Sequence record: PX880103.1
Strand: one strand, 5' to 3'
DNA length: 64,000 nucleotides
Source of the DNA: a phage
Shown: positions 1 to 64,000 of the stretch, piece after piece
Position numbering within the stretch: position 1 is the first letter of the stretch
How the letters are laid out: every line of letters starts with the position of its first letter
Made by a program: the position numbers and the translations under genes
Notes under the pieces: model-generated
Told to the model about the DNA's origin: nothing
The model's database searches: none
The model's input: only the letters and a program-made list of their open reading frames with translations

Positions 1-390
1 CATTGTATTCAAAACGATATTGGTGGGAGACTAAGAATTAATAATGGTGGAGCTATTGCAGGCGGCGGTGGCGGCGGTGGCGGCGGTAACAGGGGTAGAC
101 TATCATTTGGTGGTGGCGGTGGTCGCCCATTCGGTGCTGGCGGGTCTTCCTCTCATATGAGTTCCGGTGCAACTGCTGGCACCATTTCCGCTCCGGGTAA
201 AGGATCTGTTGGTGAGGGGTCTCTTAGTGCATATACAGGCGGTGCTGGCGGTAACGTTGGTGCTGCTGGAGGAAGATGTAATACTCAAGGTACCGGTACA
301 GAATATAACGGAGGAGCTGCTGGTTATGCCGTCATAGGGTCCGCTCCAACGTGGATAAATGTTGGAGCAATATATGGTCCAAGAGTATAA
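1..390 (+). CDS. 38: Distal tail-fibre adhesin gp38, C-terminal part (5' end outside window)
   Basis: Frame is open from nt 1 to the stop at 388-390. Translation has poly-Gly blocks (GGGGGGGGG, GGGGG, GGAGGN, GGAAG) separated by short variable segments, as in T2-type gp38 adhesins; lies directly upstream of holin t. Confidence 0.7.
   Translation, partial: HCIQNDIGGRLRINNGGAIAGGGGGGGGGNRGRLSFGGGGGRPFGAGGSSSHMSSGATAGTISAPGKGSVGEGSLSAYTGGAGGNVGAAGGRCNTQGTGTEYNGGAAGYAVIGSAPTWINVGAIYGPRV
61..87 (+). repeat. (GGC GGC GGT)x3 glycine-codon tract inside gene 38; a shorter tract follows at about 109-123
   Basis: Direct reading: ggcggcggtggcggcggtggcggcggt. Confidence 0.8.
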
Positions 391-394
391 TTTG

Positions 395-402
395 AATAAA
401 TA
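395..402 (+). promoter_or_regulatory. Late-promoter-like box AATAAATA upstream of t
   Basis: 7/8 match to T4 late consensus TATAAATA, about 19 nt before the ATG; AAAGGAGGG Shine-Dalgarno follows. Confidence 0.3.
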
Positions 403-420
403 TCCTTAAAAGGAGGGTCT

Positions 421-1077
421 ATGGCAGCACCTAGAATATCATTTTCGCCCTCTGATATTCTGTTTGGTGTTCTAGATCGCTTGTTCAAAGATAACGCTAC
501 CGGGAAAGTTCTTGCTTCCCGGGTAGCTGTCGTAATTCTTTTGTTTATAATGGCGATTGTTTGGTATAGGGGAGATAGTTTCTTTGAGTACTATAAGCAA
601 TCAAAGTATGAAACATACAGTGAAATTATTGAAAAGGAAAGAACTGCACGCTTTGAATCTGTCGCCCTGGAACAACTCCAGATAGTTCATATATCATCTG
701 AGGCAGACTTTAGTGCGGTGTATTCTTTCCGCCCTAAAAACTTAAACTATTTTGTTGATATTATAGCATACGAAGGAAAATTACCTTCAACAATAAGTGA
801 AAAATCACTTGGAGGATATCCTGTTGATAAAACTATGGATGAATATACAGTTCATTTAAATGGACGTCATTATTATTCCAACTCAAAATTTGCTTTTTTA
901 CCAACTAAAAAGCCTACTCCCGAAATAAACTACATGTACAGTTGTCCATATTTTAATTTGGATAATATCTATGCTGGAACGATAACCATGTACTGGTATA
1001 GAAATGATCATATAAGTAATGACCGCCTTGAATCAATATGTGCTCAGGCGGCCAGAATATTAGGAAGGGCTAAATAA
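421..1077 (+). CDS. t: Holin T
   Basis: 218 aa, the size of T4 holin; N-terminal TM segment (VAVVILLFIMAIVWY) then large periplasmic domain; ATG at 421 with strong SD. Confidence 0.9.
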   Translation: MAAPRISFSPSDILFGVLDRLFKDNATGKVLASRVAVVILLFIMAIVWYRGDSFFEYYKQSKYETYSEIIEKERTARFESVALEQLQIVHISSEADFSAVYSFRPKNLNYFVDIIAYEGKLPSTISEKSLGGYPVDKTMDEYTVHLNGRHYYSNSKFAFLPTKKPTPEINYMYSCPYFNLDNIYAGTITMYWYRNDHISNDRLESICAQAARILGRAK

Positions 1078-1350
1078 TTATTTGTTCGTATACATCTCTA
1101 GATATCGATATACACCCTCAAAACCCTCGTTGAATTCGTCGATGAGGGTTTTCTTATCTTCTTGGGTTAATTCAGAAACAATTTTACGGAATGAATTCTG
1201 ATTCAACTTTCTACCTTCATGCATTACTCCAATCTCATTTAGAAATGCAATAAAATTAGCACGATTCTCAACAATATCTTCTCTGGAAAATTTAATCAAA
1301 ATAGACGCAACAGTAATAATTTCACGAACTGTATCAATGTTTTTATTCAT
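1078..1350 (-). CDS. asiA: Anti-sigma70 factor AsiA
   Basis: 90 aa; sequence recognisable as AsiA (MNKNIDTVREIITVASILIKFSREDIVENRANFIAFLNEIG...); ATG confirmed at 1348-1350. Confidence 0.9.
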   Translation of the reverse strand: MNKNIDTVREIITVASILIKFSREDIVENRANFIAFLNEIGVMHEGRKLNQNSFRKIVSELTQEDKKTLIDEFNEGFEGVYRYLEMYTNK

Positions 1351-1362
1351 TAACTATACCAC

Positions 1363-1515
1363 TCAATTAGCTGACTTTGTTATAATATCATCAGACGCTT
1401 GATTTGTAAACTGGTCTGTGTTATTTTCTTCAAAAATTTTTTCTACGAATTCCTTGAACGATTCACGTTCCTGAGCTACATTATGCTCGATTACTTTTTC
1501 AAGATTATGACTCAT
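1363..1515 (-). CDS. Small hypothetical protein (50 aa, asiA.1 position)
   Basis: Below track cutoff; ATG overlaps arn stop (ATGA), ends before asiA; acidic protein MSHNLEKVIEHNVAQERESF... Confidence 0.35.
   Translation of the reverse strand: MSHNLEKVIEHNVAQERESFKEFVEKIFEENNTDQFTNQASDDIITKSAN
1382..1411 (-). promoter_or_regulatory. Early promoter (GTTTAC-N18-TATTAT) upstream of asiA
   Basis: Minus-strand GTTTAC at 1406-1411 and TATTAT at 1382-1387; approximate. Confidence 0.45.
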
Positions 1516-1790
1516 TCGAAATAATCTTCAATTTCATAATCAAGGACATAAATCATTATAGTTTTTAATACATCATCAATACTTTTTCCTGGAGCTGGAA
1601 TTACGTAAAAATATCCTGCTTTTGAGAGGTCTTTATAAGTTCCAATCAAGAAATCATTATTCTCAAGATGTAGTTCTTCAACTAATTCATTGACAATTGA
1701 ATGGTATAAATTTGGTAGAAACTTATATAGCTTTTCTAGAATATCAATTTTGATTGTGTATTGAACCACGGACTGAGAATCAATAATCAT
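1512..1790 (-). CDS. arn: Anti-restriction nuclease Arn (McrBC inhibitor)
   Basis: 92 aa, acidic, matches T4 Arn in size and position between asiA and motA; ATG with AAGGGGAAGG SD. Confidence 0.8.
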   Translation of the reverse strand: MIIDSQSVVQYTIKIDILEKLYKFLPNLYHSIVNELVEELHLENNDFLIGTYKDLSKAGYFYVIPAPGKSIDDVLKTIMIYVLDYEIEDYFE

Positions 1791-1873
1791 AGACCTTCCC
1801 CTTATGTTTCTGTTTGCGATTAGATTCTTTAAACGCTTTCTTCTTATCCTTATGAACAGAAGCTTTATTAAAA

Positions 1874-2092
1874 TTATGTTTTGCGACTAAATTGTTCATA
1901 GTGCTGAATTACCTCTCTTAAACATTTGCATGTGAATGAAAACTTTTTAGCTACACCACATTCAAATATATGTTCTCTTAAATCACGTGTATCGGTATAT
2001 CCCATCTCAACAATAAAATGCCGTATTAGATTTTTATCTTTATCATTGAGAGAATTAAAATAATCAGATTTTGAATTAATTTCCCTGGCCAA
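1874..2092 (-). CDS. Hypothetical protein (72 aa, arn.x position)
   Basis: ORF track; in the arn-motA accessory interval. Confidence 0.45.
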   Translation of the reverse strand: MAREINSKSDYFNSLNDKDKNLIRHFIVEMGYTDTRDLREHIFECGVAKKFSFTCKCLREVIQHYEQFSRKT

Positions 2093-2372
2093 ATTGAATC
2101 ACCTTCAGTTGACGTTTTAATTCTTTTATCATTTCTTCGTTCATCGCAATATAAAGATCGCGTAAAGCAGGTTTTAGCATTCCATTTACTGGAGAACTAA
2201 ATGGGCACACATAATCTTTTCCTACGAGCTTTTTAGTGAATTCCATATTACAGAACTGAAATGCCGGTTCATTGGCATAAATTCCCCATTTGGTTGACAT
2301 CATTTTATTAGCATATTCCAGCGCCTGGATTTGATTCATAATTCCATCAATTTGAAACTGTTTAATATTCAT
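2076..2372 (-). CDS. Hypothetical protein (98 aa)
   Basis: ORF track; tightly packed with neighbours. Confidence 0.5.
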   Translation of the reverse strand: MNIKQFQIDGIMNQIQALEYANKMMSTKWGIYANEPAFQFCNMEFTKKLVGKDYVCPFSSPVNGMLKPALRDLYIAMNEEMIKELKRQLKVIQFGQGN

Positions 2373-2833
2373 TAGTAAAGGTCCTCAGAGTAAAGTTCTT
2401 TTTCACTACCACCACGTTCAATACGTACTTGTCCAGCGTAAGTTGCAATAATCATTGCTTCTTCACGTGTCCAATAATTACTATATTGGTCAATAAACCC
2501 TTGGTCATCATCACAAACTTGCTGAGTAACTAATTGAGATTTAACTACATCTAAAACTTCTGCCATATCTTTAGAATAATGACGAGCACCTGGAATAATA
2601 AGAGTTCGTCCATCTTTTAATTTAAAACGGTTGGCTGCACAGACAATTCGTCGTTGATACTTTTGGTTTTCATCCCAGTACGCAGTCTGCCAACAAATTT
2701 CAGGAACTTCATCTAAAACATTTTGTTCTGTATATTCACCACCGTGAGAAGCTAATTTAGCAGCCAGACTTTCCGGAGTCTCACGCGACAAAGCTTTATC
2801 TAACAGAGCTAAACGTTCTTTAAAAGTTTTCAT
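2372..2833 (-). CDS. Hypothetical protein (153 aa)
   Basis: ORF track; stop/start overlap with flanking ORFs. Confidence 0.55.
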
Positions 2834-3159
2834 TTAAACCATCCTTTAATACGTTGCCACAAAGTTTTCTGTTGAGCTTTGTTAACACCAATTGAGCGAA
2901 TAACTGGTTGAGATTCCTGGAATTCTTTATAATCAGCAAGGTAAATTTCGTAAGCTGCATCCGTAAAGGAACTTATCGCTGCCATAAAATTATTGCGAAT
3001 ACCTACTGGAGCATCTTTACTTTCACGAATAATCATGTATTTACCAGTCTTAATCTTTACAATAGTTCCAAGATAAGCTCCATGGTACCAAATATCCCAA
3101 CCCTCTTGAGTAGGTTCTGCGCAACGACGAAGTTCATTAACAATTTCTAACTTGTTCAT
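2830..3159 (-). CDS. Hypothetical protein (109 aa, motA.1 position)
   Basis: ORF track; 4-nt overlap with upstream gene. Confidence 0.55.
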
Positions 3160-3169
3160 TATTTATTCC

Positions 3170-3805
3170 TCACAGTTCAGATGCTACAGTGATTACAGCT
3201 TCAATGTTTTCTGCCGAGCGTTTAATATCAAGATACACATTACCGTTTTTAGCGATTTTACATGACATTCCGATATCAGTAAATTTCTGAATATGATGTT
3301 CCATCATTTTGTATCCAAAAATTCGCATATTTCCATTATTGTTAATTTCAAAATTACGAATTCCGTGAGTGCGTTTTTCTAAAATAGCAAGATAGTTACT
3401 GCGATAAGTTTCAACCTTTTTAAGAACAAATCCATTTTCATCTAAAAGTTTTAACATGAGGTCTTTATCTTCTTCCATATCGGAAGTAATCTCACGAGCT
3501 TTACGAGTTGCTCGTTTTTTCAGCAGTTCCGGAGCATTTTCCTGTGCATATAAAGTTGCTGCATTTGAAATAATATCTTGAGCTTCACCAGTAATGATTA
3601 ATCCATCACCAGATTTCTCCACTAGGCCTTTTTTAATCAATACCCCAATATTACTATTAACTACCGCGTTACCTAAATCTGGATGCACCTCACGAACTTC
3701 TGCGGCTGTAATGAAATCTTTCTTAGCAATGGTAATTAAAATCGCAGCAGTTTTTTCATTCAGAACATCGTTAGAAGCTTTGATGATGTAAGTTACTTTA
3801 GACAT
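3170..3805 (-). CDS. motA: Middle-transcription activator MotA
   Basis: 211 aa, the size of T4 MotA; ATG confirmed at 3803-3805 behind a GGAG SD in the conserved leader. Confidence 0.9.
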   Translation of the reverse strand: MSKVTYIIKASNDVLNEKTAAILITIAKKDFITAAEVREVHPDLGNAVVNSNIGVLIKKGLVEKSGDGLIITGEAQDIISNAATLYAQENAPELLKKRATRKAREITSDMEEDKDLMLKLLDENGFVLKKVETYRSNYLAILEKRTHGIRNFEINNNGNMRIFGYKMMEHHIQKFTDIGMSCKIAKNGNVYLDIKRSAENIEAVITVASEL

Positions 3806-3846
3806 TTTCTAATCTCCGTAATTCTGTATCAGTAGTTGATAGTTGT

Positions 3847-3876
3847 ATAGTACCACAGTATGCTTTGGTTGTAAAC
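3847..3876 (-). promoter_or_regulatory. Early promoter for motA (GTTTAC-N18-TACTAT) with conserved leader
   Basis: Minus-strand GTTTAC at 3871-3876 and TGgTACTAT at 3847-3855, followed by leader ACAACTATCAACTACTGATACAG...GGAG. Confidence 0.7.
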
Positions 3877-3910
3877 CGTTTTGTGAAAAAAAAAATTTTA
3901 AAATAAAAAA

Positions 3911-3930
3911 GGGAGAGCCTCGGCTCTCCC
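3911..3930 (-). terminator. Hairpin plus T-run downstream of gene 52 operon
   Basis: gggagagcc..ggctctccc inverted repeat followed on the minus strand by TTTTTTATTTT. Confidence 0.65.
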
Positions 3931-3935
3931 TAAAA

Positions 3936-4085
3936 TTACTGCATGACTGTGATAACTGTCATGATAACACGTTGAATTCCAAACGCAAGAAGACCTCCTG
4001 CTACGGCTGGAACAACACCTAACCCTGCCAGTAAAATGCTACCAGATACTAATGCAGCGCTTGTAATACCAATGAATGGACTCAT
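3936..4085 (-). CDS. Small hydrophobic peptide (49 aa)
   Basis: Below track cutoff; ATG overlaps gene 52 stop; MSPFIGITSAALVSGSILLAGLGVVPAVAGGLLAFGIQRVIMTVITVMQ, one or two TM helices. Confidence 0.4.
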   Translation of the reverse strand: MSPFIGITSAALVSGSILLAGLGVVPAVAGGLLAFGIQRVIMTVITVMQ

Positions 4086-5410
4086 TTGATTTCCTCTAAA
4101 TCTTTGGTGTATTCAGTAACTACATCAGTAGTTTTCCAATATTCGTTTTCTTCTTTTTTAGCTTTAGCTTCTTCAGCAAGTTTCTTTGCTTCATCGGAAG
4201 TCATATGAAAAATATTCATTCCAACTAGTTTATCAACATAAGAAGAATACATATCGATTTTCGAAAGTTCTTCGGTCAGTTCTTTACGAGTTTTACCCTG
4301 TACAACAATTTCACCTGAAATTACTTTCTTAATGAAATGTGCCTTGGCAAAGGCTAAACGAAAAGCTGACTCAGTTTCTTTAATTTTGTTATCAATTCGT
4401 TTTTGGACATAAGTTTTACGAACTTCAACAAAGTCTTTAATTAAATCAACTACGTTATCGTAAACTTGTAGTTTTCCTTTCTCATTAATAACCGTAATAT
4501 TCTGAGAACGACGCTCAATCAACCCGAAGTCTTTCATAATTTTTGCATGGCGTTCTTCTTCGTTATCGCTCAAAGAGTATTCTTTGCGGAATTTAACTTT
4601 GAAGCCAAAACCATGCTCACCACAAGCATCATCCCATGTAATGAAGCCTTTATCTTCAAGTGGGTCTAAGATTTTACTCACATAAGTTTCACGATCATAC
4701 TTGTACGGAATCTCAGTGATATGCATTTGAGTTCGTGAAGTAAACTTATATGTTCCACGAATTTCATATTGCCCATCAATTTCAACGACTTCACCGCGAA
4801 ATTCTGGGAATTCTACCTTCGGTTTAGTTACTTTCTTTCCTTGAAGAGCTTGCAGTACAGCTTTCTTGACAGAAGAAACACTATGAGGAAGAATGTAAGT
4901 TGCATAACCAGTTGCAATACCGGAAACGCCATTAAGAAGAACAGTAGGAATAATAGGCAAATAGAAAGCAGGCGGAATGTGTTCTTTATCTTGATGTACC
5001 GGAGCATATTCAGTATCTTTATATACGTTATAGAAATTTTTACTTACACGAGCAAAAATATAACGACTTGCTGCTGCTTTTTGAACGGTACGAGAACCAA
5101 AGTTTCCTTGACCATCTAACAGAGGAAAGTTATTATTCCAGGTGTTAGCCATCAAAGCGCCCGCATCTTGTGCAGAGTTTTCGCCATGGTGATATCCAAG
5201 GTCCGCTACACCACCTGCGATAGAAGCGAGTTTGTGAAACTTATCTTTATTTCCTCGCGCCAAATCAAGAGCTCGAGCAATAACAAATCGTTGAACTGGC
5301 TTAAATCCATCAATCATATTTGGAATAGCACGATTTTCAACCGTGTACATAGCATAAGCCAATGCTTCATTATCAATGATACTTTTTAAATCGCGATTAT
5401 TCAGTTGCAT
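4082..5410 (-). CDS. 52: DNA topoisomerase II medium subunit gp52
   Basis: 442 aa as in T4 gp52; GyrA-like breakage-reunion sequence; ATG confirmed. Confidence 0.95.
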   Translation of the reverse strand: MQLNNRDLKSIIDNEALAYAMYTVENRAIPNMIDGFKPVQRFVIARALDLARGNKDKFHKLASIAGGVADLGYHHGENSAQDAGALMANTWNNNFPLLDGQGNFGSRTVQKAAASRYIFARVSKNFYNVYKDTEYAPVHQDKEHIPPAFYLPIIPTVLLNGVSGIATGYATYILPHSVSSVKKAVLQALQGKKVTKPKVEFPEFRGEVVEIDGQYEIRGTYKFTSRTQMHITEIPYKYDRETYVSKILDPLEDKGFITWDDACGEHGFGFKVKFRKEYSLSDNEEERHAKIMKDFGLIERRSQNITVINEKGKLQVYDNVVDLIKDFVEVRKTYVQKRIDNKIKETESAFRLAFAKAHFIKKVISGEIVVQGKTRKELTEELSKIDMYSSYVDKLVGMNIFHMTSDEAKKLAEEAKAKKEENEYWKTTDVVTEYTKDLEEIK

Positions 5411-5414
5411 AAAT

Positions 5415-5555
5415 TTACCATACTAGTGAATGTAGTGCCATAATAACATCAGAAATGAAAAGCACGACTTGAATTAATCCGAACATTACTCCATAATATA
5501 GTGCTACCAATAAAGTAGCAAGGGCTAATGAATAGCCCAAGATTTTCTTAATCAT
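5415..5555 (-). CDS. Small membrane peptide (46 aa, 52.1 position)
   Basis: Below track cutoff; MIKKILGYSLALATLLVALYYGVMFGLIQVVLFISDVIMALHSLVW; start overlaps upstream stop. Confidence 0.4.
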   Translation of the reverse strand: MIKKILGYSLALATLLVALYYGVMFGLIQVVLFISDVIMALHSLVW

Positions 5556-5706
5556 TAGTGGATAACAACACAAATGTTAAATATGCACACATACCCTGGG
5601 CTAAAGCTTGTGAAAACACACTGCTAGCATCGATACAGATAGTTAAAACACATGCTACTATCCAACAAATAAATGAAATAACTCCTAATAATTTTGCGAT
5701 ATTCAT
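5548..5706 (-). CDS. Small membrane protein (52 aa, ac-like by position)
   Basis: Below track cutoff; GAGGAAA SD; two hydrophobic segments; T4 ac (about 51 aa) sits between stp and 52.1. Confidence 0.45.
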   Translation of the reverse strand: MNIAKLLGVISFICWIVACVLTICIDASSVFSQALAQGMCAYLTFVLLSTND

Positions 5707-5713
5707 ATTTTCC

Positions 5714-5794
5714 TCACTGACGTCCGAATACGCCTTTGGTTTTAAGATTGTTACGATAGAACTGCATCACATGTTCGTTATGGAAATTACTCAT
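5714..5794 (-). CDS. stp: Stp peptide (26 aa; activator of host PrrC anticodon nuclease in T4)
   Basis: Translation [26 protein letters not shown]; ATG overlaps ndd stop (TAATG); matches the T4 order ndd-stp-ac. Confidence 0.6.
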
Positions 5795-6249
5795 TAATAT
5801 GCCTGTAAAACAAATTTAAAGTTATCAGCCAACATACGATTCATTTCTTCAAGTGTTTGATACTCAGAATGATGATTACGAGTAAACGCCAAAGCTAACT
5901 GACCTTTTCCAAATCCCGTCGTTAGAGGTTTCATCTTAGAAGCAGGCAAATAAAACACTGTGTATGGAACATTGTTATTTGCAATAGTACGCGCAAGTTG
6001 AGACCGGCGTTGACGAATATGACTTAAAACCGCACTGAATCCTTGCTTAGAACGCTGATTACCTACATAAAATCGTGCAGATACGCATGGATTACTAAAT
6101 GGACCACCGAGTTTACTCACTAAAAAGTAAAATCCAGGTTTAGACAAAATGTCTTTGTGCGGAGTTCCCAAAAACCACTCACCACCCTTGATTGTACCAA
6201 TAACAGTAGCGCCTGCATTATTCAGATCAATAACAGTCATATATTTCAT
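5794..6249 (-). CDS. ndd: Nucleoid disruption protein Ndd
   Basis: 151 aa from ATG at 6249 (track start at 6297 is GTG inside the upstream region); GAGGAAA SD. Confidence 0.85.
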
Positions 6250-6309
6250 ATTAATTTCCTCTAAATTATTTTCTACTCCAAGGCCGCATGAATACACACG
6301 GCCATTAAA

Positions 6310-6525
6310 TTAATCGTCGCAGTCGACGCTCAATTCCCAAAACTCTTCTACAGTATAAGTTTCAGTATCATTTTCAATACAGAAACGTTCATTACTATTG
6401 TTTGCTAAAGTAGCATTAACTGTCATTTTCTCGCTAGTGCTCTTAAGAGGTGAAATACGAATTAACTGATCACCGTTATCTAAACAGAAAATTTCACCAA
6501 CTTTTACATCTTTAAAGATTTTCAT
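6310..6525 (-). CDS. Hypothetical protein (71 aa, ndd.x position)
   Basis: ATG with GAGGTGA SD. Confidence 0.55.
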   Translation of the reverse strand: MKIFKDVKVGEIFCLDNGDQLIRISPLKSTSEKMTVNATLANNSNERFCIENDTETYTVEEFWELSVDCDD

Positions 6526-6533
6526 AATTCACC

Positions 6534-6644
6534 TCAAGGAGTATAAAATCCAAATGCAGTTGTTGACCATCCCATCCAATACGGAAAATTTGCACCGATG
6601 TAAAACACGAGAATATAAAACCAAATACCCAGTAAATTCATCAT
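6534..6644 (-). CDS. Small hydrophobic peptide (36 aa)
   Basis: Below track cutoff; MMNLLGIWFYILVFYIGANFPYWMGWSTTAFGFYTP; start overlaps upstream stop. Confidence 0.35.
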   Translation of the reverse strand: MMNLLGIWFYILVFYIGANFPYWMGWSTTAFGFYTP

Positions 6645-6838
6645 TTTACACCATTCCAAATTGTTTCAACTACTGATTTTAAACCATTTTGATGAATATC
6701 CATTCCGACTACTGCCATCAAATAGATTCCAACTACAACTGAACCTAGCGCAAAAATCAGCATGAAAATGAATAAAGCCGGAAAAATATTATCGAAAAAC
6801 CATTCCATAAATGTAAAAGCACTGCGTTTACGCTTCAT
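6641..6838 (-). CDS. Small membrane protein (65 aa)
   Basis: ATG at 6838 with GAGGAAA SD (track start at 6859 is TTG); hydrophobic core. Confidence 0.5.
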   Translation of the reverse strand: MKRKRSAFTFMEWFFDNIFPALFIFMLIFALGSVVVGIYLMAVVGMDIHQNGLKSVVETIWNGVK

Positions 6839-6845
6839 ATTTTCC

Positions 6846-6959
6846 TCACATAAATCCAAAGTAAACGTTTAACACATCAATCATTAAAACGATTGGGAAT
6901 ATACTCAAAACTATTAGTATTATAACTACATTCCATATAGCTTTAATAATCTTTTTCAT
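6846..6959 (-). CDS. Small membrane peptide (37 aa)
   Basis: True ATG follows the promoter cassette GGAGGAACAGAAA; MKKIIKAIWNVVIILIVLSIFPIVLMIDVLNVYFGFM. The track's 82-aa version is the cassette read in frame. Confidence 0.45.
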   Translation of the reverse strand: MKKIIKAIWNVVIILIVLSIFPIVLMIDVLNVYFGFM

Positions 6960-6987
6960 TTTCTGTTCCTCCGTAGTTGATAGGGTA

Positions 6988-7017
6988 ATAGTACCACGGA
7001 AGAACAGTCTTGTAAAC
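6988..7017 (-). promoter_or_regulatory. Early promoter cassette (GTTTAC-N18-TACTAT plus conserved leader)
   Basis: Minus-strand GTTTAC at 7012-7017 and TACTAT at 6988-6993. Confidence 0.6.
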
Positions 7018-7024
7018 AACTTTT

Positions 7025-7123
7025 TTAAAAATATTCGTAATAAATGTGAATACCAACTACTACCGCTGAAACCTGTGCAACCCACCACGCACAAGCAATA
7101 AGTACAGAATTCATAATTTTCAT
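7025..7123 (-). CDS. Small hydrophobic peptide (32 aa)
   Basis: Below track cutoff; SD TGAGG; MKIMNSVLIACAWWVAQVSAVVVGIHIYYEYF. Confidence 0.35.
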   Translation of the reverse strand: MKIMNSVLIACAWWVAQVSAVVVGIHIYYEYF

Positions 7124-7206
7124 AATAACCTCATTACAAAAGTAAATATTAAACAAATTACTGGAATACTAATTAACCAAACAAAACACCACCACAATGA
7201 ACTCAT
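7120..7206 (-). CDS. Small hydrophobic peptide (28 aa)
   Basis: Below track cutoff; MSSLWWCFVWLISIPVICLIFTFVMRLL; overlaps the next start. Confidence 0.3.
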   Translation of the reverse strand: MSSLWWCFVWLISIPVICLIFTFVMRLL

Positions 7207-7263
7207 AGCTCAATCTCAGCGATTTTCATTTCATTCTCCAAATCCGTATCAGTTGATAGTTGT

Positions 7264-7293
7264 ATAGTACCACGGTCCTTGTGGTATGTAAAC
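7264..7293 (-). promoter_or_regulatory. Early promoter cassette with duplicated imm.1 leader and first four codons
   Basis: Minus-strand GTTTAC at 7288-7293 and TACTAT at 7264-7269; leader ...GGAGAATGAAATGAAAATCGCT is identical to the imm.1 start region (33889-33903). Confidence 0.6.
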
Positions 7294-7308
7294 TGTTTTG
7301 TGAATTTT

Positions 7309-7866
7309 TTAAATGAAAAGATACCATCCATTGTAGTTGCTTTTTCTTACAACCTTACGAAGGTCTTCTCTGTCACCGATGAACTTCGGAGTGTACTGGA
7401 TGACACCTGGATGAATTTCTTTAGTGTTGAATATAATTATACAGTCAGCGACTTGATGATTTAGAATGGGCCCTAGATTTATTCCAGAACCGTATGGATA
7501 CTCTCCGCTGCATCCTGTTGTTACAGAAATCCAACGTGAGTCAGTTTGGTGTGTCTTAACTTCTACACGAAGCCCGCAGTATTTTGGATGTGCTAAAACA
7601 TCCCATGCATATGTGTACGGATCATCGACATCTTCTTGGCCTTTATTGACATACCCGCTTAGCCAATCTGCTACAAAAAATTCTGCGTACACAGCGATAC
7701 GGCATCTTTCGATAACTTCTGCCTTATCCTGATTTGGGTTTTGTTTTAAAGAGTATCTTGCAGTATCAGCAATTTTGGCCTTCATTTCACTAGTCAAGTC
7801 ACTGTTCGATAGGGTAAATGACGGAATCTGAAATAGTCTCTGCAAACCCGGATTCGTTTTCTGCAT
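7309..7866 (-). CDS. denB: Endonuclease IV DenB
   Basis: 185 aa as in T4 DenB, between ndd and rIIB; ATG confirmed. Confidence 0.8.
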   Translation of the reverse strand: MQKTNPGLQRLFQIPSFTLSNSDLTSEMKAKIADTARYSLKQNPNQDKAEVIERCRIAVYAEFFVADWLSGYVNKGQEDVDDPYTYAWDVLAHPKYCGLRVEVKTHQTDSRWISVTTGCSGEYPYGSGINLGPILNHQVADCIIIFNTKEIHPGVIQYTPKFIGDREDLRKVVRKSNYNGWYLFI

Positions 7867-7932
7867 TTAAACTTTCCTTTTATGTCGGAATCACTGGTAT
7901 TCATATAATAAATCATAATTTCTCTTAAAACA

Positions 7933-7950
7933 AAAGGGCCGAAGCCCTTT
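7933..7950 (-). terminator. GGGCCGAAGCCC-type hairpin
   Basis: aaagggc-cgaa-gcccttt; T-run on both strands. Confidence 0.55.
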
Positions 7951-7953
7951 ATT

Positions 7954-8148
7954 TTACTTGAATTGTGCAATTCTTTTCTCTAGACATTCAGCATAAGATT
8001 TCATTGAGATAAACTGCGAAAGCAGCAGTTCTTGCTCAACTGCACTAACTGTTAGAAACTTTGCGCTTTCTAAAAATTTACTCAGTGCATTAATTTTGAG
8101 CATTAATTGATCGTATTCTTCTTTTACTCGTGCTTGATAACCTAACAT
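7954..8148 (-). CDS. Hypothetical protein (64 aa) between rIIB and denB
   Basis: ATG with AAGGAAA SD; bracketed by two GGGCCGAAGCCC hairpins. Confidence 0.55.
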   Translation of the reverse strand: MLGYQARVKEEYDQLMLKINALSKFLESAKFLTVSAVEQELLLSQFISMKSYAECLEKRIAQFK

Positions 8149-8162
8149 AATTTTCCTTAGTT

Positions 8163-8178
8163 AAGGGCCGAAGCCCTT
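8163..8178 (-). terminator. GGGCCGAAGCCC-type hairpin overlapping rIIB stop
   Basis: aagggc-cgaa-gccctt; weak T-run, may be an RNA-stability stem rather than a terminator. Confidence 0.4.
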
Positions 8179-9115
8179 ATTTAAATTGTTCAGTAACGTC
8201 TTCAACTACTTCATATTGGCAGGTACGCATTTTAGCATCGTTGTAATCAATCGGAATTGATACTACATCGCGAGGATGAACTTTAACTTTTACAACTCGG
8301 CTGGTTGAACTACCAAAGTGACGAATATAAGATTTAGAACACACATGCAGACCACGAGAACAAGTCTGTGTATCATCGTCATTCACACGAGTACGCGGCA
8401 TTTTAACTACTTTACCCGGACTGTTATCAAAGGTATTTGAGTGACAGTCAAAGTAATTGCTACGAACTACTTTCCAAGCATAGAAGTAACCATCTTCTGT
8501 AATTTCAATATCGTTTGCTACCAAGAAATCAAAGAGTCGAGATACCGCTTTTTGGCTTGGGTTTTCCAACAGATTTTCCAAGAACGGAAAATAAAATTCA
8601 AAGTTTTCGCCTTTTTCCATCGAGTCAAGAATACGATCAACCAAACCAGACCGCAATTCAATATTTTGATAGAACAAGCTTCCACCTTCAATTCGAACAT
8701 CGCCGGAAATATATTTTTCAACAGCACGACGAACATTAATTTTTTGTGCCGCTTCTTCCAACTTATCCGCTACAAGCAGATTAAGAATTTCCTGGAAGTT
8801 TGAATGAGTATTAGGAGTTGCGTTATAAGTTACGCCATCAACAGTAATTGAAATGAATTTTTTAGATGCATTCCAAATAATGTCAGATTTAGCAACTGGA
8901 GCAATAACTGCATCGCTATTAACTTTAACTGTAATATCACCGCTAATAGTAACTTTAGGGTGTTTAGCTTCTTCAGCATTTTTCAAAACACGGCGGATTG
9001 TGTCAACCGATACACCTTGCCAATCAGCCAATTCCTGTTGGGTATAATTACCACTTGAATACAGCTTAACAATTTCAGCTTGTTCGTTTTTGGTCAGGCA
9101 TTTAATATTGTACAT
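8177..9115 (-). CDS. rIIB: rIIB protein
   Basis: 312 aa as in T4 rIIB; adjacent to rIIA; ATG confirmed. Confidence 0.9.
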   Translation of the reverse strand: MYNIKCLTKNEQAEIVKLYSSGNYTQQELADWQGVSVDTIRRVLKNAEEAKHPKVTISGDITVKVNSDAVIAPVAKSDIIWNASKKFISITVDGVTYNATPNTHSNFQEILNLLVADKLEEAAQKINVRRAVEKYISGDVRIEGGSLFYQNIELRSGLVDRILDSMEKGENFEFYFPFLENLLENPSQKAVSRLFDFLVANDIEITEDGYFYAWKVVRSNYFDCHSNTFDNSPGKVVKMPRTRVNDDDTQTCSRGLHVCSKSYIRHFGSSTSRVVKVKVHPRDVVSIPIDYNDAKMRTCQYEVVEDVTEQFK

Positions 9116-9126
9116 AATTTTCCTTA

Positions 9127-11304
9127 TTAGGCCGCAAGGGCCTTCATAGTTTTAGCGATTTGGGAAACTTCATCATCACTTAAAGAGTTGCGATAACCGA
9201 TGAAGTCGGAAACAATACGGAATTTCTTGGTAAACTCAGCAACCATTTTATCACTGTTTTTTGAAGCATTATTTGATAATACATCAAAAAGATTAGTTAC
9301 TGTCCAGATGTCATGACCGATGGTATCTTTTCCACCATTGAAATATACGCCACGTAATGAACTAACTATATTAGCGAGTCGTGTATATTCTTCAGAAACT
9401 TCATCTGTACTGAAGTACTTCATCATAAAATCTAGTTCAGGATACTTGATAATTTTATCAATATATCGTTGAGCTGAACTTGAATAACCTACATACTTAT
9501 CATAATCTACATCATCAAAAGCATCTACATATAAATCACGCAGAGTTTCAAAAATACATTGGCACTGACCGAGTTCTTTTACCTTTTTCTGTAAAAGCGG
9601 ACGAATAACATAAAATTCATTAATGCCAATAAGATTAGCCATACGAATCAAAATATTCATAGATGGATGACAAAGAGATGTAGTACCATCCATAGAGAAA
9701 ATATCAGAACGATGCATATACGCTACATAACCAGTAATTTCATCTGCTTCTGATGTGAGCGTAAATAATTCCTCTTTTTCCCAGCGCCCGTCTTTAATTT
9801 CAAACTTAAATGCTGTAGCAGCTTTAGGACGAGGAGCTTTACTTTTAACTACCTTTGGAATATAACTTTTTACTAAAGCTTCAATTTCTGACAAATAATG
9901 AATGTTAACTTCATCACTTTCAAACATCGCCATAATATCAGGAAGTAAATCAATCTGCGATTCTACTTCTGGATTAATAAACAGAAGGCGTTCGTTATGA
10001 TGAATATTCAAAGTGTTATTAAATTCACTATCATCTAACGCTCGTGCTAATCCACGAACAATATTAACACGATTTTTAATATTATCAATAACGATATTAA
10101 TTTTTGTTGTATTAATACCAAACAGACGATAACTTGATGCAACGGCTGAAGTTTCATGACTTTGCTTAATGCGCTTCAGTCGAGGGTCAAGATTTACTTC
10201 ATACACAACTCCTGCATTGCATAACTTACTGTCAGGTTCAAACATGCTCTGCATCTTTTTATATGACAGATTTTTAGTCGTGAATTTGACTGAATTACTA
10301 ATCATATAATCTCGAGCAGAATACCCCATCTTCATCAATTCACGATATGTGTGACGAGGAGATGTAGATTCTTTAAATCGTTTTACATCTTCATTAAATG
10401 CTTTCTCACTAAGTTCTTTAACTCGTTCAATAATATTTTTACGAGTACGATCATCCAGTGAAAGAGCCTCACGAGATGGAGCAATATCAAGTGAACCCAT
10501 TGGAAACTTAATGTAATTCACTTCATTGCGGATGCTTAACCAGTTACGATCTCTAATAACACCATCGATAGGATAAACAATACCGCCATAGATAGCATAT
10601 AATCCACCGCGATCAGGCCAGTATCTTTCTGGATTTACGCCGTAATAATCATCGAAATCCGGAAAATAATCAATTTCGCGGTCAAGACCATTAATGATAG
10701 CCAAATCTTTGAATGGTCGCATGATATAAGAAACTTCATAAGCAAAGTTTCTAAAGTCTTTTTCTTCAACTGGAACTACGATTTCAATACCAGTTTTATC
10801 ATCTGGACCCATTTCTTTTACGAATGTAGGTTTAATCTGTGGACCATCACCATCCATGTAAGCTACATAACCACGAATTTCACCTTTATGATACGAAGTA
10901 ATACTAAATGTATCAGTATAACTAAACGGAGATTTAGAACCTAAACCAAATCCGCCAATGAAATCGTTAGATTCAGCCTTAGATGAACTGAAGTATGAAT
11001 TATACAGTCCAGGAGAATTATCATCACCCTGAATATCAAAATCACTCATACCCGGACCAAAATCTCGACAAACAAATCGTGGATCTAAACGTCCAGGAAC
11101 TTGTATGATAAATTTTTCAGGATTTCCATTGAGAGCATGGGCATCAATCATGTTAGTAATCAATTCACGAACTACTGCGCGAATCTTGTTTGTATACAAA
11201 TCAGATGACAGAATTTTAAATACTTTAGGAGATGCTGTGATGCTAAATGCTTTTGATTTAGAACCATTACCAAGAATTGTTTCTTTTTCAGTGGTGATAA
11301 TCAT
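9127..11304 (-). CDS. rIIA: rIIA protein
   Basis: 725 aa as in T4 rIIA; ATG confirmed. Confidence 0.9.
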
Positions 11305-11314
11305 AATTTCCTCA

Positions 11315-11518
11315 TTAATTCATATTACGTTTAATAACTTCGGCAACTTCTAGTAGTTCATCTTTAGTTGCAGTGTCGGATTGAATTTTATCTCTAATAT
11401 CTTTAAAGCGGTTTTTAAATTCTTCGGCTTCTCCCATATCGAAAAAGCGTTGAATGATTCTATATTCTCGATGAACTGCTTTATCAAAAAGCTCTAAATT
11501 TACTTTATATGATTTCAT
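11315..11518 (-). CDS. rIIA.1: rIIA.1 small protein (67 aa)
   Basis: Position and size match T4 rIIA.1; ATG confirmed. Confidence 0.65.
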
Positions 11519-11543
11519 TTCAATATCCTCATTTGCCCAATTA

Positions 11544-11573
11544 ATTATACCACATCCTTGTGGTAAAGTAAAC
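11544..11573 (-). promoter_or_regulatory. Early promoter for rIIA.1/rIIA (GTTTAC-N18-TATAAT)
   Basis: Minus strand GTTTACtttaccacaaggatgtggTATAAT; -35 overlaps gene 39 stop. Confidence 0.65.
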
Positions 11574-13390
11574 TACTGGCTCATCCATTCTTTACGAAGG
11601 TCAGCATTATCTCCCATGAGCATTTCAAAAAGCTCTTTCCAGTTCTCAGGAAGTTTAACAACATCATATACTGGGTTTTGAATCATCTCACGATATTCAG
11701 ATTTTTCCAAAGAGCCAAGTCCTTTAATATAACGGATGCTATGTTTAGGTAGAGCATCTTTGGCACTCTCATATTCAGCGACTGTATAAAACCATTCTTG
11801 TTTTTTACCGACCTGAGCGATGATTACAGGAGTTTTGACAAAGCGAATTCTTCCTTGTTCAAACAGTTCTGGCCAATTACTAAAAAATCCGAGCAGAGAA
11901 GGATAAATGCTTCCTAGACCATCATGGTCAGCATCAGTCATAATAGCAATATTATGATAATTCAAGTTTTCAGCTTTTTCACCGAGAACTAATCCAGTGA
12001 TTGCGCAAATATCAAATAGTTCTTTGTTTTTAAGCATATCGGCATATGACATACCCCAGCTATTAAGAACTTTACCGCGTAATGGATAACCACCGTGAAG
12101 TTCTTTATCACGAACATCAATAAGATATCCGATAGCAGAATCACCCTCGGTTAAGAACAATGTAGTGTCAGCATCTTTACCGCAAAGATTCGCTTTAATA
12201 TGTTTATGAACCTTAGCTTTAGAAGCCTTTTTAGCTGCTTTAGTTTCTGCTGCTTTTTCTGCTGCCAATTTACGAGCTAATGCTGCTTCAATAATTGGCA
12301 TTAGAATTGCTTCATTATTTAGAATAGCGCGTGAAATCTTTTTAGCATCAAGTTGAATATGACTACGAATTTCACCAAATGGAGAAGTCAAACGCTCTTT
12401 AGTTTGAGAGTCAAATCGCATGTTTTTCATATCGCGAACAAACATAACGATAGTCAAACATTCTTTAACACGTGCTTTAGTCACATCAATTTTGAACTTA
12501 CGTTTGATTTGTGGAATAAGGTCTTCACAAATATCATCCATAACACAGTCAATGTGATGGCCACCATTCTTAGTATGAATGTTATTGACGTATGTTAATT
12601 GACGAAAACCATCCGGTGAACGACCAACCGCAATAGAACAATTTTCTTGTTCTTGAACGATAGCATGTTCATCATATTGGCGTGCGTATTTCTTAAAATT
12701 ACCCTGAACCTTTTTACCATTAAAGGTAAATTGAATATCAGGATAAACAACAGCAAGTGTTTGGAGACGATCTAGTGTAATGTCAAGATAAACTTGGGAC
12801 AGCTCATTAGTTTCAAATGACATAAAATCAGGAATGAAAGTAACACGGGTTCCTTTCCATTTTCCAGGAATATCTTCCCATGATTTATTTTCCATGCCGT
12901 TTGAACAACGAACTACAATATTATTTTGACCATCGCCAGTTTCACCAACAAACATCACAGAAAAAATGTTTGTCAAACTAGAACCAACACCATTCATACC
13001 GCCAGTGACGCGTTCTTTATCATCACCAAAGTTACCACCTGCTTTTGGAATAGTCCATGCAGCAACAGGACCAGGAATTTCTTCACCGGTAGGTGTTTTA
13101 ACCATTGCCTGCGGAATACCACGACCGTTATCTTCAACTGTTACTTGATTGTTTTTAATAGTAACATTAATTTTATTTGCGAATTTAAACTTAGTACGAA
13201 TACCTTCATCTACTGAGTTATCGATAATTTCATCAATAAGCTTAACAAGACCAGGTACATACTGAACACTTTCCCATTTACCAAACAGAAAGCGCTCATG
13301 CATTTCATTAGCAGAAGAGCCAATGTACATGCCGCTACGCTTTTTGATATGTTCAATATCGCTCAGAATTTTAATTTCATTCTTAATCAT
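11573..13390 (-). CDS. 39: DNA topoisomerase II large (ATPase) subunit, uninterrupted gene 39
   Basis: 605 aa from ATG at 13390 (track adds a GTG codon); N-terminus MIKNEIKILSDIEHIKKRSGMYIGS as in T4 gp39; continues through the region that is gene 60 in T4. Confidence 0.9.
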   Translation of the reverse strand: MIKNEIKILSDIEHIKKRSGMYIGSSANEMHERFLFGKWESVQYVPGLVKLIDEIIDNSVDEGIRTKFKFANKINVTIKNNQVTVEDNGRGIPQAMVKTPTGEEIPGPVAAWTIPKAGGNFGDDKERVTGGMNGVGSSLTNIFSVMFVGETGDGQNNIVVRCSNGMENKSWEDIPGKWKGTRVTFIPDFMSFETNELSQVYLDITLDRLQTLAVVYPDIQFTFNGKKVQGNFKKYARQYDEHAIVQEQENCSIAVGRSPDGFRQLTYVNNIHTKNGGHHIDCVMDDICEDLIPQIKRKFKIDVTKARVKECLTIVMFVRDMKNMRFDSQTKERLTSPFGEIRSHIQLDAKKISRAILNNEAILMPIIEAALARKLAAEKAAETKAAKKASKAKVHKHIKANLCGKDADTTLFLTEGDSAIGYLIDVRDKELHGGYPLRGKVLNSWGMSYADMLKNKELFDICAITGLVLGEKAENLNYHNIAIMTDADHDGLGSIYPSLLGFFSNWPELFEQGRIRFVKTPVIIAQVGKKQEWFYTVAEYESAKDALPKHSIRYIKGLGSLEKSEYREMIQNPVYDVVKLPENWKELFEMLMGDNADLRKEWMSQ

Positions 13391-13417
13391 CACTTATCCT
13401 CGTTTGGTTTCGGGAAT

Positions 13418-13443
13418 ATTATACTCCAGTAATCATAAAGCTA
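13418..13443 (-). promoter_or_regulatory. Middle-promoter-like element (MotA-box-like TAGCTTTA, 12 bp, TATAAT) upstream of gene 39
   Basis: Minus strand cctTTAGCTTTATgattactggagTATAAT directly after the 13443-13460 hairpin; one mismatch to the TGCTTtA core. Confidence 0.45.
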
Positions 13444-13460
13444 AAGGCCCGAAGGCCTTT
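13443..13460 (-). terminator. GGCCCGAAGGCC hairpin
   Basis: aaaggcc-cgaa-ggccttt; follows the stop of the lipoprotein gene. Confidence 0.5.
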
Positions 13461-13720
13461 TATTTAAAACGAATAGTCGAATCCTTGAAGAATAGTCCAG
13501 AACATACTGTTCCTTCTACTTTCTGCCCGGTAGGTCCAATAGCACGAAATCCAGTATGTTGGAAATCATTTTCAGAGCAACCGAACCAGTTATATCCAGT
13601 GATTTCAATATTAGTAAAACCACTTGAAGACAAAACTTTGGTTGCATTATCAGCATCAGTACATCCTACTAAAGACACTACTAATACTAATGCTGCGATA
13701 GAACGATTAATATATTTCAT
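13460..13720 (-). CDS. Putative lipoprotein (86 aa, 39.1 position)
   Basis: From ATG at 13720 (track start is GTG): MKYINRSIAALVLVVSLVGC, signal peptide with lipobox LVGC. Confidence 0.55.
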   Translation of the reverse strand: MKYINRSIAALVLVVSLVGCTDADNATKVLSSSGFTNIEITGYNWFGCSENDFQHTGFRAIGPTGQKVEGTVCSGLFFKDSTIRFK

Positions 13721-13725
13721 AATTT

Positions 13726-14097
13726 TCACTTAAATTTAATGGCTTGAAGAAGACTAATAACTCTCAAGCGGCTTCTTTCATCTTTAACTGTAAAGGAAAG
13801 AGGGTCACCAGATTTCATAGTGATAGTGCATCCAAAATCAAAATTTTCGGGAACTTCTTCGAAGAAGTCAAATTCTTCAGCATAAATTAGAACATTACTC
13901 TGCATACTGTGAAGAATTTTTCCATTATTTCCAGACGCTGTACTAATCATCGTAACATTATGACCTTTCATATCTTCAACGATAAATTCGCTTGTAGATA
14001 TTACAGCATTAATAGAACCATTCCTATAAATAGCAGACATTAGATATTTCTTTTCTTCGCCTTCGCGAATACGATATTTCTTACCGATTTTAAACAT
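13726..14097 (-). CDS. Hypothetical protein (123 aa, 39.2 position)
   Basis: ATG at 14097 (track start is GTG). Confidence 0.5.
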   Translation of the reverse strand: MFKIGKKYRIREGEEKKYLMSAIYRNGSINAVISTSEFIVEDMKGHNVTMISTASGNNGKILHSMQSNVLIYAEEFDFFEEVPENFDFGCTITMKSGDPLSFTVKDERSRLRVISLLQAIKFK

Positions 14098-14099
14098 AA

Positions 14100-14276
14100 T
14101 CACCCTTTAAGTAAGTCGTAAAAACCACCATTCACATGCTTAGGAGCAGAAGGCCGACGAGTAGACAAACGATGACATTTAGGGCAAACATCATTTTCTC
14201 GTTCAGAAATCTTTTTAATTTTTTCATATTCATGCCCGCAATCTTCGGATTGGCATTTATAATCATACATTGGCAT
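14100..14276 (-). CDS. Small zinc-ribbon protein (58 aa)
   Basis: Below track cutoff; MPMYDYKCQSEDCGHEYEKIKKISERENDVCPKCHRL..., CxxxxC...CxxC; fits exactly between flanking genes. Confidence 0.5.
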   Translation of the reverse strand: MPMYDYKCQSEDCGHEYEKIKKISERENDVCPKCHRLSTRRPSAPKHVNGGFYDLLKG

Positions 14277-14278
14277 AA

Positions 14279-14698
14279 TTATTCCTTAAAGTGAGCTTTC
14301 AACATCTGATACAAGGACCATGCTTGTTCATTATTTTCAATAGTAACTTTCATTACCGGGAATTCTGTGAAATCTTCTATTTGTTCTTGCTCTTCCTGCT
14401 CTTGTTCTTCAGCAGCCTGATATGGATTTTCAACTTCATCAAAGAACCCAGCTTCGTTAGTAGAGAGCCAGATAAAGTTTTCGTCAAGGATATCACCGCC
14501 GGCACAGCGTTTGAGTACACCTATGGATGTCATAATTTTAGTAGGACGCCCAAGATAATCAGCATCTAAAATTTTAAAAGGCTCCATACCTAAACGTCGT
14601 GCATAGATTCCGTTATCAGTATGGTCTTTAATAAAATTTTCTTGAGCTTGTTTATTTTTAAATTGATACCATTTATTAACTTCAAATTTAATAGCCAT
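14279..14698 (-). CDS. Hypothetical protein (139 aa; goF position)
   Basis: Size and position match T4 goF (about 141 aa) from memory only; acidic C-terminal tail. Confidence 0.5.
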
Positions 14699-14913
14699 TA
14701 ATAAATTTCCTTCCAGTAAGTTGTGCCGTCTTCAGTAATTTCACGAAATACACCGTAAATTGGCTGTTTATCACCGACTTTCTCATACACATAAACAGAA
14801 GTCAAGTGAGTAAACTTGCTAGTATGTTCCTTTTGAACTACTACCAAGTCTGGATCGAATAATACATCTTCAAATTCGTCATTAGTGCAGTTTTGAACAA
14901 TTTTACGTTTCAT
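14698..14913 (-). CDS. Hypothetical protein (71 aa; cef position)
   Basis: Size and position match T4 cef; GAGGAAA SD. Confidence 0.5.
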
Positions 14914-15012
14914 TACAATTTCCTCATTAATTGAACATTGGAGCGATGCGTTTCAGAAGAGTATCAACACCTTTAGCGAATTTTCCATTTTATTCTCCGA
15001 GTTGTTTTCTGT

Positions 15013-15055
15013 ATCAGTAGTTGATATTGATATAGTACCATAATCAACTACTGAT
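15013..15055 (-). promoter_or_regulatory. Atypical promoter inside a perfect 13-bp inverted repeat (atcagtagttgat / atcaactactgat)
   Basis: The loop carries TGGTACTAT (-10-like); followed by the conserved leader and GGAG; no canonical GTTTAC. Confidence 0.4.
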
Positions 15056-15085
15056 GTATATAGTTTTATGAAAAAATTTTAAACT

Positions 15086-15574
15086 TTATGCATAGAGAGC
15101 ATTGCTATAGTGTTTAATCCAACTTTCAGGAATGACTTTGTATGTTCCTAAAAATACCACGTTGTACAACTTAACGCCATCTTCTACCCATTGATCGGTA
15201 ATGTATCCACACATAGCGCGAGTATAAGCAGCCTTTCCATCATCTTTGATAAATTTAAATTCGCAAGGAGCAATGAACTTAATAGCTTGACCGAGTTTCC
15301 ACTTAAAGTCTACACCTACATGCGAAGTATCAATCGTTTCAATTCCTTTAGCGGGAACAGCTTTCAAAAACGCAGATTCAAGAAATTTCGCGCGAACATA
15401 ACCAAACTGGGGTTTAGACTTTCCATCTTTAGGAATGATACGAACTTTTACTTCAGAATCTTCATCTTTAACGCCATGCTTAAGCTGAATGCTTACAATT
15501 TCGACCAATTTTCCTGCTGCTTTAGAACGGGATTTATCAGATACACGAGCAATTTCACCAATATTAATAATCAT
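15086..15574 (-). CDS. motB: MotB-like DNA-binding protein (162 aa)
   Basis: Size and position (next after cef) match T4 motB; lysine-rich; ATG confirmed. Confidence 0.55.
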   Translation of the reverse strand: MIINIGEIARVSDKSRSKAAGKLVEIVSIQLKHGVKDEDSEVKVRIIPKDGKSKPQFGYVRAKFLESAFLKAVPAKGIETIDTSHVGVDFKWKLGQAIKFIAPCEFKFIKDDGKAAYTRAMCGYITDQWVEDGVKLYNVVFLGTYKVIPESWIKHYSNALYA

Positions 15575-15618
15575 AGTTATCTCTCACTTGTTAAAAAGAT
15601 TTTATACTCCACAGGACC

Positions 15619-15648
15619 ATTATACTCTGGTCCCAAGAGTTTGTAAAC
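15619..15648 (-). promoter_or_regulatory. Early promoter (GTTTAC-N18-TATAAT) for motB
   Basis: Minus-strand GTTTAC at 15643-15648 and TATAAT at 15619-15624; the -10 sits inside inverted repeat ggacca/tggtcc (15614-15633). Confidence 0.6.
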
Positions 15649-15650
15649 TA

Positions 15651-16190
15651 TTAATTCAAAATAGCTACCACTGCACTACGAGGTACTACGCTAAAATCAC
15701 CCGCATGAACAACGTTCAGAAGTTCAACACCATCTTCAATCCATTGGTCTGTTACCCAACCACAGACCGAAATAAATGGAGTCTTGATAGCTACCGCATG
15801 AGTTAGAAGGTCAGTAGGATCAACTTCTTTGAAGAGGATAAGCTCTGCTTCAAAGACTATAGTTTTAATTACTTCATCATTATCTAAGCGATGTACTCGA
15901 ATCACGTAAGCTTTATTCTTATCATGCCAGTTACTTTTTGAAAAACTTTTAACCACAAACTCGCCTTCACCAAAAGCATTAGTCAATGCTTTATAACCCA
16001 AATTTAGTTCAGTAGTTTTAATTTCAGTTTCAACCAGTTTGTAGGTTTTGCCGATTTCAATAGCGGTAGCCATAGTAGGTTCCTTAATTTCCAGTGGTTT
16101 AACAGGGCATACATAAGTGCTTACAACATCAAAATCAATCAGTTTAGCTACCGGATTTGGTATGTATTCAGGATTATAATTAAATTTCAT
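15651..16190 (-). CDS. Hypothetical protein (179 aa), MotB paralogue by C-terminal motif
   Basis: C-terminus CGWVTDQWIEDGVELLNVV parallels MCGYITDQWVEDGVKLYNVV in the 162-aa neighbour. Confidence 0.55.
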   Translation of the reverse strand: MKFNYNPEYIPNPVAKLIDFDVVSTYVCPVKPLEIKEPTMATAIEIGKTYKLVETEIKTTELNLGYKALTNAFGEGEFVVKSFSKSNWHDKNKAYVIRVHRLDNDEVIKTIVFEAELILFKEVDPTDLLTHAVAIKTPFISVCGWVTDQWIEDGVELLNVVHAGDFSVVPRSAVVAILN

Positions 16191-16192
16191 AA

Positions 16193-16693
16193 TTATCTCA
16201 TTTCAATAAAATCTACGAGTTCAGCATGCGATTTGCGGAACATTACTTGATGCCCACCAATGATAACTTCATCTTCAGGAACTTCGTATACAGCGAGATA
16301 AAATCCTTTAGAAGATAATTCTTCCCGCTCTTCTCGTGTGAACCATCTCATCATATCATATTCGCTAGCGAAAGCAAAATGATAAAGAGCTATAAACCAT
16401 CCTGGAATATGATATTCTACTCCAACATAATCTTTCTTGAACTTAGTATTAATTACTATATTAGCGTTTTTAACTAATAGTTTATCTTCGTGTGGTAAAG
16501 GAATTCTTTTATTATTATCGCTATGATGCATAAAATTAGGTCTGTCATAACCTACGTGTAATAGCCACTCTTCGCTCCATGAATCTATTATACTCCTGTA
16601 TGGCGTTATTTGAACACAAAGATTTCGACGTATTGTTATAGCATCTTCACAATTAAGAATACTAAACGATGATTCAACACGATAAATTTTCAT
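16193..16693 (-). CDS. Hypothetical protein (166 aa)
   Basis: ATG at 16693 with GAGGA SD, downstream of the 16721-16750 promoter (track start at 16732 is TTG inside the promoter). Confidence 0.55.
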   Translation of the reverse strand: MKIYRVESSFSILNCEDAITIRRNLCVQITPYRSIIDSWSEEWLLHVGYDRPNFMHHSDNNKRIPLPHEDKLLVKNANIVINTKFKKDYVGVEYHIPGWFIALYHFAFASEYDMMRWFTREEREELSSKGFYLAVYEVPEDEVIIGGHQVMFRKSHAELVDFIEMR

Positions 16694-16720
16694 TTTATTA
16701 TCCTCAGTAGCTATGGTGTT

Positions 16721-16750
16721 ATAATACCACAACTAACCGAGGAAGTAAAC
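16721..16750 (-). promoter_or_regulatory. Early promoter (GTTTAC-N18-TATTAT)
   Basis: Minus-strand GTTTACttcctcggttagttgtggTATTAT, just downstream of dexA. Confidence 0.6.
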
Positions 16751-16756
16751 AACTTT

Positions 16757-17440
16757 TTATCGTTTTGTTGGAAGAGATAGAGGATCGCATTCTTCCTCTG
16801 ATGGAGCATCTTCGAGACCCATAGCATATCGCAAAGCATACTTCATCATCAGAATATCTTTCGCACAGTCATGAATAGAATCATGCGCAACAAATCCATC
16901 TAAGGTTCCTTTTGGAAGAGGGCACGTGGTCATATCACGAACAAGCAGAAGTGCTTCAATTCTGGTACGAATATCACGCTGATTCCAGAATTTACATGGT
17001 TCTAACTTAAATGTGTCAAGCTCATTCTCAGAAACGCCGTTAAGACGTTGAATATCGCGAATGAGATCGACTAAAATTGGAAAATCAAACGACATTCCAC
17101 GGCACCAACCTTGAGATTTCCAAGGATCGATATTATGCGCATTGATGTAATCATTAAATTTTGCAATACCATCGATAGTACTTACATCTTCATCGGATGG
17201 TGCAATATTTTTTCGAGCTTCAGGAGATTGATTTTTCCACCATTCGATAGTGCTTTTAGTAAAAAGACGATGTCCTTTTTGGCTTTTTAAATCAAATTTG
17301 ATTTTAATGCCACGTGAAACTAATTCATCGAATGTTTCAACGACTTCTGGATTAGGGTCAAAAGCAATTACAGCCAAATCAATAACAGCTGCTTTTTCAC
17401 CACTTCCCATTGTTTCAAAATCTATAATAAAATCAAACAT
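16757..17440 (-). CDS. dexA: Exonuclease A (DnaQ-like 3'-5' exonuclease)
   Basis: 227 aa as in T4 DexA; N-terminal DxE motif (DFETMG); ATG confirmed. Confidence 0.85.
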   Translation of the reverse strand: MFDFIIDFETMGSGEKAAVIDLAVIAFDPNPEVVETFDELVSRGIKIKFDLKSQKGHRLFTKSTIEWWKNQSPEARKNIAPSDEDVSTIDGIAKFNDYINAHNIDPWKSQGWCRGMSFDFPILVDLIRDIQRLNGVSENELDTFKLEPCKFWNQRDIRTRIEALLLVRDMTTCPLPKGTLDGFVAHDSIHDCAKDILMMKYALRYAMGLEDAPSEEECDPLSLPTKR

Positions 17441-17682
17441 TAAACTTTCCTCGCTAAATCGCGAATTTGACCTACAGTATAGTCTTGAATATAAACTTTA
17501 TTAATAGGTTCATCAATAAATTTTGCCATAGATTCAATATCTTTTTGCATCTCTTCAAGACTGTATATTATCTTTAAAGCTTTTTCGCGAATAGTAATAT
17601 TTTCAGGACCAGAATTTTTCTCAATGACAGCTTTAACATTTGTCATAAGAGATTTAAACTGACACCAACTTAATTCAATCAT
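17440..17682 (-). CDS. Hypothetical small protein (about 80 aa), member of a tandem trio
   Basis: ATG at 17682 chosen (track start at 17715 overlaps upstream gene by 41 nt); C-terminus IQDYTVGQIRDLARKV resembles the neighbour. Confidence 0.45.
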   Translation of the reverse strand: MIELSWCQFKSLMTNVKAVIEKNSGPENITIREKALKIIYSLEEMQKDIESMAKFIDEPINKVYIQDYTVGQIRDLARKV

Positions 17683-17920
17683 TAATAACCGCCTTATAAA
17701 GATGGCTAATTTCACCTAAAACATAATCACTGATTGTAACAGTTTTTACTTCACCACAAAAGAATTCTAACGCAATTAAATCTCGTTCAATTTCTTCTAA
17801 TTGAAGCATTAACTTGCCTGATTCAGTTTTCACGTTTTTGCGATTTTTACTATAAGCTAATTCATAAATTTCATTTACTTTATCTTGAAGAAGATAAAAC
17901 TGATCTTTAGTTATTTCCAC
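17675..17920 (-). CDS. Hypothetical small protein (about 81 aa), member of a tandem trio
   Basis: GTG at 17920 with GAGGAAG SD (track start is TTG); C-terminus TISDYVLGEISHLYKAVIND. Confidence 0.45.
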   Translation of the reverse strand: MEITKDQFYLLQDKVNEIYELAYSKNRKNVKTESGKLMLQLEEIERDLIALEFFCGEVKTVTISDYVLGEISHLYKAVIND

Positions 17921-18167
17921 GAATAGCTTCCTCAAATTTAATTAGTAATTTACAGACACTTTCATCTAGTGTAATTACCGTATCTGTATTACTGTGATAT
18001 GATTGTTTTTCAATTCGTTTAATTGCTAATATAGTATCACTTATAAGATAAAGCTTATGAAGGAGCTCAGCTCCTGTTACCATAACATCGAGATTATCTT
18101 GCTTATTAGTATGCTTCCTTATACCATCTATTAGACGATTTAAATATTTTGAATTGATGTTAATCAT
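17907..18167 (-). CDS. Hypothetical small protein (86 aa), member of a tandem trio
   Basis: ORF track; similar length and charge pattern to the two downstream ORFs. Confidence 0.5.
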   Translation of the reverse strand: MININSKYLNRLIDGIRKHTNKQDNLDVMVTGAELLHKLYLISDTILAIKRIEKQSYHSNTDTVITLDESVCKLLIKFEEAIRGNN

Positions 18168-18173
18168 ATAGCC

Positions 18174-19493
18174 TCACACATAAAACACATCATAACGACC
18201 ACGGGTAACACCAACATAAAGAAGTTGTTGAGCTAATTCAGCATCTGCATAATGAATACAAGGCGTATAAATGAAAGCACGGTCTACAGACATACCCTGA
18301 GCTTTATGGAATGTTGATGCAGGAAGTGCTTTCACTTTACTAAACTGTGATTTAGCATCCCAAAAATCACTCCACGGAGCTTTTCCGCCTTTGTTCCAAT
18401 TTTTATAAGTTTCTGCCGTTTTACCTAAAAATAAGTTAAACTTATACAGCTCTTCATCAGATGAAATTATTTTAATCTTTTCACGATAATATTCATCATC
18501 GCCGTAAGTTTCTACTGTTAAATCCCAATGACGAATTAAGTATTCTCCAGAAACACCACGAGCTTTAACAAAGGTTGATGTATACTCTGCTTCTATAATA
18601 CGAACTAATTGTCCGTTATTAAAAATAATTTCTGACACAGGCTTTCCATCAATTTTATATGTTTTAATTAATGGTTCCTGCATTACAATAATTTCACCGA
18701 CAATAAAATCTTTATCAGTTTCAAAAATCTTTTTACGAATAATGCTATTTAACTTATCAACAGATTTATTCGTAAATGCCATTACACGATTTTCAAACAA
18801 ATCATCTAGTGATTTTACGATTGAAAAATAATTTACCATAAAATCACGTAAAGCGGTATCACCAGTAAATCCACGTACTCCATGCCCGTCAACAACTTTA
18901 TCATAAATCCACTTACCGTTGCGAACATCAGTAGCTACATCAATAATAGGAGCATTACTGCGTTTAACTTCAGTGAGTTCACACTGATAAAAATCTTTAT
19001 GTGTAAAGAATGGACTGATATAAGCAGTGTTTTCTCCTGGGTCAACAGGTCTGATTTGCTTATTATCACCTATTCCAATTATAGTACACCACGGCGGGAT
19101 AGTTGAAAGCAGAATTTTAAATAGCTTTCTATCATACATTGACACTTCATCGCAGATTAATACCCTGCATTTAGCTAAATCTGGTACTTCCTTCTGCTCA
19201 AAGAGGACATTTTCTTCATATGTTACCGGGTTAATTTTAAGAATACTATGAATAGTACTTGCTTCTTTCCCTGATAGTTTTGAAAGAATCTTTTTAGCCG
19301 CATGAGTAGGAGCTGCTAAAATAATACCAGTTTCACCCGTAGATATTAAAGCTTCAATGATGAACTTAGTAAGAGTAGTCTTACCAGTACCAGCAGGTCC
19401 ATTAATAGTTACATGATGTTTCTTTTCTTTAATAGCCTTCATAACAATGTTAAAGGCATTTTTCTGGCCTTCGGTCAAATCATCAAATGTCAT
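18174..19493 (-). CDS. dda: Dda DNA helicase (SF1B)
   Basis: 439 aa as in T4 Dda; Walker A GPAGTGKTT near N-terminus; ATG confirmed. Confidence 0.9.
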   Translation of the reverse strand: MTFDDLTEGQKNAFNIVMKAIKEKKHHVTINGPAGTGKTTLTKFIIEALISTGETGIILAAPTHAAKKILSKLSGKEASTIHSILKINPVTYEENVLFEQKEVPDLAKCRVLICDEVSMYDRKLFKILLSTIPPWCTIIGIGDNKQIRPVDPGENTAYISPFFTHKDFYQCELTEVKRSNAPIIDVATDVRNGKWIYDKVVDGHGVRGFTGDTALRDFMVNYFSIVKSLDDLFENRVMAFTNKSVDKLNSIIRKKIFETDKDFIVGEIIVMQEPLIKTYKIDGKPVSEIIFNNGQLVRIIEAEYTSTFVKARGVSGEYLIRHWDLTVETYGDDEYYREKIKIISSDEELYKFNLFLGKTAETYKNWNKGGKAPWSDFWDAKSQFSKVKALPASTFHKAQGMSVDRAFIYTPCIHYADAELAQQLLYVGVTRGRYDVFYV

Positions 19494-19801
19494 CGTAAAT
19501 TCCCTGCAATTGGTATACTAACAATACGCCCAGTATCTAAAATTCGCTGATATAATCTTTGTGTGTCTACGTCAGGCTTAACATGTTTAACTTCTATTTT
19601 ATTAAACCAAAACTTGCGTGGAGTCTCAACTAATCTTGGAATTCCCTTACCTAAAGCTAATTGATACTGCTCTTTAAGAGTGGTAAATACTTTATCAGCA
19701 ATCTTCCATTCAAAAAATACAGCAGGACGATGTTCATCAAGCGGAACTGGCGCTGTAAATCCGTCTTTGTCTCGGTAAACTATCGCATATACATAAACCA
19801 T
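19490..19801 (-). CDS. Hypothetical protein (103 aa, dda.1 position)
   Basis: ORF track; ATG confirmed; overlaps dda start by 4 nt. Confidence 0.55.
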   Translation of the reverse strand: MVYVYAIVYRDKDGFTAPVPLDEHRPAVFFEWKIADKVFTTLKEQYQLALGKGIPRLVETPRKFWFNKIEVKHVKPDVDTQRLYQRILDTGRIVSIPIAGNLR

Positions 19802-19802
19802 A

Positions 19803-20549
19803 TTATCCTCGGATAAGTTTAAAAATTGAACAATTTAGCGGGTATCCTCTTTTCAGTTTAAGTTTATCAATAAAAGACAAATTTTGATACCGCTCTACAC
19901 CTTGAATAATTTTATCACACATATCATATTGCATTTCTGCTTCTGACAACTTTTTCACAATTTTCCAATCCGAGCCTTTAAGAAGAACGTTCAATTTAAC
20001 AACTTCAGCACCTTCAGCTATGCGAGAACCATCAATACGTGCTTTAAGTGCTATAATTCTTAGCTTAATGTCAGAGGTCTGTTTTGATTTAGAAAGCTGA
20101 GAAATGTGCTCAATTCGGTTTTCACGTTTTTTCTGTATAGCTTTAATTTGATTATAAGTCTTTTTGATTTTAGCCCATTTCTTTTCATCTAAATTTAGTT
20201 TATGAACTTTTTTCGCAGATGAACGACCAATTCGCAAAGCAAACAAATCACGCTTTTCGATCAACTCTTCTAAAGTATAATCAGAACGAAATGTATTATA
20301 CTTTTTCTTTACTGCAATAACATTCCCTTTAATGTATCCAACGTTATTATCAAAACGTTCTAATGATAATTTCTCTCCTTCAATACGATTATCAAAAGGT
20401 TCTCCTGAATAGGCACAAACTTTTTGATCTAAAATGTTCTTAATGTAATTGAAGTCTAAGTTAAAATCTTTAGAACGTCTTTTTGCAGATGCCTGAGTAT
20501 GCTCTAAACGACGTTTAATTTTACGAATTTGATTATTAGACAGCTTCAT
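19803..20549 (-). CDS. srd: Srd-like basic protein (248 aa)
   Basis: Position between dda.1 and modA and size fit T4 srd (from memory, unverified); very lysine/arginine rich. Confidence 0.45.
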   Translation of the reverse strand: MKLSNNQIRKIKRRLEHTQASAKRRSKDFNLDFNYIKNILDQKVCAYSGEPFDNRIEGEKLSLERFDNNVGYIKGNVIAVKKKYNTFRSDYTLEELIEKRDLFALRIGRSSAKKVHKLNLDEKKWAKIKKTYNQIKAIQKKRENRIEHISQLSKSKQTSDIKLRIIALKARIDGSRIAEGAEVVKLNVLLKGSDWKIVKKLSEAEMQYDMCDKIIQGVERYQNLSFIDKLKLKRGYPLNCSIFKLIRG

Positions 20550-20585
20550 ATTTTTCTCACATCTTACGGACGGTTAACTACTTAT

Positions 20586-20615
20586 ACTATAACATTTTTA
20601 CTTTAACTTGTAAAC
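20586..20615 (-). promoter_or_regulatory. Early promoter (GTTTAC-N18-TATAGT) for srd
   Basis: Minus-strand GTTTAC at 20610-20615 and TATAGT at 20586-20591. Confidence 0.6.
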
Positions 20616-20629
20616 AACTTTATGAAAAA

Positions 20630-20654
20630 TGCTTTAAAACTTTCATGGTATAAT
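20630..20654 (+). promoter_or_regulatory. Plus-strand middle-promoter-like element (TGCTTTA, 12 bp, TATAAT), antisense to modA
   Basis: aTGCTTTAaaactttcatggTATAAT read on the plus strand; points into the 3' end of modA. Confidence 0.35.
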
Positions 20655-20671
20655 GAATCTAAGTCCTTCCA

Positions 20672-21274
20672 TTATAGATTAAATCCTTCAAAATCAAGAG
20701 TATAGATAGTGTATGTTGAATACTTTTTGTACTCATATCTGTCTGCAATTCTAAATACACTTCCAGCTGGTATCATTACTTCTTGTTCATCTGAAACTAA
20801 TTCCATATTACGATAACGATGGCTATCCGGAAACTTAAAGTTTGGATTGTATTCTTTACAGCGTAGAGCTTTTATAGCATACTCCTGGAAATTGAATACC
20901 ATAGGAGCTTTGAATTCAAAAATAACTTGTGTGTTATACTCTAAACCGGAAGCAAAATGTAGAGCTATATTTTTATCATATGAAGCTGATACTACTTTAT
21001 CAAATGTAATAATATCAATTCCTTGATTTAATACTTGTTTAGTCTCAGCTGGAACACCTCTCCAAAGAGGTTTATCGTTTGGAACCAAACGAGATTTGAT
21101 TATTTCATTTAACCAAGAATGATCGTCTGGTTTATTAGTAATACAATGAATTAAAAGTTCAATTTCAGATAAATTAAACCCTTCAGAAAGTAATTCTTCA
21201 CGAATAGAAGCACGCACCGATGCATCCATTGATTTTATTTTAAAATCTTTTAGTTGCATTACTGAGTATTTCAT
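20672..21274 (-). CDS. modA: ADP-ribosyltransferase ModA
   Basis: 200 aa as in T4 ModA; adjacent paralogue modB; ATG confirmed. Confidence 0.8.
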   Translation of the reverse strand: MKYSVMQLKDFKIKSMDASVRASIREELLSEGFNLSEIELLIHCITNKPDDHSWLNEIIKSRLVPNDKPLWRGVPAETKQVLNQGIDIITFDKVVSASYDKNIALHFASGLEYNTQVIFEFKAPMVFNFQEYAIKALRCKEYNPNFKFPDSHRYRNMELVSDEQEVMIPAGSVFRIADRYEYKKYSTYTIYTLDFEGFNL

Positions 21275-21894
21275 TCAACTACCTCAATATCATAAACTTT
21301 AAATGTTCCAAATGAATCGTGTAATTTTTCTTTTGAAATAGAAGTTATTCTATACTTTCCAATTGGAATCATCCATTCTTGTTCACGCACAATCATCATT
21401 AAGTTATCAGTACGCTCTGAATCTAGCCCATCAGTATCTTCATATGTGTACTTAAACTCAGTATTAGGAGAAGAAAGTATAATATCGCTGATATGGTCAG
21501 AATAATTAAAAGCTTTATTAGTTTTTAAGCGAAGTATTATTTTAGTAAAATATTCAGCATAAGAAAAAGAACATGCTGTGAGCAAACTAGTAGTAAATGA
21601 ATCTACTCTATTCGTTGAAAACACTTCTCCAACTTGTAAATCTTTAATAAGTTCTTCTGTTGATTTTGATATACCACGATATAACTGATAAGGCGATTTA
21701 GTTAAATGCTTTTTAATGATTTTATTCAACTGCCTATGAAGAGCTTCATTCTTTTTGGCTTCCATACATTGCCAAAGAATGGATTGTTCAAAGTCGGTAA
21801 ATTTTTCACAGACCTTTTTATACATATCATATTGAAAATCGACGCTTTCAGCTTTTATAGATAACTGTTCAACATCTGTAAGATTAATAATCAT
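21271..21894 (-). CDS. modB: ADP-ribosyltransferase ModB
   Basis: 207 aa as in T4 ModB; GGAGG SD; ATG confirmed. Confidence 0.8.
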   Translation of the reverse strand: MIINLTDVEQLSIKAESVDFQYDMYKKVCEKFTDFEQSILWQCMEAKKNEALHRQLNKIIKKHLTKSPYQLYRGISKSTEELIKDLQVGEVFSTNRVDSFTTSLLTACSFSYAEYFTKIILRLKTNKAFNYSDHISDIILSSPNTEFKYTYEDTDGLDSERTDNLMMIVREQEWMIPIGKYRITSISKEKLHDSFGTFKVYDIEVVE

Positions 21895-21920
21895 GATAGC
21901 CTCCGTATACTTCAGAAGCT

Positions 21921-21950
21921 ATCATATCATCGTTAGAAAGGAAAGTAAAC
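21921..21950 (-). promoter_or_regulatory. Early promoter (GTTTAC-N18-TATGAT) for modB
   Basis: Minus-strand GTTTAC at 21945-21950 and TATGAT at 21921-21926. Confidence 0.55.
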
Positions 21951-21961
21951 AACTTTTTGAA

Positions 21962-22144
21962 TTATTTTGCCCAGGGAGCCCAGGGCGGAGGGTCAAGATG
22001 GTATGAAGCTAGTTCTTCTAGAAGAGCATCTGGGGCTTCAATTCCATAATTCTGTAATACTATACGGTACTCTTTCTTATAATCACTAGAATCATTCTGG
22101 ATATTCGTAGTATGATTATCTTCTAACATCTCAAATAAATCCAT
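21962..22144 (-). CDS. Hypothetical protein (60 aa)
   Basis: ORF track; ATG confirmed; proline/tryptophan-rich C-terminus (PPPWAPWAK). Confidence 0.45.
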   Translation of the reverse strand: MDLFEMLEDNHTTNIQNDSSDYKKEYRIVLQNYGIEAPDALLEELASYHLDPPPWAPWAK

Positions 22145-22152
22145 ATTAATTC

Positions 22153-22623
22153 CTAGCGATAAAAACCAAAATGACGATTAGCTTCAATAATCTTTCTTTC
22201 TTCTTCGGACATTCTCCAGCGTAGTCCAACATCAAAATGAGCCCAGACCATCTTAACAAATGCGTGTATGTCTTTAATATCTTCAATAATGAATGTTTTA
22301 CTTTTCGAAGGTTGACTCGCTAATTTAACTTTATCATCTTCAAACAGGTCAAAAAGACCATATTCATGAGCTCTTTTATAGCCTTTAATAATTAAAGCTT
22401 CAGAAGAAGAAAACGGTGAATCAGTATTCTGCAAAATATCTTCAGTATGCTTTATAATTAGAATAACATTTTCTGGATATTTTCTTTCTTTTATATCTTT
22501 AATTAAAATATCCGGATTTTCTGCTAAAGGAATAATTAATGAACAATTTTTATCAAGCGTATTTACTGATTTACCTTCTTTAGACATAAATTCTATTGAA
22601 TAATGTTTTGCTACTTCAATCAT
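22153..22623 (-). CDS. Hypothetical protein (156 aa)
   Basis: ORF track; ATG confirmed. Confidence 0.5.
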
Positions 22624-22768
22624 GTGATTTCCTTTTGCCTACTAATGGACCGTCAGGAATTTTGTTTTCCTGGATATATTTCTCATTTTCTTCCATCATT
22701 TTACTGCCAATTTTAAGAAGCAAATCCATTGCTTCATTTGCTTTAGCTTTAGCCTCTTCTAACGTCAT
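22616..22768 (-). CDS. Hypothetical small protein (50 aa)
   Basis: Below track cutoff; [33 protein letters not shown]...; overlaps next start by 8 nt; weak SD. Confidence 0.3.
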
Positions 22769-22776
22769 ATCTCTGT

Positions 22777-22980
22777 TCACGATTTATCCCCATAGATGTC
22801 TCTCATTAATTTAAGCGCTGAGCGTTCTAATTTCTTTTCTTTCTCAGCACTAATCATTGATTTCATCCATTCTTCTGATTCGTTCTGCATTTCTTTATTT
22901 GCTTGTTCAATCCAACCATCATCAATATACATTGAGTTTGGTCTATTGAACCATTCAAGAATCTTCTTGAGAGCTTTCAT
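22777..22980 (-). CDS. Hypothetical protein (67 aa)
   Basis: ORF track; ATG confirmed. Confidence 0.5.
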
Positions 22981-23440
22981 TTGTTTTACCTAAAACGATA
23001 GTATGGACACCGTCAAATTCATGAATTTTTAGCAAATTTGGATTTAAATTATTCCATAAAGAGGTAATAAAATATGATAGCGCACTTTCGTCCGTAATTA
23101 TAAATTTATTTCCTTTATCTATTTTCCAATCATATATTGAATCGTATGAATAGAAGGATAACGGTTTATTATTATAGTATGCTTCAGCAACATCAATATA
23201 GTTAGATTTAGTAAATGCTTGAATTGCCATAAATGGAGAATTTTGTACAGTTTCAATAATTCCGATCTTTTTAAGTTTTATTTCAACATCTTCTGGAACT
23301 GGCATTGAAATAAAATCTTCTACTAGATACATGTCATTGTCATATCTTTTATCAATCATTACTGCTACTGTAATTGGAACATCCTTGACAAACGCCATAC
23401 TAATACTATTGATAGACATTTCAAACAAAATCGCTTCCAT
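22955..23440 (-). CDS. Hypothetical protein (161 aa)
   Basis: ATG at 23440 with GAGGAAA SD (track start at 23473 overlaps upstream ORF). Confidence 0.5.
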
Positions 23441-23448
23441 AATTTTCC

Positions 23449-23787
23449 TCAATCGCAAGATGTAGATGAACAACTAGAATCACAAGAACTTCCACATGAA
23501 TCGCCCGTCCATACATGAACAGGAACATTAGTATCATATGAATCAGAACTAGACTGTGTATTCTGCGTATTAGATGATGTAGGTGTTGACCAGCGCCAAG
23601 GATTTTTATAATATTCTTGGGCTTCTTCATAAGTCATAGTAACTGCTTCTACTGTTCCATCTCCCATATAAACATATTCAACTACAGTTAAAGGAAGATA
23701 GTCATTTGAAATAGGAACTACACCTTCCCCAGGAGTCGTAGAGAAAAAATCCGTAAAGAAACTTTTAAACCAATTAAAGATAAACAT
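23449..23787 (-). CDS. Hypothetical protein (112 aa) with Ser/Cys-rich C-terminus
   Basis: C-terminus ...[20 protein letters not shown] preceded by a Ser/Thr/Gln-rich linker; ATG confirmed. Confidence 0.5.
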
Positions 23788-23993
23788 TACAAAAAGCCTC
23801 TTTTGAATTCGACTTGCTTCTCACCATAATCATACCGAATCTCTGCATTAAACTCAACAGAACCATCTGCGTACATCATAAATGAATGCACGACAACTTC
23901 TGTAGACCATGGTTGCAATTCATATTTCTTCATTACATGCCGTGAAATGATAATATCTAAATCTTCATTTGGTTTAATCCAACGATTTAACAT
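23787..23993 (-). CDS. Hypothetical protein (68 aa)
   Basis: ATG with GAGGAGAG SD, downstream of the 24020-24049 promoter. Confidence 0.5.
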   Translation of the reverse strand: MLNRWIKPNEDLDIIISRHVMKKYELQPWSTEVVVHSFMMYADGSVEFNAEIRYDYGEKQVEFKRGFL

Positions 23994-24019
23994 AGTGCTC
24001 TCCTCTATAAGATAATTCT

Positions 24020-24049
24020 ATTATACCATACTCATTTTGGAAAGTAAAC
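24020..24049 (-). promoter_or_regulatory. Early promoter (GTTTAC-N18-TATAAT)
   Basis: Minus strand GTTTACtttccaaaatgagtatggTATAAT. Confidence 0.65.
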
Positions 24050-24065
24050 CAGTAAAATGAAAAAA

Positions 24066-24083
24066 GGACTCCCGAAGGAGTCC
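24066..24083 (-). terminator. Hairpin plus T-run after soc
   Basis: ggactcc-cgaa-ggagtcc followed on the minus strand by TTTTTTCATTTT. Confidence 0.65.
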
Positions 24084-24091
24084 TTAAATTA

Positions 24092-24328
24092 TTAACCACC
24101 TATTTCTGTAGGGGTAAACATTGCAGCATTCTTAGTTTTCCAATCAGCTGCATCAGAAACTACGGTAGAATATGCTGCCTTTTCAGAAGGAAAGATCTGA
24201 TAATGAGAATCTGCGATACGATGCTCGTTAGAATAAATTTCAAACGGAACAGAAACTTCCATACCTTTAACTTCTTTGCCTTCACCTGCTGGATGAGTAA
24301 AGGTCTTGATGTTAACGAAACCACCCAT
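24092..24328 (-). CDS. soc: Small outer capsid protein Soc
   Basis: 78 aa; resembles T4 Soc (GFVNIKTF...EGKE..AHYQIFPSEKAAYSTV). Confidence 0.8.
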   Translation of the reverse strand: MGGFVNIKTFTHPAGEGKEVKGMEVSVPFEIYSNEHRIADSHYQIFPSEKAAYSTVVSDAADWKTKNAAMFTPTEIGG

Positions 24329-24370
24329 AATAAACTCCTTTATTGTTTAATTACAGGTGTATTTATATCA

Positions 24371-24889
24371 TCAATAACCTCGGTCTTGACGAGCGAAGTT
24401 TTCAGCATTTTTCAGATAATAAAGTTTAAAGATTTCTTCAGCCGTAAGACCGAGACCTTGGAACATGTTCAGAACGAAATGAAGAATATCAATCATTTCG
24501 AATTTAATTTCCAACTGGTCTTGTGGAGATAAGTCAGTAATCAGAGTTTCACGACGTTCACCGTGTTGCGACTTCCAAGGCTTCCATACAGCAGATGCAT
24601 CTTTTTCGCCATTGCTCATACCACCAAGAGAAGTCAGAAGTTCGCGGAATTCATCATCAATATAATCTTTCTGATTACGCAGCCAATCAACAACTTCACC
24701 TGCAGTAGCCAAATCATCAGGATGACGGTTATATTCAGGTTTATCTTTAGCTAAACGAACCTGCAGAGATTTCTGCATATCAAGCATAACTTGCAACGGA
24801 TCTTTTTCATCACCGAGAATATCCCAGTATTCATTTTGAGCTTTATCAGCGCCTTCGATCAGTTGACTACATTCGTTGAAATGTGGCAT
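24371..24889 (-). CDS. 56: dCTP pyrophosphatase (dCTPase/dUTPase) gp56
   Basis: 172 aa as in T4 gp56; MazG-like acidic motifs; ATG confirmed. Confidence 0.85.
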   Translation of the reverse strand: MPHFNECSQLIEGADKAQNEYWDILGDEKDPLQVMLDMQKSLQVRLAKDKPEYNRHPDDLATAGEVVDWLRNQKDYIDDEFRELLTSLGGMSNGEKDASAVWKPWKSQHGERRETLITDLSPQDQLEIKFEMIDILHFVLNMFQGLGLTAEEIFKLYYLKNAENFARQDRGY

Positions 24890-24890
24890 G

Positions 24891-25541
24891 TTATTTTTCC
24901 TTTCTTATGAAGTTTTCTATCATATGTCTATAGCAGATATTAGGATAACCTGCCTTGACAGCTATTTTATTAAATTTTGTGCGCTTAGGTCTATTATTAT
25001 AAACCCATAATTCATAAAGCGCATCATAACTATTCCATATTTCTCCTCGCCTAGGATTTGGTAAACCATATCGAGGTGAATTTTTACCGCTAAATCTTCC
25101 TTTTCGGGCTTTACTCATATTAGCCTTGGCTTCATCGGATATAATTTTACCTTTATGAGCTAGACGCATTTTGGCTTTAGTTTCTTCTGGGGTCTTTTTG
25201 CCTTTAATCCATGACGGCTTGCCATATCTAGGATTATTTTCACCCGAGAAAAGAACAGAGTTTTGGATTTTAAGGGTTTCTATTAATCTACTTGTTAATT
25301 TAACACCTTTATTATATCGCATTAAATTTACAGCATAATGCAATCCTCTCACATCTGGATATATTTTAGTTAATAATCTATGAGCTATAAAATGCTCACG
25401 CGCAGTTAACTCAACAAGATTGTTTTTGTCATCTGCTCCTCCTATACATCTAGGAATTATATGATGGCGTTCTTTATATCCGCCAAGATGCCGGCATTTA
25501 GCTTTTGTAATTAAAGCCGAGTAAATTTTTTGGTAATTCAC
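24891..25541 (-). CDS. Free-standing HNH homing endonuclease with NUMOD-like repeats
   Basis: GTG start with AAAGGA SD; HNH core GGYKERHHIIPRCIGGADDKNNLVELTAREHFIAH; repeated GxNxPxYGK / K(A/G)K motifs; C-terminus paralogous to 41877..42731. Confidence 0.75.
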   Translation of the reverse strand: MNYQKIYSALITKAKCRHLGGYKERHHIIPRCIGGADDKNNLVELTAREHFIAHRLLTKIYPDVRGLHYAVNLMRYNKGVKLTSRLIETLKIQNSVLFSGENNPRYGKPSWIKGKKTPEETKAKMRLAHKGKIISDEAKANMSKARKGRFSGKNSPRYGLPNPRRGEIWNSYDALYELWVYNNRPKRTKFNKIAVKAGYPNICYRHMIENFIRKEK

Positions 25542-25574
25542 ATATATCCTTTCAATTCATGGGTTAGTAGATTA

Positions 25575-25598
25575 ATTATACAATAAATATATAAAGCA
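25575..25598 (-). promoter_or_regulatory. Middle-promoter-like element (TGCTTTA, 11 bp, TATAAT) upstream of the HNH gene
   Basis: Minus strand tTGCTTTAtatatttattgTATAAT; overlaps the plus-strand AATAAATA box of the divergent small ORF. Confidence 0.45.
25582..25589 (+). promoter_or_regulatory. Late-promoter-like AATAAATA box upstream of plus-strand ORF 25612..25812
   Basis: 7/8 match to TATAAATA, about 22 nt before the ATG; strong AAGGAGGA SD follows. Confidence 0.3.
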
Positions 25599-25611
25599 AT
25601 AAGGAGGACAT

Positions 25612-25812
25612 ATGGTACAAAAATTAATGGCACTTGTTAATGCCATCAAAGGTAATAAGAAACGTATAGCTTTTACTATTTCTGCTATGGTAGGAATTTT
25701 ACTCTGGAATTTTGTTTTATCGCCAATTGCTATTGCTCATGGCGTTAATATTCCAGTAATTACTCTTGATACATTCGTAGATTTAGCATTTGCTTTAGTT
25801 GGGTTAATTTAA
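25612..25812 (+). CDS. Small membrane protein (66 aa), plus-strand
   Basis: Strong SD AAGGAGGA 6 nt before ATG; two hydrophobic segments; the only plus-strand ORF inside the minus-strand early block. Confidence 0.5.
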   Translation: MVQKLMALVNAIKGNKKRIAFTISAMVGILLWNFVLSPIAIAHGVNIPVITLDTFVDLAFALVGLI

Positions 25813-26837
25813 ATCTTAGCATATTTAGATAGCCGCATTTTAGCCATCAACCCTTGAGCAATATTATTTTTCATATATTCCATAATTTGTTCAGGGGTTG
25901 CACCTTCCTTTCTAATCATATCATTAACATCTTTTGATTTCCAGGGAGATTTGTCCCAAAACATAACCCTTTCTCCTGCATCAACTAATTTAGTCATTCG
26001 TTTAATAGTGTCAGGGTGACGAGGTTCATTATCTAAAACCCATACACGTCTATCTTTAAATGGAACAATTTCTAGGTCTAATTGACCACCCGTAATAGCT
26101 ATACCATTTTCAATAAAAAGTGAATCTATAGGTCCTTCTAGAACATATACATCACCATCTTTAACTCGTTCGACTCCATATATTTTTGTTGCCTCAGGAT
26201 AAGCTTTAATGGTGATATATTTTTGGGGAGCATCTTTCTTTAATGCACGTCCTTGAAAAGACTCAGCTTTTCCATTAGCATTATAAATTGGAATAACAAG
26301 ACGAGGCTCAGAAATTTCCTTTTTATATGTTCCCGGTGCTATGCTATTAACCAATTTAGGCCATTCGGTTGTAAACCAAAGATATTTCCATTTATCCTTT
26401 GGAATACAACGAGCTTTTACATATTTTATAATTGGATGGTCTTCCGTCAGTTTATCTAATCTAACACATGACGGAAGAGATTTAATTATTTTCTTCTCAG
26501 GTTGTTTAGGAAGTTCTTTAGGTTTTTCTACTGGACGACTTTTACCTTTTTCTTTTCTTATTTCAAAGATATACTCACGATATAAATCAGGTTCAAACTC
26601 CTTTAAATATATTCCGATTGGTGCATGATAGTTGCAGTTATAACAATGAATATTTCCTTCATTATTATCACCATAATACCATCCACGAGCTTTATTCTGG
26701 TCGGTTTTTGAATCTCCACAAACAGGGCATCTAAACCGTAATTTAAAAGTTGAACTATTATTTACTTGTGTGAATTTAGGTAAATGAGCTAATGCACGAT
26801 ACGCAAACTCATTATCAATCCAAGGTATTGATGACAT
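25809..26837 (-). CDS. 61: DNA primase gp61
   Basis: 342 aa as in T4 gp61; N-terminal zinc ribbon CPVCGDSK...CYNCNYH; ATG confirmed. Confidence 0.9.
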   Translation of the reverse strand: MSSIPWIDNEFAYRALAHLPKFTQVNNSSTFKLRFRCPVCGDSKTDQNKARGWYYGDNNEGNIHCYNCNYHAPIGIYLKEFEPDLYREYIFEIRKEKGKSRPVEKPKELPKQPEKKIIKSLPSCVRLDKLTEDHPIIKYVKARCIPKDKWKYLWFTTEWPKLVNSIAPGTYKKEISEPRLVIPIYNANGKAESFQGRALKKDAPQKYITIKAYPEATKIYGVERVKDGDVYVLEGPIDSLFIENGIAITGGQLDLEIVPFKDRRVWVLDNEPRHPDTIKRMTKLVDAGERVMFWDKSPWKSKDVNDMIRKEGATPEQIMEYMKNNIAQGLMAKMRLSKYAKI

Positions 26838-26839
26838 TT

Positions 26840-27004
26840 TTACTCTTCTTTTTCTTTAGATTCCTCTTTTTTCTTTTTAGGAATCTGTTCAGGACCTTTA
26901 TTTACTACAGCGCCTGATGTTGTTCCAGTAGAGATATTTTCAGGATTACCACCTGAATCTCCAGCGACCATATCTTCTTTGATAAATTCTTTATATGTTT
27001 TCAT
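26840..27004 (-). CDS. Small protein (54 aa, 61.1 position)
   Basis: Below track cutoff; SD AGAGG; fits exactly between 61.2 stop and primase start; lysine/glutamate-rich tail. Confidence 0.45.
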   Translation of the reverse strand: MKTYKEFIKEDMVAGDSGGNPENISTGTTSGAVVNKGPEQIPKKKKEESKEKEE

Positions 27005-27005
27005 A

Positions 27006-27632
27006 TTAACCTCTATTCATAAAAGCATTAAAAATTTGGTCATCAATAGAAACATTTACTTTAGACTGTTTTTCTGATGGTAATTCATATCCACATATTA
27101 CAATTTTGTGATCAATATCAAAATACACAGAAGCAATATGATTAATGATGTTTTCAGTAAAGTCTAAATCAACATCAATATCTTTTTGACCACAGCCCAA
27201 AGGATAAATAATGCGAGTAATTCGATTATCTTTAACAAAGATTCCACCGACATACTCTGTGCTGCGTTTAAAGTCTACACGCCGACGAAATGAAAAATAT
27301 TCAGGCTCTTTATGAGCTCGGCTCATAGGGCACAACGAATAACTAGAATAAGAGATGTCAAATCCTACGCCTTCAATATGAACTAAATTGTCATGATTAA
27401 ACCAATTATAATCATATGCCAAGTCCATTAGATTGTCATATGTGAAAGGCACCGGATTAACATCATTGGTCACAAGCATATAATTAGCAACTGCTATAAT
27501 TTCATTATTTTTAACGAATACAAACCGTGATTGATGCGAATGACCTGGACCTGCGTTTTCACGATTAATGATATAACACTGGGCACCTTTATATTTGTAC
27601 GTGTCTTTACACTTGTGCATTTGATAAAGCAT
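27006..27632 (-). CDS. Hypothetical protein (208 aa, 61.2 position)
   Basis: ORF track; ATG confirmed. Confidence 0.6.
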   Translation of the reverse strand: MLYQMHKCKDTYKYKGAQCYIINRENAGPGHSHQSRFVFVKNNEIIAVANYMLVTNDVNPVPFTYDNLMDLAYDYNWFNHDNLVHIEGVGFDISYSSYSLCPMSRAHKEPEYFSFRRRVDFKRSTEYVGGIFVKDNRITRIIYPLGCGQKDIDVDLDFTENIINHIASVYFDIDHKIVICGYELPSEKQSKVNVSIDDQIFNAFMNRG

Positions 27633-27925
27633 TATTCACCTACCACTTCAGCGATGATATTTTTATTATTAAAGTTTTTATCGCAATACAGAACATAATT
27701 ATACTGCATTACACCACCAGACTTAAGCTGTTTTTGCACTTCAGCTTTCATTTCAGGACGATCGCGCTCAACGATATTCATAATATCTGCTTCAATTTGG
27801 GTTTCAACTTCAATCTGATCTGCAGACATAGACCATTCACACAAATCTTTATCATAACCTGCCATAGCAGGCTGAGCAGCACAAGAAGCTAAAGCAAAAA
27901 TTGTAGCAAAGATAAATTTTTTCAT
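27632..27925 (-). CDS. sp: Spackle periplasmic protein (superinfection exclusion/lysozyme inhibitor in T4)
   Basis: 97 aa with signal peptide MKKFIFATIFALASCAAQPAMA; size and position match T4 sp (61.3). Confidence 0.7.
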   Translation of the reverse strand: MKKFIFATIFALASCAAQPAMAGYDKDLCEWSMSADQIEVETQIEADIMNIVERDRPEMKAEVQKQLKSGGVMQYNYVLYCDKNFNNKNIIAEVVGE

Positions 27926-27985
27926 GATAATCTCCTCAGTAGTTTATGTTTATATAGTATCTCAATTTCCAACAAAAGTAAACAG

Positions 27986-28243
27986 TTATTTTAAAACTTC
28001 TGCGTAATCACATGTTACAAACTGTTTCTCTAGCTTGACGATTTTACGAAAGTATCTTTTGCATTGACGAATCTGTCGCTTCGTAGGGCGAACAGCAAAC
28101 TTAATAAATTCCACTCGACCAAATGGAGGACTTTCTTCTGCTGGAATATCTAGCACCAATTCCCACGTATCTGCAATAAGTGCTTTGAATTGCGTATTTT
28201 TCCTGACGTTATACGGAGTAGGTTTAAATAAAACAATATGCAT
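27986..28243 (-). CDS. Hypothetical protein (85 aa, 61.4 position)
   Basis: ATG at 28243 with GAGGA SD, one nt after dmd stop (track start is TTG and overlaps dmd). Confidence 0.5.
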   Translation of the reverse strand: MHIVLFKPTPYNVRKNTQFKALIADTWELVLDIPAEESPPFGRVEFIKFAVRPTKRQIRQCKRYFRKIVKLEKQFVTCDYAEVLK

Positions 28244-28244
28244 A

Positions 28245-28427
28245 TTATCCTCGGCAATCCACTTCACACACTTTCTTGTCATCAATGAAAGCTTTAACTA
28301 ATGCTTTATTAACTTCAGCATATTGAGTAGTAGCCCATTGAACGTCATCTTTCATCATTGTGGTTTCTTTAGTAAACATACTTTCATTCTTAAACCACCC
28401 CATAAAAACTACCTTTACCAATTCCAT
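28245..28427 (-). CDS. dmd: Dmd antitoxin (inhibitor of host RnlA/LsoA RNase toxins)
   Basis: 60 aa; sequence MELVKVVFMGWFKNESMFTKE...KKVCEVDCRG recognisable as T4 Dmd; GAGGAG SD. Confidence 0.8.
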   Translation of the reverse strand: MELVKVVFMGWFKNESMFTKETTMMKDDVQWATTQYAEVNKALVKAFIDDKKVCEVDCRG

Positions 28428-28456
28428 AACAATCTCCTCATTTAACCAACAAGACT

Positions 28457-28486
28457 ACTATACCATAGTCTTGTCAGCTTGTAAAC
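28457..28486 (-). promoter_or_regulatory. Early promoter (GTTTAC-N18-TATAGT) for dmd
   Basis: Minus-strand GTTTAC at 28481-28486; the -10 lies in the loop of inverted repeat acaagact/agtcttgt (28449-28474). Confidence 0.6.
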
Positions 28487-29913
28487 TAAAATTTTAATTC
28501 ATTTGCCAAAGCATCTAACTGAGCTCGAGCTGATTCGTTTCTTTGATAGCGATTCTGCTCAGCCTGAATCTGCTGTGAACCTGCTACCTCACTCACTTCA
28601 GTTGGAGTAGAATCTTGTTCAATTTCTACCCATTTCTGATTTCCTTTTTGAACACCCATCAAAAACTTATTCCATTTGTTCTTATCGCCATATCGTGATT
28701 TGATTTGCTTAATGAGTTGTTGCTCAGCAGCTGCCAACTCCTCGGTTTCAATGACCGCAAGCATAAAATCGGCTGTTGCTGGAAGACCGGCAGATTCTGC
28801 AATATCGCTCATGTTAACATCAGAAGAGTCCCAAGCTTGCTTACCAACCTGTGCTGCAGTCCAAAGAACAGTTTCGGTTTCAACAGCAAGAGCACGCAAT
28901 TCCTCTGCAATAGCTTTAACAGTTGTGTAACTATTTTCTGAATAAACTCTGATGCGGCAAGATTTACAAATACCTAGATAGTCGACAATAATGATTGTTG
29001 GAACAAAATTCTTTTTGAGCTTCAATTCGTTTAAAAGTGATCGAAATGTATTAGCATCTGCTCCGCCAGTAGGATACTGTTTAACGATTAAACGACCGAG
29101 AGTAGATTTCTCACGCCATTTTTCCATTTTTCCTTTATACTCAGCGTAAGAAATATGCCCATCATCAATGTCATCAAGAGAAACATCAAGCATATTAGCA
29201 TCAATACGTTTAGCACAGACTTCTTCTGCCATTTCCATGGAAATGTAAAGAACATTATGTCCGAGCTGCAAATAATCTGCTGCCAATGAACACAGACCTA
29301 ATGACTTACCAACGTTAACGCCAGCCATTAAAACGTTCAGTGTTCCAGTCTCAGCTCCGCCTTTAGTAATTTTGTTTAGAATTCTGAGTTTAAATGGAAC
29401 CTTACGAGCTTTATTCATATAAGATAGCCAACGTGCTTCGTAGTCATCCATCCAATCATGACCAACGTAGCTATCAAATGAAATAGATAATGCTTGGCGC
29501 ATGATGTCAGGAATAGCACCAACGTCCGGCATTTTCTTATTTCGTTTTTCCGGAGGAAGCTCAGCATTAGTTTGAATTTCGATTATTTTAGACGTAGCAT
29601 TAAACATCGCCCTTTGCTGAACATATTTTTCTGTTTCTTTTATTAACCAGCTGTGGTCTTCCGGAGAATCAGCTAGTTTTGAAATAAGTGTTTTTACACC
29701 AGAATATTCTGTTTCAGTAAATGAACTATTTTCTAATGCAACATTTAACGCATTAATAGATGGAACGCTATGATACTCATTGACATGAGATTTAATTAAT
29801 TTGAATGTATTTTTAGCTGGACCACTTTCAAAATATTCTGAATCCATATATGGCCAAACTTTTGAAAAATAAGCTTGATCAAATATGAGATGAGAAAGAA
29901 TAATTTCTACCAC
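28486..29913 (-). CDS. 41: Replicative DNA helicase gp41 (DnaB-like)
   Basis: 475 aa as in T4 gp41; Walker A GVNVGKS; GTG start per track. Confidence 0.9.
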   Translation of the reverse strand: MVEIILSHLIFDQAYFSKVWPYMDSEYFESGPAKNTFKLIKSHVNEYHSVPSINALNVALENSSFTETEYSGVKTLISKLADSPEDHSWLIKETEKYVQQRAMFNATSKIIEIQTNAELPPEKRNKKMPDVGAIPDIMRQALSISFDSYVGHDWMDDYEARWLSYMNKARKVPFKLRILNKITKGGAETGTLNVLMAGVNVGKSLGLCSLAADYLQLGHNVLYISMEMAEEVCAKRIDANMLDVSLDDIDDGHISYAEYKGKMEKWREKSTLGRLIVKQYPTGGADANTFRSLLNELKLKKNFVPTIIIVDYLGICKSCRIRVYSENSYTTVKAIAEELRALAVETETVLWTAAQVGKQAWDSSDVNMSDIAESAGLPATADFMLAVIETEELAAAEQQLIKQIKSRYGDKNKWNKFLMGVQKGNQKWVEIEQDSTPTEVSEVAGSQQIQAEQNRYQRNESARAQLDALANELKF

Positions 29914-29922
29914 ACTTACTCC

Positions 29923-30267
29923 TTAAAAGAATTTAAATTTTTTCTTTGACCTTTTATTAAATGCATCTTGCAGTTGCATTGTAATACATTTTTCTACATG
30001 AGGAGCTAACTCAGCTTTTCTTTCTTGGTCAAGAACAGCAAAGTCCATTACAACCTTTCCATCAACCCAATCCAGTTTAGTTACATACACTATATGTGTA
30101 GAACCATCTTCTAGTTTAATGACAATCTCCTGGATAACATTTTCCATAGCGGATTTAATTATCTTAAGAGACTCATTAAAAAGACGTTCTTTTCTTTCTT
30201 CTTCCCCCTCCGAAGAGGGGGATTCATCGATAATTTCTAGATCTAAATCTAAATCATCTTTATTCAT
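29923..30267 (-). CDS. 40: gp40-like head vertex assembly protein (114 aa from ATG)
   Basis: Position between 41 and uvsX; ATG at 30267 preferred over the GTG track start at 30285; acidic N-terminus. Confidence 0.5.
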   Translation of the reverse strand: MNKDDLDLDLEIIDESPSSEGEEERKERLFNESLKIIKSAMENVIQEIVIKLEDGSTHIVYVTKLDWVDGKVVMDFAVLDQERKAELAPHVEKCITMQLQDAFNKRSKKKFKFF

Positions 30268-31441
30268 TAAATTCTTCCATATCACTTAACTGTTCGAGGT
30301 CAGTTTCTAAATCAGCTGCTGATTTACTTTTACTTTCTGGAGATTTAAATTTTTCAACCTTTGAGTTAATCAATTCATCAACTTCAGCTTCAACAATTTC
30401 ATTACTATCAATAGCACCTAACTGATAAGCACGTTTAATAGCATCTCGGAATGGTTGATGTTTAAATAAAGGACCCCAGAATGTAGTGCAGTTGGTATCT
30501 TTTGCACGCCAAGATTTTTCTTCACGAATCATCTCGCCGGTTTCTTCATCAAGAAATTCACGAGCATACCAACCGTTCTTAGGTTTTACCACAAATCCTA
30601 ATTCTAGAGCCATATCTAACAATCCAGAATAAGGATCGATACCACCGTCAAATTTAACATCAATAAAGAATTTACTTTTTTCTTTAACGGTACGAGATTT
30701 TTCTACATTTAGAACAAATTGATACCCTTGAAGATCGGAACCATCTTTAATCTGGCGCTTACCGATAATGAATACAGTATCAGCCGAATACATTACGCCT
30801 GTACCACCTGTCATCACGGTTTTACTAAACATTTCAATTGTTTCAATTGTATGGTTAACCGCAACACATGGAATATTTTTAATGCTAAAATAAGGAGTAA
30901 CAATACGGAATAATGACTTCAGTGATTTAGCACGAGTCATATCTGCCACAGATTTTTCATTCAAGGCATCTTCCGTTTCTTTCTTAGAAGCCATATTACC
31001 GATTGAGTCGATGAATACAATAACCTTTTCACCACGCTCAATAGCTTCAAGCTGGTTCACCATATCAATTTTCAGCTGTTCAACTGACTGGATTGGCGTA
31101 TGAATTACTCGTTCCGGGTCAACTCCCATGGATCGCAAATAAGCTGGAGTAATACCAAATTCGCTATCATAGAATAGACAAACCGCGTCAGGATATTTGT
31201 TCAAATATGCCGCAACCATAGTCAAAGACATATTTGATTTAAAGTGTTTAGAAGGTCCTGCGAAAATAGTTAAACCAGACTGCATACCGCCATCAATCGC
31301 GCCAGAAATAGCGATATTAAGCATTGGGATTTTTGTACGGATTACATCCTTTTCATTAAAGAATTTAGACGTAGTCAGTTCAGCAGTCATTTTAGAAGTG
31401 GAAGCTTTAATCAAACGGGATTTTAAATCTGCAATAGACAT
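30260..31441 (-). CDS. uvsX: RecA-like recombinase UvsX
   Basis: 393 aa; RecA fold with Walker A GPSKHFKS; size as T4 UvsX; ATG confirmed. Confidence 0.9.
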   Translation of the reverse strand: MSIADLKSRLIKASTSKMTAELTTSKFFNEKDVIRTKIPMLNIAISGAIDGGMQSGLTIFAGPSKHFKSNMSLTMVAAYLNKYPDAVCLFYDSEFGITPAYLRSMGVDPERVIHTPIQSVEQLKIDMVNQLEAIERGEKVIVFIDSIGNMASKKETEDALNEKSVADMTRAKSLKSLFRIVTPYFSIKNIPCVAVNHTIETIEMFSKTVMTGGTGVMYSADTVFIIGKRQIKDGSDLQGYQFVLNVEKSRTVKEKSKFFIDVKFDGGIDPYSGLLDMALELGFVVKPKNGWYAREFLDEETGEMIREEKSWRAKDTNCTTFWGPLFKHQPFRDAIKRAYQLGAIDSNEIVEAEVDELINSKVEKFKSPESKSKSAADLETDLEQLSDMEEFNE

Positions 31442-31518
31442 TCATTTTTTCCATAGGCATCATTATATTTTCCTCACTGGTTAAAGATAGAGTAATTATA
31501 ACACAATAAATTTAGGCA

Positions 31519-32361
31519 TTAATCAACTGCTATTGGATGAATAGCATTAAACTTATGAAATGCTTCTGATTTTTCTTTACGCGAAACACACATGCGAAGA
31601 ACCTTTAGTGGTTCATCTTCTTCACCCAACGATTTTCGTTTTTCAATATTCGATGTTTTCCAACGAGCTTGCTCTGGAAACTCTCTATTGATTTGCTCAA
31701 GCGCTCTATTATGTTTAGAATTACTACGAATTGAACTGCACCCGCCAGGAGCTTGTGCTTTTCCAGATACAACCAGATATTTGAACAAGGCCAAATGCGG
31801 ATAACCTTGATTAATTAAATTGAGAAATGCATACATATCTTCGCATAAATCAATTTTTCCATACCCAATTTGTTCTGTCGTAAGTTTTCCGAGGTCATAC
31901 CATGTATTCGTGAATCCATATGAATTTTCACGATAATTACCCCAAGATGAAGTAATTTTAAAAATTGGTAAACGAGCATGACCATGATAATACCCGCAAT
32001 CCATGGCATCTTCAACGTATTGAATCAATTCATAGAACTGTTCACGAGTTAATTGATTAACTTTATCCACACAACGACGATCATCTCGTTTTCGCATTGA
32101 ACTCATACGAATAGTAGTATCATCGTCAATCATCCAGATTCGTTGACCTGCATACATATCAGTAATTGCTTTACGAGTACCGGCAATTCCGTTTACATCA
32201 TCAGGAATAGTTATAATTTTAGCTCTAGACCCATAGGCATCATAATAAGCTTTTTCTTCATGTTCACGCACTACAATATGCGGTTCATAATCAGTCGGAA
32301 ACATATCAAGGGCAGAAACTGCCCCTACGCGCTGATAACTTGGAATTACAAATTGAATCAT
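31519..32361 (-). CDS. Putative DNA glycosyltransferase, GT-A fold (DxD), in the beta-gt position
   Basis: About 280 aa from ATG at 32361 (overlaps gene 42 stop); N-terminal VIPSYQR and WMIDDDTTI motifs typical of family-2 glycosyltransferases; does not resemble T4 beta-gt. Confidence 0.5.
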   Translation of the reverse strand: MIQFVIPSYQRVGAVSALDMFPTDYEPHIVVREHEEKAYYDAYGSRAKIITIPDDVNGIAGTRKAITDMYAGQRIWMIDDDTTIRMSSMRKRDDRRCVDKVNQLTREQFYELIQYVEDAMDCGYYHGHARLPIFKITSSWGNYRENSYGFTNTWYDLGKLTTEQIGYGKIDLCEDMYAFLNLINQGYPHLALFKYLVVSGKAQAPGGCSSIRSNSKHNRALEQINREFPEQARWKTSNIEKRKSLGEEDEPLKVLRMCVSRKEKSEAFHKFNAIHPIAVD

Positions 32362-33098
32362 TTCCACTCACCGTTATAATCTTTTTTCACAATATGAGTT
32401 TCGCCAGTATTCCACCAATGATCAACCAAGTAAAAATGACGAGAATATACATGAAGACTTCCAACATTCCATATAATAGAACCTGCTTTATACTGACGAG
32501 TTGAATCGCCTGCATTCAAATCAGATACTAATTTATCTAATACGTATTTTTGCCATGCATAATCATTACGGAATCCGAAGACTACGTCATTTGAACGCAT
32601 GCTTACTACTGCATTGACTTTCTTATCACGAATCAGGTACTGTACTGTATTCGTACACATGAAATCTGACATACCATCTTTATTGTAGTCAAACTGCATG
32701 GATGGACGAGTATAAATCATGATACCGCGTCGAGAATCAGGATTTTGACCAAGTTCAGCTAAACACATATCATACTGGGCATAGTTATCTTCTGACCAGA
32801 TAGCCCAACCATAATTCGAGTTAATTTCACCTTTAGAAGATGCTACTTGTTGCCAAATCTTCGGTGTTTCACCCGGAATATCTTTAACGAACAAGCTCTT
32901 AGATTTATACCATTCAAGTTCACGCTGAATGTATTCATCATTAAGAGCGCCAAAAATAAACGGTTCATCTGCTATAAATGATGCGCCAATAATTTCAATA
33001 GTTTTAACACCAGTTTTATCAACTACGAAATCTTTTTCTTTTAATGCAAGCCCCAAATGAAGACGGATTTCTTCAACTGTCATAGAGTCACTAATCAT
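32358..33098 (-). CDS. 42: dCMP hydroxymethylase gp42
   Basis: 246 aa as in T4 gp42; thymidylate-synthase-like; ATG confirmed. Confidence 0.9.
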   Translation of the reverse strand: MISDSMTVEEIRLHLGLALKEKDFVVDKTGVKTIEIIGASFIADEPFIFGALNDEYIQRELEWYKSKSLFVKDIPGETPKIWQQVASSKGEINSNYGWAIWSEDNYAQYDMCLAELGQNPDSRRGIMIYTRPSMQFDYNKDGMSDFMCTNTVQYLIRDKKVNAVVSMRSNDVVFGFRNDYAWQKYVLDKLVSDLNAGDSTRQYKAGSIIWNVGSLHVYSRHFYLVDHWWNTGETHIVKKDYNGEWK

Positions 33099-33251
33099 TT
33101 AAACCTCAATTGATACATTCATATTTAACTTGTAACAGTAATAAACTCCAACCTAAAATAATAGTTGGAATCATAAGAGGAACCGTTACACTATAGTATA
33201 TACTTATTATAACCATCAAGATTAAAAGCAACACTGCTATAATTTTGCTTT

Positions 33252-33503
33252 TCATTCCTTCTCTCTGATGATAATTACTTGATTTGGCTGTGCAGACTTT
33301 TTAGTTTCACCCGCAATTGACCAAATAAATGTAATAAACCAACCAATAATTGACCAGTTAAACAGTAAAGACGTGAAAAAGATTCCTACTGTCGATTTTG
33401 ACCCACGCATCAAGGCGATAAACCACGGAAGCATGTATATAATAATAGCCAACACACCTGAAACTAAAACCATAAAAATTGAACCTGCTATTAAAGTTTC
33501 CAT
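33252..33503 (-). CDS. imm: Immunity protein Imm (superinfection exclusion)
   Basis: 83 aa, two TM helices; size as T4 Imm; ATG confirmed. Confidence 0.8.
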   Translation of the reverse strand: METLIAGSIFMVLVSGVLAIIIYMLPWFIALMRGSKSTVGIFFTSLLFNWSIIGWFITFIWSIAGETKKSAQPNQVIIIREKE

Positions 33504-33510
33504 GTTTTCC

Positions 33511-33891
33511 TCACTTAATCAAATTTTTTACACATGAATTATAAGAATTCACTACATACTCCATCGGAGCATTTTTACCAGTACGCCACTGGTAATTATT
33601 AGCCCAATTTGCCCAAAGTTCTGCGCAGTAGTTTTCAATTTTTTCTTCGCGTGTAATTACATCAGAATTACGATATGCTTGAGCAGATTCATCTGGACGA
33701 ATAGCTTCGTCAAAATTCGCCTGCATTTGTTCTACTGTCTGTTTTGGAGCTTCTTTATAACACTTGACATTAGGATTATAAAATTTGCTTGAACAGTTTA
33801 CAATTTTTCCTACATCAGACTGATTTATTACCGGTCCTTGAGCTACACAACCAGTAAGACCTAATGCAATAACCAAAATAGCGATTTTCAT
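33511..33891 (-). CDS. Putative lipoprotein (126 aa, imm.1 position)
   Basis: ATG at 33891 after leader GGAG (track start at 33903 is TTG in the leader); signal peptide MKIAILVIALGLTGC with lipobox. Confidence 0.6.
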   Translation of the reverse strand: MKIAILVIALGLTGCVAQGPVINQSDVGKIVNCSSKFYNPNVKCYKEAPKQTVEQMQANFDEAIRPDESAQAYRNSDVITREEKIENYCAELWANWANNYQWRTGKNAPMEYVVNSYNSCVKNLIK

Positions 33892-33925
33892 TTCATTCTC
33901 CAAATCCGTATCAGTTGATAGTTAT

Positions 33926-33955
33926 ATAGTACCATAGAAGAACAGTCTTGTAAAC
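33926..33955 (-). promoter_or_regulatory. Early promoter cassette (GTTTAC-N18-TACTAT plus conserved leader) for imm.1
   Basis: Minus-strand GTTTAC at 33950-33955 and TACTAT at 33926-33931. Confidence 0.65.
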
Positions 33956-34044
33956 AGTTTTGTGAAAAAATTTTTTAGGGAATTCTAAAGGTCCAGAATC
34001 ATCTGTTTTTCATAAGTATAGATTTATATTACTTGTATGAAAAA

Positions 34045-34060
34045 GGGACCCGGAGGTCCC
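34045..34060 (-). terminator. Hairpin plus T-run after gene 43
   Basis: gggacc-cgga-ggtccc followed on the minus strand by TTTTTCAT. Confidence 0.65.
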
Positions 34061-34073
34061 TAGATTTATTCTA

Positions 34074-36770
34074 TCAGCCAAACAGGAAGTCTAACGAAGC
34101 TTTTTCCTCATAGTCCATACCCGCCGATTCACACATACCCGCAAGCGGTTTAACAAACGATTTTTGGAACAAAGTTGAGTAGTCAATCCAAGACAGTACG
34201 TCAGAACGAATTTCCTTTGGAAGTTCTGTACCCGACGGCCAAGCAATACACTTGTCACCAAATGGATTTCCTTCACGTAATGGAAGAACCATTACTTTAT
34301 TTCCATCCAAAATTGGAGCTACACCTAAACCACTAACAGCTCGACGATAAGTTAGCACACCACGAATATGGAACGGGCATTTAAATCCTGGCCAACCTTT
34401 ATCATCATATTTCGCTATATCGTTCGCAGTTTTTACTTCAGCAATAACTTTATAGTCAAGTTGACGATATTCTTTCTCGAAGTTCTTGTAATATTCTTGG
34501 ACAGACTCTTCACCTTCCTGAAGAATACGACGAATACTTTCTTCGAGAGCTTCTTGCACTGCCTTTGGTGTTGAACTCTGCTGAGTTTCCATACCCATGA
34601 TTTTTAGATGCGGTTCAGCAAATCGCTTATCTTCCATATCATAAACGTTCAGAGCATAACGCTTTTTCGCTTTCCAAAATCCACCAACACCCTTTGAACC
34701 AAGTGGAGGGCAAGAAATAGCTTCACGGTCCATATGCATCAGATGCTCGCGGTTATTCATATAATCACATAACTCACGATATGCAACATCAATCATAGGT
34801 TCCATCTTTTTCTTACCGAACTGATTCATGAATTCAACCAAATCGTTCTGCTCTTTGAATCGGTCAAGACCTACTTTTTCAATAACTTTATCTACGCAAA
34901 CATATACCGAATCAGTATCACCTGCTGCAATGAAATCTTCACCATTAGTTCCGCATACTTTATTCAGATATTCATTAATTTTACGAGCAATCCACTGAAT
35001 ACCAACTTGGCCGAAAATTGTGATAGCAGTAGCATTTCGCAAATCATAGTAACGGAAATGAATATTACCAAGAGCACCATAAAGACTGTTAATAAGAATT
35101 TTACGGTTCAGCTGATTTGTGTTAGCAAGTGTAGCTGCTTTTTCACATTCCTCAATCAGACTATTGAGAACAGATTCAGTATAATTCGATAGCTCATTTA
35201 AGAAATCATCACTGAACTTAACATATCGTTCAACTTCTGGTTTAGTTGAACAGGACCCTGCGCCTTTCATAATAATCTTTTTAATAGCTTCGGCATTCAT
35301 TTCTTCAGCGAACATTTTCTTTTTCCAATCTTTACGCTGGAAAAATACTTTAGCAATTTCCTTTGGAATGATACCTTCTTGATGCTTATCATACATCCAT
35401 CCATTCGGAGAACAAGAATATTCATCACTCGGTTTAGGAGCTGTTCCTGCGATATATTCATGAATTGGATGAACTTTAAACTGCCCACGAATAGTCTCAG
35501 GACTAATGTTAACCTGACGAATAATGCTCGGATACAGAGACGTCAAGTCAAAACTCATAATATATCGACGAGCAATTGGTTTAGGTTCAAATACAAATGC
35601 ACCCGGAAAACTTTGTTTAACGTGCGAACCTTGTTGAGGAATAACCTTATGTTCACCTTTCAATGAGTTAAAAATAATAGCATCCCAAGTTTTAATAGGA
35701 CTCATTACACCAGAAAAAGGCATTTTAGCATAATAAGACATACTTAAAACTAGATCGATAAACCCGCGAATTTTATCAATTGCTTGAACTGATTCTACGT
35801 CAATGATGTTATAACTAATGTATCGTTGATGATTAGTCTCACGAAGTTTATTAATAGGGCCATCATATGGTAATTTACCTTTTTTGGTTTCATGTTGAGC
35901 AACTGATTCCAAAGAGAATGACGGCAAATTAGTAAAAGCGAATTTCTTGTATAAATCTAAATAATCAAGAATAGATACGCCATCAATAGAATAAATTTCT
36001 TTGCTACCGTACATATTTTGAATTAGTTTAGATTTTACTCGACCGATTGGAGAGAAGCGTTTCATACTGCGTTCACCTAGAATCATTTTAACACGATTCA
36101 TGATATATGGAACGTCAAATCCCTCAATATTCCAACCAGTAAAAATAGCAGGTCGTTTCTGTTCCCAGAGATTGATATATTCCATGAGCATATCACGCTC
36201 ATTATCGAATGGCATATAAATTACTCGGTCAAGAATTTCTTGAGGAACTTCATCACCACCTTCACAGTCAAGCTTAGCAGCTAACTTTGCATCCCATTTT
36301 GATACTGAGCCGTACATTGAATTCAAAAGGTCGAAAACATAAAAACGGTCGTCAATTGAATCATAATGAGTGATAGCATCAATTTCATATTCTGCTTTCA
36401 TTGGGTCAGGAAATTTATCACCAGTAACCTCAATGTCACAGTTAGCTACACGAACAAATTTTCGGTCATAAACAATTTCTGAACCATATGTATCACTGAT
36501 ATAAGCGAGTTTAAAATCGTTCATACCGAGAGCTTCGAGACCGATGTCTTCCATTCGCTTCATCCAATCTCGAGCATCTTTCATTGATGGAAATTTTTGA
36601 GGAGCGCAGTTTTTACCATAGATGTCTTTGTATTTTGACTCTTCCTTACAATGCCTAAACATAGTTGGAAGATATTCTACTTCACGAGTACGTTCCTTTC
36701 CATTTTCATCAATATAGCGTTCAACAATATTATTTCCGACTGTTTCGATAGAGATATAAAATTCTTTCAT
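34074..36770 (-). CDS. 43: DNA polymerase gp43 (family B)
   Basis: 898 aa as in T4 gp43; exonuclease and polymerase motifs (e.g. YGDTDS); ATG confirmed. Confidence 0.95.
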   Translation of the reverse strand: MKEFYISIETVGNNIVERYIDENGKERTREVEYLPTMFRHCKEESKYKDIYGKNCAPQKFPSMKDARDWMKRMEDIGLEALGMNDFKLAYISDTYGSEIVYDRKFVRVANCDIEVTGDKFPDPMKAEYEIDAITHYDSIDDRFYVFDLLNSMYGSVSKWDAKLAAKLDCEGGDEVPQEILDRVIYMPFDNERDMLMEYINLWEQKRPAIFTGWNIEGFDVPYIMNRVKMILGERSMKRFSPIGRVKSKLIQNMYGSKEIYSIDGVSILDYLDLYKKFAFTNLPSFSLESVAQHETKKGKLPYDGPINKLRETNHQRYISYNIIDVESVQAIDKIRGFIDLVLSMSYYAKMPFSGVMSPIKTWDAIIFNSLKGEHKVIPQQGSHVKQSFPGAFVFEPKPIARRYIMSFDLTSLYPSIIRQVNISPETIRGQFKVHPIHEYIAGTAPKPSDEYSCSPNGWMYDKHQEGIIPKEIAKVFFQRKDWKKKMFAEEMNAEAIKKIIMKGAGSCSTKPEVERYVKFSDDFLNELSNYTESVLNSLIEECEKAATLANTNQLNRKILINSLYGALGNIHFRYYDLRNATAITIFGQVGIQWIARKINEYLNKVCGTNGEDFIAAGDTDSVYVCVDKVIEKVGLDRFKEQNDLVEFMNQFGKKKMEPMIDVAYRELCDYMNNREHLMHMDREAISCPPLGSKGVGGFWKAKKRYALNVYDMEDKRFAEPHLKIMGMETQQSSTPKAVQEALEESIRRILQEGEESVQEYYKNFEKEYRQLDYKVIAEVKTANDIAKYDDKGWPGFKCPFHIRGVLTYRRAVSGLGVAPILDGNKVMVLPLREGNPFGDKCIAWPSGTELPKEIRSDVLSWIDYSTLFQKSFVKPLAGMCESAGMDYEEKASLDFLFG

Positions 36771-36788
36771 AGATATTCCTTAGTTTAT

Positions 36789-36806
36789 AGCCCGAGTTAT
36801 TAGGCT
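36789..36806 (-). promoter_or_regulatory. Gene 43 translational operator hairpin (autogenous repression site)
   Basis: Minus strand AGCC-UAAUAACUC-GGCU hairpin just 5' of the AAGGAA SD, matching the T4 gp43 operator arrangement. Confidence 0.5.
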
Positions 36807-36829
36807 TTGATATATTATACTCCAAATAA

Positions 36830-36843
36830 GGGGCCGAAGCCCC
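36830..36843 (-). terminator. GGGGCCGAAGCCCC hairpin between regA and gene 43
   Basis: ggggc-cgaa-gcccc. Confidence 0.5.
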
Positions 36844-36847
36844 TTGC

Positions 36848-37216
36848 TTAATTACCAATCGTATATTTAGGAACAAGTTTCCATTCATGTTTTTGTTTAA
36901 AAGAAATAACTCGGAAGTTATTAGTTAAATCTTTCATAAAAGTTCTTTGACCAGGAACGATTTCAATCAGTCCCCAATCTTCTAATAGCCATGCAATCGA
37001 ATCACGACGAACTTCATCTTCTTCTGTCATTTCAACTTGGCGACCATCCATACGAAGCATTTCTTTAAAATGAACGATATAGTATAGTCCTTTTTTCTGA
37101 AGAATATGACAGGACTGATACAGAACTTTATCTTTATTATTAGCAATTCCCATACGAGTCAAAGTTTCTTTTACTTTCAGAAAATCTTCAGGTTTTTTAA
37201 GAGTAATTTCAATCAT
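36848..37216 (-). CDS. regA: Translational repressor RegA
   Basis: 122 aa as in T4 RegA; ATG confirmed. Confidence 0.85.
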   Translation of the reverse strand: MIEITLKKPEDFLKVKETLTRMGIANNKDKVLYQSCHILQKKGLYYIVHFKEMLRMDGRQVEMTEEDEVRRDSIAWLLEDWGLIEIVPGQRTFMKDLTNNFRVISFKQKHEWKLVPKYTIGN

Positions 37217-37217
37217 T

Positions 37218-37781
37218 TTACCATTCCAATGCTAGTTTTTTGAGTTGTTTCTGTTCTTTTACGTTCTTAGTCACTTCTTTCAAAAAATCATCCGTGACTA
37301 AACCTTTTAGTTCTTTTAATACTAAAGGTAGTTTTCCGTTTTTAGTAAGAATTGATTTATAGTTAATTGCATCATTTGTATTAACTTGATACCGCTTAGC
37401 AAGTAACTTAATAATCAATACTTCGGTGGAATCTTCAACCAGTTTTGCCCATTTACCATATCTTTTACCACGAGGAACTGCAGCCATTAGATAATTAAAA
37501 TGAGCTTCATCACTTAAGCCTGATCCAATTAAATTCATAGCATATACAGCTGGCATGCACTCTGGAAATTGTGATAATGCATTTTCAACCATGAATTTTG
37601 AATAATCCTTTTGAGCAATAGAGCATTTAGTTTTATTATTGATAGCTCCAATTATTTCAAAAAATTCATTTTCAGCTTTTTCTTTAAAAGAATCAGCAGC
37701 GGATTGGACAGCTGTCCAATCTTTTGAATACCAAGCAACTTGATGCTCGTTTAATTGAATATCATCTTCAAATAAGCTCAT
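37218..37781 (-). CDS. 62: Clamp-loader subunit gp62
   Basis: 187 aa from ATG at 37781 ([14 protein letters not shown]...), one nt after gene 44 stop; track start is further upstream. Confidence 0.85.
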
Positions 37782-37782
37782 A

Positions 37783-38742
37783 TCACTTCCACTGCATTTC
37801 ACATGCTAATTGAATGAAAAGATAAACTAAATGCAATTCAGTATTAGCTGCAATACCATGATACTGATTATTTTCGCCAACAATTTCGTACATACGAATA
37901 ATACTCTGTGGAGTTACACGTGAATAGATTTCTTCGGCAAGTTTACCCACGAACCACGAATAATCAGCCGCATATTTTGGTGCTAAAGCTCTGAGTTGTT
38001 TAACATCTTTATTTTTGAGAGACTCAAGAACATCATCAATAGCACCACGATCGTTAGTAACCAGTGATAAAATACCAGCATCCAAAACACCTTTAGATGA
38101 ATAACTATCGAGCTCGCCAATAGTTTTACGAAAATCAGGAAAATTCTTTTTAACCAAAGCTGCTACAACTTTCATATCAGCTATAGCAATTCCTTCATGC
38201 TTACAGATTTCAGTCAATCGACGAATCATCTGCTTCATCATTTCAATTTTATCTTCATCGGTCGGTTGACCGAATGTAATAACTCGACAGCGTGACTGAA
38301 GTGGTTTAATAATACCATCAATATTGTTAGCAGTAATAATAATACTACAGTTTGAACTATAAGCTTCCATAAAGGAACGAAGATGTCGCTGAGACTCTGC
38401 TAACCCTGAGCGGTCAAATTCATCAATAACGATTACTTTTTGACGACCATCAAATGAAGCGGCGCTGGCAAAATTAGTCAAAGGACCACGAACGAAATCA
38501 ATTTTACAATCTGATCCATTCACAAACATCATATCAGCATTTACATCATGACACAATGCTTTTGCTACAGTTGTTTTACCTGTTCCTGGAGAAGGAGAAT
38601 GAAGAATAATATGTGGAATCTTACCTTTACTTGTAATAGATTTAAAGGTTTCTTTATCAAAGGCGGGAAGAATACATTCATCGATAGTAGATGGACGATA
38701 TTTCTGTTCAAGAATGTGTTCTTTTTCATTTACGGTAATCAT
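37783..38742 (-). CDS. 44: Clamp-loader ATPase gp44
   Basis: 319 aa from ATG at 38742 with GAGGAAA SD ([13 protein letters not shown]...); Walker A GTGKTT. Confidence 0.9.
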
Positions 38743-38774
38743 AATTTCCTCATTCAAGTTTTAGTGTAAATTAT

Positions 38775-38792
38775 AAAGGGCCGAAGCCCTTT
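38775..38792 (-). terminator. GGGCCGAAGCCC hairpin between genes 45 and 44
   Basis: aaagggc-cgaa-gcccttt. Confidence 0.5.
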
Positions 38793-38793
38793 A

Positions 38794-39480
38794 TTAAAAA
38801 TCGTGGGTAGAATCAGCTTCAAGAGCTACTACATAATTCGCGTGTTCACCTTCAAATTTAGCAGCACCTTGTTTACCTTTTGCCCAGAGCAGAAGTTTAT
38901 AATTTCCTGGTTGCATTTTCATATTTGCCATATTGATAATGAAATTAAATGTATTTTCACCATCATAATCACCAAGAGTCAAAGAATATTTAACACGGGT
39001 CAGAGCAGAATCTTCTACTTTATTAAAACCGTTAATTACGATTTTACCTTCTTTTACCGTGATAGCAATTGTATCAATTTGCAGACCACGAGATACACGC
39101 AACAGTTGTTGAAGGTCTTCAGCTTTAATTTCAGTAACAACAGATGCTACTGGGAATGGAATTGGTTTATTAGGAGCAACTACTGTACTCGGATCGGCTG
39201 CTGGCCAAAAAATTGTTGAGCGGGCATCAGCAATTTTAATATTTCCATCTTCTGACTGGGAAATTTCTGCATCATCATTAACTAGAGACAGAATACCGAG
39301 AAAACCGTTCAAATCGTAAATTGCTACATCAAAATCAATAACGTCAGAAATATTTGCTTCCGCGTAAGTTGTACCATTAACTGCGCGAGTCATAATAAAT
39401 TGACCGGATTTAAGCATAATGCCAGAGTTAATAGTAGCGAAATTTTTAAGCAGAGCAGTAGTATCTTTAGACAGTTTCAT
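38794..39480 (-). CDS. 45: Sliding clamp gp45
   Basis: 228 aa as in T4 gp45; ATG confirmed. Confidence 0.9.
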   Translation of the reverse strand: MKLSKDTTALLKNFATINSGIMLKSGQFIMTRAVNGTTYAEANISDVIDFDVAIYDLNGFLGILSLVNDDAEISQSEDGNIKIADARSTIFWPAADPSTVVAPNKPIPFPVASVVTEIKAEDLQQLLRVSRGLQIDTIAITVKEGKIVINGFNKVEDSALTRVKYSLTLGDYDGENTFNFIINMANMKMQPGNYKLLLWAKGKQGAAKFEGEHANYVVALEADSTHDF

Positions 39481-39535
39481 GTAATTTCCTTCAATTCAAA
39501 TGAGATTTAATTTTATAACTAATTTAATAAAGCAA

Positions 39536-39925
39536 TTAACGATTAAAATCAGCCGCAATTGTTTCCGCAACAATTTGAGCAGCAACAATTAGACGTTCAT
39601 CTGCATTACCGCAATAATCATCTTCAAGGCGTTCACCACATGAAGTCATAATAAATTTAGCACCGGCGTTTAGGGATTCTGCAGTATGTTTGCGCATTAG
39701 TTCAATCCATTTATTACTTACTTCACGATCGATAGCTTCATAATACGCATGACGAGCAGGTGCAGATTTAATTTTGTTCTGAATAACTTCCATCGCGTTA
39801 TCAGAAAGAGACAAAACCCACGCTCGACGAATTTTATTTTGGTTTTGTGGATTTGATTCAGAACGCACGTGTTTTGGCTGAATATCTTTTACATCAACAG
39901 TATAATTCACAGTAATTTTAGTCAT
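39536..39925 (-). CDS. rpbA: RNA polymerase-binding protein RpbA
   Basis: 129 aa; position between 45 and 46 as T4 rpbA; ATG confirmed. Confidence 0.65.
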
Positions 39926-39934
39926 AATACACCT

Positions 39935-40123
39935 TTAGTCATAATAATCAGTAACAGTCCAAGCTTCATTTCTATTGGACATTATTTTTGTATATTCTGC
40001 TTTAAATGCATTCCTAAGCATAGATTCAGTAACTATATGCTCTTCATTAGAAAAATTATTTCTCAGAATATATCGTTTTATTTCAGGAATAGTTAATAGA
40101 TGCTGTCCAGTTGAATATTCCAT
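39935..40123 (-). CDS. Hypothetical protein (62 aa, 45.2 position)
   Basis: ORF track; ATG confirmed. Confidence 0.5.
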   Translation of the reverse strand: MEYSTGQHLLTIPEIKRYILRNNFSNEEHIVTESMLRNAFKAEYTKIMSNRNEAWTVTDYYD

Positions 40124-40178
40124 GTTTTTCCTCCATAGAGATTATACTCTAATAAATTAAAGCATAATCTCTTATAAA

Positions 40179-41861
40179 TTAAACCATTACAGTAAATCGA
40201 CCAACTTTCTTCATTTGAAGATGCTGACCGTATGCTTGCGGGTCATGGTCTCTATGCGAAATAACAAAAACGTTAGTATTTTTTAAACTATCTAAAATAG
40301 TTGAAATAGCTTTTACACCTTCAACGTCGGTCGCTGAATCAAAAACTTCGTCAAGAATTAGCGTGTTTATTTTAACACCTGAAACTTTTTCAGCAATATC
40401 ACGCCAAGTAAATAAAAGAGCAATATCAATTCGTGCTTTTTCACCTTGACTGAATGAAGCATAACTAAAATCTTCACGACCACGGGATTTAATTGTCTCA
40501 TTAAATTCTTCATCTAATGTAAACACATAATCCGCTTCCATTATTTTAAGATAATGGTTAATCTGCTTATTAAATAATGGAATGTACTTTTTAATAATAG
40601 CACCTTTAATACCAGAATCTTTGAGCATATCAGTCAAAATTCCTCGGTGGTATTTTTCCATTACTAAATTAGTTTTTGTCTTAACAATTTTATCAAGTTC
40701 TTCTTGAAGCAGTGCTATTTCATCAGCATGGTCAATAAACTCAGAAGATGCTTTTTCTATAGCCGCTTTAACTTTTTTAGCTTTATCTACCGTCGTGATT
40801 AGAGATTGCTTTTTATTGCGAATATCATTTGCCAACGACTGTTGGGTTTTAATATTATCTCGGTATTCATCAACAAGAACTTTTAAATTATCACGGTGTG
40901 TTGAAAGCTGTTCAAACGAATACGTACATTCAGAAACTTTATCTTTAATTTTGGAAACAACTTTATCACCGGAACTCAATTGCGACAAACAGGTTGGACA
41001 TAATCCACCTTCGTGATACATATTAATGACTTTATTATACGAGTCAATTTTTGATTTAATTAAAACTGCTTCTTGACCGATTTTATTAAATGCATCAGTC
41101 GGGTCTTCATCTAAAACAATATTAACTAATCTTTCATTAGCTTCTTCTATTTCCGATTTTAGCGTTCTAGCTTCTTTTGCCAAATCATCATACATATTTT
41201 GCAGACGAGTAAGGTTGTCACCAGTTAATTTTTTCTGGCGTTCAACATTATCATTATATATTTTAATTTGTTGGATAATACTATCTTTTTTAACATCAAG
41301 CACTTGGTTCTGTGAATTTAATTCACGTATTAGTGCTTTGTTAAGCTTATCCATTTCAGCTAATGTTCCTACCTCAAGCAGGTCTTCCACAAGCTTTCTT
41401 CGCACAGGGGTCGACAAACCCATGAAAGGGGTATACCCTGCTGTACCAAGGACAACAATCTGCTTGAAACTGGCATATGACATTCCGATAAGCTGTTCAA
41501 ATTCTGCTTGGAAATCTTTACTGCTGGCAGATTCATTAAGACGTGTACCGTTAACGGTGATTTCGAAAACGTTTGGTTTTTGTCCTCTTTTGATATAGTA
41601 CTTTTTCTCATCATATTCCATCCACAGTTCAACTAAAAGTTCTTTCTTATTTGTGCTGTTTATTAATTGACCTTTCTTTACATCACGAAATGGCTTGCCA
41701 AAAAGCCCAAATGTGATGGCTTCTAACATAGTAGACTTACCACCGCCATTTCGTCCAGTAATAAGAGTTTTTTGAACCTTATCTAATTGAATGTCAACTC
41801 CATTTTGACCAACTGACATTATATTTTTATATTTTACTCTATTAAGTTTAAATGATTTCAT
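40179..41861 (-). CDS. 46: Recombination nuclease subunit gp46 (SbcC/Rad50-like)
   Basis: 560 aa as in T4 gp46; Walker A GRNGGGKST, coiled-coil middle, CPTC zinc hook; ATG confirmed. Confidence 0.9.
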   Translation of the reverse strand: MKSFKLNRVKYKNIMSVGQNGVDIQLDKVQKTLITGRNGGGKSTMLEAITFGLFGKPFRDVKKGQLINSTNKKELLVELWMEYDEKKYYIKRGQKPNVFEITVNGTRLNESASSKDFQAEFEQLIGMSYASFKQIVVLGTAGYTPFMGLSTPVRRKLVEDLLEVGTLAEMDKLNKALIRELNSQNQVLDVKKDSIIQQIKIYNDNVERQKKLTGDNLTRLQNMYDDLAKEARTLKSEIEEANERLVNIVLDEDPTDAFNKIGQEAVLIKSKIDSYNKVINMYHEGGLCPTCLSQLSSGDKVVSKIKDKVSECTYSFEQLSTHRDNLKVLVDEYRDNIKTQQSLANDIRNKKQSLITTVDKAKKVKAAIEKASSEFIDHADEIALLQEELDKIVKTKTNLVMEKYHRGILTDMLKDSGIKGAIIKKYIPLFNKQINHYLKIMEADYVFTLDEEFNETIKSRGREDFSYASFSQGEKARIDIALLFTWRDIAEKVSGVKINTLILDEVFDSATDVEGVKAISTILDSLKNTNVFVISHRDHDPQAYGQHLQMKKVGRFTVMV

Positions 41862-41876
41862 TTTGTATCCAATTGT

Positions 41877-42731
41877 TCACAATGAAGAAAATTCTTTAAC
41901 TAAAGCCTGTAATGAAGCCTCTATTGGATATCCATTCTTAACTAACATTTTTCTAAACATCACATGTTTAGGACGATTATATGATATCCACAATTCATAC
42001 AATTTATCTTTATTATCCCAATGATAGCCTTTTCGTCGAGACGCTATATGAGCTTTTCTAATCTCCGGATTTTTCCAACTAGCAGCTACTGAATTTGATA
42101 TAGCTATTTTATATTCAGGTTTTGATAAAGCAGCACGAACAGCCTTTTGGTGTTTAATTTTATTTTCTTCGTTATTAAACCATTCCCTTGAAGCCATTGA
42201 AATTTTTTGTTTTGTTTTAAAATTATTTAATCTTTCTTTGTTATCTTTCCTATTTTTTGCTACTGAAAAATATTTTAATGCCCTTTCTCTAGCAGCATTT
42301 CTATTTTGTGGATTTGAATAATACTGTTGAAGCCTTTTTGATATTGTGTCACTTACATCCTGTCTTATAAAACTATATTCAGCAGCTATTAAATCAACTT
42401 CGGCTAAAGATAAATTTTTATATGTTTTTCCTGACATCATTCTATTTAAAGCATTTAGCATTTTTCCATTTTTACCTTTTGCTAATAAGAAATGTGCTTT
42501 GAAATGATTAAAATGACTTAAATTAACTAAATTCCATGTAGATTTTAAATATTCAGGAAATATTGATTTAGGAAGCACGTGGTGTGCTTCCGTTTTACCT
42601 GGAGTTTTAACAGTTGAATTCATAGAAATAAAATTAATGTAAGACTTGGCGTCTTCTTCACTCAACGCTAATTTTTCAACTAATTCCTTTATTAAAAATT
42701 CATCATTAATATCAAGTTTAAAATTCTTCAC
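41877..42731 (-). CDS. Free-standing HNH homing endonuclease (second copy)
   Basis: 284 aa, GTG start with AAAGGA SD; HHVLPKS...HFNHFKAH core; C-terminus KDKLYELWISYNRPKHVMFRKMLVKNGYP parallels the 24891..25541 protein. Confidence 0.7.
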   Translation of the reverse strand: MKNFKLDINDEFLIKELVEKLALSEEDAKSYINFISMNSTVKTPGKTEAHHVLPKSIFPEYLKSTWNLVNLSHFNHFKAHFLLAKGKNGKMLNALNRMMSGKTYKNLSLAEVDLIAAEYSFIRQDVSDTISKRLQQYYSNPQNRNAARERALKYFSVAKNRKDNKERLNNFKTKQKISMASREWFNNEENKIKHQKAVRAALSKPEYKIAISNSVAASWKNPEIRKAHIASRRKGYHWDNKDKLYELWISYNRPKHVMFRKMLVKNGYPIEASLQALVKEFSSL

Positions 42732-42943
42732 AAAAGATTCCTTTTAATGTATCTTTTAGACCATTCTATCATATCATCATAATCTAAAAAGTATTCATCA
42801 AATTCAGCCATGCAAACAACGCCTTGTGCTGTTTTTGATGTAATATAAATTATTCCAACATATCTAGAATCTTCTTCGGTATAATCAATGTTTGCTATGA
42901 ATTCATCATTAATGTCAAATGTCGAAAACTTCACAGTATGCAT
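42728..42943 (-). CDS. Hypothetical protein (about 71 aa, 46.1 position)
   Basis: ATG at 42943 chosen to reduce overlap with the upstream ORF (track start at 42991); start uncertain. Confidence 0.4.
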   Translation of the reverse strand: MHTVKFSTFDINDEFIANIDYTEEDSRYVGIIYITSKTAQGVVCMAEFDEYFLDYDDMIEWSKRYIKRNLL

Positions 42944-43178
42944 CCTTAATACAAGATACAGCCATATCTCGCAATGATTTAGGTGTGTCATTATCTAAAA
43001 TGTTGAAGTTAAAGGATACAGCCCAGTCAGTGCAGACCGTAACTTTTTTAATACAATTATCTTCAACTTCTAGTGGTTCAAACCAGTATTCAATAATTTC
43101 TTTATGACCAATATCATCTTTTACTTCACATTCAAAATGCTGACTCATCATAACATTTTTAAATTCATCAAAAGTCAT
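42915..43178 (-). CDS. Hypothetical protein (87 aa, 46.2 position)
   Basis: ORF track; overlaps gene 47 stop by 4 nt. Confidence 0.5.
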   Translation of the reverse strand: MTFDEFKNVMMSQHFECEVKDDIGHKEIIEYWFEPLEVEDNCIKKVTVCTDWAVSFNFNILDNDTPKSLRDMAVSCIKDAYCEVFDI

Positions 43179-44194
43179 TGTGTTGCCTCTACATATAACT
43201 GATTTGCATATTGAATAAGTGCTTCACGGTCAGAATCAGTGATGTCTGGAATTGCATTAATGTATTCTTCCATCAATGTCTGAAGCGATTGAACTTCAAC
43301 TTCTTCACTGTCATCTGACTCGACAGAGTTATCAATCTTTGACACAACTCGTAATGAATGCACAACTTTCTCTAGTTCAGATTCGAACTTCGTCAGATTT
43401 TTGTCTACTTCAGTTACTATAACACGTACTGATAGATTTGTAAAATCTTTATAGTCAATTTTTCCTTTAAATGGATAATGAATTCTACGATGCCAAGTAG
43501 TATTGTTTGGAATAAATTCCATTCGTTCTGTTTCTGTATCAAACATCCAGAACCCGCGGGGGTCATTCTCGTCACCTGCAGTTAGTGTCCATGGTGTCCC
43601 AATATATCTGACGTTAGCAGCCTCAGAGATAGTATGGAAGTGACCAGACCACACTTCTTTGTAAGTCTTAAGGAAATCAGGTTCAAGACCGTGAGATTTC
43701 ATTCCTTTATAAAAATAAAATCCATTCAGTTCCCAGTGACCGACACAATAAGAAGCAGATGAAGTTTTGATATGCTCAAGAATTTCACCAGTATTTTCTT
43801 CGCACATCCAAGGAATCAAATCAATCAAACATCCGTCAAAATCTACTGTAGTAGGCTTATCATATACTTTAACATTAGGATATTTAGCCAAAAGCTCAGT
43901 AGAGGCATTTGGAGTTAAAGTATTTTTAAAGTGCATATCATGGTTTCCTACAACAGTATGTAGGGTAATACCAGCATCATCAAGCATTTGAACTATTTCA
44001 CGGGCGAACTCCATAGTTTTATGCGTGATTGCTTTTCGCACATCAAAAATATCGCCGTATTGAATCCAGGTAGTAATTCCATTTTTCTTAGAATATTCTA
44101 TCGCTTGCTTAATTCCATCCAACTGAATGGATTGAACCCACTCGTCATCGGCTTTAACGCCTAAATGCCAATCACCTAAATTTAAAATTTTCAT
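43175..44194 (-). CDS. 47: Recombination nuclease subunit gp47 (SbcD/Mre11-like)
   Basis: 339 aa as in T4 gp47; phosphoesterase motifs (GDWH, GNHD); ATG confirmed. Confidence 0.9.
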   Translation of the reverse strand: MKILNLGDWHLGVKADDEWVQSIQLDGIKQAIEYSKKNGITTWIQYGDIFDVRKAITHKTMEFAREIVQMLDDAGITLHTVVGNHDMHFKNTLTPNASTELLAKYPNVKVYDKPTTVDFDGCLIDLIPWMCEENTGEILEHIKTSSASYCVGHWELNGFYFYKGMKSHGLEPDFLKTYKEVWSGHFHTISEAANVRYIGTPWTLTAGDENDPRGFWMFDTETERMEFIPNNTTWHRRIHYPFKGKIDYKDFTNLSVRVIVTEVDKNLTKFESELEKVVHSLRVVSKIDNSVESDDSEEVEVQSLQTLMEEYINAIPDITDSDREALIQYANQLYVEATQ

Positions 44195-44329
44195 ATATCA
44201 AGAACCGTCATTGAAATGCAAAATAAAATTATTGAAATAAATCCATCTGGAGTGCTAAAGAACCCAATCCAACATGCTCTAGTGAATAGATAAAATGCAA
44301 GAAAAAGTATCACATATCCAAGAAATATC

Positions 44330-44355
44330 ATTATATCAAACTCTGTATAAAGCTA
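44330..44355 (-). promoter_or_regulatory. Middle-promoter-like element (TAGCTTTA, 12 bp, TATAAT) upstream of gene 47
   Basis: Minus strand cccTTTAGCTTTATacagagtttgaTATAAT directly after the 44355-44372 hairpin; same arrangement as 13418-13460. Confidence 0.45.
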
Positions 44356-44372
44356 AAGGGCCGAAGCCCTTT
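44355..44372 (-). terminator. GGGCCGAAGCCC hairpin overlapping alpha-gt stop
   Basis: aaagggc-cgaa-gcccttt. Confidence 0.5.
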
Positions 44373-45573
44373 ATTTTGTAATAATGTCAAACTGTTCTTT
44401 AAAGCAGAAGCTTGAATCTTGATGCTGATACAAAAATTCATATGCTTTTTCTCGCTCACGGTCATAAAGAGCTCGGTCAGATGACAGTTCTTTAATACGT
44501 TCAAATGTTGATTCCATATCATTTTCATCAAACCAAATGATACCGCTATCATGCGAGGTCAAAGGAGTATTATCAACACGGAATTTTAAATTTTCGCCAG
44601 TAGATTTCCAAAATACTGGAATTGTTCCACATGCACCAAGCTCGAGGTGAGTATATTCTAAAGAACGTTGTAGATATTTTTTATCCAACTTACTCAACTG
44701 ATAACCAAATCCGGATTTACTCATGCGTTCAAGCATTTCGCTATTTACATAGCGATCGAGAATTTGCGTTGGCAAATTAGGAGCAATTTTAATTTGGTCT
44801 ACTTGATGAAGACGATAATACTCGTATGGAATTCCTTTTTCTTTAATAGGAATGAACGCTGGAGAACGTTCCAGACCTTCCATAATAGTACTTAGTCCTG
44901 CAGGTTTAAGATGTTTTTCGTGAAAATCAAACATCTGATAAAAACCTTTCCATGTAGTCGTACGACCAATCCAACGGTTGACATTCATGTTAATTTCAGA
45001 AACATCTTTCCAGTAGGTTGACCGAACCTTCGCAATATCCATAGGAGGCTGAAAGTTATATACTGTCGGCGCTTCTTCAATATCATCAAACAAAGAAACT
45101 GTTTCAGGATACCATTCTTTCATCAGAACTTTATTAAAATCACCATTATCAGAATGGCTAAAAATAACATCAGCTCGACGAACAGTTTCTTCTAATCCCA
45201 AATTTCGGCGCAAAGAAAGAGAAGAATGGTCATGCTGATAAACTACAACACGAACAGAAGGTTTAATGTTATCAATAATTTTTTTATAGTTATTAATAGT
45301 GTCTTCTTCAACTGAAGTAGCAGGAACTGAATTGATAATTAGAATATCACAATCATTTACCAGCTTAAGTGTTTTATCGTATTCTTTTGCCAATAAAACC
45401 GGAATTGAAAATGATTTATAATCATGCGCACAGTTACGAGTAAATGATTTATCTTTGGCATAAACCAAAGTTACTTCATGACCATTTTTAATAAACCAAT
45501 CACGTTGCTCAAGAGAAAATTTAGTTACACCACAACCTTCAAGACCTCGAGCCATAAAAATACATACTTTCAT
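44371..45573 (-). CDS. a-gt: DNA alpha-glucosyltransferase
   Basis: 400 aa; long stretches match T4 alpha-gt (CIFMARGLEGCGVTKFSLEQRDWFIKNGHEVTLVYAKDKSF...); ATG confirmed. Confidence 0.9.
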   Translation of the reverse strand: MKVCIFMARGLEGCGVTKFSLEQRDWFIKNGHEVTLVYAKDKSFTRNCAHDYKSFSIPVLLAKEYDKTLKLVNDCDILIINSVPATSVEEDTINNYKKIIDNIKPSVRVVVYQHDHSSLSLRRNLGLEETVRRADVIFSHSDNGDFNKVLMKEWYPETVSLFDDIEEAPTVYNFQPPMDIAKVRSTYWKDVSEINMNVNRWIGRTTTWKGFYQMFDFHEKHLKPAGLSTIMEGLERSPAFIPIKEKGIPYEYYRLHQVDQIKIAPNLPTQILDRYVNSEMLERMSKSGFGYQLSKLDKKYLQRSLEYTHLELGACGTIPVFWKSTGENLKFRVDNTPLTSHDSGIIWFDENDMESTFERIKELSSDRALYDREREKAYEFLYQHQDSSFCFKEQFDIITK

Positions 45574-45626
45574 TTAATATCCTCATTGTTTTGGTTTATT
45601 TTACCAAAAATTTATAAAGCAATATA

Positions 45627-45640
45627 GGAGCCGAAGCTCC
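45627..45640 (-). terminator. GGAGCCGAAGCTCC hairpin
   Basis: ggagc-cgaa-gctcc; no clear T-run, possibly an RNA-stability stem. Confidence 0.35.
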
Positions 45641-45816
45641 TATCCGCATAATACGCCATACAAAGGCTCATTAGAGCTTCTAAATTTTATGCGCTTATAT
45701 GTTATAGTTCCTTCTGCTTTAGCTTTATCATGAGACTCTTTAAAGCGTCTCATCATTTCCTCTTTAGAGGAACGAATTTTATTATAATCTATTTCAGAAG
45801 TCTGGGTGTTCATCTT

Positions 45817-46020
45817 TCATAACTGCCACCATTTTTTAACTTGATAAGAATCAACCCACACTTTCATATTAGGGTCTGCTCTTACAATAGGAGGATTAAC
45901 TTCTTTAATTGAACTATCATGGTATTCTTTTTCAGAAATTTTCACACAAAGATGACCATTCAAAGATTCAGTAAATCCTGCATTAATTTTAAGACGCTTG
46001 AATTTTACGTGTGTAAGCAT
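45817..46020 (-). CDS. Hypothetical protein (67 aa)
   Basis: ATG at 46020 (track start is TTG); overlaps upstream ORF; doubtful. Confidence 0.35.
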   Translation of the reverse strand: MLTHVKFKRLKINAGFTESLNGHLCVKISEKEYHDSSIKEVNPPIVRADPNMKVWVDSYQVKKWWQL

Positions 46021-46306
46021 CAATCATATCCTCAATCTGCGATCTAGTAGTCTTCCAAAGAATACTGATGAGTTCATCGTTATATGGCTGTTTTAGAATA
46101 TCCCGACTTTTCTTGATAGCATATTCGTATTGAGCAAAATTATTGTTTTCAGCTGCAATCTGAGCGTGCTTATAAAGACGGTTCAGTTCGCGTTTGTTTT
46201 TAGATAATAACTTATTTGCTTTTCTTTCTGCTTCAAGACGGTTCTTTTCTTCAATAGAAGAAATAAGCTTTTCCACTTCATCATTAATTTCGGGTTTATC
46301 AGTCAT
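45989..46306 (-). CDS. Hypothetical protein (105 aa)
   Basis: ORF track; helical, charged. Confidence 0.5.
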   Translation of the reverse strand: MTDKPEINDEVEKLISSIEEKNRLEAERKANKLLSKNKRELNRLYKHAQIAAENNNFAQYEYAIKKSRDILKQPYNDELISILWKTTRSQIEDMIDAYTRKIQAS

Positions 46307-46307
46307 A

Positions 46308-46526
46308 TTATTTCTCTAATATAAAATAAAAATCATCATCTGTTAAATGATACCGATAGTTTAATTCTACACCATTAGATTTAAAAGCGGTATCATACGG
46401 ATTTTCTGGATCAATATCAATGTCAAGAGCTAAAACTTCCCTGAGATACATTTTAAGTAAATAGGGAATAGCTTCAACTTCAGGTATTTCTTCCAAGAAT
46501 CCGGAGAGGTTAATCGTTAGCCTCAT
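46308..46526 (-). CDS. Hypothetical protein (72 aa)
   Basis: ORF track; ATG confirmed. Confidence 0.5.
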
Positions 46527-47067
46527 ATAAAAAATCCAAACTAGGAGAATCGTCTACAACACTTTTCTTTTCAGCCCCCGGTGTTCTATAGGTTGATTCT
46601 TCGTAATGCGTCATTTTATCGTAGATGTCTTGAATAAAAGTTTCATCTACTAACGCAACCATATCGTCGTCACGGCTGTCATAGACATTGTGAACGAAGT
46701 AACTATATTTCTTTGCAACTTCCTTACGTTCTTTTTTAATACGTTGGACGAATGCATTAAAACAAGCTTGAGTTATATACGCATGTGGGTTTTTATATTT
46801 CGTTTCATCAAAATTGTGAAGCCCCTTAATAGAAGCTTCTATACCATCTGCAATCATTTCTTGTTTCCAAGACTGGGTGTATCCTGAAAAGTTGAAACGT
46901 TTAGATAAGCCTTCTGCAATAAGCATAATGGCTAATCCGATAGTATCATTCTGACGAACTACTTTATTTGGGTCTTTATTATTTGCTAATTCTGTTTTCC
47001 AATCAATAATAGCTTGTAAAAGCTCTTTATTGTTTACGTAATTATATTTAGGCTTAGTTTCTGACAT
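46510..47067 (-). CDS. 55: Late-transcription sigma factor gp55
   Basis: 185 aa from ATG at 47067 ([23 protein letters not shown]...), as T4 gp55; track start is GTG two codons upstream. Confidence 0.9.
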
Positions 47068-47149
47068 TTTCACCTCTTAGCTCAATTCATAGATCTATTA
47101 TATCATAATATTTGAAGATCTATCTTAAAGCACAGAGGATGAATCAATT

Positions 47150-47365
47150 TCAAGCATTCATCAGCTTAGCTGCTCCAAGAGCTGCATCTAGTGAATCAAA
47201 TTGGTCAACATATTCAATCAATTCGCCGTAATTAGCATATAACCACCATTGGCTAAATTCATACTCAAGGATGAATCCGTTTCCTTCAATTTGAGTTAAA
47301 CCAATGCCATTTGTATTTACTTCATATCCAGCAAGACGTAAATCGTTAATAAGAGCTTCGTTCAT
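47150..47365 (-). CDS. Hypothetical protein (71 aa, 55.x position)
   Basis: ORF track. Confidence 0.5.
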   Translation of the reverse strand: MNEALINDLRLAGYEVNTNGIGLTQIEGNGFILEYEFSQWWLYANYGELIEYVDQFDSLDAALGAAKLMNA

Positions 47366-47367
47366 AA

Positions 47368-47694
47368 TTATACCTTAGTAATTTTCAGGTCTGCAAATTT
47401 TTTCTTGCGTTGATTTTTCATGCGACGAATAGTTTTATCGGAAATTTCATGCTTTTGATAAGCTTTAGATTCTACACCAAAAGCTTTAACATCAAATTCT
47501 GACAAGATATATTGAACCAGCAATTCACGGACAGTATTGCGTCCAATCTTCTGATCATTCTGTTTCATCATCTGATGAAGCTCTTTTTCCCATTTATCCA
47601 AAATTTGAGGAGTTACAATATCGCCTTTTTCTAACAAAGAAACTACTTTATCATATGCGTAAGAATTGATGGCGTTTTTAATTTGAATAGTCAT
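47368..47694 (-). CDS. Hypothetical protein (108 aa)
   Basis: ORF track; GAGGA SD; basic C-terminus. Confidence 0.5.
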   Translation of the reverse strand: MTIQIKNAINSYAYDKVVSLLEKGDIVTPQILDKWEKELHQMMKQNDQKIGRNTVRELLVQYILSEFDVKAFGVESKAYQKHEISDKTIRRMKNQRKKKFADLKITKV

Positions 47695-47732
47695 ACATTA
47701 TCCTCAATTACGTTAAAATTTTATTATCCAAA

Positions 47733-47748
47733 AAGGGCCGAAGCCCTT
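47733..47748 (-). terminator. GGGCCGAAGCCC hairpin plus T-run
   Basis: aagggc-cgaa-gccctt followed on the minus strand by TTTTTGGATAAT. Confidence 0.55.
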
Positions 47749-47947
47749 AGCTAAACTTTTTGGCACCCTTCCAGCCTTCATACATCATTGCGGCTGATAT
47801 TAATATTGCTCCTGAGCAACTTGAATATTTGTGATTCCAAAACCAGTTCAGAAAAACTTCGTCATCAATACCTTGGGCTATCATATTTTCAAAGAACTGA
47901 CGACGAGCTTCAGCAATTCGCTGCGATAATTTAGATTCAGGATTCAT
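47747..47947 (-). CDS. Hypothetical protein (66 aa)
   Basis: ORF track. Confidence 0.45.
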   Translation of the reverse strand: MNPESKLSQRIAEARRQFFENMIAQGIDDEVFLNWFWNHKYSSCSGAILISAAMMYEGWKGAKKFS

Positions 47948-48082
47948 TTAAATTTCCCACCAATTGCCATTTTCATCAATAAATTTAATCCAGTCATTTA
48001 CTGACCACTTAGTTGTATCGCCTTTTGGAGTAACATTTAAAGTGTATAACCCTTGTTTAAAAAGCATTCGTTTAATATTCAT
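47948..48082 (-). CDS. Hypothetical small protein (44 aa)
   Basis: ATG at 48082 with GAGGAAA SD; the track's longer version overlaps the upstream ORF. Confidence 0.35.
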   Translation of the reverse strand: MNIKRMLFKQGLYTLNVTPKGDTTKWSVNDWIKFIDENGNWWEI

Positions 48083-48089
48083 ATTTTCC

Positions 48090-48383
48090 TCAGCTGTAAC
48101 GATAACACTCGTTTGATTTACGTTTAGCAACTCGTTGAGAAGTATTATAATCAAAATCATCGTCAATGTAAACTGATTTTTTCAACTTTCTTACTTCACC
48201 GCGTAATTGACGATTTAGCTCATCTTTAACTTCTGAATCAATGCCTTTCATTCTACGCCATTTATCTGAGCGAAAAATGTTTTCAACCATATCTTTATGA
48301 CTTACCCCATCAGGAGCTTTACGCTTTCCGAAATAGTCATAATCACGCACTTTTAAGTCTTTACGACGATACGTTTTACCCAT
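48090..48383 (-). CDS. Highly basic hypothetical protein (97 aa)
   Basis: ATG at 48383 (MGKTYRRKDLKVRDYDYFGKRK...); the track N-terminus is upstream read-through. Confidence 0.45.
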   Translation of the reverse strand: MGKTYRRKDLKVRDYDYFGKRKAPDGVSHKDMVENIFRSDKWRRMKGIDSEVKDELNRQLRGEVRKLKKSVYIDDDFDYNTSQRVAKRKSNECYRYS

Positions 48384-48552
48384 GGAGTTTAATTTCCTTA
48401 GCAACTGAACTAAATACAGCACGATCACAAATCATACGTTTGTTCCATTTAATCACAGTATAATGAACATCTAGATCATCGACTGCTGTAACAATAACGA
48501 TATGTCCGTTAACACGATAATACTGGTCAATTTTAATCTCTTTATCAACCAT
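48376..48552 (-). CDS. Hypothetical small protein (58 aa)
   Basis: Below track cutoff; first ORF after the 48583-48612 promoter; SD GAGGAA. Confidence 0.4.
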   Translation of the reverse strand: MVDKEIKIDQYYRVNGHIVIVTAVDDLDVHYTVIKWNKRMICDRAVFSSVAKEIKLHG

Positions 48553-48582
48553 ATCAATTCCTCAAAGGTAATTCATATGTTA

Positions 48583-48612
48583 ATAATACCATAGTTTGAA
48601 CTTGTTGTAAAC
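48583..48612 (-). promoter_or_regulatory. Early promoter (GTTTAC-N18-TATTAT)
   Basis: Minus strand GTTTACaacaagttcaaactatggTATTAT. Confidence 0.6.
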
Positions 48613-48693
48613 AACTTTGTGAAAAATATTTTAGGGAATGATAAGAAAGGAACGATAGCTTAGAATGGTAATATACAGAATGCGAGAAAGAAA

Positions 48694-48706
48694 GGCCCAG
48701 AGGGCC
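48694..48706 (-). terminator. GGCCC/GGGCC hairpin plus T-rich tail after nrdH
   Basis: ggccc-aga-gggcc followed on the minus strand by TTTCTTTCTC. Confidence 0.5.
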
Positions 48707-48710
48707 CGTC

Positions 48711-49019
48711 TTAATCTTCTATGATATCTCTATCATATCCAAGTGAAATGAGAGTTTCTTTGAAGTGTTTAATGTTCTTTTGTCTAGAATCATTAATGAA
48801 AATGACTGGATAACGAATGTTAAGAGATGTGAATCCAGCGCGTTTAGCAAGAGATACAATCAGCGGACGATCATACTCAATCTTACCATTATTTGTAAGA
48901 ACTTTATAGAAAGTAAAAGGAGCATTGAGCTCCTTTAGAAGTTTTGTAACTGATTGACATCCAGGACAACGACCTACTTCATCTGGAATTCCATAGACTT
49001 CAATCTTATTTTGTTTCAC
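48711..49019 (-). CDS. nrdH: Glutaredoxin-like protein NrdH
   Basis: 102 aa; redox motif CPGC near N-terminus; position upstream of nrdG/nrdD. Confidence 0.75.
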   Translation of the reverse strand: MKQNKIEVYGIPDEVGRCPGCQSVTKLLKELNAPFTFYKVLTNNGKIEYDRPLIVSLAKRAGFTSLNIRYPVIFINDSRQKNIKHFKETLISLGYDRDIIED

Positions 49020-49021
49020 AA

Positions 49022-49234
49022 CTATTCCTTACTAAGAGCAGCATTCAACTTGTTAGTAATTTTATCCAGACGCTCATTGAACTCGCTAGAAGATAAACCC
49101 TTTTCTGGAGAAATCAAACTAATCACGAAAAATATAGCAATAAAAGGAATAAGGAAAATAGCTCCAACTGCCATAAACAGAAAGAATGTTACAGTTGTAA
49201 GAAAATCAGCTAAACCTTTACGAAATTTATACAT
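49022..49234 (-). CDS. Small membrane protein (70 aa)
   Basis: ORF track; long hydrophobic stretch. Confidence 0.5.
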   Translation of the reverse strand: MYKFRKGLADFLTTVTFFLFMAVGAIFLIPFIAIFFVISLISPEKGLSSSEFNERLDKITNKLNAALSKE

Positions 49235-49352
49235 TTACATTTACCCTTAATTGATTAACCAAGCATTGATAAGCACTAAACTATACTGTGAATAAAATTC
49301 TGGACCAAAATGAAAAATCATATCATTTATAGTATCCATAATATAATTCAAT

Positions 49353-49823
49353 TTAATCATGTTTCCACACCCCATCGGTATTTGACCAAAGTCGCTGATT
49401 ATCTGATCCTCGCCACAGCTTTTTAGTCGGAAGATTTTTCTCATACTTCCCATCAATAATAACATCAACATATTTAAGCATTTCTAGTTGTTTAATATCT
49501 TCAAACTTATATCCTGTCCACAACCAAATGCTTTTATTGGGATAAAGATTTTTTACTGTTTGAACAATGCAATGAATAACATCTCGGTTATCAGGATAGA
49601 GAGGGTCTCCTCCAGTTATAGTTAATCCTTCTATATAATCATTATCCAAACATTCAATTAATTGTTCTAGTGTTTCACCGGTGAATGGAATACCATTTCT
49701 AGCATTCCATGTTGATTTATTATAACACCCTTCGCATTTATGCAAACAACCTGTAACGAAAAGAACGACCCTGCAACCAGGGCCATTCACAAAATCGCAA
49801 GGATAAAATCTATCATAATTCAT
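49353..49823 (-). CDS. nrdG: Anaerobic ribonucleotide reductase activase NrdG (radical SAM)
   Basis: 156 aa as in T4 NrdG; CLHKCEGC cluster motif. Confidence 0.9.
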   Translation of the reverse strand: MNYDRFYPCDFVNGPGCRVVLFVTGCLHKCEGCYNKSTWNARNGIPFTGETLEQLIECLDNDYIEGLTITGGDPLYPDNRDVIHCIVQTVKNLYPNKSIWLWTGYKFEDIKQLEMLKYVDVIIDGKYEKNLPTKKLWRGSDNQRLWSNTDGVWKHD

Positions 49824-51637
49824 TGGTGTTTAACCCTATGCATGATTTCTTTATTTTTACCGAGATTAAATCCGCGCTCGTTCGGATTTCCCAAATAACC
49901 ACATGTTCTTCTTATGGTATTCATCTTTTTAGGATCAGTTTCTCCACAAATAGAACAAACAAATCCATTTTCAGTAGGAGTCATTTCATGGGTACTTCCA
50001 CATGTAAAACATTTATCTACTGGCATATTAACACCAAAATAATCTAAATGTTGTGCAGCATAATCCCATACGGCCTCAAGACCTTTTAAGTTATTTTTCA
50101 TATCAGGAAGTTCAACATAAGAAATGTGACCACCTGTCGCAATGAAATGATACGGCGCTTCACGAGAAATCTTTTCAAACGGAGTAATATTTTCTTCTAC
50201 TGAAACATGGAAACTGTTAGTGTACCAGCCTTTATCGGTAACATCTTTTACACTTCCATATTTTTCTGTATCAAGTTTACAGAAGCGATAACAAAGGTTT
50301 TCAGCAGGAGTCGAATATAAACTAAAAGCAAATCCGGTTCTTTCAGTCCACTGTTTAAGATGAGCATTCATTTTAGTTAAAATTTCTCGTCCAATATCAC
50401 GACCGACAAGAATATTCAATTCGTGAATACCAATGTATCCTAAAGACACTGAACTTCTACCGTTTTTAAATAACTCAATTATGTCGTCATCAGGTTTAAG
50501 ACGAACCCCGAATGCACCTTCTTGGTAAAGAATAGGAGCAACAGTTGCTTTAACTCCTTTTAAGGAACTAATTCTACACATCAAAGCTTCAAAACACAAA
50601 TCCATTCGTTCATTGAATAATTCAACAAATTTCTGTTCATTGAACTGTGTTCCAATATAAGAATCTAACGCAATGCGAGGAAGATTCAGTGTTACAACAC
50701 CAAGATTATTACGTCCATCAAGAATTTCATTGCCAGTCGAATCTTTCCATACGCTCAAAAAACTACGGCAACCCATTGGAGAAACAGGAACAGATGAACC
50801 AGTGATAGCTTTATTGTTCTTAGCTGAAATAATATCAGGATACATCCTTTTGCTTGCACACTCTAGAGCAAGCTGCTTAATATCATAGTTCGGATCGTCT
50901 TTATAAAGATTAACACCTTCTTCAACGAACATAACAAGCTTAGGGAAAATAGGAGTTATTCCATCACGACCAAGACCTTTAATACGATTTTTCAGAATTG
51001 CTTTCTGAATCATTCGTTCAGTCCAGTCAGTTCCCGTACCAAATGTAATTGTTACAAAAGGAGTCTGTCCGTTTGAACTAAAGAGAGTATTTACTTCATA
51101 TTCATAAGCTTGGAATGCATCGTATACGTCTTTTTCTGTTTTAGATTGAGCATAATTCAACGCATCAGCGATTTGCCATTTTTCTGCATCCTCAATATGT
51201 TTTGCATAGGTGCGTTTAACATAAGGAGAAAGTACTTTATCTACATTCGCAAAAGTCGTTCCGCCATATTGGTGAGAAGCAACTTGTGCAGTAATTTGTG
51301 CCATAATTGCAGTAGCAACGCCAATTGATTTAGGAGTTTCAATCTGTGCATTACCTAGCTTAAATCCGTTCTCAAGCATTCCTTTTAAATCTACTAAACA
51401 GCAATTAGTAAATGGAAGAGCAGGGGAATAATCAATATCATGGAAATGAATAATTCCGCTTTCATGCGCTTTCATAATAAAAGACGGGACCATATTTTTG
51501 GCAATGTGTTTAGACACAATACCAGCCATAAGGTCCCGTTGAGTTGGAAAAACACGAGAATCTTTATTAGCATTCTCGTTTAAAAGGTCTTTATTAGTTT
51601 TATGAATCAATCCTTCAATTTCTTTTTCAATTGTCAT
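49820..51637 (-). CDS. nrdD: Anaerobic ribonucleotide reductase NrdD, uninterrupted
   Basis: 605 aa; C-terminal glycyl-radical motif RRTCGYLG and zinc ribbon CFTCGS...CSICG; no intron interruption. Confidence 0.95.
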   Translation of the reverse strand: MTIEKEIEGLIHKTNKDLLNENANKDSRVFPTQRDLMAGIVSKHIAKNMVPSFIMKAHESGIIHFHDIDYSPALPFTNCCLVDLKGMLENGFKLGNAQIETPKSIGVATAIMAQITAQVASHQYGGTTFANVDKVLSPYVKRTYAKHIEDAEKWQIADALNYAQSKTEKDVYDAFQAYEYEVNTLFSSNGQTPFVTITFGTGTDWTERMIQKAILKNRIKGLGRDGITPIFPKLVMFVEEGVNLYKDDPNYDIKQLALECASKRMYPDIISAKNNKAITGSSVPVSPMGCRSFLSVWKDSTGNEILDGRNNLGVVTLNLPRIALDSYIGTQFNEQKFVELFNERMDLCFEALMCRISSLKGVKATVAPILYQEGAFGVRLKPDDDIIELFKNGRSSVSLGYIGIHELNILVGRDIGREILTKMNAHLKQWTERTGFAFSLYSTPAENLCYRFCKLDTEKYGSVKDVTDKGWYTNSFHVSVEENITPFEKISREAPYHFIATGGHISYVELPDMKNNLKGLEAVWDYAAQHLDYFGVNMPVDKCFTCGSTHEMTPTENGFVCSICGETDPKKMNTIRRTCGYLGNPNERGFNLGKNKEIMHRVKHQ

Positions 51638-52107
51638 TTTAAACTCTTTCTAAGCTGCTTCTTAAATGAAGCTATTAACTGTGTTTTGGTGTCAGATTCA
51701 TTATATTCAAATCCTCTTTGAAGCATCTCGGCCATCATTTCCTCTTTTCCTAAACGAGAAAATTCCTTTGATTTATCTCCAACAAAGTTAGGGTGAATAT
51801 TATTTTGGGTGTAATCGGATTTTAAATAAGTAAGTAAATTTTCTAACCATTCAAGATAATCAACACCTTGTCCCTTTAAGCCAGAACGATTAAATTTGTG
51901 CTTCATTTGACCTTCTGCAGCATTGCAGAGATTACAAAGCAATCCACGCACCTTTCCTGCTTTTGGTCCATTTAATTCATGGTCATGGTCGAGGTGATTA
52001 GCTTGAACATCAGGATTTAGTTCTCGTTGGCAAATTAAGCATTTACCGTTTTGTGCATCATAAAATTTCTGTTTTTCTTCTTTATATAATTTGCCAGTCA
52101 ATAACAT
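51634..52107 (-). CDS. 49: Endonuclease VII (Holliday junction resolvase) gp49
   Basis: 157 aa as in T4 endo VII; zinc/His-Cys region CLICQRELNPDVQANHLDHDHELNGPK...CNLCN. Confidence 0.85.
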   Translation of the reverse strand: MLLTGKLYKEEKQKFYDAQNGKCLICQRELNPDVQANHLDHDHELNGPKAGKVRGLLCNLCNAAEGQMKHKFNRSGLKGQGVDYLEWLENLLTYLKSDYTQNNIHPNFVGDKSKEFSRLGKEEMMAEMLQRGFEYNESDTKTQLIASFKKQLRKSLK

Positions 52108-52148
52108 AATAAACCCTTACCTTAAATAGATAAGGGTATTTATTATTT

Positions 52149-52634
52149 TCAAGTATTGTAAAACATTTGATGCAATCGCTTATATTGCCGAATCTTTTGG
52201 TCAGAAAAAGAAATTTGAGTTTCAAGCCATTCAATGTACTCTGCGGCAGCTTGCATCAGGTTACCTTCATAGCCATCGTTATTTTCTTGTGCAGCTAATT
52301 TAGCTAATGCGTATGAAATGCGTTCACCTTGAAAATCGGCTTTAGGCTTCTGAACAACTTGATTAGTTCGCTCTACAACTTCTTCAATTTCGCCATTTTC
52401 GACTGATTCAGTATTCCACAAACACCAGTACGTAATTGGCTTATCGTAGATGTTAATAATCTTTCCGTCGGAAAGTTCAATTTCAATAATTCCAGTGTCA
52501 GGCTCTATATCATCTTCGCATTCTTTTGCAAGTTCACGAACTTTAAAGACAGTACCTGCACTAAGTTCTGGCCAGTAATTACACAGCCCTGTATCAACAC
52601 GATTAATTCTAAACCACTTATCTACTGTAATCAT
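52149..52634 (-). CDS. pin: Pin-like protein (inhibitor of host Lon protease in T4)
   Basis: 161 aa from ATG at 52634, the size and position of T4 pin; identity rests on synteny and size only. Confidence 0.55.
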   Translation of the reverse strand: MITVDKWFRINRVDTGLCNYWPELSAGTVFKVRELAKECEDDIEPDTGIIEIELSDGKIINIYDKPITYWCLWNTESVENGEIEEVVERTNQVVQKPKADFQGERISYALAKLAAQENNDGYEGNLMQAAAEYIEWLETQISFSDQKIRQYKRLHQMFYNT

Positions 52635-52757
52635 GTCCCATCTCCATATCAATTAAGTCATTTATCGTTGGTTCATTATATACTGTTTCTTCATCAGTGT
52701 AAACCGGTTCTTCCGGCTCTGGCTCTACAGTTTCCCATCTAGCCGCCCACCAAGGTT

Positions 52758-53078
52758 TTATAGCGTAATCCATTCTCGTACTGTCTGAGTTACTACACGT
52801 TCTCGAAGCTCAACCAGTTCAACGGTAGGAACTGCATAATACCAGTCAGAATGATAAGAACCTGAGCGAGATTCATTTACAGCCACATGTACATTATGTT
52901 TTGGACTAAAATAAACACACTGACGATATTGGCATTTACCATCTTGCACCCAGTCTTCTATTTCGATAGGTTTAAGATAATCGGAAAAATCGAAATCATA
53001 GTTTTCTGAAAATGCATCGTGGTCTTCGATGATTTCGCTCAGAACTGCATCAACATCTAATTTATTTTCAATAGTCAT
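52758..53078 (-). CDS. Hypothetical protein (106 aa)
   Basis: ORF track; acidic. Confidence 0.5.
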   Translation of the reverse strand: MTIENKLDVDAVLSEIIEDHDAFSENYDFDFSDYLKPIEIEDWVQDGKCQYRQCVYFSPKHNVHVAVNESRSGSYHSDWYYAVPTVELVELRERVVTQTVREWITL

Positions 53079-53089
53079 TTTTTCACCAA

Positions 53090-53299
53090 TTAATTTCGCA
53101 ATTTATTAAGTTCTTCATAATCAATCCAGGATTCTAATCCTGATGGCAAATCAGATTCAATTTCCCAAAGAAGTTCTTCAATTTTATGAAGACGATCTAG
53201 TTCTTCAGCTGGAATAGTAACCATTGATGGAGTTCTTGATACACTAATATCGTAAATCATATTTACCCCAGTTTGACCATACAATCGCCGTATTTCCAC
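53090..53299 (-). CDS. Hypothetical protein (69 aa)
   Basis: ORF track. Confidence 0.45.
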   Translation of the reverse strand: MEIRRLYGQTGVNMIYDISVSRTPSMVTIPAEELDRLHKIEELLWEIESDLPSGLESWIDYEELNKLRN

Positions 53300-53478
53300 T
53301 TAGAAATAGACTTTTCGCCATTAGAATAATAAACTTCAAGTTTAGCACGGTTATTTTTAATTTGAATAACCTTTGCTGTCATCAAAGTTCCATACCCATA
53401 ATAAACTGCAACTTCATCACCTACATATACCGCGCTTCCGCGGTAGTCATGGATATAATCAGTTCCTTCGAGCATCAT
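53263..53478 (-). CDS. Hypothetical protein (71 aa)
   Basis: ORF track; overlaps neighbours. Confidence 0.45.
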   Translation of the reverse strand: MMLEGTDYIHDYRGSAVYVGDEVAVYYGYGTLMTAKVIQIKNNRAKLEVYYSNGEKSISKWKYGDCMVKLG

Positions 53479-53738
53479 TTAAAGTATTCCCGCAATTGGT
53501 CAAATCCACCAATATGACTTCCATCAGGAGCAAATACCTGAGGCATTGTCAAGCCGATTTGAGTATCACGACCTAGTTTAGTCAGAAGCTCAGCGATTTT
53601 TTCATCATCAAAAACACCTTTTTCCGGCATAATGTTGATAAATTCAAACGGCTGTTTCTTCACGGTCAAAAGACGTTTTGCATTATCACAATACACACAT
53701 TTATGGATGTTGCTATCATAACCATATACTTTAAACAT
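53475..53738 (-). CDS. nrdC: Thioredoxin/glutaredoxin NrdC
   Basis: 87 aa as in T4 NrdC; active site CVYC. Confidence 0.85.
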   Translation of the reverse strand: MFKVYGYDSNIHKCVYCDNAKRLLTVKKQPFEFINIMPEKGVFDDEKIAELLTKLGRDTQIGLTMPQVFAPDGSHIGGFDQLREYFK

Positions 53739-53739
53739 A

Positions 53740-53982
53740 TTATTCCTTAATTCCTAGTACTTGTTTAAAAGTCTCATCGTAATCAAGACTTTGGCCCGTC
53801 TGTTCTTTATGTTTGTATATAATATCACTTACTTCTGATAGCATATTTTTATATGAACGAGTTAAAGCAGATTTAAGCACGCTGTATCTATCAGGAAATT
53901 TACCATGTTCATTATAATACGCTATTGCTAATTCACGGACTGCCTTTTCAGCAGTCTCCATATATTCTTTACGCTTTGTCAT
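53740..53982 (-). CDS. Hypothetical protein (about 80 aa, nrdC.1 position)
   Basis: Internal ATG at 53982 preferred; the track's 127-aa version overlaps the upstream zinc-ribbon ORF; start uncertain (alternative ATG at 53961). Confidence 0.4.
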
Positions 53983-54283
53983 TTTCTTCTCGGTCAAATC
54001 GGTGTTTACAATGGCGGCATTTATAACGAAGATTACTAGTCTGCCAATGGACCAATTGCACCTGTTCAGTTCCACATTCAGGGCAATTAGGAACGTTTTT
54101 AGAAGCACGTTCGCGACGTTCAACCATAACCATTACAGAATCCCAATTAACAGGAGGGCTATAATCATCACAACCATGAATCTTTCCACGCATTTCCAGA
54201 TCGTCTTCTTCACCAGCCATAATAATTTTAATTAGACTAGAATTACTTGAAGCTGCAATGTCTTCTAATAAACGCTTTTTCAT
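53969..54283 (-). CDS. Zinc-ribbon protein (104 aa)
   Basis: CPECGTEQ...17 aa...CRHCKH, TFIIS-like C4 ribbon; ATG confirmed. Confidence 0.55.
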
Positions 54284-55206
54284 TTCAATACCTCAATAGC
54301 ATTACGTAAACCATTTGCTTTGGCGGTTAAAGCCTTGAGAACTTTAGTATGCTCTTCAATTTGTTTTTCAACTTCAACCAAACGAGCATTGAGATATTCG
54401 CGTTCTTCTTTCATAGTATCATTCCCATGATTGGATTTTGGCGTAGGTTTAAATTCACTAGGGTCCTTTAACTTAATAACAAATTTAGTTTCAAACAGTG
54501 AAAGACCATAATTCGTATTATCATCAAAGGATTTGACTACATCCATATCAGATAATAACACGCGCAAATTATAAGCCAAAGAACTAATAGTTTCATTGTG
54601 TTTATTAGCTTCGCGGGGTTTCATATACGGAAGATTTTTATATATCTCGTGCGGAGCGCAAATTATAATTGACAATTCAAATTGCCCATTCTGGGACGAT
54701 GGAGTGAATTTAGCTGTAACCCAGTCTTTTACATTCACATTAATAGTACGGTTATCACCATGACAAAACAGTCTACGAGAATGCTTAAAAAGCATATTCA
54801 CGTTATTATTGAATTCGTGTGAAAATTCACTAGCAAATTTTTCTTTACTATCTTTAGAAAACCATTCTTCTAAATAAGTTCTTTTCACGTCGTTAATAAT
54901 ATTAAATGTAACAACACTAGCATTTGATACATTAGTCTCAATGTAGCTTGGATACATAAATTTTTTAACATTATTAACAGCTATCACAGAAGATAGTAAT
55001 CGGGAACGTTTGAACCACTCGAGCAAAGAACCAAGAGAATGTGAATACGCATTTTGTGTATCTTTACAAATATGGTTTTCCCATCCAATATAGTCTAAAA
55101 AATCACGAAGAATATTATTGATTACTGCTCTGTGTCCTATCTGATAATTACGATGTTTAGTAATAAGACTGTCAAAATAATCAATATAATGTTTACGAGT
55201 TTTCAT
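54280..55206 (-). CDS. Paralogue family member A (308 aa), C-terminal coiled coil
   Basis: N-terminus MKTRKHY...; C-terminus [41 protein letters not shown]; see finding. Confidence 0.6.
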   Translation of the reverse strand: MKTRKHYIDYFDSLITKHRNYQIGHRAVINNILRDFLDYIGWENHICKDTQNAYSHSLGSLLEWFKRSRLLSSVIAVNNVKKFMYPSYIETNVSNASVVTFNIINDVKRTYLEEWFSKDSKEKFASEFSHEFNNNVNMLFKHSRRLFCHGDNRTINVNVKDWVTAKFTPSSQNGQFELSIIICAPHEIYKNLPYMKPREANKHNETISSLAYNLRVLLSDMDVVKSFDDNTNYGLSLFETKFVIKLKDPSEFKPTPKSNHGNDTMKEEREYLNARLVEVEKQIEEHTKVLKALTAKANGLRNAIEVLK

Positions 55207-55257
55207 GTTCTTCTCACTTGTTAATGATTTATACTCCGAGCCATCCTTGGCTTTAAA

Positions 55258-56259
55258 TTACTTAATTAACTGTAAAGCTTGTTCAAGACGATCCAAGCGA
55301 TTAACAGATTCTTCCCAAATCCTTTTAGCCTGCTCATATTCTTTCTGCGCTTTATTAGAAATTTCTAGAACTTCTTTATAAGCTTTTTCTAGTGCAATAA
55401 CTTCTGGACGAATTTCTACCGATTCAGGTGAATCGTCAAGACATTCCATTAGTTCCTCAAGGGTAGTTTCTTCTTTAGGAGTATTCACAATTTCATCACA
55501 TTTTTGTTGATAAATTTCTTTATCAGTAGGTGAGTACGCGCACTTTACTTCACGAAGACTAATTACAATTTTATATCCTTCCCAACCGCATATATTCTTA
55601 AAAGGATATGTATGAATATTTTCTACTGTTTCCATACAAAGTAATGCGGTCTCTAATTGACGAGTTATAGTGCTAGCAATTGAGAAAAATTTATTAATAT
55701 TCTTTTGGTTAGTTTCTGGTGTAAAAAATCCATAATTCACAAAAATAGCTACTTTATTTTTATCAAGCTCATATTCTTTTATGATAATCATATCAGAAGC
55801 CAAAGGATGAATTTGACGATAATCGCCATAACATAATTTAGAAGCTGATTTTAGAATTTGCTTCTTAAAAAGTCTGAAATTACTAATCCAACGACGAGTA
55901 AAAATATTCTCAGGGTCTTCTTTGACATTAAGATGATAAGAATTAACATCACCGAACCAATTATATCCTACTACATCTTTGGTTCGTTTAATTTCTTTCC
56001 CAAAATTACCAAGAATATCCCGATTAACCAAATATGAAAGAAGACGAGACTCTTTAAAGGTTTTCTTGATATTATCTTTATCTACACGGCTAGAAATTTT
56101 ACGAATTTCATGAATAAATTTAGCAGAAGAAACAATACCTGCATCAACACTATTGAGCCATTGATTGATAATAGAAAGAACGCTATTTTGGCCAAACATC
56201 GGTATAGCTTTATCATCAATAACGCTATTGAATGATTTGATATATTCGTTACGAGTCAT
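55258..56259 (-). CDS. Paralogue family member B (333 aa), C-terminal coiled coil
   Basis: ATG at 56259 with GAGGAG SD after the 56288-56317 promoter (track N-terminus is the promoter translated); contains FRLFKKQILKSASKL. Confidence 0.6.
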   Translation of the reverse strand: MTRNEYIKSFNSVIDDKAIPMFGQNSVLSIINQWLNSVDAGIVSSAKFIHEIRKISSRVDKDNIKKTFKESRLLSYLVNRDILGNFGKEIKRTKDVVGYNWFGDVNSYHLNVKEDPENIFTRRWISNFRLFKKQILKSASKLCYGDYRQIHPLASDMIIIKEYELDKNKVAIFVNYGFFTPETNQKNINKFFSIASTITRQLETALLCMETVENIHTYPFKNICGWEGYKIVISLREVKCAYSPTDKEIYQQKCDEIVNTPKEETTLEELMECLDDSPESVEIRPEVIALEKAYKEVLEISNKAQKEYEQAKRIWEESVNRLDRLEQALQLIK

Positions 56260-56287
56260 AATAATCTCCTCAGTAGAAAGTAAGAAC

Positions 56288-56317
56288 ATTATACCACATC
56301 CTTGTGGCAAAGTAAAC
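56288..56317 (-). promoter_or_regulatory. Early promoter (GTTTAC-N18-TATAAT) for paralogue B
   Basis: Minus strand GTTTACtttgccacaaggatgtggTATAAT; nearly identical to the rIIA.1 promoter. Confidence 0.65.
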
Positions 56318-57336
56318 TAGTTCAGTGCATTTAGTGCATTGTTCAGTTTAGAACGTTGCTTTGTCAGATTTTGAACCCTTGACTGAGCTTGTTCTAACAC
56401 CTTTTCAGCTTCTAGCACTTCATTGGTCGCTTTAATGAGTTCAGCATCTACTGCCTTAAGAGACTTCTCAATCGCGTCAGCGTGCCATTTTTCTACAGGT
56501 TTAAAATTTGAATTTTCAGTAGGAAGAAAACTCACTTTATTAAGTTTACATGCATCTATATTGCTTGAGCTATACATCCAAAATTTAGGATCGTTTGATG
56601 AGTAATTGGATAAATTTAAGATATCTTGCACTTCCTGCTTTTTCTCTCGCGGGACTTCGTCCTTTCTCAAAAAATCGTATTTAAATGAAACGATCATATC
56701 AAGTTCATATGTTGTTGTGTCTAATTTAAATCGCTCAAAACGAGGTAAAATCTTAGACTGAACAGCGGCAACAACATCCATATACTTAAATGCTTCTGTC
56801 AACTGCGATTTAAGGCATTCGCAAATTGAAAGAGAATTTTTTGTATTAGGTTTAAAGCTAATTCGTGCAGTTCTGTTATTTTCTTTTAATGGTCTTACTT
56901 CCATCTGAAGAGTATAACCATCAAATTTCAGATTCTTTAAGTTAATATCAGAACCTTTTAATCGACTAGCCGTCGACAAAATTTGCTTTAATTGTTTACG
57001 GAATAGAGCAATAAATCTCCATTCAATACGATAATGATTTGGATTGAAAAATCCAGATGATAAATCGACCTTACTCTGACCAACACCTTGAACAAATAGA
57101 GGATTTTTATAATCAATAGTTTTACAGAAATCAACGAGCTGCTCACGAGCCGTCATTTGTGTAATATACCCTGCTTCGTTAAAATGACGTAACCATTCAC
57201 TGCTATTCATATACTTAAAGTGAATGGAACTATTAACTCTATCAGGGTCTAAATTATTTTCACACAAAAATGTCATAACATCACGAGTATAACTGGCATT
57301 ACGAACCATATCTTCAATTTGAGAACGAGTTTTCAT
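56317..57336 (-). CDS. Paralogue family member C (339 aa), C-terminal coiled coil
   Basis: N-terminus MKTRSQ...; contains FRKQLKQILSTASRLKG; C-terminus LEAEKVLEQAQSRVQNLTKQRSKLNNALNALN. Confidence 0.6.
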   Translation of the reverse strand: MKTRSQIEDMVRNASYTRDVMTFLCENNLDPDRVNSSIHFKYMNSSEWLRHFNEAGYITQMTAREQLVDFCKTIDYKNPLFVQGVGQSKVDLSSGFFNPNHYRIEWRFIALFRKQLKQILSTASRLKGSDINLKNLKFDGYTLQMEVRPLKENNRTARISFKPNTKNSLSICECLKSQLTEAFKYMDVVAAVQSKILPRFERFKLDTTTYELDMIVSFKYDFLRKDEVPREKKQEVQDILNLSNYSSNDPKFWMYSSSNIDACKLNKVSFLPTENSNFKPVEKWHADAIEKSLKAVDAELIKATNEVLEAEKVLEQAQSRVQNLTKQRSKLNNALNALN

Positions 57337-57344
57337 GGTGTTCC

Positions 57345-58259
57345 TTAAGATTTAAGTAAATCAACAATTTTAATTAACTTTTCACGCTCAGATTTAGCTT
57401 TACTACTCAGTCCAGATAGTCTGAAAATTTCATCATCATATTGCTGAATAGAAATATTCAGCTCTTCAATCTGCTTATTAAAATAATCAATTTGTTCAGA
57501 ATGTTTTTCGTTACTACGAAATGGTACAGGTTTTGTAGGCAATTTAGTTAAACTGGATTCATCCGGGCGATAAATTAAAATACAATTTGAACCAATCGGG
57601 CATTTTGCCCCAGATGAATATTCTAATGTTCCAGCTTCTTTTAAAATTTCAAAAGCTAAACAGAGATGATGCCCCATATTAACATAATCTGTAGAGTGAG
57701 CTCTGACGTAATAATCATCTCCACGAGTGCTAAATTTAAAGCATTTAAGGTCTTCTGTATTATTGGTCTTAAAAATCATTTGTTTATCTAGACCTTTAGC
57801 TAATCGAGCGCCTAATGCTAATAATCGTCGTTGATTTTCCCACAAATCCGCAATCATTTGATCGAATGATAATTTCGGCATTAGTCGACCATAAAGGTCA
57901 TATCCTTTATTATAATTGCGAAGGATTTCACTCGCATTAATACGAGACAACGCTCCAATTTTATTAAGGGCTTTCATGATGCGATTAGATAAACTCATTC
58001 CAGACCCATTTGTTCGCTGTAAATGTTTTTCTAATCCAAATCCAATATCAACTTTAAATTTATCTAAAATTTTGGCATGAACATCTCTGTCAATAACATT
58101 CAAATCCAAAGTTGGGTTAAATCTATGAAAAAATTTATCTGGCTCTCCACGACGAAGTACAGTCCATTCATTCATCATTTTTTTATTAACTAAGGATTTA
58201 ATTACTGCATTGACATTATTAATTACTACTGACATATTTTCCTCACTCAATTTTACCAA
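57345..58259 (-). CDS. Paralogue family member D (304 aa), C-terminal coiled coil
   Basis: Contains LALGARLAKGLDKQ; C-terminus QIEELNISIQQYDDEIFRLSGLSSKAKSEREKLIKIVDLLKS. Confidence 0.6.
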   Translation of the reverse strand: MVKLSEENMSVVINNVNAVIKSLVNKKMMNEWTVLRRGEPDKFFHRFNPTLDLNVIDRDVHAKILDKFKVDIGFGLEKHLQRTNGSGMSLSNRIMKALNKIGALSRINASEILRNYNKGYDLYGRLMPKLSFDQMIADLWENQRRLLALGARLAKGLDKQMIFKTNNTEDLKCFKFSTRGDDYYVRAHSTDYVNMGHHLCLAFEILKEAGTLEYSSGAKCPIGSNCILIYRPDESSLTKLPTKPVPFRSNEKHSEQIDYFNKQIEELNISIQQYDDEIFRLSGLSSKAKSEREKLIKIVDLLKS

Positions 58260-58644
58260 TTACGCGGAATAAGATTGAACAAACTATATAAGTACCACAT
58301 ATAGATTGAACTAATGCCATTCCAAAGAACCAAACAATATTATCAAACCATGTCTGTTTTACGTCGAAAGGACGTAAACTTACAGTAATATTATCGCCTT
58401 TTTCTATTGAAGAATACATCTCCGGTGAAATATATTCGCTAAATCTATAACCGTCTTTGAGTTCATATACAGCAATAAACGATAAACTAGACCCCTTTCC
58501 TTGAGTTCCTGTAAGGGTATTAACTACAGTAACATCATAATCTTTATAATGCATATAATCATTAATAGCATAATAACCATATGCAACTACTATACATAAA
58601 CAACATATCAATAAATTCAATCTTTTAATTATCAACTGTTTCAT
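58243..58644 (-). CDS. Membrane protein (133 aa)
   Basis: N-terminal TM LLICCLCIVVAYGYYAI and C-terminal TM VWFFGMALVQSICGTYIVCSILF. Confidence 0.5.
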   Translation of the reverse strand: MKQLIIKRLNLLICCLCIVVAYGYYAINDYMHYKDYDVTVVNTLTGTQGKGSSLSFIAVYELKDGYRFSEYISPEMYSSIEKGDNITVSLRPFDVKQTWFDNIVWFFGMALVQSICGTYIVCSILFRVIGKIE

Positions 58645-58699
58645 AATAATCTCAATTAAAAGGGCTTAGAACCATTATACCATCCTTGGTATAAAGCGG

Positions 58700-59227
58700 T
58701 TATGCGAGTACCGTCTTTAACCGTTCTTCAAACTTCCGAAGAGTATTCTGGCGTTCAGCTCTTTGCTTTTTGTAAGTTTCAATACGCTCTGAAATGAGAG
58801 TGTATCGTTCATTTACTGATTCTTTCATAAAATCAGGAATTTCACGAGAAGCTTTAATCTCATCAAATTTATCAATAACAGCTTGCTCTTCAGCAATTAA
58901 GTTATCATACATCAAAATATCTTTCTTGATGAACTCAATATCTTCTTGAGTTACACGAGATAATTTAGATGCTTTATCCTTTTTGTACTGTTCGTTAGTA
59001 TCACGAGACCAGTGTAATGTACGATTTTTATTCGTATTCTTGTAAATTTCTACAATACCAATCTCATCAATAATAACGATCCAATTCCAACGGGATTTGT
59101 AAATTTGTCCTCCATCAACCGTGATTTCACCTCCGATTGAGATGTCATTAAAGAACTTGCTTTGTGCTTCTGATTTAAATTTACCATCGTTGTAATTTAC
59201 CAGGTTGAAAATATCTTTAGCGTTCAT
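58700..59227 (-). CDS. Hypothetical protein (175 aa)
   Basis: ATG at 59227 after leader GGAGGAACACAAA (MNAKDIFNLV...); the track N-terminus is the translated cassette. Confidence 0.55.
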   Translation of the reverse strand: MNAKDIFNLVNYNDGKFKSEAQSKFFNDISIGGEITVDGGQIYKSRWNWIVIIDEIGIVEIYKNTNKNRTLHWSRDTNEQYKKDKASKLSRVTQEDIEFIKKDILMYDNLIAEEQAVIDKFDEIKASREIPDFMKESVNERYTLISERIETYKKQRAERQNTLRKFEERLKTVLA

Positions 59228-59255
59228 TTTGTGTTCCTCCGTAGTTGATAGTTGT

Positions 59256-59285
59256 ATAGTACCACAGAGGAACGGTCTTGTAAAC
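59256..59285 (-). promoter_or_regulatory. Early promoter cassette (GTTTAC-N18-TACTAT plus conserved leader)
   Basis: Minus-strand GTTTAC at 59280-59285 and TACTAT at 59256-59261. Confidence 0.65.
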
Positions 59286-59287
59286 AA

Positions 59288-59602
59288 CTAAAAGAAACTT
59301 CTTTCACAATTTTTTCCACTGAACCACGCGCTCACTGCTTTCTTAGTCTCAGGAGCAGTGTTATCCATAAACCATTCAAAAGCAGCCTTTTTATGATTCT
59401 GGAGGGCTTCTCGGGCTTTAATCTGCTCACGGTCTATTAACACTAACATATGAGCCTTTCTTGTCACCAGGGGCTTCTTATGATTTTTTGAATACTCCCA
59501 ATCATTTGTCCATCGCATCGTTGTTGCGAATTGAAGTACAGCTTCTTTAATCTTAGTTTCGTAAATTTCACGAGCCTTTGAGTATAACATCATTACCTCC
59601 AT
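59288..59602 (-). CDS. Hypothetical protein (104 aa)
   Basis: ORF track; its 3' end runs into the promoter cassette. Confidence 0.45.
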   Translation of the reverse strand: MEVMMLYSKAREIYETKIKEAVLQFATTMRWTNDWEYSKNHKKPLVTRKAHMLVLIDREQIKAREALQNHKKAAFEWFMDNTAPETKKAVSAWFSGKNCERSFF

Positions 59603-59691
59603 TTACCAGTTTAATTTTAGTCATCTTTTTGATGGCAGTCCATATAATCTATTTCTGAACTGCCTTTTTGTCATAGAAGTCCTCTTATGAA

Positions 59692-60660
59692 TTATTTCAG
59701 AAGAGTAACCTCAGCAATTTCTTCCCAACCGTTTTTGTCGGTCATAATAAAGTCAGCAAGATAAAGAGCGGTACGCAGTGAAACATTGCGTAAACGGTTA
59801 ACATTGACTTTCATCCATGATAATGCTTTATAAGTTTCTTCATCAGAAAGACCGCGCTTTTGCATCATGTCGGTTGAAAGAATAACATCTTCAACCCTGA
59901 CCATAATTTCTTCATTAGTGTGAACACCCAAATCTAAATAAACTGAGCGGGACACTAATGCTTGTAAATGTGGAGCAAGTTTAGTACCACGGTCTAATTC
60001 GCGGTCAATATCAACGTTTGTGATAAAAACAATTGTTCCTTTAAATTCAAACTCACGATCAATGCCTTTTTCTTCTAAGTAAGAAGATGCAGTGCTCCAG
60101 CAGACTTTACGGGTCTCTCCAGTGTCCAGAGCAGCTTTCAGAAGATTAAGAATGTCCATATCAGAAAAAACATCCACATCATCAATCAAAAGGACAGAAT
60201 TCTCTTCACGATTATTCCAAAGCTGCTCATAAAGACCGATACCAGAGATTTTACCATTAATGCTTTTATACTCAATGTATCCAATATCATTTGCTTTATT
60301 CAAAGCTTTATCTAAAGAATACGTTTTACCAATACCCGCCGCACCAGAGATAATTAATGAACGAATATTTCCGTTAATAATACCATTCGTCATCATTCCC
60401 ATAACATTAAATCTTTTATTAATGCGGGTTTTCATATCTTCATATGATTCTTTAACTTCTTCAACTTTTACACCATCATATGAAATGTCTGATTTATAAA
60501 CCCAAACACCGCGACGTTTACCATCAATTTCAACAAAAACTTTACCGTCTCCTTGTGCATCTACCGGAGCATTATCTGGGAACCATTCGCCTAAGAGTTC
60601 AAAGGTTCCAGAGATTTCTTTACCGAAGTAGATACCCTTATTGATAGTTACAGTTTTCAT
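59692..60660 (-). CDS. P-loop ATPase (322 aa; Walker A GAAGIGKT, Walker B LLIDDVD)
   Basis: ATG at 60660 after leader GGAGAATAAA (MKTVTINKG...); the track N-terminus is the translated cassette. Confidence 0.6.
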   Translation of the reverse strand: MKTVTINKGIYFGKEISGTFELLGEWFPDNAPVDAQGDGKVFVEIDGKRRGVWVYKSDISYDGVKVEEVKESYEDMKTRINKRFNVMGMMTNGIINGNIRSLIISGAAGIGKTYSLDKALNKANDIGYIEYKSINGKISGIGLYEQLWNNREENSVLLIDDVDVFSDMDILNLLKAALDTGETRKVCWSTASSYLEEKGIDREFEFKGTIVFITNVDIDRELDRGTKLAPHLQALVSRSVYLDLGVHTNEEIMVRVEDVILSTDMMQKRGLSDEETYKALSWMKVNVNRLRNVSLRTALYLADFIMTDKNGWEEIAEVTLLK

Positions 60661-60694
60661 TTTATTCTCCAAATCCGTATCAGTTGATAGTTGT

Positions 60695-60724
60695 ATAGTA
60701 CCATAAAGCTTTATGCTTGTAAAC
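60695..60724 (-). promoter_or_regulatory. Early promoter cassette (GTTTAC-N18-TACTAT plus conserved leader) for the ATPase gene
   Basis: Minus-strand GTTTAC at 60719-60724 and TACTAT at 60695-60700. Confidence 0.65.
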
Positions 60725-60754
60725 AACTTTGTGAAAAATTTTTGAAATAAAAAA

Positions 60755-60772
60755 GGGAGCCCGAAGGCTCCC
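60755..60772 (-). terminator. Hairpin plus T-run after the nucleotidyltransferase gene
   Basis: gggagcc-cgaa-ggctccc followed on the minus strand by TTTTTTATTT. Confidence 0.65.
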
Positions 60773-60774
60773 TA

Positions 60775-61788
60775 TCATTTATAATAACTTCGATGGTTTT
60801 CAAGATAGACCTTCTCAAGGAAGTCATCCCAGAAACTCATGTCTACTTTTTGCTGCATACCGTTCTTAGAAGCTTCAGTAGATGCTGCTTCTACTTGATC
60901 GACCACATCTTCCAAAAACTCTTGAACCGTTTTAAATGGATGTTTACCCAACTTCACGTCGAGAATAAATGGAGCATCTTGGAGTGGATAAATCAAGTCG
61001 CCAGTTTTGTAAATTTCCAATAGTTGGAGTCCACCACGACAAGCATGGCTCAGAGCTTTCCAGTCAATACCTTCGTTGGCTTCGGCCTTACGAGCACGTT
61101 CACCATATTCAGCATCTAATTTGTTCAGTGACTGCTTAAGCTCAATAAGAGAAAGCGTTGTCTGATATTTACGACCCAACACAGTGTAGAACGTTTGTGG
61201 GCCTGTTTTCTCATGATTATGGAACACCCATTCACAGAATTCGTTTTCTGGAAGACGATGCTTAATATCTTCAACTTTAGTGCGACGCTGCTTAATAGAA
61301 CCATCTTCTTGGTAATCAACCCATTGCTCAGGGATTTGATTAACTACTTTCAATACATCACGTAATGCAGCCAAACGAGAACCCTTGACACCGTATTTAG
61401 AAGCTTGCTTGCGGACATATCCTAAATATGATTTCATGTTAGTCGTATAAAAACGAGAACGGTTGTCTTGAATAAACTTCCACACATCAGGCAAATCAGA
61501 TTTAACCACTAGTTCAGGTGGAGTGTGAAGCATATCTAATGCTACGGTTTCACCATCTGCTGCTAATTTAAAGAAATATTTAAGACTGTATAGTTCATGG
61601 TCAATATCATCTTTAGTGTTTTTAGATGATGTGTTGTTAGTGTTTTTACTCATGTGCTCTTTGACATTTCCGATAAGAATATCACGAGCAGGAGGAACAA
61701 AAATTTCTTTAAAATCTACATCAGATTCTGGGGTAGAAGTTCCATAAAGATGACTACCAAAATAGCTTTTCATTACTGTTTTCATCAT
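60775..61788 (-). CDS. Nucleotidyltransferase-fold protein (337 aa)
   Basis: N-terminal FGSHLYGTSTPESDVDF fits the GS-x(9-13)-DxD signature of the Pol-beta nucleotidyltransferase superfamily. Confidence 0.55.
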   Translation of the reverse strand: MMKTVMKSYFGSHLYGTSTPESDVDFKEIFVPPARDILIGNVKEHMSKNTNNTSSKNTKDDIDHELYSLKYFFKLAADGETVALDMLHTPPELVVKSDLPDVWKFIQDNRSRFYTTNMKSYLGYVRKQASKYGVKGSRLAALRDVLKVVNQIPEQWVDYQEDGSIKQRRTKVEDIKHRLPENEFCEWVFHNHEKTGPQTFYTVLGRKYQTTLSLIELKQSLNKLDAEYGERARKAEANEGIDWKALSHACRGGLQLLEIYKTGDLIYPLQDAPFILDVKLGKHPFKTVQEFLEDVVDQVEAASTEASKNGMQQKVDMSFWDDFLEKVYLENHRSYYK

Positions 61789-62246
61789 TCAGCCTTATAT
61801 TCAATAACAGGACATACTTTAGCTTTACGAGCTTTTAAAAATTCGACGATAATCGATTTCTTGGGTTGAATAGGAGGTAAACCTTTATACGCTCTATCAA
61901 TATTTTCTACGTGTAAAGCATAATCCTTTTTCCATTTATAATCTTTATATTTTTCATGCAAATGTGCAGGAATAACAAATGAACCGATAATAAGTAAAAC
62001 AACCAAAAGCGCAAGTATAAATGCCGATGGAAGAAGAGTCCATAAACTACCGAAAATAAGCCAACGTTGTAGGCTTTCTGCACAAATAATTGTTAGCCCT
62101 ACGAGTATAGCACATCCAAAAATAGAAACGAAAAATGTAGGAATGGCAATAGACCAAAAATATGCGCATAGTGTCTTAGGTCGTTGCCATTCATCGTTAA
62201 ACAATTTGAATAATTTATAATGCCAAGAGTTTTCATTAATAATCAT
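61785..62246 (-). CDS. Membrane protein (153 aa)
   Basis: At least three hydrophobic helices. Confidence 0.5.
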   Translation of the reverse strand: MIINENSWHYKLFKLFNDEWQRPKTLCAYFWSIAIPTFFVSIFGCAILVGLTIICAESLQRWLIFGSLWTLLPSAFILALLVVLLIIGSFVIPAHLHEKYKDYKWKKDYALHVENIDRAYKGLPPIQPKKSIIVEFLKARKAKVCPVIEYKAE

Positions 62247-62248
62247 AA

Positions 62249-62770
62249 TTATCCTTTCATTGAAGGCGTAACGGTTGTTAAATACTTAATCATAGCTTCA
62301 GCTTCTGATTTTGATAATGAAATTTCTCCATTGTTTTGACGAATAGAAATAAAATCCGGATGACGGTCACCACCAGCTTTTAAAACACACATATAAGTAT
62401 CAGTTTCACCTTCAATATTTGAAATGATTGAAGCAGTTCCACATGAATGCGGTTTTTGATAAATCAATGCAGCTTTTCTTCCGCCATTTGACTGCTCATA
62501 GGCTTTTAATACATCAAGCAAATCAGTTCTTTTATCAATAGCTAAAATGTTATTTTCATCTTCAATGTTAAATCCTTCGGATACTTCATAAAGTGTTACC
62601 CATAAATCACTAATGTCAATAACAGCATTTACTTTTCCACGGCTTTCAAGAGTATGACAAATTTTCTTGATTTCGTCATAACTCATTTTAATAATATCAT
62701 CTCCTTGACTAAGGAAGATGTCATTTTTAAATTCAACACGAATTAAACCGCTTCCACTTGAAATAAACAT
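62249..62770 (-). CDS. Hypothetical protein (173 aa), paralogue of 62777..63322
   Basis: Shared motifs EGFNIEDE / PGFNIESE and C-terminus EAEAMIKYLTTVTPSMKG / DEAIALKTYLDSVIPTMISK. Confidence 0.5.
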   Translation of the reverse strand: MFISSGSGLIRVEFKNDIFLSQGDDIIKMSYDEIKKICHTLESRGKVNAVIDISDLWVTLYEVSEGFNIEDENNILAIDKRTDLLDVLKAYEQSNGGRKAALIYQKPHSCGTASIISNIEGETDTYMCVLKAGGDRHPDFISIRQNNGEISLSKSEAEAMIKYLTTVTPSMKG

Positions 62771-62776
62771 ATTTCC

Positions 62777-63322
62777 TCACTTTGAAATCATAGTTGGAAT
62801 AACAGAATCAAGATAAGTTTTTAGTGCAATAGCTTCGTCTTTGGTAAATGTGACAATATGTGCTCGAAAATCGTCAATTTGACGAATAGTTAAGACATCT
62901 CCATCTTCATAACATTTTGATACGTTTAAAACAGTTTCATCATTCTGATTGCAAGCGTTAGTAATAATAGCATTGCAATTTTTAAACCATTTTAAACTAT
63001 GTTTTCTTTCATTAGAATAATAAAAATATTTAATCTTATCTATAAAACTATCCCAATGGATAACTGATAAGCATATTGACTCGCTTTCAATATTAAATCC
63101 TGGGCATGAAGAATAAAAATGAATTTTATGCTCATCATTAATGCTTACAATTTTATCAGTATAAGGATTTTCAATTTTGGTTAAATGAATGATTTCACTA
63201 GGCGTAAAATACAGCATATCGTCTTCTTGTGTCAAACGATACATATTATTTACTTTTTCTATAGCCAATTCACCAAAAAGTGAACTAACTTCTAATACTA
63301 ATCGTTTCGCCGCTACCGTCAT
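62777..63322 (-). CDS. Hypothetical protein (181 aa), paralogue of 62249..62770
   Basis: See neighbour; ATG with GAGGAG SD. Confidence 0.5.
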   Translation of the reverse strand: MTVAAKRLVLEVSSLFGELAIEKVNNMYRLTQEDDMLYFTPSEIIHLTKIENPYTDKIVSINDEHKIHFYSSCPGFNIESESICLSVIHWDSFIDKIKYFYYSNERKHSLKWFKNCNAIITNACNQNDETVLNVSKCYEDGDVLTIRQIDDFRAHIVTFTKDEAIALKTYLDSVIPTMISK

Positions 63323-63426
63323 TACATACTCCTCTGAATCATATCAATAATGTTGTTCACCAAATTATAAGTAAACATTGGGTAATTATATTGAATCATC
63401 ACATACACAACAAACAAAACTTTCAT
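63322..63426 (-). CDS. Small peptide (34 aa)
   Basis: Below track cutoff; first ORF after the 63455-63484 promoter, GGAG SD; may be a leader peptide. Confidence 0.3.
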   Translation of the reverse strand: MKVLFVVYVMIQYNYPMFTYNLVNNIIDMIQRSM

Positions 63427-63454
63427 TCTCTTCTCCTTGGCAGTTGACAAGATT

Positions 63455-63484
63455 ACTATATCATAACCTTGCCAACTTGTAAAC
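63455..63484 (-). promoter_or_regulatory. Early promoter (GTTTAC-N18-TATAGT)
   Basis: Minus strand GTTTACaagttggcaaggttatgaTATAGT. Confidence 0.6.
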
Positions 63485-63649
63485 CATTAAATGACGTTTT
63501 CAATAAAATTCTGAAGCTTTGTGTGAGCATCAACCATGATTTTCATTTCTTCTTTGGCGAAAGCTGTACCTCTTTCCCGAGAAGAACATTCATAGTCAGA
63601 AACTGCGTTAGCATATTCTTCAATTAGTTTCATTAAAAACATCTGCTTT

Positions 63650-63844
63650 TCAGTTTTCATTATTCCACCTAATCATTTCAAGATATTGAACTAACTTAGC
63701 TTTAGATTTATCCAAATCCTTTTTAGCTGCTTCTATACCGTCGTATGAATATCCTTCACAATGCTCAACTGCTAATTGATATGAATCTATTTCAATATCA
63801 CGTGCTAATTTAATGATTTTTTCAAACTGTTCGCGTGTTAGCAT
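63650..63844 (-). CDS. Hypothetical protein (64 aa)
   Basis: ORF track; ATG confirmed. Confidence 0.4.
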   Translation of the reverse strand: MLTREQFEKIIKLARDIEIDSYQLAVEHCEGYSYDGIEAAKKDLDKSKAKLVQYLEMIRWNNEN

Positions 63845-63846
63845 AC

Positions 63847-64000
63847 TTAAACTCTCGTATTATGATCGATAATTTCATCAAGAAACATATCTAACGCTTC
63901 TAAAGCATTATCAACTTTAGCTTCAAATTCTTCAATACCTGATAAGGCAAAGTTAATGCGCTCCTCATCTGCTTTACGAATTAAAGCTACCAATTCCTTA
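63847..64000 (-). CDS. Hypothetical protein, C-terminal part (5' end outside window)
   Basis: Minus-strand frame open from the window edge to TAA at 63847-63849 (...ALEALDMFLDEIIDHNTRV). Confidence 0.4.
   Translation of the reverse strand, partial: KELVALIRKADEERINFALSGIEEFEAKVDNALEALDMFLDEIIDHNTRV

Follow-up and report, generated by a model that had tools for sequence, protein, structure and literature searches.

Genes and regulators of the window

The analysed stretch of phage DNA (record PX880103.1, 64,000 nucleotides, called here the window) represents a Tequatrovirus, sharing ~98% identity with RB14 and with numerous T4-like coliphages. Its minus strand carries motA (3170..3805), coding for the activator reading the MotA box and recognised by the Pfam domains MotA_activ and MotCF (E values 5e-61 and 3e-67), and asiA (1078..1350; Pfam AsiA, E 1e-41), coding for the co-activator and anti-sigma factor. 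On the same strand lie gene 39 (11573..13390), of the fused 60plus39 type and coding for the large subunit of topoisomerase II, and the pair comprising 47.1 (44331-44191) and gene 47 (44194-43175), which together occupy 43175..44331.

Junctions upstream of gene 39 and of 47.1-47

A hairpin followed by a MotA-type box and TATAAT, which the earlier note had described as repeated on the minus strand, is indeed present at 13460-13418 (site 1) and at 44373-44330 (site 2), and the 12-nt spacing to TATAAT holds at both. At site 1, the stop codon of a 39.1-like ORF (13462-13460) ends on the first base of the hairpin AAAGGCC-UUCG-GGCCUUU (13443..13460, minus strand, ~-10.7 kcal/mol). The T-run and MotA box, TTTAGCTTTA, occupy 13436..13445, with the TTT both closing the 3' arm of the stem and opening the U tract. 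A 12-nt spacer (13424..13435) leads to the -10 element TATAAT (13418..13423), and the 3' end of the module is provided by the Shine-Dalgarno (SD) sequence GAGGA and the ATG (13390) of gene 39. On the minus strand the whole reads aaaTAA-AAAGGCC-ttcg-GGCCTTT-AGCTTTA-tgattactggag-TATAAT-attcccG...GAGGAtaagtgATG, with transcription predicted to start at 13411 from homology to the T4 promoter P39.

Site 2 comprises the hairpin UAAAGGGC-UUCG-GCCCUUUA (44354..44373, minus strand, -11 to -12 kcal/mol), whose 5' arm contains the a-gt stop codon TAA (44373-44371), the same T-run and box TTTAGCTTTA (44348..44357), and, past the spacer, an extended -10 element TGaTATAAT (44330..44338, TATAAT at 44335-44330), with the TGn motif in TGATATAAT. 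Its minus-strand reading is aaaa-TAAAGGGC-ttcg-GCCCTTTA-GCTTTA-tacagagtttga-TATAAT-G, and the start predicted from homology to T4 P47 is 44323, within the 47.1 ORF. The ATG of 47.1 is formed by the last three bases of TATAATG at the P47 -10 element (window 44323-44331, minus strand; T4 36576-36584); no evident SD sequence precedes this ATG, which the -10 element overlaps. While the first copy lies upstream of gene 39 as had been claimed, the second does not directly precede gene 47 but the 47.1-47 pair.

Two further details of the earlier description needed revision. The hairpins exist, but not the loop type assigned to them: the transcribed strand has a UUCG loop with a C-G closing pair, and GGGCCGAAGCCC is the plus-strand reading, at site 2 only. 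The arrangement of elements is shared by both sites but the stem core is not, being GGCC/GGCC at site 1 rather than GGGC/GCCC.

Identity of the promoters

The consensus of T4 middle promoters comprises the MotA box (a/t)(a/t)(a/t)TGCTTtA located 12 +/- 1 bp from TAtaaT, with single deviations tolerated by MotA (PMC2988021). At both sites TTTAGCTTTA agrees with it in nine of ten positions (tttAGCTTTA, with A for T), so the one-base departure from the MotA core claimed before holds after correction of the alignment, and the -10 element of each has the form TAnnnT at the proper distance. Of the 58 identified T4 middle promoters tabulated with their start sites (Hinton 2010, PMC2988021, Table 1), P39 is listed there with the start at 5349 (Guild et al. 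1988) and P47 with the start at 36576 (Guild et al. 1988; Hsu & Karam 1990). Placed on the T4 sequence, each of these published starts falls exactly 7 nt past the TATAAT matching that of the window, which shows the promoter reading, and with it the attribution of both copies to sites of T4 middle-mode transcription, to be correct and already known. As judged from the sequence, sites 1 and 2 are P39 and P47, which in T4-type phages act as middle promoters under MotA control; P47 serves 47.1 and gene 47, and both belong to textbook T4 biology.

The T4 promoters P39, P47, and PmobB occupy the same genomic positions, are near-identical in sequence, and have the box centred at -30, 11-12 nt from the sigma-70 -10 element. 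Nothing substantive differs between T4 (AF158101) and the window, apart from one spacer base at each of sites 1 and 2 and the absence of mobB from the window. The GenBank record AF158101 holds no promoter or terminator features, and so the annotation could not decide the matter; P39 and P47 are also unmentioned in Patterson-West 2018, and no global map of transcription starts or 3' ends of T4 was found in the literature.

The motif scan that had been suggested as a check was run, and it returned 20 matches to GCTTTA-N11-13-TAnnnT in the window against 4.4 expected, with 14 of the 20 on the minus strand. The 28-nt pattern TTTAGCTTTAT-N11-TATAAT has two perfect matches in the window, while 0.12 would be expected even with two mismatches allowed. 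A combined pattern, defined as a perfect hairpin, an A/T run, GCTnnn, 11-13 nt, and TAnnnT, is matched five times, always on the minus strand, compared with 0.1 in Markov resamples. The GCTTCG within the hairpin itself was considered as the MotA box of P39 and P47 and rejected, as it lies ~13 nt too far upstream.

The third module and the surroundings of a-gt

The earlier note listed two copies, both of them real, but a third, with a canonical box, is found at 45643-45598, upstream of a-gt. This module (45598..45643, minus strand) consists of the hairpin AUAGGAGC-UUCG-GCUCCUAU, aTTGCTTTA, 11 nt, and TAAAAT, and so also fits the spacer rule; it reads ATAGGAGC-ttcg-GCTCCTAT-aTTGCTTTA-11-TAAAAT on the minus strand, the canonical box being TTGCTTTA / ATTGCTTTA. 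The stop codon TAG of a-gt.2 is located within its stem, and the SD sequence and start codon (ATG 45573) of a-gt are found 3' of it. By homology, the module is assigned as the counterpart of T4 PmobB (Pa-gt.1, start 38682). In T4 (37885-38734) the homing-endonuclease gene mobB is inserted between the PmobB module and a-gt, whereas the corresponding segment of the window (45573-45643) is devoid of mobB, so the PmobB-type promoter would drive a-gt directly.

The a-gt gene of the window is therefore flanked by two modules, whose stems differ (GGAGC in the left and GGGC in the right one). The gene order of T4-type phages is a-gt.2, module, (mobB in T4), a-gt, module, 47.1-47, while in JS98, phage 212, and PhAPEC2 it is a-gt.2, one module, and 47(.1). 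That promoters, hairpin type, and the idea of composite cassettes are all already in the T4 literature is clear; the mildly new point is that, by its layout, a-gt looks like a cassette bracketed by two hairpin/promoter junctions.

Composite elements of this kind are known. PeSLs are small composite cassettes of T4-like phages, each joining a stem-loop to an early promoter; they keep the transcription of neighbouring genes separate and promote the shuffling of modules (Arbiol et al. 2010, PMC2839356; Comeau, Arbiol & Krisch 2014, PMC4122927). For the PST/T4 pair, the text of PMC4122927 gives only the consensus of an early-type (PeSL) promoter, and it reports PmSL, a stem-loop with a TGCTT Mot box and a -10 element, for Vibrio phage nt-1. 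The sites studied here fit that description of PmSL, having a stem-loop directly upstream of a Mot-box promoter within one intergenic gap, and are of a composite kind already described in T4-like phages; PeSL/PmSL elements are associated with plastic genes, and the topology around the window modules is suggestive of a similar association. The window modules differ from PmSL in that the T-run of the stem overlaps the Mot box with no gap between them. The SD sequence and start codon at the 3' end, which characterise PeSL/PmSL, are present here at site 1 and the third module but not at site 2.

It could be asked whether the modules are PeSL/PmSL-type mobile regulatory cassettes acting mainly as recombination linkers, by which a-gt and the genes upstream of gene 39 are swapped. 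Such elements are known in T4-like phages (PMC2839356, PMC4122927), a-gt is placed between two modules in the window while JS98-, 212-, and Mosigvirus-type phages have one between a-gt.2 and 47(.1), the left module with its leader aaccaa... (GGAGC stem, TAAAAT) resembles the JS98 module, and T4 mobB is inserted right past the left module. Nevertheless, the shared sequence extends over ~25 nt only and the stems of the flanking modules differ, chimeric junctions or mini-circles were not seen, and illegitimate or homing-endonuclease-driven events could yield the same topology, which makes us regard a mainly recombinational role as unlikely. The two-module versus one-module topology, the likeness of the left module to that of JS98, and the right module ending exactly at the 47.1 ATG suggest that a-gt may have come with its own 3' hairpin and promoter. 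A still bolder proposal, to which we give a low probability, treats the T-even stem-loop/Mot-box junctions as portable linkers: a-gt would have arrived as a cassette of a-gt, hairpin, and middle promoter right at the start codon of 47.1, transcription of 47-46 would have been re-established from the 3' module that it brought along, 47.1 would have been left dependent on read-through of a terminator leaky by design, and the identical T-to-A change in the T-run/MotA box of P39 and P47 would tune termination against activation.

The hairpins and transcription termination

The window has 11 hairpins with the UUCG loop on its minus strand, compared with a single plus-strand one exceeding 4 bp; the corresponding T4 numbers are 16 and two. 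C(UUCG)G hairpins were first discovered in T4 mRNA and are exceptionally stable (Tuerk et al. 1988, recounted in PMC4371310), while T4 intrinsic terminators consist of a G+C stem, a 4-nt loop, and poly(U) (Edgell et al. 2010, PMC2988022). The hairpins of sites 1 and 2 have G+C-rich stems of 7-8 bp with four G-C pairs, the UUCG loop, and energies of -10 to -12 kcal/mol. With the intercistronic C(UUCG)G hairpins of T4 they share the G+C stem, the C-G closed UUCG, and the location right after a stop codon; unlike those hairpins and the terminators described in PMC2988022, they are followed by a short and interrupted U tract. At all three modules of the window the upstream stop codon is located on or inside the 5' arm, so that the upstream message has the hairpin at its very 3' terminus.

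The tail past the stem at sites 1 and 2 is UUUAGCUUUAU, with five U in the first 8 nt past the G+C core and four of eight past the full stem; the tract soon merges into the MotA box and for this reason is short and interrupted. Such a tail suggests that termination in this phage is probably leaky; the terminator of both sites is probably weak here, while relatives with UUUUUUGCUUUA should have stronger ones. A scan for consensus terminators did not call sites 1 and 2 on the minus strand, but called the third module, and site 2 on the plus strand. An approximate d'Aubenton-Carafa-type score (ViennaRNA energies, valid for relative comparison only) is ~-13 at both sites, compared with +11 to +23 in relatives with U5-U6 tails and +17 to +50 at 60773 and 24085, two other places in the window with a strong hairpin and U tract. 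The validated T4 mobE terminator scores lower still (-33 to -39), and so this approximate score is not decisive. In related genomes, terminators are annotated independently at both positions (by ARNold or similar pipelines).

A close parallel is the mobE terminator with PnrdB of T4 (Wilson & Edgell 2009, PMC2790892), in which a weak terminator is followed by a middle promoter restoring the expression of the downstream essential gene. The mobE hairpin, having a short U tract, terminates ~30% of transcription early and ~50% late, and the downstream middle promoter is reported to compensate (PMC2790892, PMC2988022). The mobE and PnrdB elements are separated by most of mobE, whereas in the window the hairpin and the promoter overlap.

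An argument for leakiness is provided by 47.1. The mapped T4 P47 start lies 8 nt past the first base of the 47.1 AUG, so the RNA initiated at P47 cannot encode full-length gp47.1. This protein is a well conserved membrane protein of 46 residues, 80-83% identical to its Dhakavirus counterpart with Met1 aligned; since the full-length product is conserved and would be translatable only from RNA reading through the hairpin, the terminator appears to be leaky. The overlap seen in the window and T4 is not general, as in JS98 and phage 212 47.1 has an ordinary leader with an SD sequence past the promoter.

The literature yielded no 3'-end data for the hairpins of sites 1 and 2, Uzan & Miller 2010 do not mention them, and at gathering thresholds no Rfam family matches anything in the window. 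In the supplement of Wolfram-Schauerte 2022 the RNAs of 39.1, 39.2, a-gt, 47.1, 47, and mobB are all classed as 'early'; with both sides of the hairpins in one class, that time course shows no step and does not discriminate. Of the terminator/promoter unit proposed in the earlier note, the promoter half stands, given the mapped T4 starts and the presence of motA and asiA, while the terminator or insulator half is plausible, supported by the conservation of the hairpin though with an interrupted U tract.

The hairpins might, on the other hand, serve mainly in the protection or processing of RNA 3' ends, shielding the 39.1 and a-gt messages against 3' exonucleases, rather than as terminators. 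The weak and interrupted U tract in this phage, the exceptional stability of UUCG hairpins, first seen in T4 mRNA (PMC4371310), and the view that nuclease attack limits 'delayed early' RNA in T4 (PMC2988021) speak in its favour. Relatives, however, have uninterrupted U6 tracts typical of intrinsic terminators and positive scores, and the comparable mobE hairpin of T4 does terminate. We consider a predominantly protective role to be possible but rather doubtful, and it is not mutually exclusive with termination.

Conservation of the junction

Syntenic regions from other genera and from IMG/VR contigs were compared. Upstream of the topoisomerase gene, WG01 (Dhakavirus) has AAGGGC-ttcg-GCCCTT with ttaTGCTTTA-12-TAATAT, and APCEc01 and PhAPEC2 (Mosigvirus) have the same hairpin with TTTGCTTTA-12-TAGAAT; in Klebsiella phage HMGUkp2 the hairpin is AAGGGC-ttag-GCCCTT, followed by TTGCTTTT-12-TAATAT, and in Acinetobacter phage PhT2 it is AAAAGGAGC-catg-GCTCCTTTT, followed by GCTTTT-12-TATAAT. 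Upstream of 47/47.1, the hairpins and promoters are GGGCC-ttcg-GGCCC with TTTTTGCTATT-12-TAAAAT in Roth80, AAAGGAGC-ttag-GCTCCTTT with TTTGCTTTA-11-TAAAAT in JS98, AAAGGAAGC-ctagt-GCTTCCTTT with TTTGCTTTA-12-TAAAAT in phage 212, and AGGAACTC-ttcg-GAGTTCCT with TTTTTGCTTTA-11-TAGAAT in PhAPEC2. The full arrangement is present upstream of 47/47.1 in 31 of 50 IMG/VR contigs, in nine stem/loop variants. In a loop-anchored alignment of ten modules, centred on the hairpins and mixing paralogous with orthologous sites, both sides were changed in eight of nine stem pairs, and neither the observed pairing nor the observed covariation was reached in any of 500 shuffles. Within the Tequatrovirus contigs the differences concern the spacer and one loop base (UUCG to UUUG), and none affects the stem, the box, or the -10 element.

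In every compared module the G+C core is followed by 3-6 T that pass without a break into (T)GCT, and the terminator tail thus consists of the nucleotides that make up the A/T-rich 5' portion of the MotA box. The gene located upstream of the P39 hairpin varies with the genus (39.1, an RB69ORF005c-like gene, an endolysin gene, or a 30-codon ORF), while the hairpin and promoter are kept. In several lineages (IMG/VR L024-L027; also L029, L030, and L004) a MotA-type promoter precedes the topoisomerase gene without any hairpin, so the two halves are separable. In L024-L027 the stop codon of the upstream gene overlaps the MotA box (gatgTAATGCTTTA-12-TAGAAT, no hairpin), another form of extreme compaction.

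Among the 58 mapped T4 middle promoters a hairpin abuts three, against a background of 2.3% (p = 0.15, with a loose definition of the hairpin); in T4 P43 a hairpin overlaps the -35 region, and in P24.3 one lies ~25 nt further upstream. With no significant enrichment at these promoters, the idea that a hairpin joined to a promoter is a general rule of middle-promoter design was dropped. The P43 homologue of the window (36845-36814, minus strand) has the UUCG hairpin AAGGGGC-ttcg-GCCCCTT directly past the regA stop codon, overlapping the -35/-30 region of the promoter and lying only 8 nt from TATAAT; within its loop region, GGCTTCGG, a GCTTC resembles the MotA core but is ~3 nt too far upstream.

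The adjacency of hairpin and promoter might result from genome compaction alone, an ordinary 3' hairpin and an ordinary promoter being pressed into a gap of 39-69 nt with no functional coupling. The small number of T4 middle promoters with an abutting hairpin, the hairpin-less MotA promoters of gene 39, and the other UUCG hairpins of the window, followed directly by a ribosome-binding site or, after 15-34 nt, by an early promoter, are in line with this view. It accounts less well for the hairpin and promoter staying together while the upstream gene is swapped, for the recurrence of the T-run/box overlap at two or three loci in many lineages, and for the excess of the combined pattern (five observed, 0.1 expected), and we judge uncoupled adjacency to be a possible, if less than probable, explanation. 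In our reading, the junction combines two ordinary elements, and this combination recurs where the intergenic gaps are very short (39 and 69 nt).

Sites 1 and 2 share the A departure, TTTAGCTTTA in place of TTTTGCTTTA, while both loci of relatives have T; with A, the U tract is weaker, and so is the match to the MotA box. Coincidence, conversion, and tuning are all possible origins. The likeness of the two loci could go back to a recent duplication or gene conversion, as both carry the identical 13-mer CCTTTAGCTTTAT with the same T-to-A departure from TGCTT, where relatives have TTTTGCTTTA. The stem cores differ (GGCC and GGGC), though, the spacers and flanks are unrelated, and orthologous modules exist for each locus separately in other genera, which makes both old; moreover, the shared constraints (A-run, G+C core, UUCG, T-run, box, and -10 element) can explain the likeness. 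Recent copying is accordingly held to be highly improbable.

Proposed function of the junction

The explanation that we consider quite probable is that of a compact intergenic junction, in which the C(UUCG)G hairpin of the upstream gene and the middle promoter of the downstream gene or genes share bases, with partial termination followed by MotA/AsiA-dependent re-initiation. The hairpin would form the 3' end of the 39.1, a-gt, or a-gt.2 message, starting on or in the stop codon, and the middle promoters P39, P47, and the PmobB/Pa-gt.1 homologue would serve the downstream genes in dependence on MotA and AsiA. The T-run past the G+C stem would act at once as the U tract of the hairpin and as the (a/t)(a/t)(a/t)T of the MotA box. 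Transcripts coming from upstream early and middle promoters would partly stop in the region of the T-run and MotA box, or be trimmed to the hairpin and stabilised, the hairpin thereby limiting read-through into the promoter. The remaining read-through would represent the 'extension of early transcripts' route to middle genes (for the route see PMC2988021). As MotA and AsiA accumulate and remodel sigma-70, polymerase would initiate at ~13411, 44323, and 45591, that is, ~38 nt past the G+C core of the stem (~32 nt past the full stem). The expression of gene 39 and of 47-46 would then be set by middle-mode initiation together with leaky read-through. A terminator placed directly against a promoter would lessen the occlusion of the MotA complex by incoming polymerases (transcriptional interference).

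The recovery of two experimentally mapped middle promoters by a reading of the sequence alone constitutes a positive control for such a scan. The overlap of the T-run with the MotA box, the covarying stems, and the bracketing of a-gt could be of use in designing insulated expression cassettes for engineered T4-like phages.

Other hairpin-promoter arrangements in the window

PeSL-like sites are located on the minus strand at 60773-60695, 24085-24020, and ~3931-3847, each with a strong hairpin and a long U tract, followed after 15-34 nt by a T4-type early promoter (TTTACw-N17-TAyTAT). At 18075-18031, also on the minus strand, a weaker hairpin is found in AGGAGC-tga-GCTCCT ttcataa GCTTTA + 12 + TACTAT, which has no counterpart among the T4 module matches and may be either an unlisted middle promoter or a chance match.

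Follow-up and report, generated by a model that had tools for sequence, protein, structure and literature searches.

Early promoters of a T4-like phage embed sense-strand hairpins resembling promoter-early stem-loops

A 64,000-nucleotide stretch of phage DNA (PX880103.1, hereafter the window) is a T4-like (Tequatrovirus) genome in which an earlier note had pointed to three inverted repeats at early promoters. All three are present: IR1 at the promoter between motB and cef, IR2 at the motB promoter, and IR3 at the dmd promoter, a documented T4 early promoter (PMC9391042). Comparison of sequences across phages indicates that selection has acted on a sense-strand hairpin. We consider these sites to be probably the T-even form of the promoter-early stem-loops (PeSLs); the hairpin would be that half of the cassette which, in read-through RNA, acts as a terminator or insulator. 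The concept is already published for T4-like phages, and the sites are not a new class; the present analysis contributes confirmation, covariation evidence and strand asymmetry.

All three repeats make sense when read on the minus strand, here the sense (coding) strand, and the corresponding sites are present in T4, whose GenBank and RefSeq records carry no promoter or terminator features. Each lies between an upstream stop codon and a downstream ribosome-binding site and start codon: from the stop codon of the upstream gene to the -35 there are 2 nt at IR2, -1 nt at IR3 and 24 nt at IR1, and a ribosome-binding site and ATG then follow. The promoters at IR2 (GTTTAC-18-TATAAT) and IR3 (GTTTAC-18-TATAGT) are canonical T4 early promoters, and that at IR1 (TATACA-17-TGgTACTAT) combines a weaker -35 with an extended -10, an arrangement found likewise at the same position in Dhakavirus (TATACA-17-TACTAT/TAAGAT). 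A candidate alternative promoter upstream of IR1 (GTTTAA...TATATA) was dropped, its spacer being an A/T run that varies in length among relatives. The coordinates of all features are collected in Table 1. The 13-bp perfect repeat and 17-nt loop previously described for IR1 were confirmed. At IR2 the repeat stands where it had been placed, but it does not wholly enclose TATAAT, the 3' arm beginning with the last T of that hexamer; the IR3 repeat was also correctly located, but its perfect core is 9 bp long and not 8.

Table 1. Positions of the promoter-embedded repeats and associated features in the window
Feature	Positions	Strand	Description
IR1, whole repeat	15013-15055	-	13 bp perfect, ATCAGTAGTTGAT / ATCAACTACTGAT, 17-nt loop TATGGTACTATATCAAT
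IR1, -35-like hexamer TATACA	15055..15060	-	17 nt upstream of TACTAT
IR1, 5' arm ATCAGTAGTTGAT	15043..15055	-	fills the -35/-10 spacer
IR1, loop TATGGTACTATATCAAT	15026..15042	-	holds the extended -10 TGgTACTAT; -10 hexamer 15032-15037
IR1, 3' arm ATCAACTACTGAT	15013..15025	-	initial-transcribed motif common to several other early promoters
Remnant ORF, 11 codons (ATGGAAAATTCGCTAAAGGTGTTGATACTCTTCTGA)	14953..14988	-	downstream of IR1
IR2, perfect repeat	15614-15633	-	6 bp, GGACCA / TGGTCC around gagTATAA
IR2, 5' arm TGGGACCA	15628..15635	-	motB early promoter spacer; GTTTAC 15643-15648
IR2, 3' arm TGGTCCTG	15612..15619	-	from the last T of the -10 TATAAT (15619-15624) to about +1
IR3, perfect core	28449-28474	-	9 bp, ACAAGACTA / TAGTCTTGT, loop TGGTATAG
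IR3, 5' arm AGCTGACAAGACTAT	28465..28479	-	dmd promoter spacer; core ACAAGACTA 28466-28474; GTTTAC 28481-28486
IR3, 3' arm GTAGTCTTGTTGGTT	28444..28458	-	starts inside the -10 TATAGT (28457-28462); core TAGTCTTGT 28449-28457

The three sites are capable of forming hairpins, as had been proposed. IR1 folds at -20.2 kcal/mol (z = -5.3), and five extra inner pairs are possible in its loop after a 2x2 internal loop. When G·U pairs are admitted, IR3 extends to 15 pairs (-18.9 kcal/mol, z = -7.1) and IR2 to 8 pairs, the latter with a less distinctive fold (-11.4 kcal/mol, z = -1.85; 12 of 200 shuffles fold equally well). A dyad-symmetry search of the whole window, counting perfect repeats with loops of 3-24 nt, recovered 588 repeats of at least 6 bp (464±24 expected), 20 of at least 9 bp (10±3 expected) and a single one of at least 13 bp (0.1 expected). 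The last is IR1, the longest perfect repeat in the 64 kb, so that only IR1 is individually improbable, and IR2 (6 bp) and IR3 (9 bp) are ordinary as perfect repeats. Nor do promoters as a group stand out by this measure: perfect repeats of 6 bp or longer surround the -10 at 3 of the 24 promoters and TAnnnT at 13.9% of random sites, which is chance level.

The selection signal is visible only when sense-strand G·U pairs are allowed, and in covariation across phages. With G·U tolerated on the sense strand, 6 of the 24 early promoters have a stem of 10 pairs or more across the -10, as against 0.8±0.8 promoters in left/right chimera controls, none of which reached six in 300 trials; random TAnnnT sites attain the same stem length 3.9% of the time. 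Mean folding energy at the 24 promoters was -12.15 kcal/mol, compared with -9.07 for the chimeras (0/300) and -8.5 for the antisense strand, on which only two of the 24 reach even 8 pairs. Altogether, 6-8 of the 24 promoters in the window carry such hairpins. When the analysis was replicated in RB69, folding energy was again significant against chimeras (1/300), stem length was not significant, and no strand asymmetry was seen.

Protein-seeded searches for the loci yielded 7 viral and 10 metagenomic relatives, and diversity came mainly from GenBank phage records. For IR2, pairing was counted in an ungapped alignment anchored on TATAAT, with slid registers as controls; MAFFT alignments of the motB promoter were not used for the counts because unmatched gaps fell in the two arms. 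Over 8 distinct sequences, pairing was retained in 64 of 64 cells, compared with 20-29 of 64 in the slid registers, and unrelated matches to the pattern pair at 0-3 positions only. The 8 pairs are kept in every T4-like relative compared. Four of them are altered on both sides between Tequatrovirus (GGGACCA/TGGTCCC) and Dhakavirus/teqhad (GAGAGCCA/TGGCTCTC), and as two clades supply most of the compensatory changes, the independent events are few. All six one-sided changes at IR2 produce G·U on the sense strand. At IR3, one pair occurs as G-C, G·U and A-U in different phages, and two others pass from A-U to G·U. At the cef promoter, the hairpin arms of four genera are unrelated to one another (ATCAGTAGTTGAT, GGTAGGGTA, GGTCTAT and GATAGGG). 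The arms in homologous promoters of related phages thus keep their pairing, even where, in other genera, they have been swapped for unrelated or compensatorily changed sequence. Across sites, 10 of 11 one-sided arm substitutions keep G·U on the sense strand only.

These comparative data already contradict the explanation that, mainly at IR2 and IR3, short repeats simply flank the -10 by chance in AT-rich DNA. The window does contain many perfect repeats of 6 and 9 bp, perfect-repeat statistics at promoters are those of chance, and the IR2 fold is matched by shuffled sequence; yet chance would explain neither the covariation and absence of any disruption at IR2 across genera, nor the G-C, G·U, A-U series at IR3, nor an enrichment that no chimera set equals, and we regard it as scarcely tenable. 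We hold it equally improbable that the repeats are operators at which a dimeric DNA-binding regulator, of phage or host origin, controls early promoters, as the earlier note had suggested. A perfect 13-bp palindrome lying over the core promoter, as at IR1, is where a repressor would act. However, the arms of different promoters have no common motif, arm spacing varies between sites, with loops of 8 to 17 nt, and the arms co-vary or are replaced with pairing kept. One-sided changes, moreover, yield G·U (G·T in DNA) on one strand only, which breaks the symmetry of the duplex. The selection data therefore weigh against an operator and for a strand-specific hairpin, most likely in RNA.

Within Tequatrovirus, IR1 contributes no covariation, as the alignment of 14 distinct sequences has no variable columns: all 43 nt are invariant, loop included. 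This invariance would be in keeping with IR1 being a bidirectional promoter, in which two back-to-back modules, each a -10 plus initial-transcribed sequence, share the symmetric -10 TACTATA (that is, TAnnnTA), giving a cef-ward transcript and an antisense RNA into the 3' end of motB, with the palindrome as a by-product. Symmetric bidirectional sigma-70 promoters with a common TAnnnTA -10 were reportedly described by Warman et al. in 2021. Like these, IR1 is centred on TACTATA and has extended -10 motifs on both strands, the plus strand reading TGaTATAGT-accata-ATCAACTACTGAT, where the same conserved start region comes after an extended -10. The 13-bp flanking arms, however, fall outside that model, the homologues in Dhakavirus, Mosigvirus and Gaprivervirus keep the hairpin without a convincing promoter on the opposite strand, and the explanation is inapplicable to IR2 and IR3. 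We judge it distinctly improbable.

The surroundings of IR1 are nonetheless a site of gene gain and loss. Directly downstream of it, before cef, a reading frame of about 90 aa is kept in some Tequatroviruses and absent in others, and the 11-codon ORF in the window is the leftover of this frame. The earlier note had raised recombination hotspots as a possibility, and a link to recombination and genome plasticity is plausible, given this presence and absence and the occurrence of the module at other loci. One could go further and propose that the cassettes are primarily linkers for recombination at the DNA level, acting as homology patches or as a recombination-protein target for the gain, loss or exchange of small early genes, with hairpin potential secondary; such a role has been proposed in the PeSL literature (PMC2839356, PMC4122927). 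It would fit the recurrence of these sequences: a 51-mer of IR1 matches about 3 places per genome, its 3' arm has a copy at 3828-3840 in the window, its 3' half and leader recur ahead of RB69 e.8 and at further promoters in the window, and a motB-type cassette sits at a different locus in RB69. Homology-driven exchange, though, needs identity between copies and not intramolecular pairing, and would leave the compensatory changes and the G·U-only pattern unexplained. In addition, the deletion junction adjoining IR1 falls at an AAAA microhomology inside the ORF and not within the repeat. We therefore think it unlikely that recombination is the primary function. Under the PeSL interpretation, a secondary effect of the conserved cassettes would be to offer patches of homology through which genes are gained and lost.

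How a promoter and a hairpin could share one sequence is suggested by their geometry. The 5' arm lies in the -35/-10 spacer and the 3' arm just past the -10, so that the -10 falls in the loop and the arms occupy the sole promoter positions free to vary; with the upstream gene ending only a few bases from the -35, hardly any other space is left for a hairpin. Start sites, placed by sigma-70 geometry, fall in the loop or the 3' arm, and the promoter's own transcript accordingly lacks the 5' arm. This speaks against the earlier proposal that the nascent RNA of the promoter itself folds to modulate initiation. With the start site inside the hairpin, both arms occur only in transcripts that read through from the upstream gene, for which the routes would be motB.1 into motB, motB into cef and gene 41 into dmd. 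The sense-strand hairpin most likely acts as RNA: in read-through transcripts it would dampen read-through, give the upstream message a protected 3' end, or both, and promoter-initiated mRNA would stay unstructured. Its precise role may be that of an attenuator, of 3'-end protection or of an insulator.

Were the hairpin to act in DNA, whether in the non-template strand alone or as a supercoiling-driven cruciform, the -10 would be exposed in single-stranded form and open-complex formation tuned in this way. The -10 lies in the loop in every case, and the G·T-tolerant strand is the non-template strand, as this explanation would have it. Against it, the 5' arm lies beyond the reach of the transcription bubble; a cruciform would require the template strand, carrying A·C mismatches, to fold too; loops of 6-17 nt with short AT-rich stems extrude poorly; and the sister hairpins that extend to a ribosome-binding site (below) make sense only in RNA. 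We find this very unlikely, and just as doubtful the corollary that an extruded sense strand holds the -10 pre-melted in the loop for sigma-70 region 2, which would aid the exceptional strength of T4 early promoters.

Indirect evidence bearing on an RNA-level function comes from the context of the hairpins. In Mosigvirus and Gaprivervirus, a canonical UUCG-loop terminator directly follows gene 41 and precedes the promoter; in Tequatrovirus, gene 41 is followed by the promoter-embedded hairpin only. Where a canonical terminator precedes a promoter in the window, the hairpin overlapping that promoter is weak (-5.0, -6.0 and -12.5 kcal/mol). Hairpins of -14 kcal/mol or stronger were found at 8 of 11 promoters abutting an upstream stop codon and at 1 of 7 others (Fisher p = 0.05, for a threshold chosen post hoc and with one small-ORF call corrected by hand); hairpin strength was not significantly related to distance from the upstream stop codon by Spearman or Mann-Whitney tests. 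One independent GenBank annotation labels IR1 a rho-independent terminator. A terminator consensus scan of positions 13000-18000 returned no terminator-like site, and an Rfam scan of the full 64 kb gave no family at or above its gathering score. We rejected assignment of IR1-3 to the intrinsic terminators, which have a G+C-rich stem and a U-tract: the stems here are AT-rich, and the tails that follow them (ACAGAAAAC at IR1, TGGAGTATA at IR2 and AAATGAGGA at IR3) contain no U-tract, which makes canonical intrinsic termination unlikely.

At IR1-3 the stem ends 8-28 nt before the Shine-Dalgarno sequence, and these hairpins do not sequester the ribosome-binding site. At sister promoters whose -10 starts at 16726 (upstream of motB.2), 6993 and 59261, the 3' arm does reach the Shine-Dalgarno, so that read-through copies would also be translationally silenced; the Dhakavirus and RB69 counterparts of these promoters pair the ribosome-binding site as well.

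Taken together, the results show a number of classic T4 early promoters (those of motB, cef and dmd and their neighbours) to be dual-use sequences, in which the same 40-50 bases serve as a promoter on DNA and as a strand-specific hairpin kept pairable across genera. As the start site lies inside the hairpin, a gene would be made as two forms of mRNA, one folded and arising by read-through, the other unfolded and initiated at the promoter. Where the stem reaches the ribosome-binding site, this would be a simple way to tie translation to the origin of the transcript, and so to the time of infection. In annotation, such sites are better labelled as promoter/stem-loop cassettes (PeSL-like) than as operators, and in phage engineering, edits to promoter spacers may disturb RNA structure and the insulation between genes.

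With respect to known systems, the sites share with intrinsic terminators a stem-loop right after the upstream stop codon, which canonical terminators replace in other genera, but they differ in their missing U-tract, AT-rich stems and loops of 6-17 nt. The T4 genes e, soc, 49 and I-TevI possess translation-blocking hairpins, each with a late promoter inside (PMC3014915). As in these, the promoter lies within the hairpin, long upstream transcripts would fold, promoter-initiated ones lack the 5' arm, and the sister early promoters pair the spacer with the downstream ribosome-binding site; unlike in these, the ribosome-binding site is outside the stem at IR1-3, and the embedded promoter is early (sigma-70) and not late (gp55).

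The closest likeness, one that the earlier note had anticipated in pointing to T4 early-promoter stem-loops, is to the PeSLs of T4-like phages, described in RB49/phi1 (Arbiol et al. 2010, PMC2839356) and also in PST/T4 and nt-1/KVP40 (Comeau et al. 2014, PMC4122927). According to these reports, overlap with the -10 is frequent among PeSL stem-loops, as are G-T pairs, the stems of the T-even analogues are weaker and AT-rich, and one stem-loop that was tested, PeSL211/210, lowered expression of a reporter to about the same degree as the rrnB T1 terminator. The sites described here differ in that their stems are AT-rich, heterogeneous and devoid of a U-tract, and not of the G(n)...C(n) type; terminator activity has been demonstrated for one RB49-type stem-loop only, and the legend to the PST figure puts the stem-loops just upstream of the promoter, whereas here the -10 is bracketed. 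In other respects they agree. At IR1-3, as in PeSLs, a short intergenic space holds an early sigma-70-type promoter joined to a stable, overlapping stem-loop, and a ribosome-binding site and a small gene come directly after. Stems mostly lie between -35 and -10 or over the -10, with G-T pairs, and the consensus of the PST/T4 pair, TTTACW-N17-TAYWAT, fits the sites. As in PeSLs, too, the elements recur along the genome and adjoin indels and sites of gene exchange, as seen in the variable ORF at IR1 and in the module found at other loci and in RB69.

The earlier note had placed inverted repeats around -10 elements at three promoters, and all three were found at their coordinates (see table): IR1 at the promoter between motB and cef, IR2 at the motB promoter and IR3, between gene 41 and dmd, at the dmd promoter, an already documented T4 early promoter (PMC9391042). 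The surrounding region is 96-98% identical to many Tequatrovirus (T4-like) genomes and keeps the gene order of T4 (goF, cef, motB, motB.1, motB.2, dexA; minus strand throughout). The T4 genome contains the same three repeats, with an IR2 stem of seven Watson-Crick pairs (GGGACCA/TGGTCCC) where the window has one G·T.

Inverted repeats, neighbouring genes and related promoter elements
Feature	Position	Strand	Description
IR1	15013-15055	minus	arms ATCAGTAGTTGAT / ATCAACTACTGAT, 13 bp perfect; 17-nt loop with TGgTACTAT; TATACA-17-TACTAT
IR2	15614-15633	minus	arms GGACCA / TGGTCC; loop gagTATAA; motB early promoter, GTTTAC-18-TATAAT
IR3	28449-28474	minus	arms ACAAGACTA / TAGTCTTGT, 9 bp; loop TGGTATAG; dmd early promoter, GTTTAC-18-TATAGT
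goF	14279-14698	minus	
cef	14698-14913	minus	
motB	15086-15574	minus	
Module-sharing promoters	-10 starts 3852, 7269, 33931, 60700, 59261, 6993	minus	
cef promoter hairpin, Dhakavirus			GGTAGGGTA/TACCCTATC
cef promoter hairpin, RB69			GGTCTAT/ATAGACC
cef promoter hairpin, Gaprivervirus			GATAGGG/CCCTATC

As a chance test, perfect repeats with loops of 3-24 nt were counted across the entire window and compared with a Markov simulation, giving 588 observed versus 464±24 expected for stems of at least 6 bp, 20 versus 10±3 for at least 9 bp, and a single repeat, IR1, versus 0.1 for at least 13 bp. Among perfect repeats IR1 alone exceeds chance; IR2 and IR3 do not. Perfect repeats of 6 bp or more span TAnnnT at 3 of 24 early promoters and at 13.9% of random sites, which is chance level. 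Over all 64 kb, perfect inverted repeats are in general more numerous than a first-order Markov model predicts (70 of at least 8 bp versus 36±6), and no Rfam family, tRNAs included, scored above threshold across the 64-kb window.

For the 24 minus-strand early promoters located in the window, we compared sense-strand pairing (G·U allowed) of each left flank with its own right flank against pairing with a right flank taken from a different promoter (chimeras). Stems of at least 10 pairs across the -10 element occur at six promoters versus 0.8±0.8 in the chimeras, where a count of 6 was reached in 0/300; the random-site rate is 3.9%. Mean sense-strand folding energy is -12.15 kcal/mol versus -9.07 for chimeras (0/300), while the antisense mean is -8.5 kcal/mol and antisense pairing reaches 8 pairs at 2/24 promoters. 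Sense-strand RNA folds are -20.2 kcal/mol for IR1 (z -5.3), -11.4 kcal/mol for IR2 (z -1.85) and -18.9 kcal/mol for IR3 (z -7.1). The enrichment of G·U-tolerant stems, the folding energies and the strand asymmetry together mark a class of strand-specific hairpins, not duplex palindromes. Replication in RB69 was weak, with folding energy versus chimeras alone significant and strand asymmetry absent. One early promoter (63435-63480, minus; -10 at 63455-63460) lies inside a stem of 14-15 pairs, two of them G·U (AGTTGGCAAGGTTA tgatatag TAATCTTGTCAACT), a geometry identical to that of IR3.

For IR2, eight distinct sequences from four lineages were aligned without gaps, anchored at TATAAT; over eight pair positions, 64/64 cells are canonical versus 20-29/64 in slid registers. 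Comparison of the T4 type (TGGGACCA/TGGTCCCG) with the Dhakavirus/teqhad type (GAGAGCCA/TGGCTCTC) shows four pairs in which both bases have changed, such compensatory changes coming chiefly from two clades, and one-sided changes yield G·U on the sense strand in every case. A pattern scan of viral contigs supplied a sixth one-sided G·U change, and its 15 unrelated matches paired at only 0-3 positions in the IR2 register. IR3 differs at 1-2 positions in about 160 of 505 GenBank records; among sampled variants, one position pairs as G·U in the window but as G-C in T4 and as A-U in phage G8, two more pass from A-U to G·U, and a single change breaks a pair (partial T4 record S57514). IR1 has zero variable columns in an alignment of 14 distinct Tequatrovirus sequences and its 51-mer is identical in 435/588 matching records; in other genera the homologous cef promoter has hairpins of a different sequence, the -10 lying within or beside the loop. 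The proposal that the repeats are operators was not borne out: pairing is kept while arm sequences vary, and wobble is tolerated on one strand, which disfavours an operator and favours a folded single strand.

With sigma-70 geometry, in which transcription starts about 7 nt past the -10, the start site of each promoter probably falls in the loop or 3' arm. The promoter's own RNA would therefore lack the 5' arm, and the entire hairpin would exist only in RNA from the upstream gene. The suggested stem-loop thus survives as a sense-strand hairpin but not as a structure of the promoter's own transcript. The folding molecule is most likely RNA, with non-template-strand DNA as an alternative that fits the sequence alone equally well. 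Pairing between promoter spacers and ribosome-binding sites is sensible at the RNA level only. At the motB.2 promoter, between dexA and motB.2 (16690-16750, minus; -10 at 16721-16726), the spacer TCCTCGGT... pairs with the ribosome-binding site of motB.2, ...ACTGAGGA, at -26.8 kcal/mol in the T4 form; Dhakavirus makes the same pairing with other sequences (TCTCCTCATG/CATGAGGAGA), as does RB69 via TTCTCCTCTGGTT/AACCAGAGGAGAA. At the promoters with -10 starts 6993 and 59261 (minus), spacers GTTCTTCCGT and GTTCCTCTGT pair across 15-nt loops with ACGGAGGAAC, which includes the GGAGG of the downstream gene. For motB.2, translation would be masked on read-through RNA but not on RNA begun at the promoter. 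These three hairpins are the early-promoter counterpart of the known arrangement at T4 e, soc, 49 and I-TevI (PMC3014915).

A GGAG at 15604-15608 (minus, roughly positions +2 to +5 in motB RNA), 3-4 nt past the IR2 hairpin, is conserved in Tequatrovirus, Gaprivervirus and most Dhakavirus and is not the motB ribosome-binding site. Since GGAG is the target motif of the RegB nuclease, it is a candidate cleavage site. Upstream of motB in RB69 (8319-8375) the leader (GGAGTATAAATCTTAAC...) is kept and the promoter cassette has lost its -10 and hairpin; another RB69 locus (-10 start 42477) has a cassette of motB type whose arms, CGAGAGA/TCTCTCG, are new.

A terminator-like or insulator role would fit several observations on the hairpins. 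Mosigvirus and Gaprivervirus have a canonical UUCG-loop terminator behind gene 41 and a promoter after it; Tequatrovirus lacks this terminator and has only IR3 around the promoter. Window promoters behind canonical terminators have weak overlapping hairpins, strong hairpins occur at 8/11 promoters abutting an upstream stop codon versus 1/7 others (Fisher p 0.05, post hoc threshold), and one GenBank annotation marks IR1 as a rho-independent terminator. No U-tract lies behind IR1, IR2 or IR3 and a consensus terminator scan of the region gave no match, so the role we propose is not canonical termination: the hairpin of the read-through RNA would attenuate read-through and/or cap the upstream message at its 3' end. 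The -10 sits in the loop because complementarity can evolve only in the spacer and in the bases directly past the -10, no other part of the promoter being free to change; a hairpin elsewhere would fall inside the upstream coding sequence or the promoter's own mRNA.

A ~90-aa ORF between IR1 and cef is retained by GiZh, JLBYU31, teqhad and several metagenomic relatives. In T4 and the window it has shrunk to a fused 11-codon remnant with its own GGAG ribosome-binding site (14953-14988, minus), and the deletion junction falls at an AAAA microhomology. Just upstream of IR1, an A/T run (15066-15082) varies in length in close relatives, and the neighbouring 60 nt are invariant. The IR1 3' half and leader recur at other window promoters and upstream of RB69 e.8, the 3' arm being the start-region motif of a long, near-identical module, tggTACTATacaactATCAACT(AC)(T)GATACGG..., that extends from -35 to beyond +20 at a subset of early promoters. 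Given TGaTATAGT on the plus strand, followed by the same start region, IR1 might in addition be a symmetric bidirectional promoter. At 7025-7240 (minus), flanked by the early promoters whose -10 elements start at 7269 and 6993, are very small hydrophobic ORFs (~28-43 aa).

Promoter-early stem-loops (PeSLs) were defined in RB49/phi1 by Arbiol et al. 2010 as early promoters with stem-loops mostly between -35 and -10 or overlapping -10, with G-T pairs present in the stems; one stem-loop assayed had terminator activity in a reporter, and the authors proposed PeSLs as recombination linkers and noted T-even analogues with weaker AT-rich stems at T4 early promoters (PMC2839356). A PeSL catalogue of the PST/T4 pair by Comeau et al. 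2014 gives the consensus TTTACW-N17-TAYWAT (PMC4122927). The comparison with known T4-type promoter stem-loops advised in the earlier note proved apt: by all sequence-level criteria IR1, IR2 and IR3 are PeSL-like cassettes, with putative terminator activity. The PeSL link to plasticity is seen here too, in the presence or absence of the ~90-aa ORF beside IR1 and copies of its module at other promoters; to this extent the suggestion of recombination hotspots stands, the role itself being putative. The elements, of modest interest, are further examples of the published PeSL-like promoter/stem-loop cassette.

Follow-up and report, generated by a model that had tools for sequence, protein, structure and literature searches.

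MotB of a T4-like phage and the product of its neighbouring 179-codon gene share a C-terminal barrel behind unrelated N-terminal parts

Two adjacent early genes of a T4-like phage, motB and an open reading frame (ORF) of 179 codons next to it, encode proteins that end in the same domain and begin in different ones. We place the probability at roughly 0.8 that these are paralogous early genes with one and the same C-terminal barrel behind exchanged N-terminal modules. Judged by alignment, the 179-aa ORF is a true paralogue of MotB, with a common C-terminal domain and an unrelated N-terminal part. The DNA analysed, hereafter the window, is a stretch of 64,000 nt from phage record PX880103.1, given as one strand with positions counted from its first letter.

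The window holds the early region of a T4-like phage (Tequatrovirus), and the genes discussed here all lie on the minus strand. Their order follows that of T4 and RB32, and runs from the fused 60+39 topoisomerase subunit through 39.1, a 123-aa ORF, 39.2, goF and cef to motB (15086-15574), the 179-aa ORF (15651-16190), motB.2 (16193-16693), dexA and dda. A 2.9-kb stretch around the motB pair is 96-97% identical to the Escherichia phages HMD-9, ECO4, RB33 and RB32, and finds matches in 632 phage records. The topoisomerase large subunit (11573-13393, minus strand) is a single fused 60+39 ORF of 606 aa, as in RB32; with the subunit fused, unlike the split one of T4, the gene 60 bypass element is absent from the window.

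The initial annotation took the 162-aa ORF (162 codons plus stop) for motB, and this identification is well founded. Its product matches Pfam PF17613 (motB; gathering cut-off 25 bits) over its full length, residues 1-162 on profile positions 1-162 (E=2.8e-110, 365.8 bits), and is identical to T4 MotB, a protein of equal length, at 156 of 162 residues (96%). Just six substitutions separate the two, none of them within the core motif described below, and the gene sits in the same genomic slot as in T4 and RB32 (early, between cef and motB.1/motB.2/dexA). By sequence, then, it is motB, the orthologue of T4 MotB. That MotB is a DNA-binding protein affecting host nucleoid proteins, as stated in the initial annotation, has been published for T4 (Patterson-West et al. 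2018 and 2021): the protein binds DNA tightly and non-specifically, is toxic, doubles the burst size and, in the presence of DNA, co-purifies with H-NS and StpA (PMC6070864), and it changes H-NS footprints and de-represses H-NS targets (PMC7827196). Given 96% identity, tight DNA binding, toxicity and H-NS/StpA co-purification would be expected to carry over to MotB of the window.

In the AlphaFold2 (AF2) model, MotB is predicted to consist of two barrels. The N-terminal, lysine-rich KOW/SH3-like barrel (aa 1-68; 15371-15574, minus strand) has five strands within aa 8-67, and a KOW assignment for this domain has been published (PMC7827196). It is followed by an inter-domain linker (aa 69-87; 15314-15370), with pLDDT below 50 at aa 69-83, and by the C-terminal five-stranded barrel (aa 88-157; 15104-15313), with strands at aa 97-109, 115-131, 134-141, 144-149 and 153-156. 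For this second barrel pLDDT mostly exceeds 90, with block means of 91-95 for aa 91-160 and lower values before aa 91. Overall the protein has a net charge of +7, of which the N-terminal domain alone accounts for +5. Directly upstream of the gene lies an early-promoter-like site (15619-15647, minus strand), proposed from its match to the consensus (TTTACA, a 17-nt spacer and TATAAT; 11 of 12 consensus positions) and identical in sequence in T4 and RB32.

The two ORFs had been noted to end in related segments, and both peptides quoted at the time are indeed present. A single BLASTP comparison aligns MotB residues 120-151 (AMCGYITDQWVEDGVKLYNVVFLGTYKVIPES; 15122-15217, minus strand) without gaps to residues 141-172 of the 179-aa ORF (SVCGWVTDQWIEDGVELLNVVHAGDFSVVPRS; 15675-15770, minus strand), with 18 of 32 positions identical and 26 similar (E=1e-12). 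Against PF17613 the 179-aa ORF scores 34 bits, above the 25-bit cut-off, via its C-terminus alone (aa 141-174), while PHROG cross-matches stretch the similarity to MotB 79-152 and to residues 116-177 of the ORF. Comparison of family alignments by hhalign (A5, 47 sequences, for MotB; A2, 15 sequences, for the 179-aa ORF) then pairs MotB 88-157 with ORF residues 123-178 at 99.6% probability (E=1.9e-23, 56 columns), MotB carrying a 14-residue hairpin insertion relative to its paralogue within the shared domain. From this span it follows that the homologous unit is the whole C-terminal domain; the motif first reported is real, but its 32 residues are just a part of what is shared. Beyond the C-terminal domain, neither BLASTP nor hhalign aligned MotB with the 179-aa ORF. 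Furthermore, both C-terminal barrels are modelled with the same strand order and with a helix of three residues separating strands 4 and 5, and both proteins have an acidic shared core. The difference between a basic and an acidic N-terminal part, also pointed out in the initial annotation, holds as well: MotB has a pI of 9.3, and the 179-aa ORF a pI of 5.1 and a net charge of -7, its C-terminal domain contributing -5.

The 179-aa ORF (15651-16190, minus strand; 179 codons plus stop) adjoins motB upstream, in the motB.1 slot, and is classed here as a motB.1-class paralogue of the RB32ORF010c type (PHROG 2333). We found 197 homologues, most of them 176-183 aa long, and its N-terminal two-thirds occur once per record in about 387 phage records (386-387). 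GenBank names for the orthologues are inconsistent ('transcriptional regulator', 'adenylribosylating enzyme', 'motB-like protein', 'hypothetical protein'), and none of these is backed by experiment. An AF2 model built on a 26-sequence alignment divides the protein into three parts, the first of which is an N-terminal extension (aa 1-39; 16074-16190, minus strand), predicted to be disordered as part of a segment with pLDDT below 50 (aa 1-41). The middle domain (aa 40-123; 15822-16073) is read as a GoF/Frd.2-type LSm/SH3-like barrel with one helix; its residues 44-122, at pLDDT 75-85, are modelled as five strands, four of them long and one short, and a helix of 14 residues, the elements including strands at aa 49-52, 78-85, 94-101 and 107-113 and the helix at aa 60-73. 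AF2 confidence in this domain is moderate. The third part is the acidic C-terminal barrel (aa 124-179; 15654-15821), with five strands within aa 125-179 at pLDDT 81-93.

The assignment of the middle domain takes a detour through the 123-aa ORF between 39.1 and 39.2 (13726-14097, minus strand), which is GoF/Frd.2-like and of the RB69ORF005c type. By hhalign, the middle domain (aa 44-123) matches the N-terminal domain of the 123-aa ORF family (E=1.9e-5, 77% probability), and the 123-aa ORF itself cross-matches phrog_2333 (E=1e-3). Both this ORF (E=2e-29) and GoF fall in phrog_622, which provides a connection between the middle domain and the GoF/MotB.1/Frd.2 "LSm-like" family. As such, the domain would belong with the GoF/Frd.2 LSm-like type at the 77% probability of that profile match, and only via the 123-aa ORF family. 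A direct link was sought by comparing the 179-aa family with GoF of the window, and was dropped at a probability of 0.2%, which is not significant. When more distant relatives of the 123-aa ORF were sought, nothing but orthologues with 84% identity or more came back, which makes its profile a shallow one. Kim et al. 2025 (PMC12152347) described an LSm-like N-terminal domain that T4 MotB.1 has in common with GoF and Frd.2. In the model, the 179-aa ORF has a small bent beta-sheet ahead of an unlike C-terminal domain, an arrangement that may correspond to the one in that family; unlike in those members, the domain is internal rather than N-terminal. Wild-type members of the family are without known RNA-related activity. 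The 123-aa ORF is absent from T4 and constitutes a further GoF/Frd.2-like paralogue with a weak Pfam FRD2 match; the GTG start listed for it is probably wrong, its homologues beginning MFKIGKKY.

What, then, is the N-terminal extension of the 179-aa ORF? It is conserved in frame, with dN/dS values of 0.18-0.43 (9-32 changes per pair) that resemble those of the middle domain, and on these grounds is likely to be translated. Elsewhere in the family its conserved motif, LIDFDVVSTYVCPVKPLEIKE (aa 17-37; nt 16080-16142), forms the linker that leads straight into the C-terminal domain, for example as VVDTDVASMYLTPGLPLVIDPTDLL in a KOW-headed relative, and comparison with relatives identifies IETIDTSHVGV in the MotB linker as the counterpart of this D.D..SMY motif. 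Its pattern, hydrophobic-D-x-D-hydrophobic-x-S-M-Y ... K-P-L-E-I-K-E, is found in disordered segments of many family members; a regular expression for D.D..(M/T)Y, run over all six frames of the window, returned one copy only. Over its whole length, the extension can be aligned to the N-terminus and linker of P0122, a relative of 246 aa with an additional barrel, and for that reason appears to be a relic left by deletion of a first barrel. We also considered a discontinuous domain, in which aa 17-37 would pack on aa 125-179 with the LSm-like barrel inserted between them, as KOW-type relatives have the N-terminal motif immediately adjoining the C-terminal domain. This idea was set aside: AF2 predicts disorder for aa 1-41 and also for the corresponding linker segment of MotB, and an origin as relic or linker fits better.

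The same relic could also lie outside the actual product, which would then be 140 aa long and start at Met40, the 39 codons upstream being an untranslated or unneeded in-frame remainder of a deleted N-terminal barrel. A possible internal start (16071-16085, minus strand) can be read from the sequence, with a strong AAGGA (16081-16085) and a 7-nt spacer before the ATG of Met40 (16071-16073), and initiation there may be supposed. Met40 is invariant in alignment A2, some records annotate a protein of 140 aa (P0108), and T4-type MotB.1, in the repaired form discussed below, is without a counterpart of the extension. The predicted disorder of the extension and its alignment with P0122 would suit the shorter product too. 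Against this, purifying selection acts on the extension much as it does on the middle domain, its motif is expressed as a linker elsewhere in the family, and the first ATG follows the motB.2 stop by 2 nt, which fits translational coupling. We thus find it unlikely, if by no means far-fetched, that the 140-aa form is the real product; isoforms of 179 and 140 aa could both be made.

The C-terminal domain of MotB has been published as an OB-fold of the cold-shock DNA-binding type, assigned with HHpred (PMC7827196). Our fold matches for the MotB and 179-aa models, which were obtained with whole multi-domain models and apply to each protein as a whole, comprise the PHF19 Tudor domain, Spt5/NusG KOW domains, eL27 and eS4, followed by chromo, PWWP and BAH domains, R67 DHFR and PsaE; EF-P, EfpL and IF5A were among the matches of the 179-aa model only. 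Matches in BFVD were family members, T4 MotB.1, KOW proteins and viral IF5A. The top lists of fold matches contained no OB proteins of the classical cold-shock or S1 kind, and the position of the helix in the C-terminal domain of the AF2 models appears SH3-like. Taken together, the matches favour SH3/Tudor/KOW-like barrels over an OB-fold, which renders the published assignment doubtful. Similarity to other tandem SH3-like small beta-barrels (53BP1 tandem Tudor, EF-P/EfpL/IF5A, Spt5/NusG KOW, HspQ/YccV) is one of fold only, at identities of 5-23%. Among solved PDB structures there was no sequence match to the MotB family; the 179-aa family had one weak match, 6lba (E=0.003), which is presumably spurious.

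This bears on whether the paralogue might bind DNA like MotB, the C-terminal domain being a cold-shock-type OB-fold and the N-terminal domain merely modulating it. The HHpred-based assignment speaks for such a reading, as do the OB-containing EF-P, EfpL and IF5A among the fold matches. However, with its core acidic in both proteins, the C-terminal barrel may not be the main DNA-binding surface, and the acidity of the paralogue and of the shared core argues against a simple transfer of the non-specific DNA binding of MotB to its neighbour. DNA binding by the paralogue in this manner strikes us as rather improbable. Charge and fold data alike suggest asking which MotB domain binds DNA before paralogues are named "transcriptional regulators", as is done in many records.

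The initial annotation suggested that a new N-terminal half could redirect the same C-terminal module, which as a proposal is reasonable. In the reading that we prefer, of one barrel behind exchanged modules, the C-terminal barrel might be a common docking or assembly module with the activity supplied by the N-terminal barrel, a division of labour that we put forward tentatively, on the basis of charge. The lysine-rich KOW barrel of MotB would then coat DNA non-specifically and so perturb H-NS/StpA, whereas the LSm-like barrel of the acidic paralogue would bind a protein or RNA partner, allowing the paralogue to act at the same target as MotB without coating DNA. A more specific version is decidedly speculative, and we rate it as doubtful: the C-terminal domain would be an acidic SH3/Tudor-like docking barrel that, together with the linker motif, targets KOW-, LSm- and double-LSm-headed tandem barrels to one host structure such as the H-NS/StpA nucleoprotein, with the 179-aa paralogue as a non-DNA-coating partner or antagonist of MotB. 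A corollary of the docking-barrel reading would be that the published work on T4 MotB.1 used a reference-derived 119-aa truncation without the barrel.

That truncation emerges from the comparison with T4 motB, motB.1 and motB.2, which the initial annotation had proposed and which turned out as expected for motB, with a different outcome for the other two genes. MotB.2 is unrelated to MotB or to the 179-aa ORF (phrog_1106; Pfam Phage_T4_Y00F in relatives). The 179-aa ORF, for its part, is by sequence not a MotB.1 of the T4 type: in BLASTP against the repaired T4 protein just the last ~74 residues align (aa 111-179, 66% identity), the DNA encoding its N-terminal part is essentially unalignable to T4 motB.1, and T4 MotB.1 is without the 39-residue N-terminal extension. 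It does resemble the MotB.1 group of Patterson-West et al. 2021 (categories 2-4) in having a MotB-type C-terminal domain behind a non-KOW N-terminal part. N-terminal parts of at least two unrelated types occur in the motB.1 slot, and the 179-aa type is one that T4 does not represent.

In the T4 reference records (AF158101.6 and NC_000866.4), a single additional G lies within the conserved motif of motB.1 (GGATTGGAAGATGG in the T4 reference versus GGATTGAAGATGG in the others), at about position 7310 of NC_000866.4 (~3811 of our locus L003), the T4 counterpart of window positions 15740-15760. It ends the reference MotB.1 at 119 aa; with this base removed, T4 motB.1 encodes 143 aa, ending in ...EDGVELLNVVHAGEYSVVPRSAVVAILN. 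The extra G is missing from all 13 of the other T4-type records compared (11 of T4/T4T, RB55 and RB59), and T4T and MT984581 annotate motB.1 as 143 aa. The T4 reference motB.1 thus appears to be truncated by a single-base insertion. Programmed frameshifting at this site was considered and set aside, the base being missing from every other T4-type record. Neither PMC7827196 nor PMC12152347 mentions the extra G. The motB.1 constructs of Kim et al. 2025 were based on NC_000866.4, and the product seen was one of 13.8 kDa (PMC12152347), from which we infer that the MotB.1 assayed was probably without most of the shared barrel. In that study, knocking out motB.1 left the burst size and latent period of T4 at wild-type values, and an RNA reporter assay showed little effect of MotB.1 (PMC12152347); the construct in the latter was probably the truncated 119-aa form. 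Negative results with the 119-aa MotB.1 may need repeating with the 143-aa protein.

By tblastn, the C-terminal module occurs at 1443 places in 781 phage records, or about two per genome, and is conserved among them; the carriers are all phages of enterobacteria and relatives. A profile search over 1.8 billion representative proteins retrieved 18 clusters only (at 50% identity), and these searches show the MotB family to be a narrow mosaic restricted to Tevenvirinae. Its architectures comprise KOW-linker-CTD, LSm-linker-CTD, linker-LSm-CTD, LSm-linker-LSm-CTD and LSm-LSm-CTD, where CTD is the C-terminal domain, and a remnant exists in the form of a 43-aa motB.2/motB.1 fusion peptide (P0134). 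On a metagenomic contig (L006, 1501-3044) three PF17613 genes stand in tandem, of 180 aa (motB.1-type), 162 aa (motB) and 139 aa (KOW-type MotB-like), which indicates that copy number in the motB slot varies. By segment of the 179-aa gene, dS between the window and this contig is 0.65, 0.17 and 0.13, and between the window and a second genome (L008) 0.18, 0.86 and 0.46; such discordance points to recombination at domain boundaries, that is, to module shuffling. As far as these comparisons show, the motB pair arose by duplication, followed by exchange of the N-terminal modules.

The 179-aa ORF could in principle be a dispensable, decaying copy without a function of its own. The lack of a phenotype of T4 delta-motB.1 (PMC12152347) would agree with this, as would the frameshift in the T4 reference and the existence of remnants, namely the 43-aa fusion peptide and a 29-aa peptide in RB69 (the latter in PMC7827196). 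However, all three segments of the gene are under purifying selection (dN/dS 0.05-0.43, and 0.05-0.29 for the C-terminal domain), the N-terminal part is kept at full length in the roughly 387 phage records mentioned above, homologous proteins number 197, and the T4 frameshift is limited to the reference record. Decay is therefore very unlikely. A motif shared merely by chance or through composition, for which only the short length of the segment first quoted would speak, has next to no probability in view of the E-value of 1e-12, the Pfam match above threshold, the 99.6% profile match over 56 columns and the recurrence of the module in 781 records.

The relationship between MotB and MotB.1 is already known, and the genes in the window are ordinary orthologues of genes found in hundreds of T4-like phages. 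The GenBank record of RB32, annotated in 2006, bears the note "C-terminus similar to RB69ORF012c, motB". Patterson-West et al. 2021 (PMC7827196) described a common C-terminal domain and distinct N-terminal domains for MotB and MotB.1, proposed a duplication and defined categories with different N-terminal domains; their Table S4 includes YP_802952.1, which is RB32ORF010c, the orthologue of the 179-aa ORF. What we add is modest, and consists of the frameshift in the T4 reference, an interpretation of the C-terminal domain as SH3-like, the conserved linker motif and divergence data that indicate module shuffling. These are of practical value for work on the early "host-takeover" genes of T4.

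Two observations concern the flanks of the pair. On the upstream side, the program-made ORF list gives a 179-aa ORF with a TTG start (16193-16732, minus strand), which is motB.2; translation almost certainly begins at the ATG at 16693 and gives 166 aa (MKIYRVESS...), in line with T4 and RB32. On the other side, a scan of 14600-17600 found no canonical terminator, and a stable RNA hairpin lies between motB and cef (15013-15055, minus strand), some 30 nt past the motB stop. It combines an outer stem of 13 perfect base pairs with an inner 5-pair stem, at -20.2 kcal/mol (z=-4.6 versus shuffles); without a U-tract, this is not a canonical terminator, and the hairpin could act as a 3' stabiliser or a processing site.

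Follow-up and report, generated by a model that had tools for sequence, protein, structure and literature searches.

Several T4-like phages carry small genes between dda, which encodes the Dda helicase, and dexA, the gene of exonuclease A. Two of these, dexA.1 and dexA.2, have to our knowledge stood on the T4 map for decades without an assigned function, and we found no characterization of the T4 products in the searchable literature. The locus considered here lies in a 64,000-nucleotide stretch of a Tequatrovirus (T4-like) genome (record PX880103.1; the window hereafter), in which a third small gene, ORF3, accompanies the pair. An earlier reading made from the letters of this DNA (the sequence-only reading) took the three for paralogues, and for a recent local triplication of an accessory gene. 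The locus therefore poses the questions of whether all three genes are kin, when the copies parted, and what small proteins of this kind might do beside two DNA enzymes.

The genes follow each other on the minus strand in the order dda, ORF3, dexA.2, dexA.1 and dexA, with every junction either overlapping or 6 nt wide (Table 1). The 6-nt gap separates dda from ORF3, and the overlaps measure 14 nt between ORF3 and dexA.2, 8 nt between dexA.2 and dexA.1 (ATGATTGA) and 1 nt between dexA.1 and dexA (TAATG). Three consecutive small ORFs of about 80-86 codons with overlapping or coupled starts had been described between dexA and dda, one of them opening with GTG behind a GAGGAAG Shine-Dalgarno (SD) sequence; the ORFs, of 80, 81 and 86 codons, lie exactly at the coordinates given, the GTG being that of dexA.2, with a 6-nt spacer. 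T4 and KMB42 are annotated with identical gene models, GTG start included. The dexA.1 allele of KMB42 is frameshifted.

Table 1. Genes and ribosome-binding signals of the dda-dexA run, in window coordinates
Feature	Position	Strand	Remarks
dda, Dda SF1B DNA helicase, 439 aa	18174..19493	-	ORF; annotated dda at the homologous T4 and KMB42 position; heads the coupled run
Shine-Dalgarno GAGG for ORF3	18172..18175	-	Overlaps the dda stop TGA (18174-18176); 4 nt (CTAT) to the ATG
ORF3, ATG start, 86 aa	17907..18167	-	phrog_4967; 'RB14ncORF017c' in RB51; dda-proximal, most diverged family member
Shine-Dalgarno GAGGAAG for dexA.2	17927..17933	-	Within the ORF3 3' end; 6 nt ahead of the GTG
dexA.2, GTG start (17920-17918), 81 aa	17675..17920	-	14-nt overlap with ORF3; acidic, net charge -5.4
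SD-like AAGGCGG for dexA.1	17689..17695	-	Within the dexA.2 3' end; apparently a poorer match with longer spacing than the other SDs
dexA.1, ATG start, 80 aa	17440..17682	-	8-nt overlap with dexA.2 (ATGATTGA); stop overlaps the dexA ATG (TAATG)
Shine-Dalgarno GAGGAAA for dexA	17446..17452	-	Within the dexA.1 3' end
dexA, exonuclease A, 227 aa	16757..17440	-	ORF and T4/KMB42 annotation; ends the coupled run

Because the start codons along this run overlap or abut the preceding gene, and the SD sequences lie inside that gene, the proteins of the array are probably made by translational coupling, by which the amounts of the small proteins would probably be tied to those of Dda and DexA. No intrinsic terminator was predicted on the coding strand anywhere in the run dda.1-dda-ORF3-dexA.2-dexA.1-dexA; a scan for sigma-70 promoters and terminators did no better than on shuffled sequences and left the coding strand within the array free of terminators, and an Rfam search returned no match. 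In T4, dda.1 to dexA.1 have been reported as a single middle transcript, and the DexA.2 protein has been seen by proteomics (PMC10097602).

The three small ORFs are genuine genes that encode proteins. All three are under purifying selection, far weaker than that acting on their neighbors: dN/dS is 0.19 for ORF3, 0.12 for dexA.2 and 0.23 for dexA.1, about ten times the values of dda (0.02) and dexA (0.01). The pair dexA.1 and dexA.2 runs through the whole set of about 500 Tequatrovirus records, dexA.2 being intact in about that many. An intact ORF3 occurs in 309 phage records at 90-100% identity, always between dda and dexA.2; within Tequatrovirus it is carried by 306 of 494 records (about 62%) and lacking from the other 188 (about 38%), and T4 and T2 are without it. 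Genomes of the T4 type and those with ORF3 differ here by a single 232-bp indel, which we take to be a deletion that the T4 type has undergone; T4 keeps the GAGGAAG SD of dexA.2, situated in the 3' end of ORF3, though the rest of that gene is deleted. Together with the zero to three copies that the interval holds in different phages, the patchy presence of ORF3 and the elevated dN/dS bear out the accessory character that had been proposed for these genes.

As to kinship, DexA.1 and DexA.2 are clear paralogues as judged by their sequences. They share 28% identity over 83 aa (BLASTP, E 3e-9), a similarity that extends beyond composition, and their families align by hhalign with a probability of 97.8% (E 8.7e-13). 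Both have significant full-length matches to phrog_1700, DexA.2 to positions 1-80 (E 1.3e-47) and DexA.1 to positions 73-159 (E 4.3e-43), and their orthologues, along with the close relatives returned, carry the precomputed label PF26837.

ORF3 is far more distant. It has no direct BLASTP similarity to DexA.1 or DexA.2, its hhalign probability against either is below 1%, it does not match phrog_1700, and its orthologues bear no precomputed Pfam domain, PF26837 included. Since these tests against the DexA.1/DexA.2 family fail, we place ORF3 only in a wider superfamily of the dda-dexA slot, composed of phrog_1700, phrog_5263 and phrog_4967, in which a chain of profile-profile matches joins all three genes. 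ORF3 matches phrog_4967 (E 8.4e-59) and phrog_5263 (E 1.8e-5) over its full length, and DexA.2 reaches phrog_5263 at 5.6e-8. Matched by hhalign to phrog_5263, the group of dda-proximal genes from other genera, ORF3 gave a probability of 95% (E 3.3e-8) and a score of 44; column shuffling, done 150 times, gave at most 20.2, and reversal gave 10.6. The same group finds ORF3 at E 1.5e-6 to 3.3e-8, DexA.2 at 7e-12 and DexA.1 at 3.2e-8. When all 442 six-frame ORFs of the window are scored on a family HMM built without it, ORF3 comes third with 12.3 bits, the following one having 6.6, and is the best non-member. On the family HMM the window copy scores 12.4 bits and the highest-scoring of 2000 shuffles 11.3, and ORF3 orthologues attain 19.5-20.5 bits on the model built without ORF3; one orthologue matches VR20 gp014 in BLASTP at about 4e-5. 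A tblastn search of 50,697 phage records with ORF3 recovered Tequatrovirus orthologues only, and a protein search for homologues yielded four clusters, all >90% identical. With the direct comparisons negative, the link depends on the intermediate dda-proximal group, through which ORF3 is a remote paralogue of DexA.1 and DexA.2; in a MAFFT alignment with intermediates it is 9% identical to DexA.1. The idea of three paralogues is thus secure for the pair and holds for ORF3 only at this remove.

A C-terminal motif of the form (I/V)x(I/L)xDYxxGxIxxL is found in DexA.1, DexA.2 and the JS98 and VR20 proteins, and is degenerate in CkP1_0015 (NDKIAEQI) and ORF3 (LDESVCKLL), where just the Asp and the hydrophobic positions remain. 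Of the three window proteins to which the sequence-only reading had ascribed the xDYxxGxIxxL signature, only the pair possesses it; ORF3 has ITLDESVCKLLIKF, with the Asp and hydrophobic spacing kept and the Tyr and Gly lost. The common charge pattern that it had also noted is not confirmed, net charges being -5.4 for DexA.2, -0.5 for DexA.1 and +0.8 for ORF3.

The AlphaFold models of ORF3 (pLDDT 85.6; E2-5, H6-22, H26-52, E64-67, H69-84) and DexA.2 (pLDDT 92.2; E2-4, H5-24, H28-55, E60-62, H65-79) have a β1-α1-α2-β2-α3 topology in common. DexA.1 presumably shares this fold, since Foldseek superposes on DexA.2, at TM 0.87, a 79-aa relative that is 30% identical to it. Starting from ORF3, Foldseek retrieves DexA.2 of BECP11 (TM 0.69/0.73) along with slot genes from CC31 and fHe-Yen9-01; starting from DexA.2, an ORF3 orthologue is absent from the best 50 matches. 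In these predicted models the family consists of ~9-10 kDa three-helix bundles with a short two-stranded bridge, a generic and common fold that has no catalytic signature and can arise convergently.

In other T4-like genomes the same slot, between dda and dexA, on the same strand and coupled, is occupied in T4, JS98, VR20, CkP1, CC31, fHe-Yen9-01 and Acj9 as it is in the window. A survey of such genomes, proposed along with the original observation, thus finds zero to three members: none in RB69, where dda and dexA lie 9 nt apart with no small gene between them, one in JS98, VR20 and CC31, two in T4, CkP1, Yen9-01 and Acj9, and three in the source phage. The position is kept in Tequatrovirus, Dhakavirus, Gaprivervirus, Karamvirus and Tegunavirus, and also in the Acinetobacter phage Acj9 of another subfamily (Twarogvirinae), whose two slot ORFs have the lengths of its two Foldseek matches, 71 and 92 aa. 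In the Aeromonas phage Aeh1, in which dexA does not adjoin dda, a search of the first 70 kb turned up no dda; its two weak Foldseek matches, Q76YD5 and Q76YD6, could not be placed in the genome. An exhaustive profile search of 1.84 billion representatives gave 15 matches at E up to 0.001, of which ~8 are by inspection full-length family members and the remainder fragments, chimaeras or long repetitive proteins; with only these to be had, the family is not extendable by sequence.

These genomes also date the copies. DexA.1 is nearer to the sole slot gene of JS98 (45% identity) than to DexA.2, and ORF3 resembles its positional counterparts, the dda-proximal genes in Gaprivervirus, Karamvirus and Tegunavirus, more than it does its own neighbors. 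At the nucleotide level the three copies show neither repeats nor any remaining similarity. In view of these closer relatives elsewhere, the low identities and the lack of a DNA repeat, we infer that the copies separated before the genera diverged; the duplication is old, and other genera have orthologues of the individual copies in this slot. The suggestion of a recent duplication, or of a simple local triplication, does not survive identities of 28% between DexA.1 and DexA.2 and 9% between ORF3 and DexA.1.

Direct pointers to function are scarce. The three genes have no match in NCBIfam or in a local copy of Pfam that does not include PF26837, a PDB sequence search gave nothing below E 0.1, and PADLOC, a partial test as it covers defence systems and not anti-defence proteins, had no match. 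Many GenBank/RefSeq records call DexA.1 or DexA.2 'exonuclease' or 'dextranase'; these 80-aa helical bundles match no such entry in Pfam, NCBIfam or PDB, and the labels are artefacts that arose as the locus name 'dexA.n' was propagated. The account that we favor, and consider probable as a whole, is that of an old small-protein family seated in the dda-dexA slot, whose diverged copies act as non-enzymatic protein binders. Its mechanistic core is more tentative: lacking catalytic and nucleic-acid-binding signatures, and with DexA.2 acidic, the proteins may bind other proteins stoichiometrically early to midway in infection. Each diverged copy might then have a different partner, whether a factor or nuclease of the host, part of a defence or part of the phage DNA-metabolism machinery, and the small proteins would be dispensable accessories rather than obligatory cofactors of Dda or DexA. 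Against a role in binding host targets, it may be said that two subfamilies strictly keep these genes in the interval from dda to dexA, which could reflect a functional link to those enzymes.

That link is the substance of a rather unlikely but substantial alternative, in which the small proteins are dedicated subunits or regulators that load, target or restrain Dda or DexA, with paralogues tuned to each enzyme and stoichiometry set by coupling. The conserved position in five genera and Acj9, the coupling of every junction and the transcript that the T4 genes share with dda all speak for it. However, dda and dexA adjoin directly in RB69, Dda and DexA are nearly identical in the 38% of Tequatrovirus records that have no ORF3, and the small genes evolve with a dN/dS some ten times that of the enzymes. 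Moreover, purified Dda and DexA are each active alone in vitro. A different and still less likely extension holds that the slot is a conserved diversification site of three-helix-bundle inhibitors across Straboviridae, each copy having its own host nuclease or defence component to neutralize, and certain acidic members perhaps mimicking nucleic acids; the ORF3 polymorphism (62% versus 38% of Tequatrovirus) would then reflect host-range selection.

The remaining alternatives concern the genes themselves. It is improbable that ORF3 is unrelated to the pair and resembles it by a convergent helical bundle and composition: the missing direct BLASTP and hhalign signals, the missing PF26837 label, its place outside the best 50 in the reciprocal Foldseek search and the narrow lead of the window copy over shuffles would agree with this, but the hhalign score to the dda-proximal group is far above its controls, phrog_5263 is matched significantly, the orthologues score well on the ORF3-free HMM, where ORF3 leads all non-members of the window, and the order of secondary structures, the slot and the dda-proximal position are those of its closest relatives. 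Recent triplication with rapid divergence within the source lineage would account for three adjoining, similar-sized genes of one superfamily, yet it is already contradicted by the weak resemblance of the pair, the insignificant direct similarity of ORF3, the lack of a DNA repeat, the nearer kin of DexA.1 and ORF3 in other genera and the ubiquity of dexA.1 and dexA.2 in Tequatrovirus, and we give it next to no credence. Hardly more plausible is that the ORFs serve mainly as spacers whose translation hands ribosomes on from dda to dexA, their protein products being irrelevant. All junctions are indeed coupled with downstream SDs inside the preceding ORF, and T4 retains the end of ORF3 that bears the dexA.2 SD; against this, selection preserves the amino acid sequences, RB69 couples dda to dexA without a spacer ORF, and confidently predicted folds are conserved across genera at very low sequence identity.

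The array is a neat but unexceptional example of an old accessory family with variable copy number, and no new kind of biology. What it adds is that dexA.1 and dexA.2 form one ancient family with ORF3, which T4 lacks, and that this family has a defined predicted fold and fills a conserved, variable-copy slot between two DNA enzymes in at least two phage subfamilies. Slots with zero, one, two and three copies, and alleles with and without ORF3, provide natural genotypes that can be used for finding the function.

Among known systems the nearest is T4 itself. Its DexA.1 (NP_049630) and DexA.2 (NP_049631) are orthologues of the window genes, in agreement as to position, lengths of 80 and 81 aa, GTG start and overlaps; DexA.2 is 86% identical, DexA.1 differs at 9 of 80 residues, and nothing substantive sets the two phages apart here except the extra upstream ORF3. 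ORF3 belongs to phrog_4967 ('RB14ncORF017c'), an unannotated family known from RB51, RB14, T6, KNP5 and about 300 other Tequatrovirus records; the resources searched contain no prior link from it to DexA.1/DexA.2, which is made in the present analysis. The members of phrog_5263 (VR20 gp014, CkP1_0015, CC31p016 and fHe-Yen9-01 gp24) have the slot, the dda-proximal position and the size of ORF3, hhalign probabilities of 95% to ORF3 and 97.5% to DexA.2, and a fold match by Foldseek; they differ in being below about 22% identical to ORF3 and in coming from genera with one or two slot genes, not three. T4 Arn and T7 Ocr are small acidic early phage proteins that act by binding or mimicry. DexA.1 and ORF3 are unlike them in not being acidic; as a lead only, the slot proteins may be said to resemble Arn and Ocr in their small size, early or middle expression, absence of an enzymatic motif and accessory distribution, and DexA.2 and several relatives also in their acidity (-5 to -9).

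Three minus-strand ORFs lie between dda and dexA in the window, and the sequence-only reading had described them correctly, including the GTG start and the GAGGAAG sequence preceding it. The same three gene models are annotated in the GenBank entries of KMB42, A6-6, G10400, RB51 and T6, and those of dexA.1 and dexA.2, GTG start included, match the T4 annotation; the 1-kb stretch around the array matches many Tequatrovirus genomes at 97-98% identity. Only 6 nt separate dda from ORF3, the dda-proximal small gene, whose SD (GAGG) overlaps the dda stop. The subsequent junctions are overlaps of 14 nt (ORF3/dexA.2), 8 nt (dexA.2/dexA.1, ATGATTGA) and 1 nt (dexA.1/dexA, TAATG). These junctions indicate translational coupling, and the coding strand lacks any predicted intrinsic terminator inside the array, which consists of real co-transcribed small genes.

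Coordinates of the small-gene array and its flanks in the window
Feature	Position	Strand	Remarks
dda (Dda helicase)	18174-19493	minus	upstream flank
ORF3	17907-18167	minus	ATG start, 86 aa
SD of dexA.2 (GAGGAAG)	17927-17933	minus	6-nt spacer to GTG
dexA.2	17675-17920	minus	GTG start at 17920-17918, 81 aa
dexA.1	17440-17682	minus	ATG start, 80 aa
dexA (exonuclease A, DexA)	16757-17440	minus	downstream flank

The expression literature is sparse and concerns T4 only. T4 dda.1, dda, dexA.2 and dexA.1 are reported to form one middle-phase transcript with a single start ~101 nt upstream of dda.1 (bioRxiv 10.1101/2024.04.04.588121). A CBASS study (PMC10097602) detected DexA.2, described as 'an uncharacterized 9.5 kDa protein', in T4-infected cells, with cGAS conjugated to its Lys5. 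No paper found in the searchable literature assigns a function to these genes. At the position of the T4 start site, within the 3' end of srd, the window (19902-19945, minus) reads GAAATGCAATATGATATGTGTGATAAAAT, which plausibly holds a -10 element (TAAAAT) and an upstream, imperfect MotA-box-like TGCAAT.

DexA.1 and DexA.2 are clearly paralogues by sequence comparison: they share 28% identity over 83 residues (BLASTP with composition adjustment, E 3e-9), their family alignments match over 77 columns (hhalign, 97.8% probability, E 8.7e-13), both hit phrog_1700, and relatives of each carry the precomputed Pfam label PF26837. The proposed paralogy of all three genes thus holds directly for this pair, but ORF3 joins it through intermediates only. 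ORF3 shows no BLASTP similarity to either neighbour, no match to phrog_1700 and no direct hhalign relationship to DexA.1 or DexA.2, and its orthologues lack the PF26837 label. The C-terminal motif xDYxxGxIxxL, said to be common to the array, is present in two of the three genes, with ORF3 reading ITLDESVCKLLIKF instead; the net charges also differ, being -5.4 (DexA.2), -0.5 (DexA.1) and +0.8 (ORF3).

The bridge is provided by phrog_5263, a group of genes that immediately follow dda in further genera of the Tevenvirinae (VR20 gp014, CkP1_0015, CC31p016 and fHe-Yen9-01 gp24). ORF3 matches phrog_5263 over its full length (E 1.8e-5), DexA.2 also matches it (E 5.6e-8), and an ORF3 orthologue compared with VR20 gp014 by BLASTP gives E ~4e-5. 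In hhalign the ORF3 alignment matches this group over 75 columns with 90-95% probability (E 1.5e-6 to 3.3e-8) and a score of 44, against 10.6 for the reversed alignment and at most 20.2 in 150 column shuffles, and the group is in turn homologous to DexA.2 (7e-12) and DexA.1 (3.2e-8). With a family HMM from which ORF3 sequences were left out, orthologues of ORF3 reach 19.5-20.5 bits; the window ORF3 itself reaches 12.4 bits, and 2000 shuffles reach at most 11.3. When the same HMM is run against all 442 ORFs in the six frames of the 64-kb window, ORF3 ranks third behind the two true members, with 12.3 bits against 6.6 for the next-best ORF. By these profile comparisons, ORF3 is linked to the DexA.1/DexA.2 family. 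The AlphaFold2 models of DexA.2 (pLDDT 92.2) and ORF3 (pLDDT 85.6, from a shallow alignment) are confident and have the same predicted order of elements: a short strand at the N-terminus is followed by two long helices, then by another short strand and a final helix.

The duplication had been proposed to be recent, which these relationships contradict. No nucleotide-level repeat is left among the three genes, DexA.1 shares 45% identity with the only slot gene of JS98 against 28% with DexA.2, and ORF3 resembles the genes next to dda in other genera more closely than it resembles DexA.1 or DexA.2; the copies therefore split before these genera diverged. By position, ORF3 is best matched with the dda-proximal gene found elsewhere. 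The interval between dda and dexA is empty in RB69 (Mosigvirus; spacing 9 nt), holds one gene in JS98 (Dhakavirus; DexA.1-like), VR20 (Gaprivervirus; phrog_5263 type) and CC31 (Karamvirus), two in CkP1 (Karamvirus), fHe-Yen9-01 (Tegunavirus), T4 and T2, and three in the window phage, T6, RB51 and ~300 others. Acj9, an Acinetobacter phage of another subfamily (Twarogvirinae), has two ORFs of 71 and 92 aa in this slot (locus L016, 9782-10275), the lengths of the Foldseek matches E5EPF5 and E5EPF6 retrieved with the DexA.2 and ORF3 models. Their sequence similarity to the family is nearly gone, the best hhalign result for the pair being a weak alignment of the dda-proximal gene with the intermediate group (E 2.6e-4). 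The dexA-proximal genes of CkP1 (L005, 2634-2864) and fHe-Yen9-01 (L013, 7180-7410), both 76 aa and of phrog_18278, have the size and slot of the family and no significant sequence link to it (hhalign E 0.004, 19 columns). Judged by sequence, the family is very small: when 1.84 billion representative proteins were searched exhaustively with a profile, 15 matched at E <=0.001, and ~8 of these look like full-length members. The 64-kb window holds no further copy.

The dda-dexA.2 spacing is 21 nt in T4 (L002, 3890-3910) against 253 nt in the window (ORF3 interval 17907-18173), a difference of 232 bp. The T4 junction, ...TTTTATGTATGATTAAATTTGAGGAAGCTATTCGTG, retains the last ~35 nt of ORF3, which bear the dexA.2 SD; because what T4 kept is coding sequence from the 3' end of ORF3, we read the indel as a deletion. 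T4 formally keeps a 12-codon reading frame, MIKFEEAIRGNN*, containing that SD. Mapped onto T6, the breakpoints fall within short direct repeats. These can be taken as TGA, found at the dda stop and at ...TTGATTAAATTT, or equally well as TGATTAA, found at codons 1-3 and 75-77 of ORF3. Of 494 Tequatrovirus records, 188 (T4, T2 and 186 others) contain the T4 junction as one contiguous stretch, and the remaining 306 have ORF3. The junction matches listed are 96-100% identical over the 81-nt probe, consistent with a single event that has since spread. Two further alleles were seen. In ime09 (L006, 1748-2227; homologous to window 17440-17920) a 1-nt deletion within the 8-nt overlap fuses dexA.2 and dexA.1 into one 159-aa ORF (...YKAVLMIELSL...). 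This tandem fusion may be genuine or may stem from a sequencing error; the record accounts for the 160 positions of the phrog_1700 profile (DexA.2 1-80, DexA.1 73-159). In KMB42 dexA.1 (L001, 1634-1882; homologous to window 17440-17682) a 1-nt deletion close to the 3' end changes the C-terminus to ...DLARKFNV* and extends the dexA overlap to 8 nt.

Pooled pairwise Nei-Gojobori dN/dS values over 6-8 genomes, descriptive since the pairs are non-independent, are 0.19 for ORF3, 0.12 for dexA.2 and 0.23 for dexA.1, and 0.01 and 0.02 for the flanking dexA and dda. DexA.1 substitutions are concentrated in the first helix and first loop, whereas its C-terminal half, residues 46-79, does not vary among the sampled genomes. 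The three genes belong to a single old family whose fold is a generic helical bundle, whose copy number varies and whose constraint is relaxed. The small proteins carry no enzymatic or nucleic-acid-binding signature and some family members are strongly acidic; the favoured, though tentative, reading is that they act as stoichiometric protein binders, with diverged copies recognizing different partners. That these partners are Dda and DexA themselves would fit the very conserved slot position; however, the genes behave as accessories and RB69 does without them, making a dedicated role of this kind unlikely. The same two observations favour host factors or defence proteins as the partners of such binders.

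DexA.1 and DexA.2 are commonly labelled 'exonuclease', 'dextranase', 'tail sheath stabilizer' or 'tail assembly protein' in GenBank/RefSeq. No family, structure or fold search supports these labels, which look like propagations from the locus name dexA.n. Just downstream of dexA lies a second tandem pair with a common domain: MotB (15086-15574, minus, 162 aa) and a 179-aa ORF in the motB.1 position (15651-16190, minus; T4 motB.1 has 119 aa) resemble each other in a C-terminal segment, with 56% identity across 32 aa (BLASTP E 1e-12; GYITDQWVEDGVKLYNVV / GWVTDQWIEDGVELLNVV).

The finding is sound but modest, the original observation being essentially right and 'recent' wrong. dexA.1 and dexA.2 have long been annotated in T4 and are grouped by current family resources, and hundreds of genomes list ORF3 as a hypothetical protein. 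What appears to be new is the placement of ORF3 in the superfamily of DexA.1 and DexA.2, the predicted fold common to family members, the slot of zero to three copies reaching Twarogvirinae, and the two-allele indel behind the missing ORF3 of T4.
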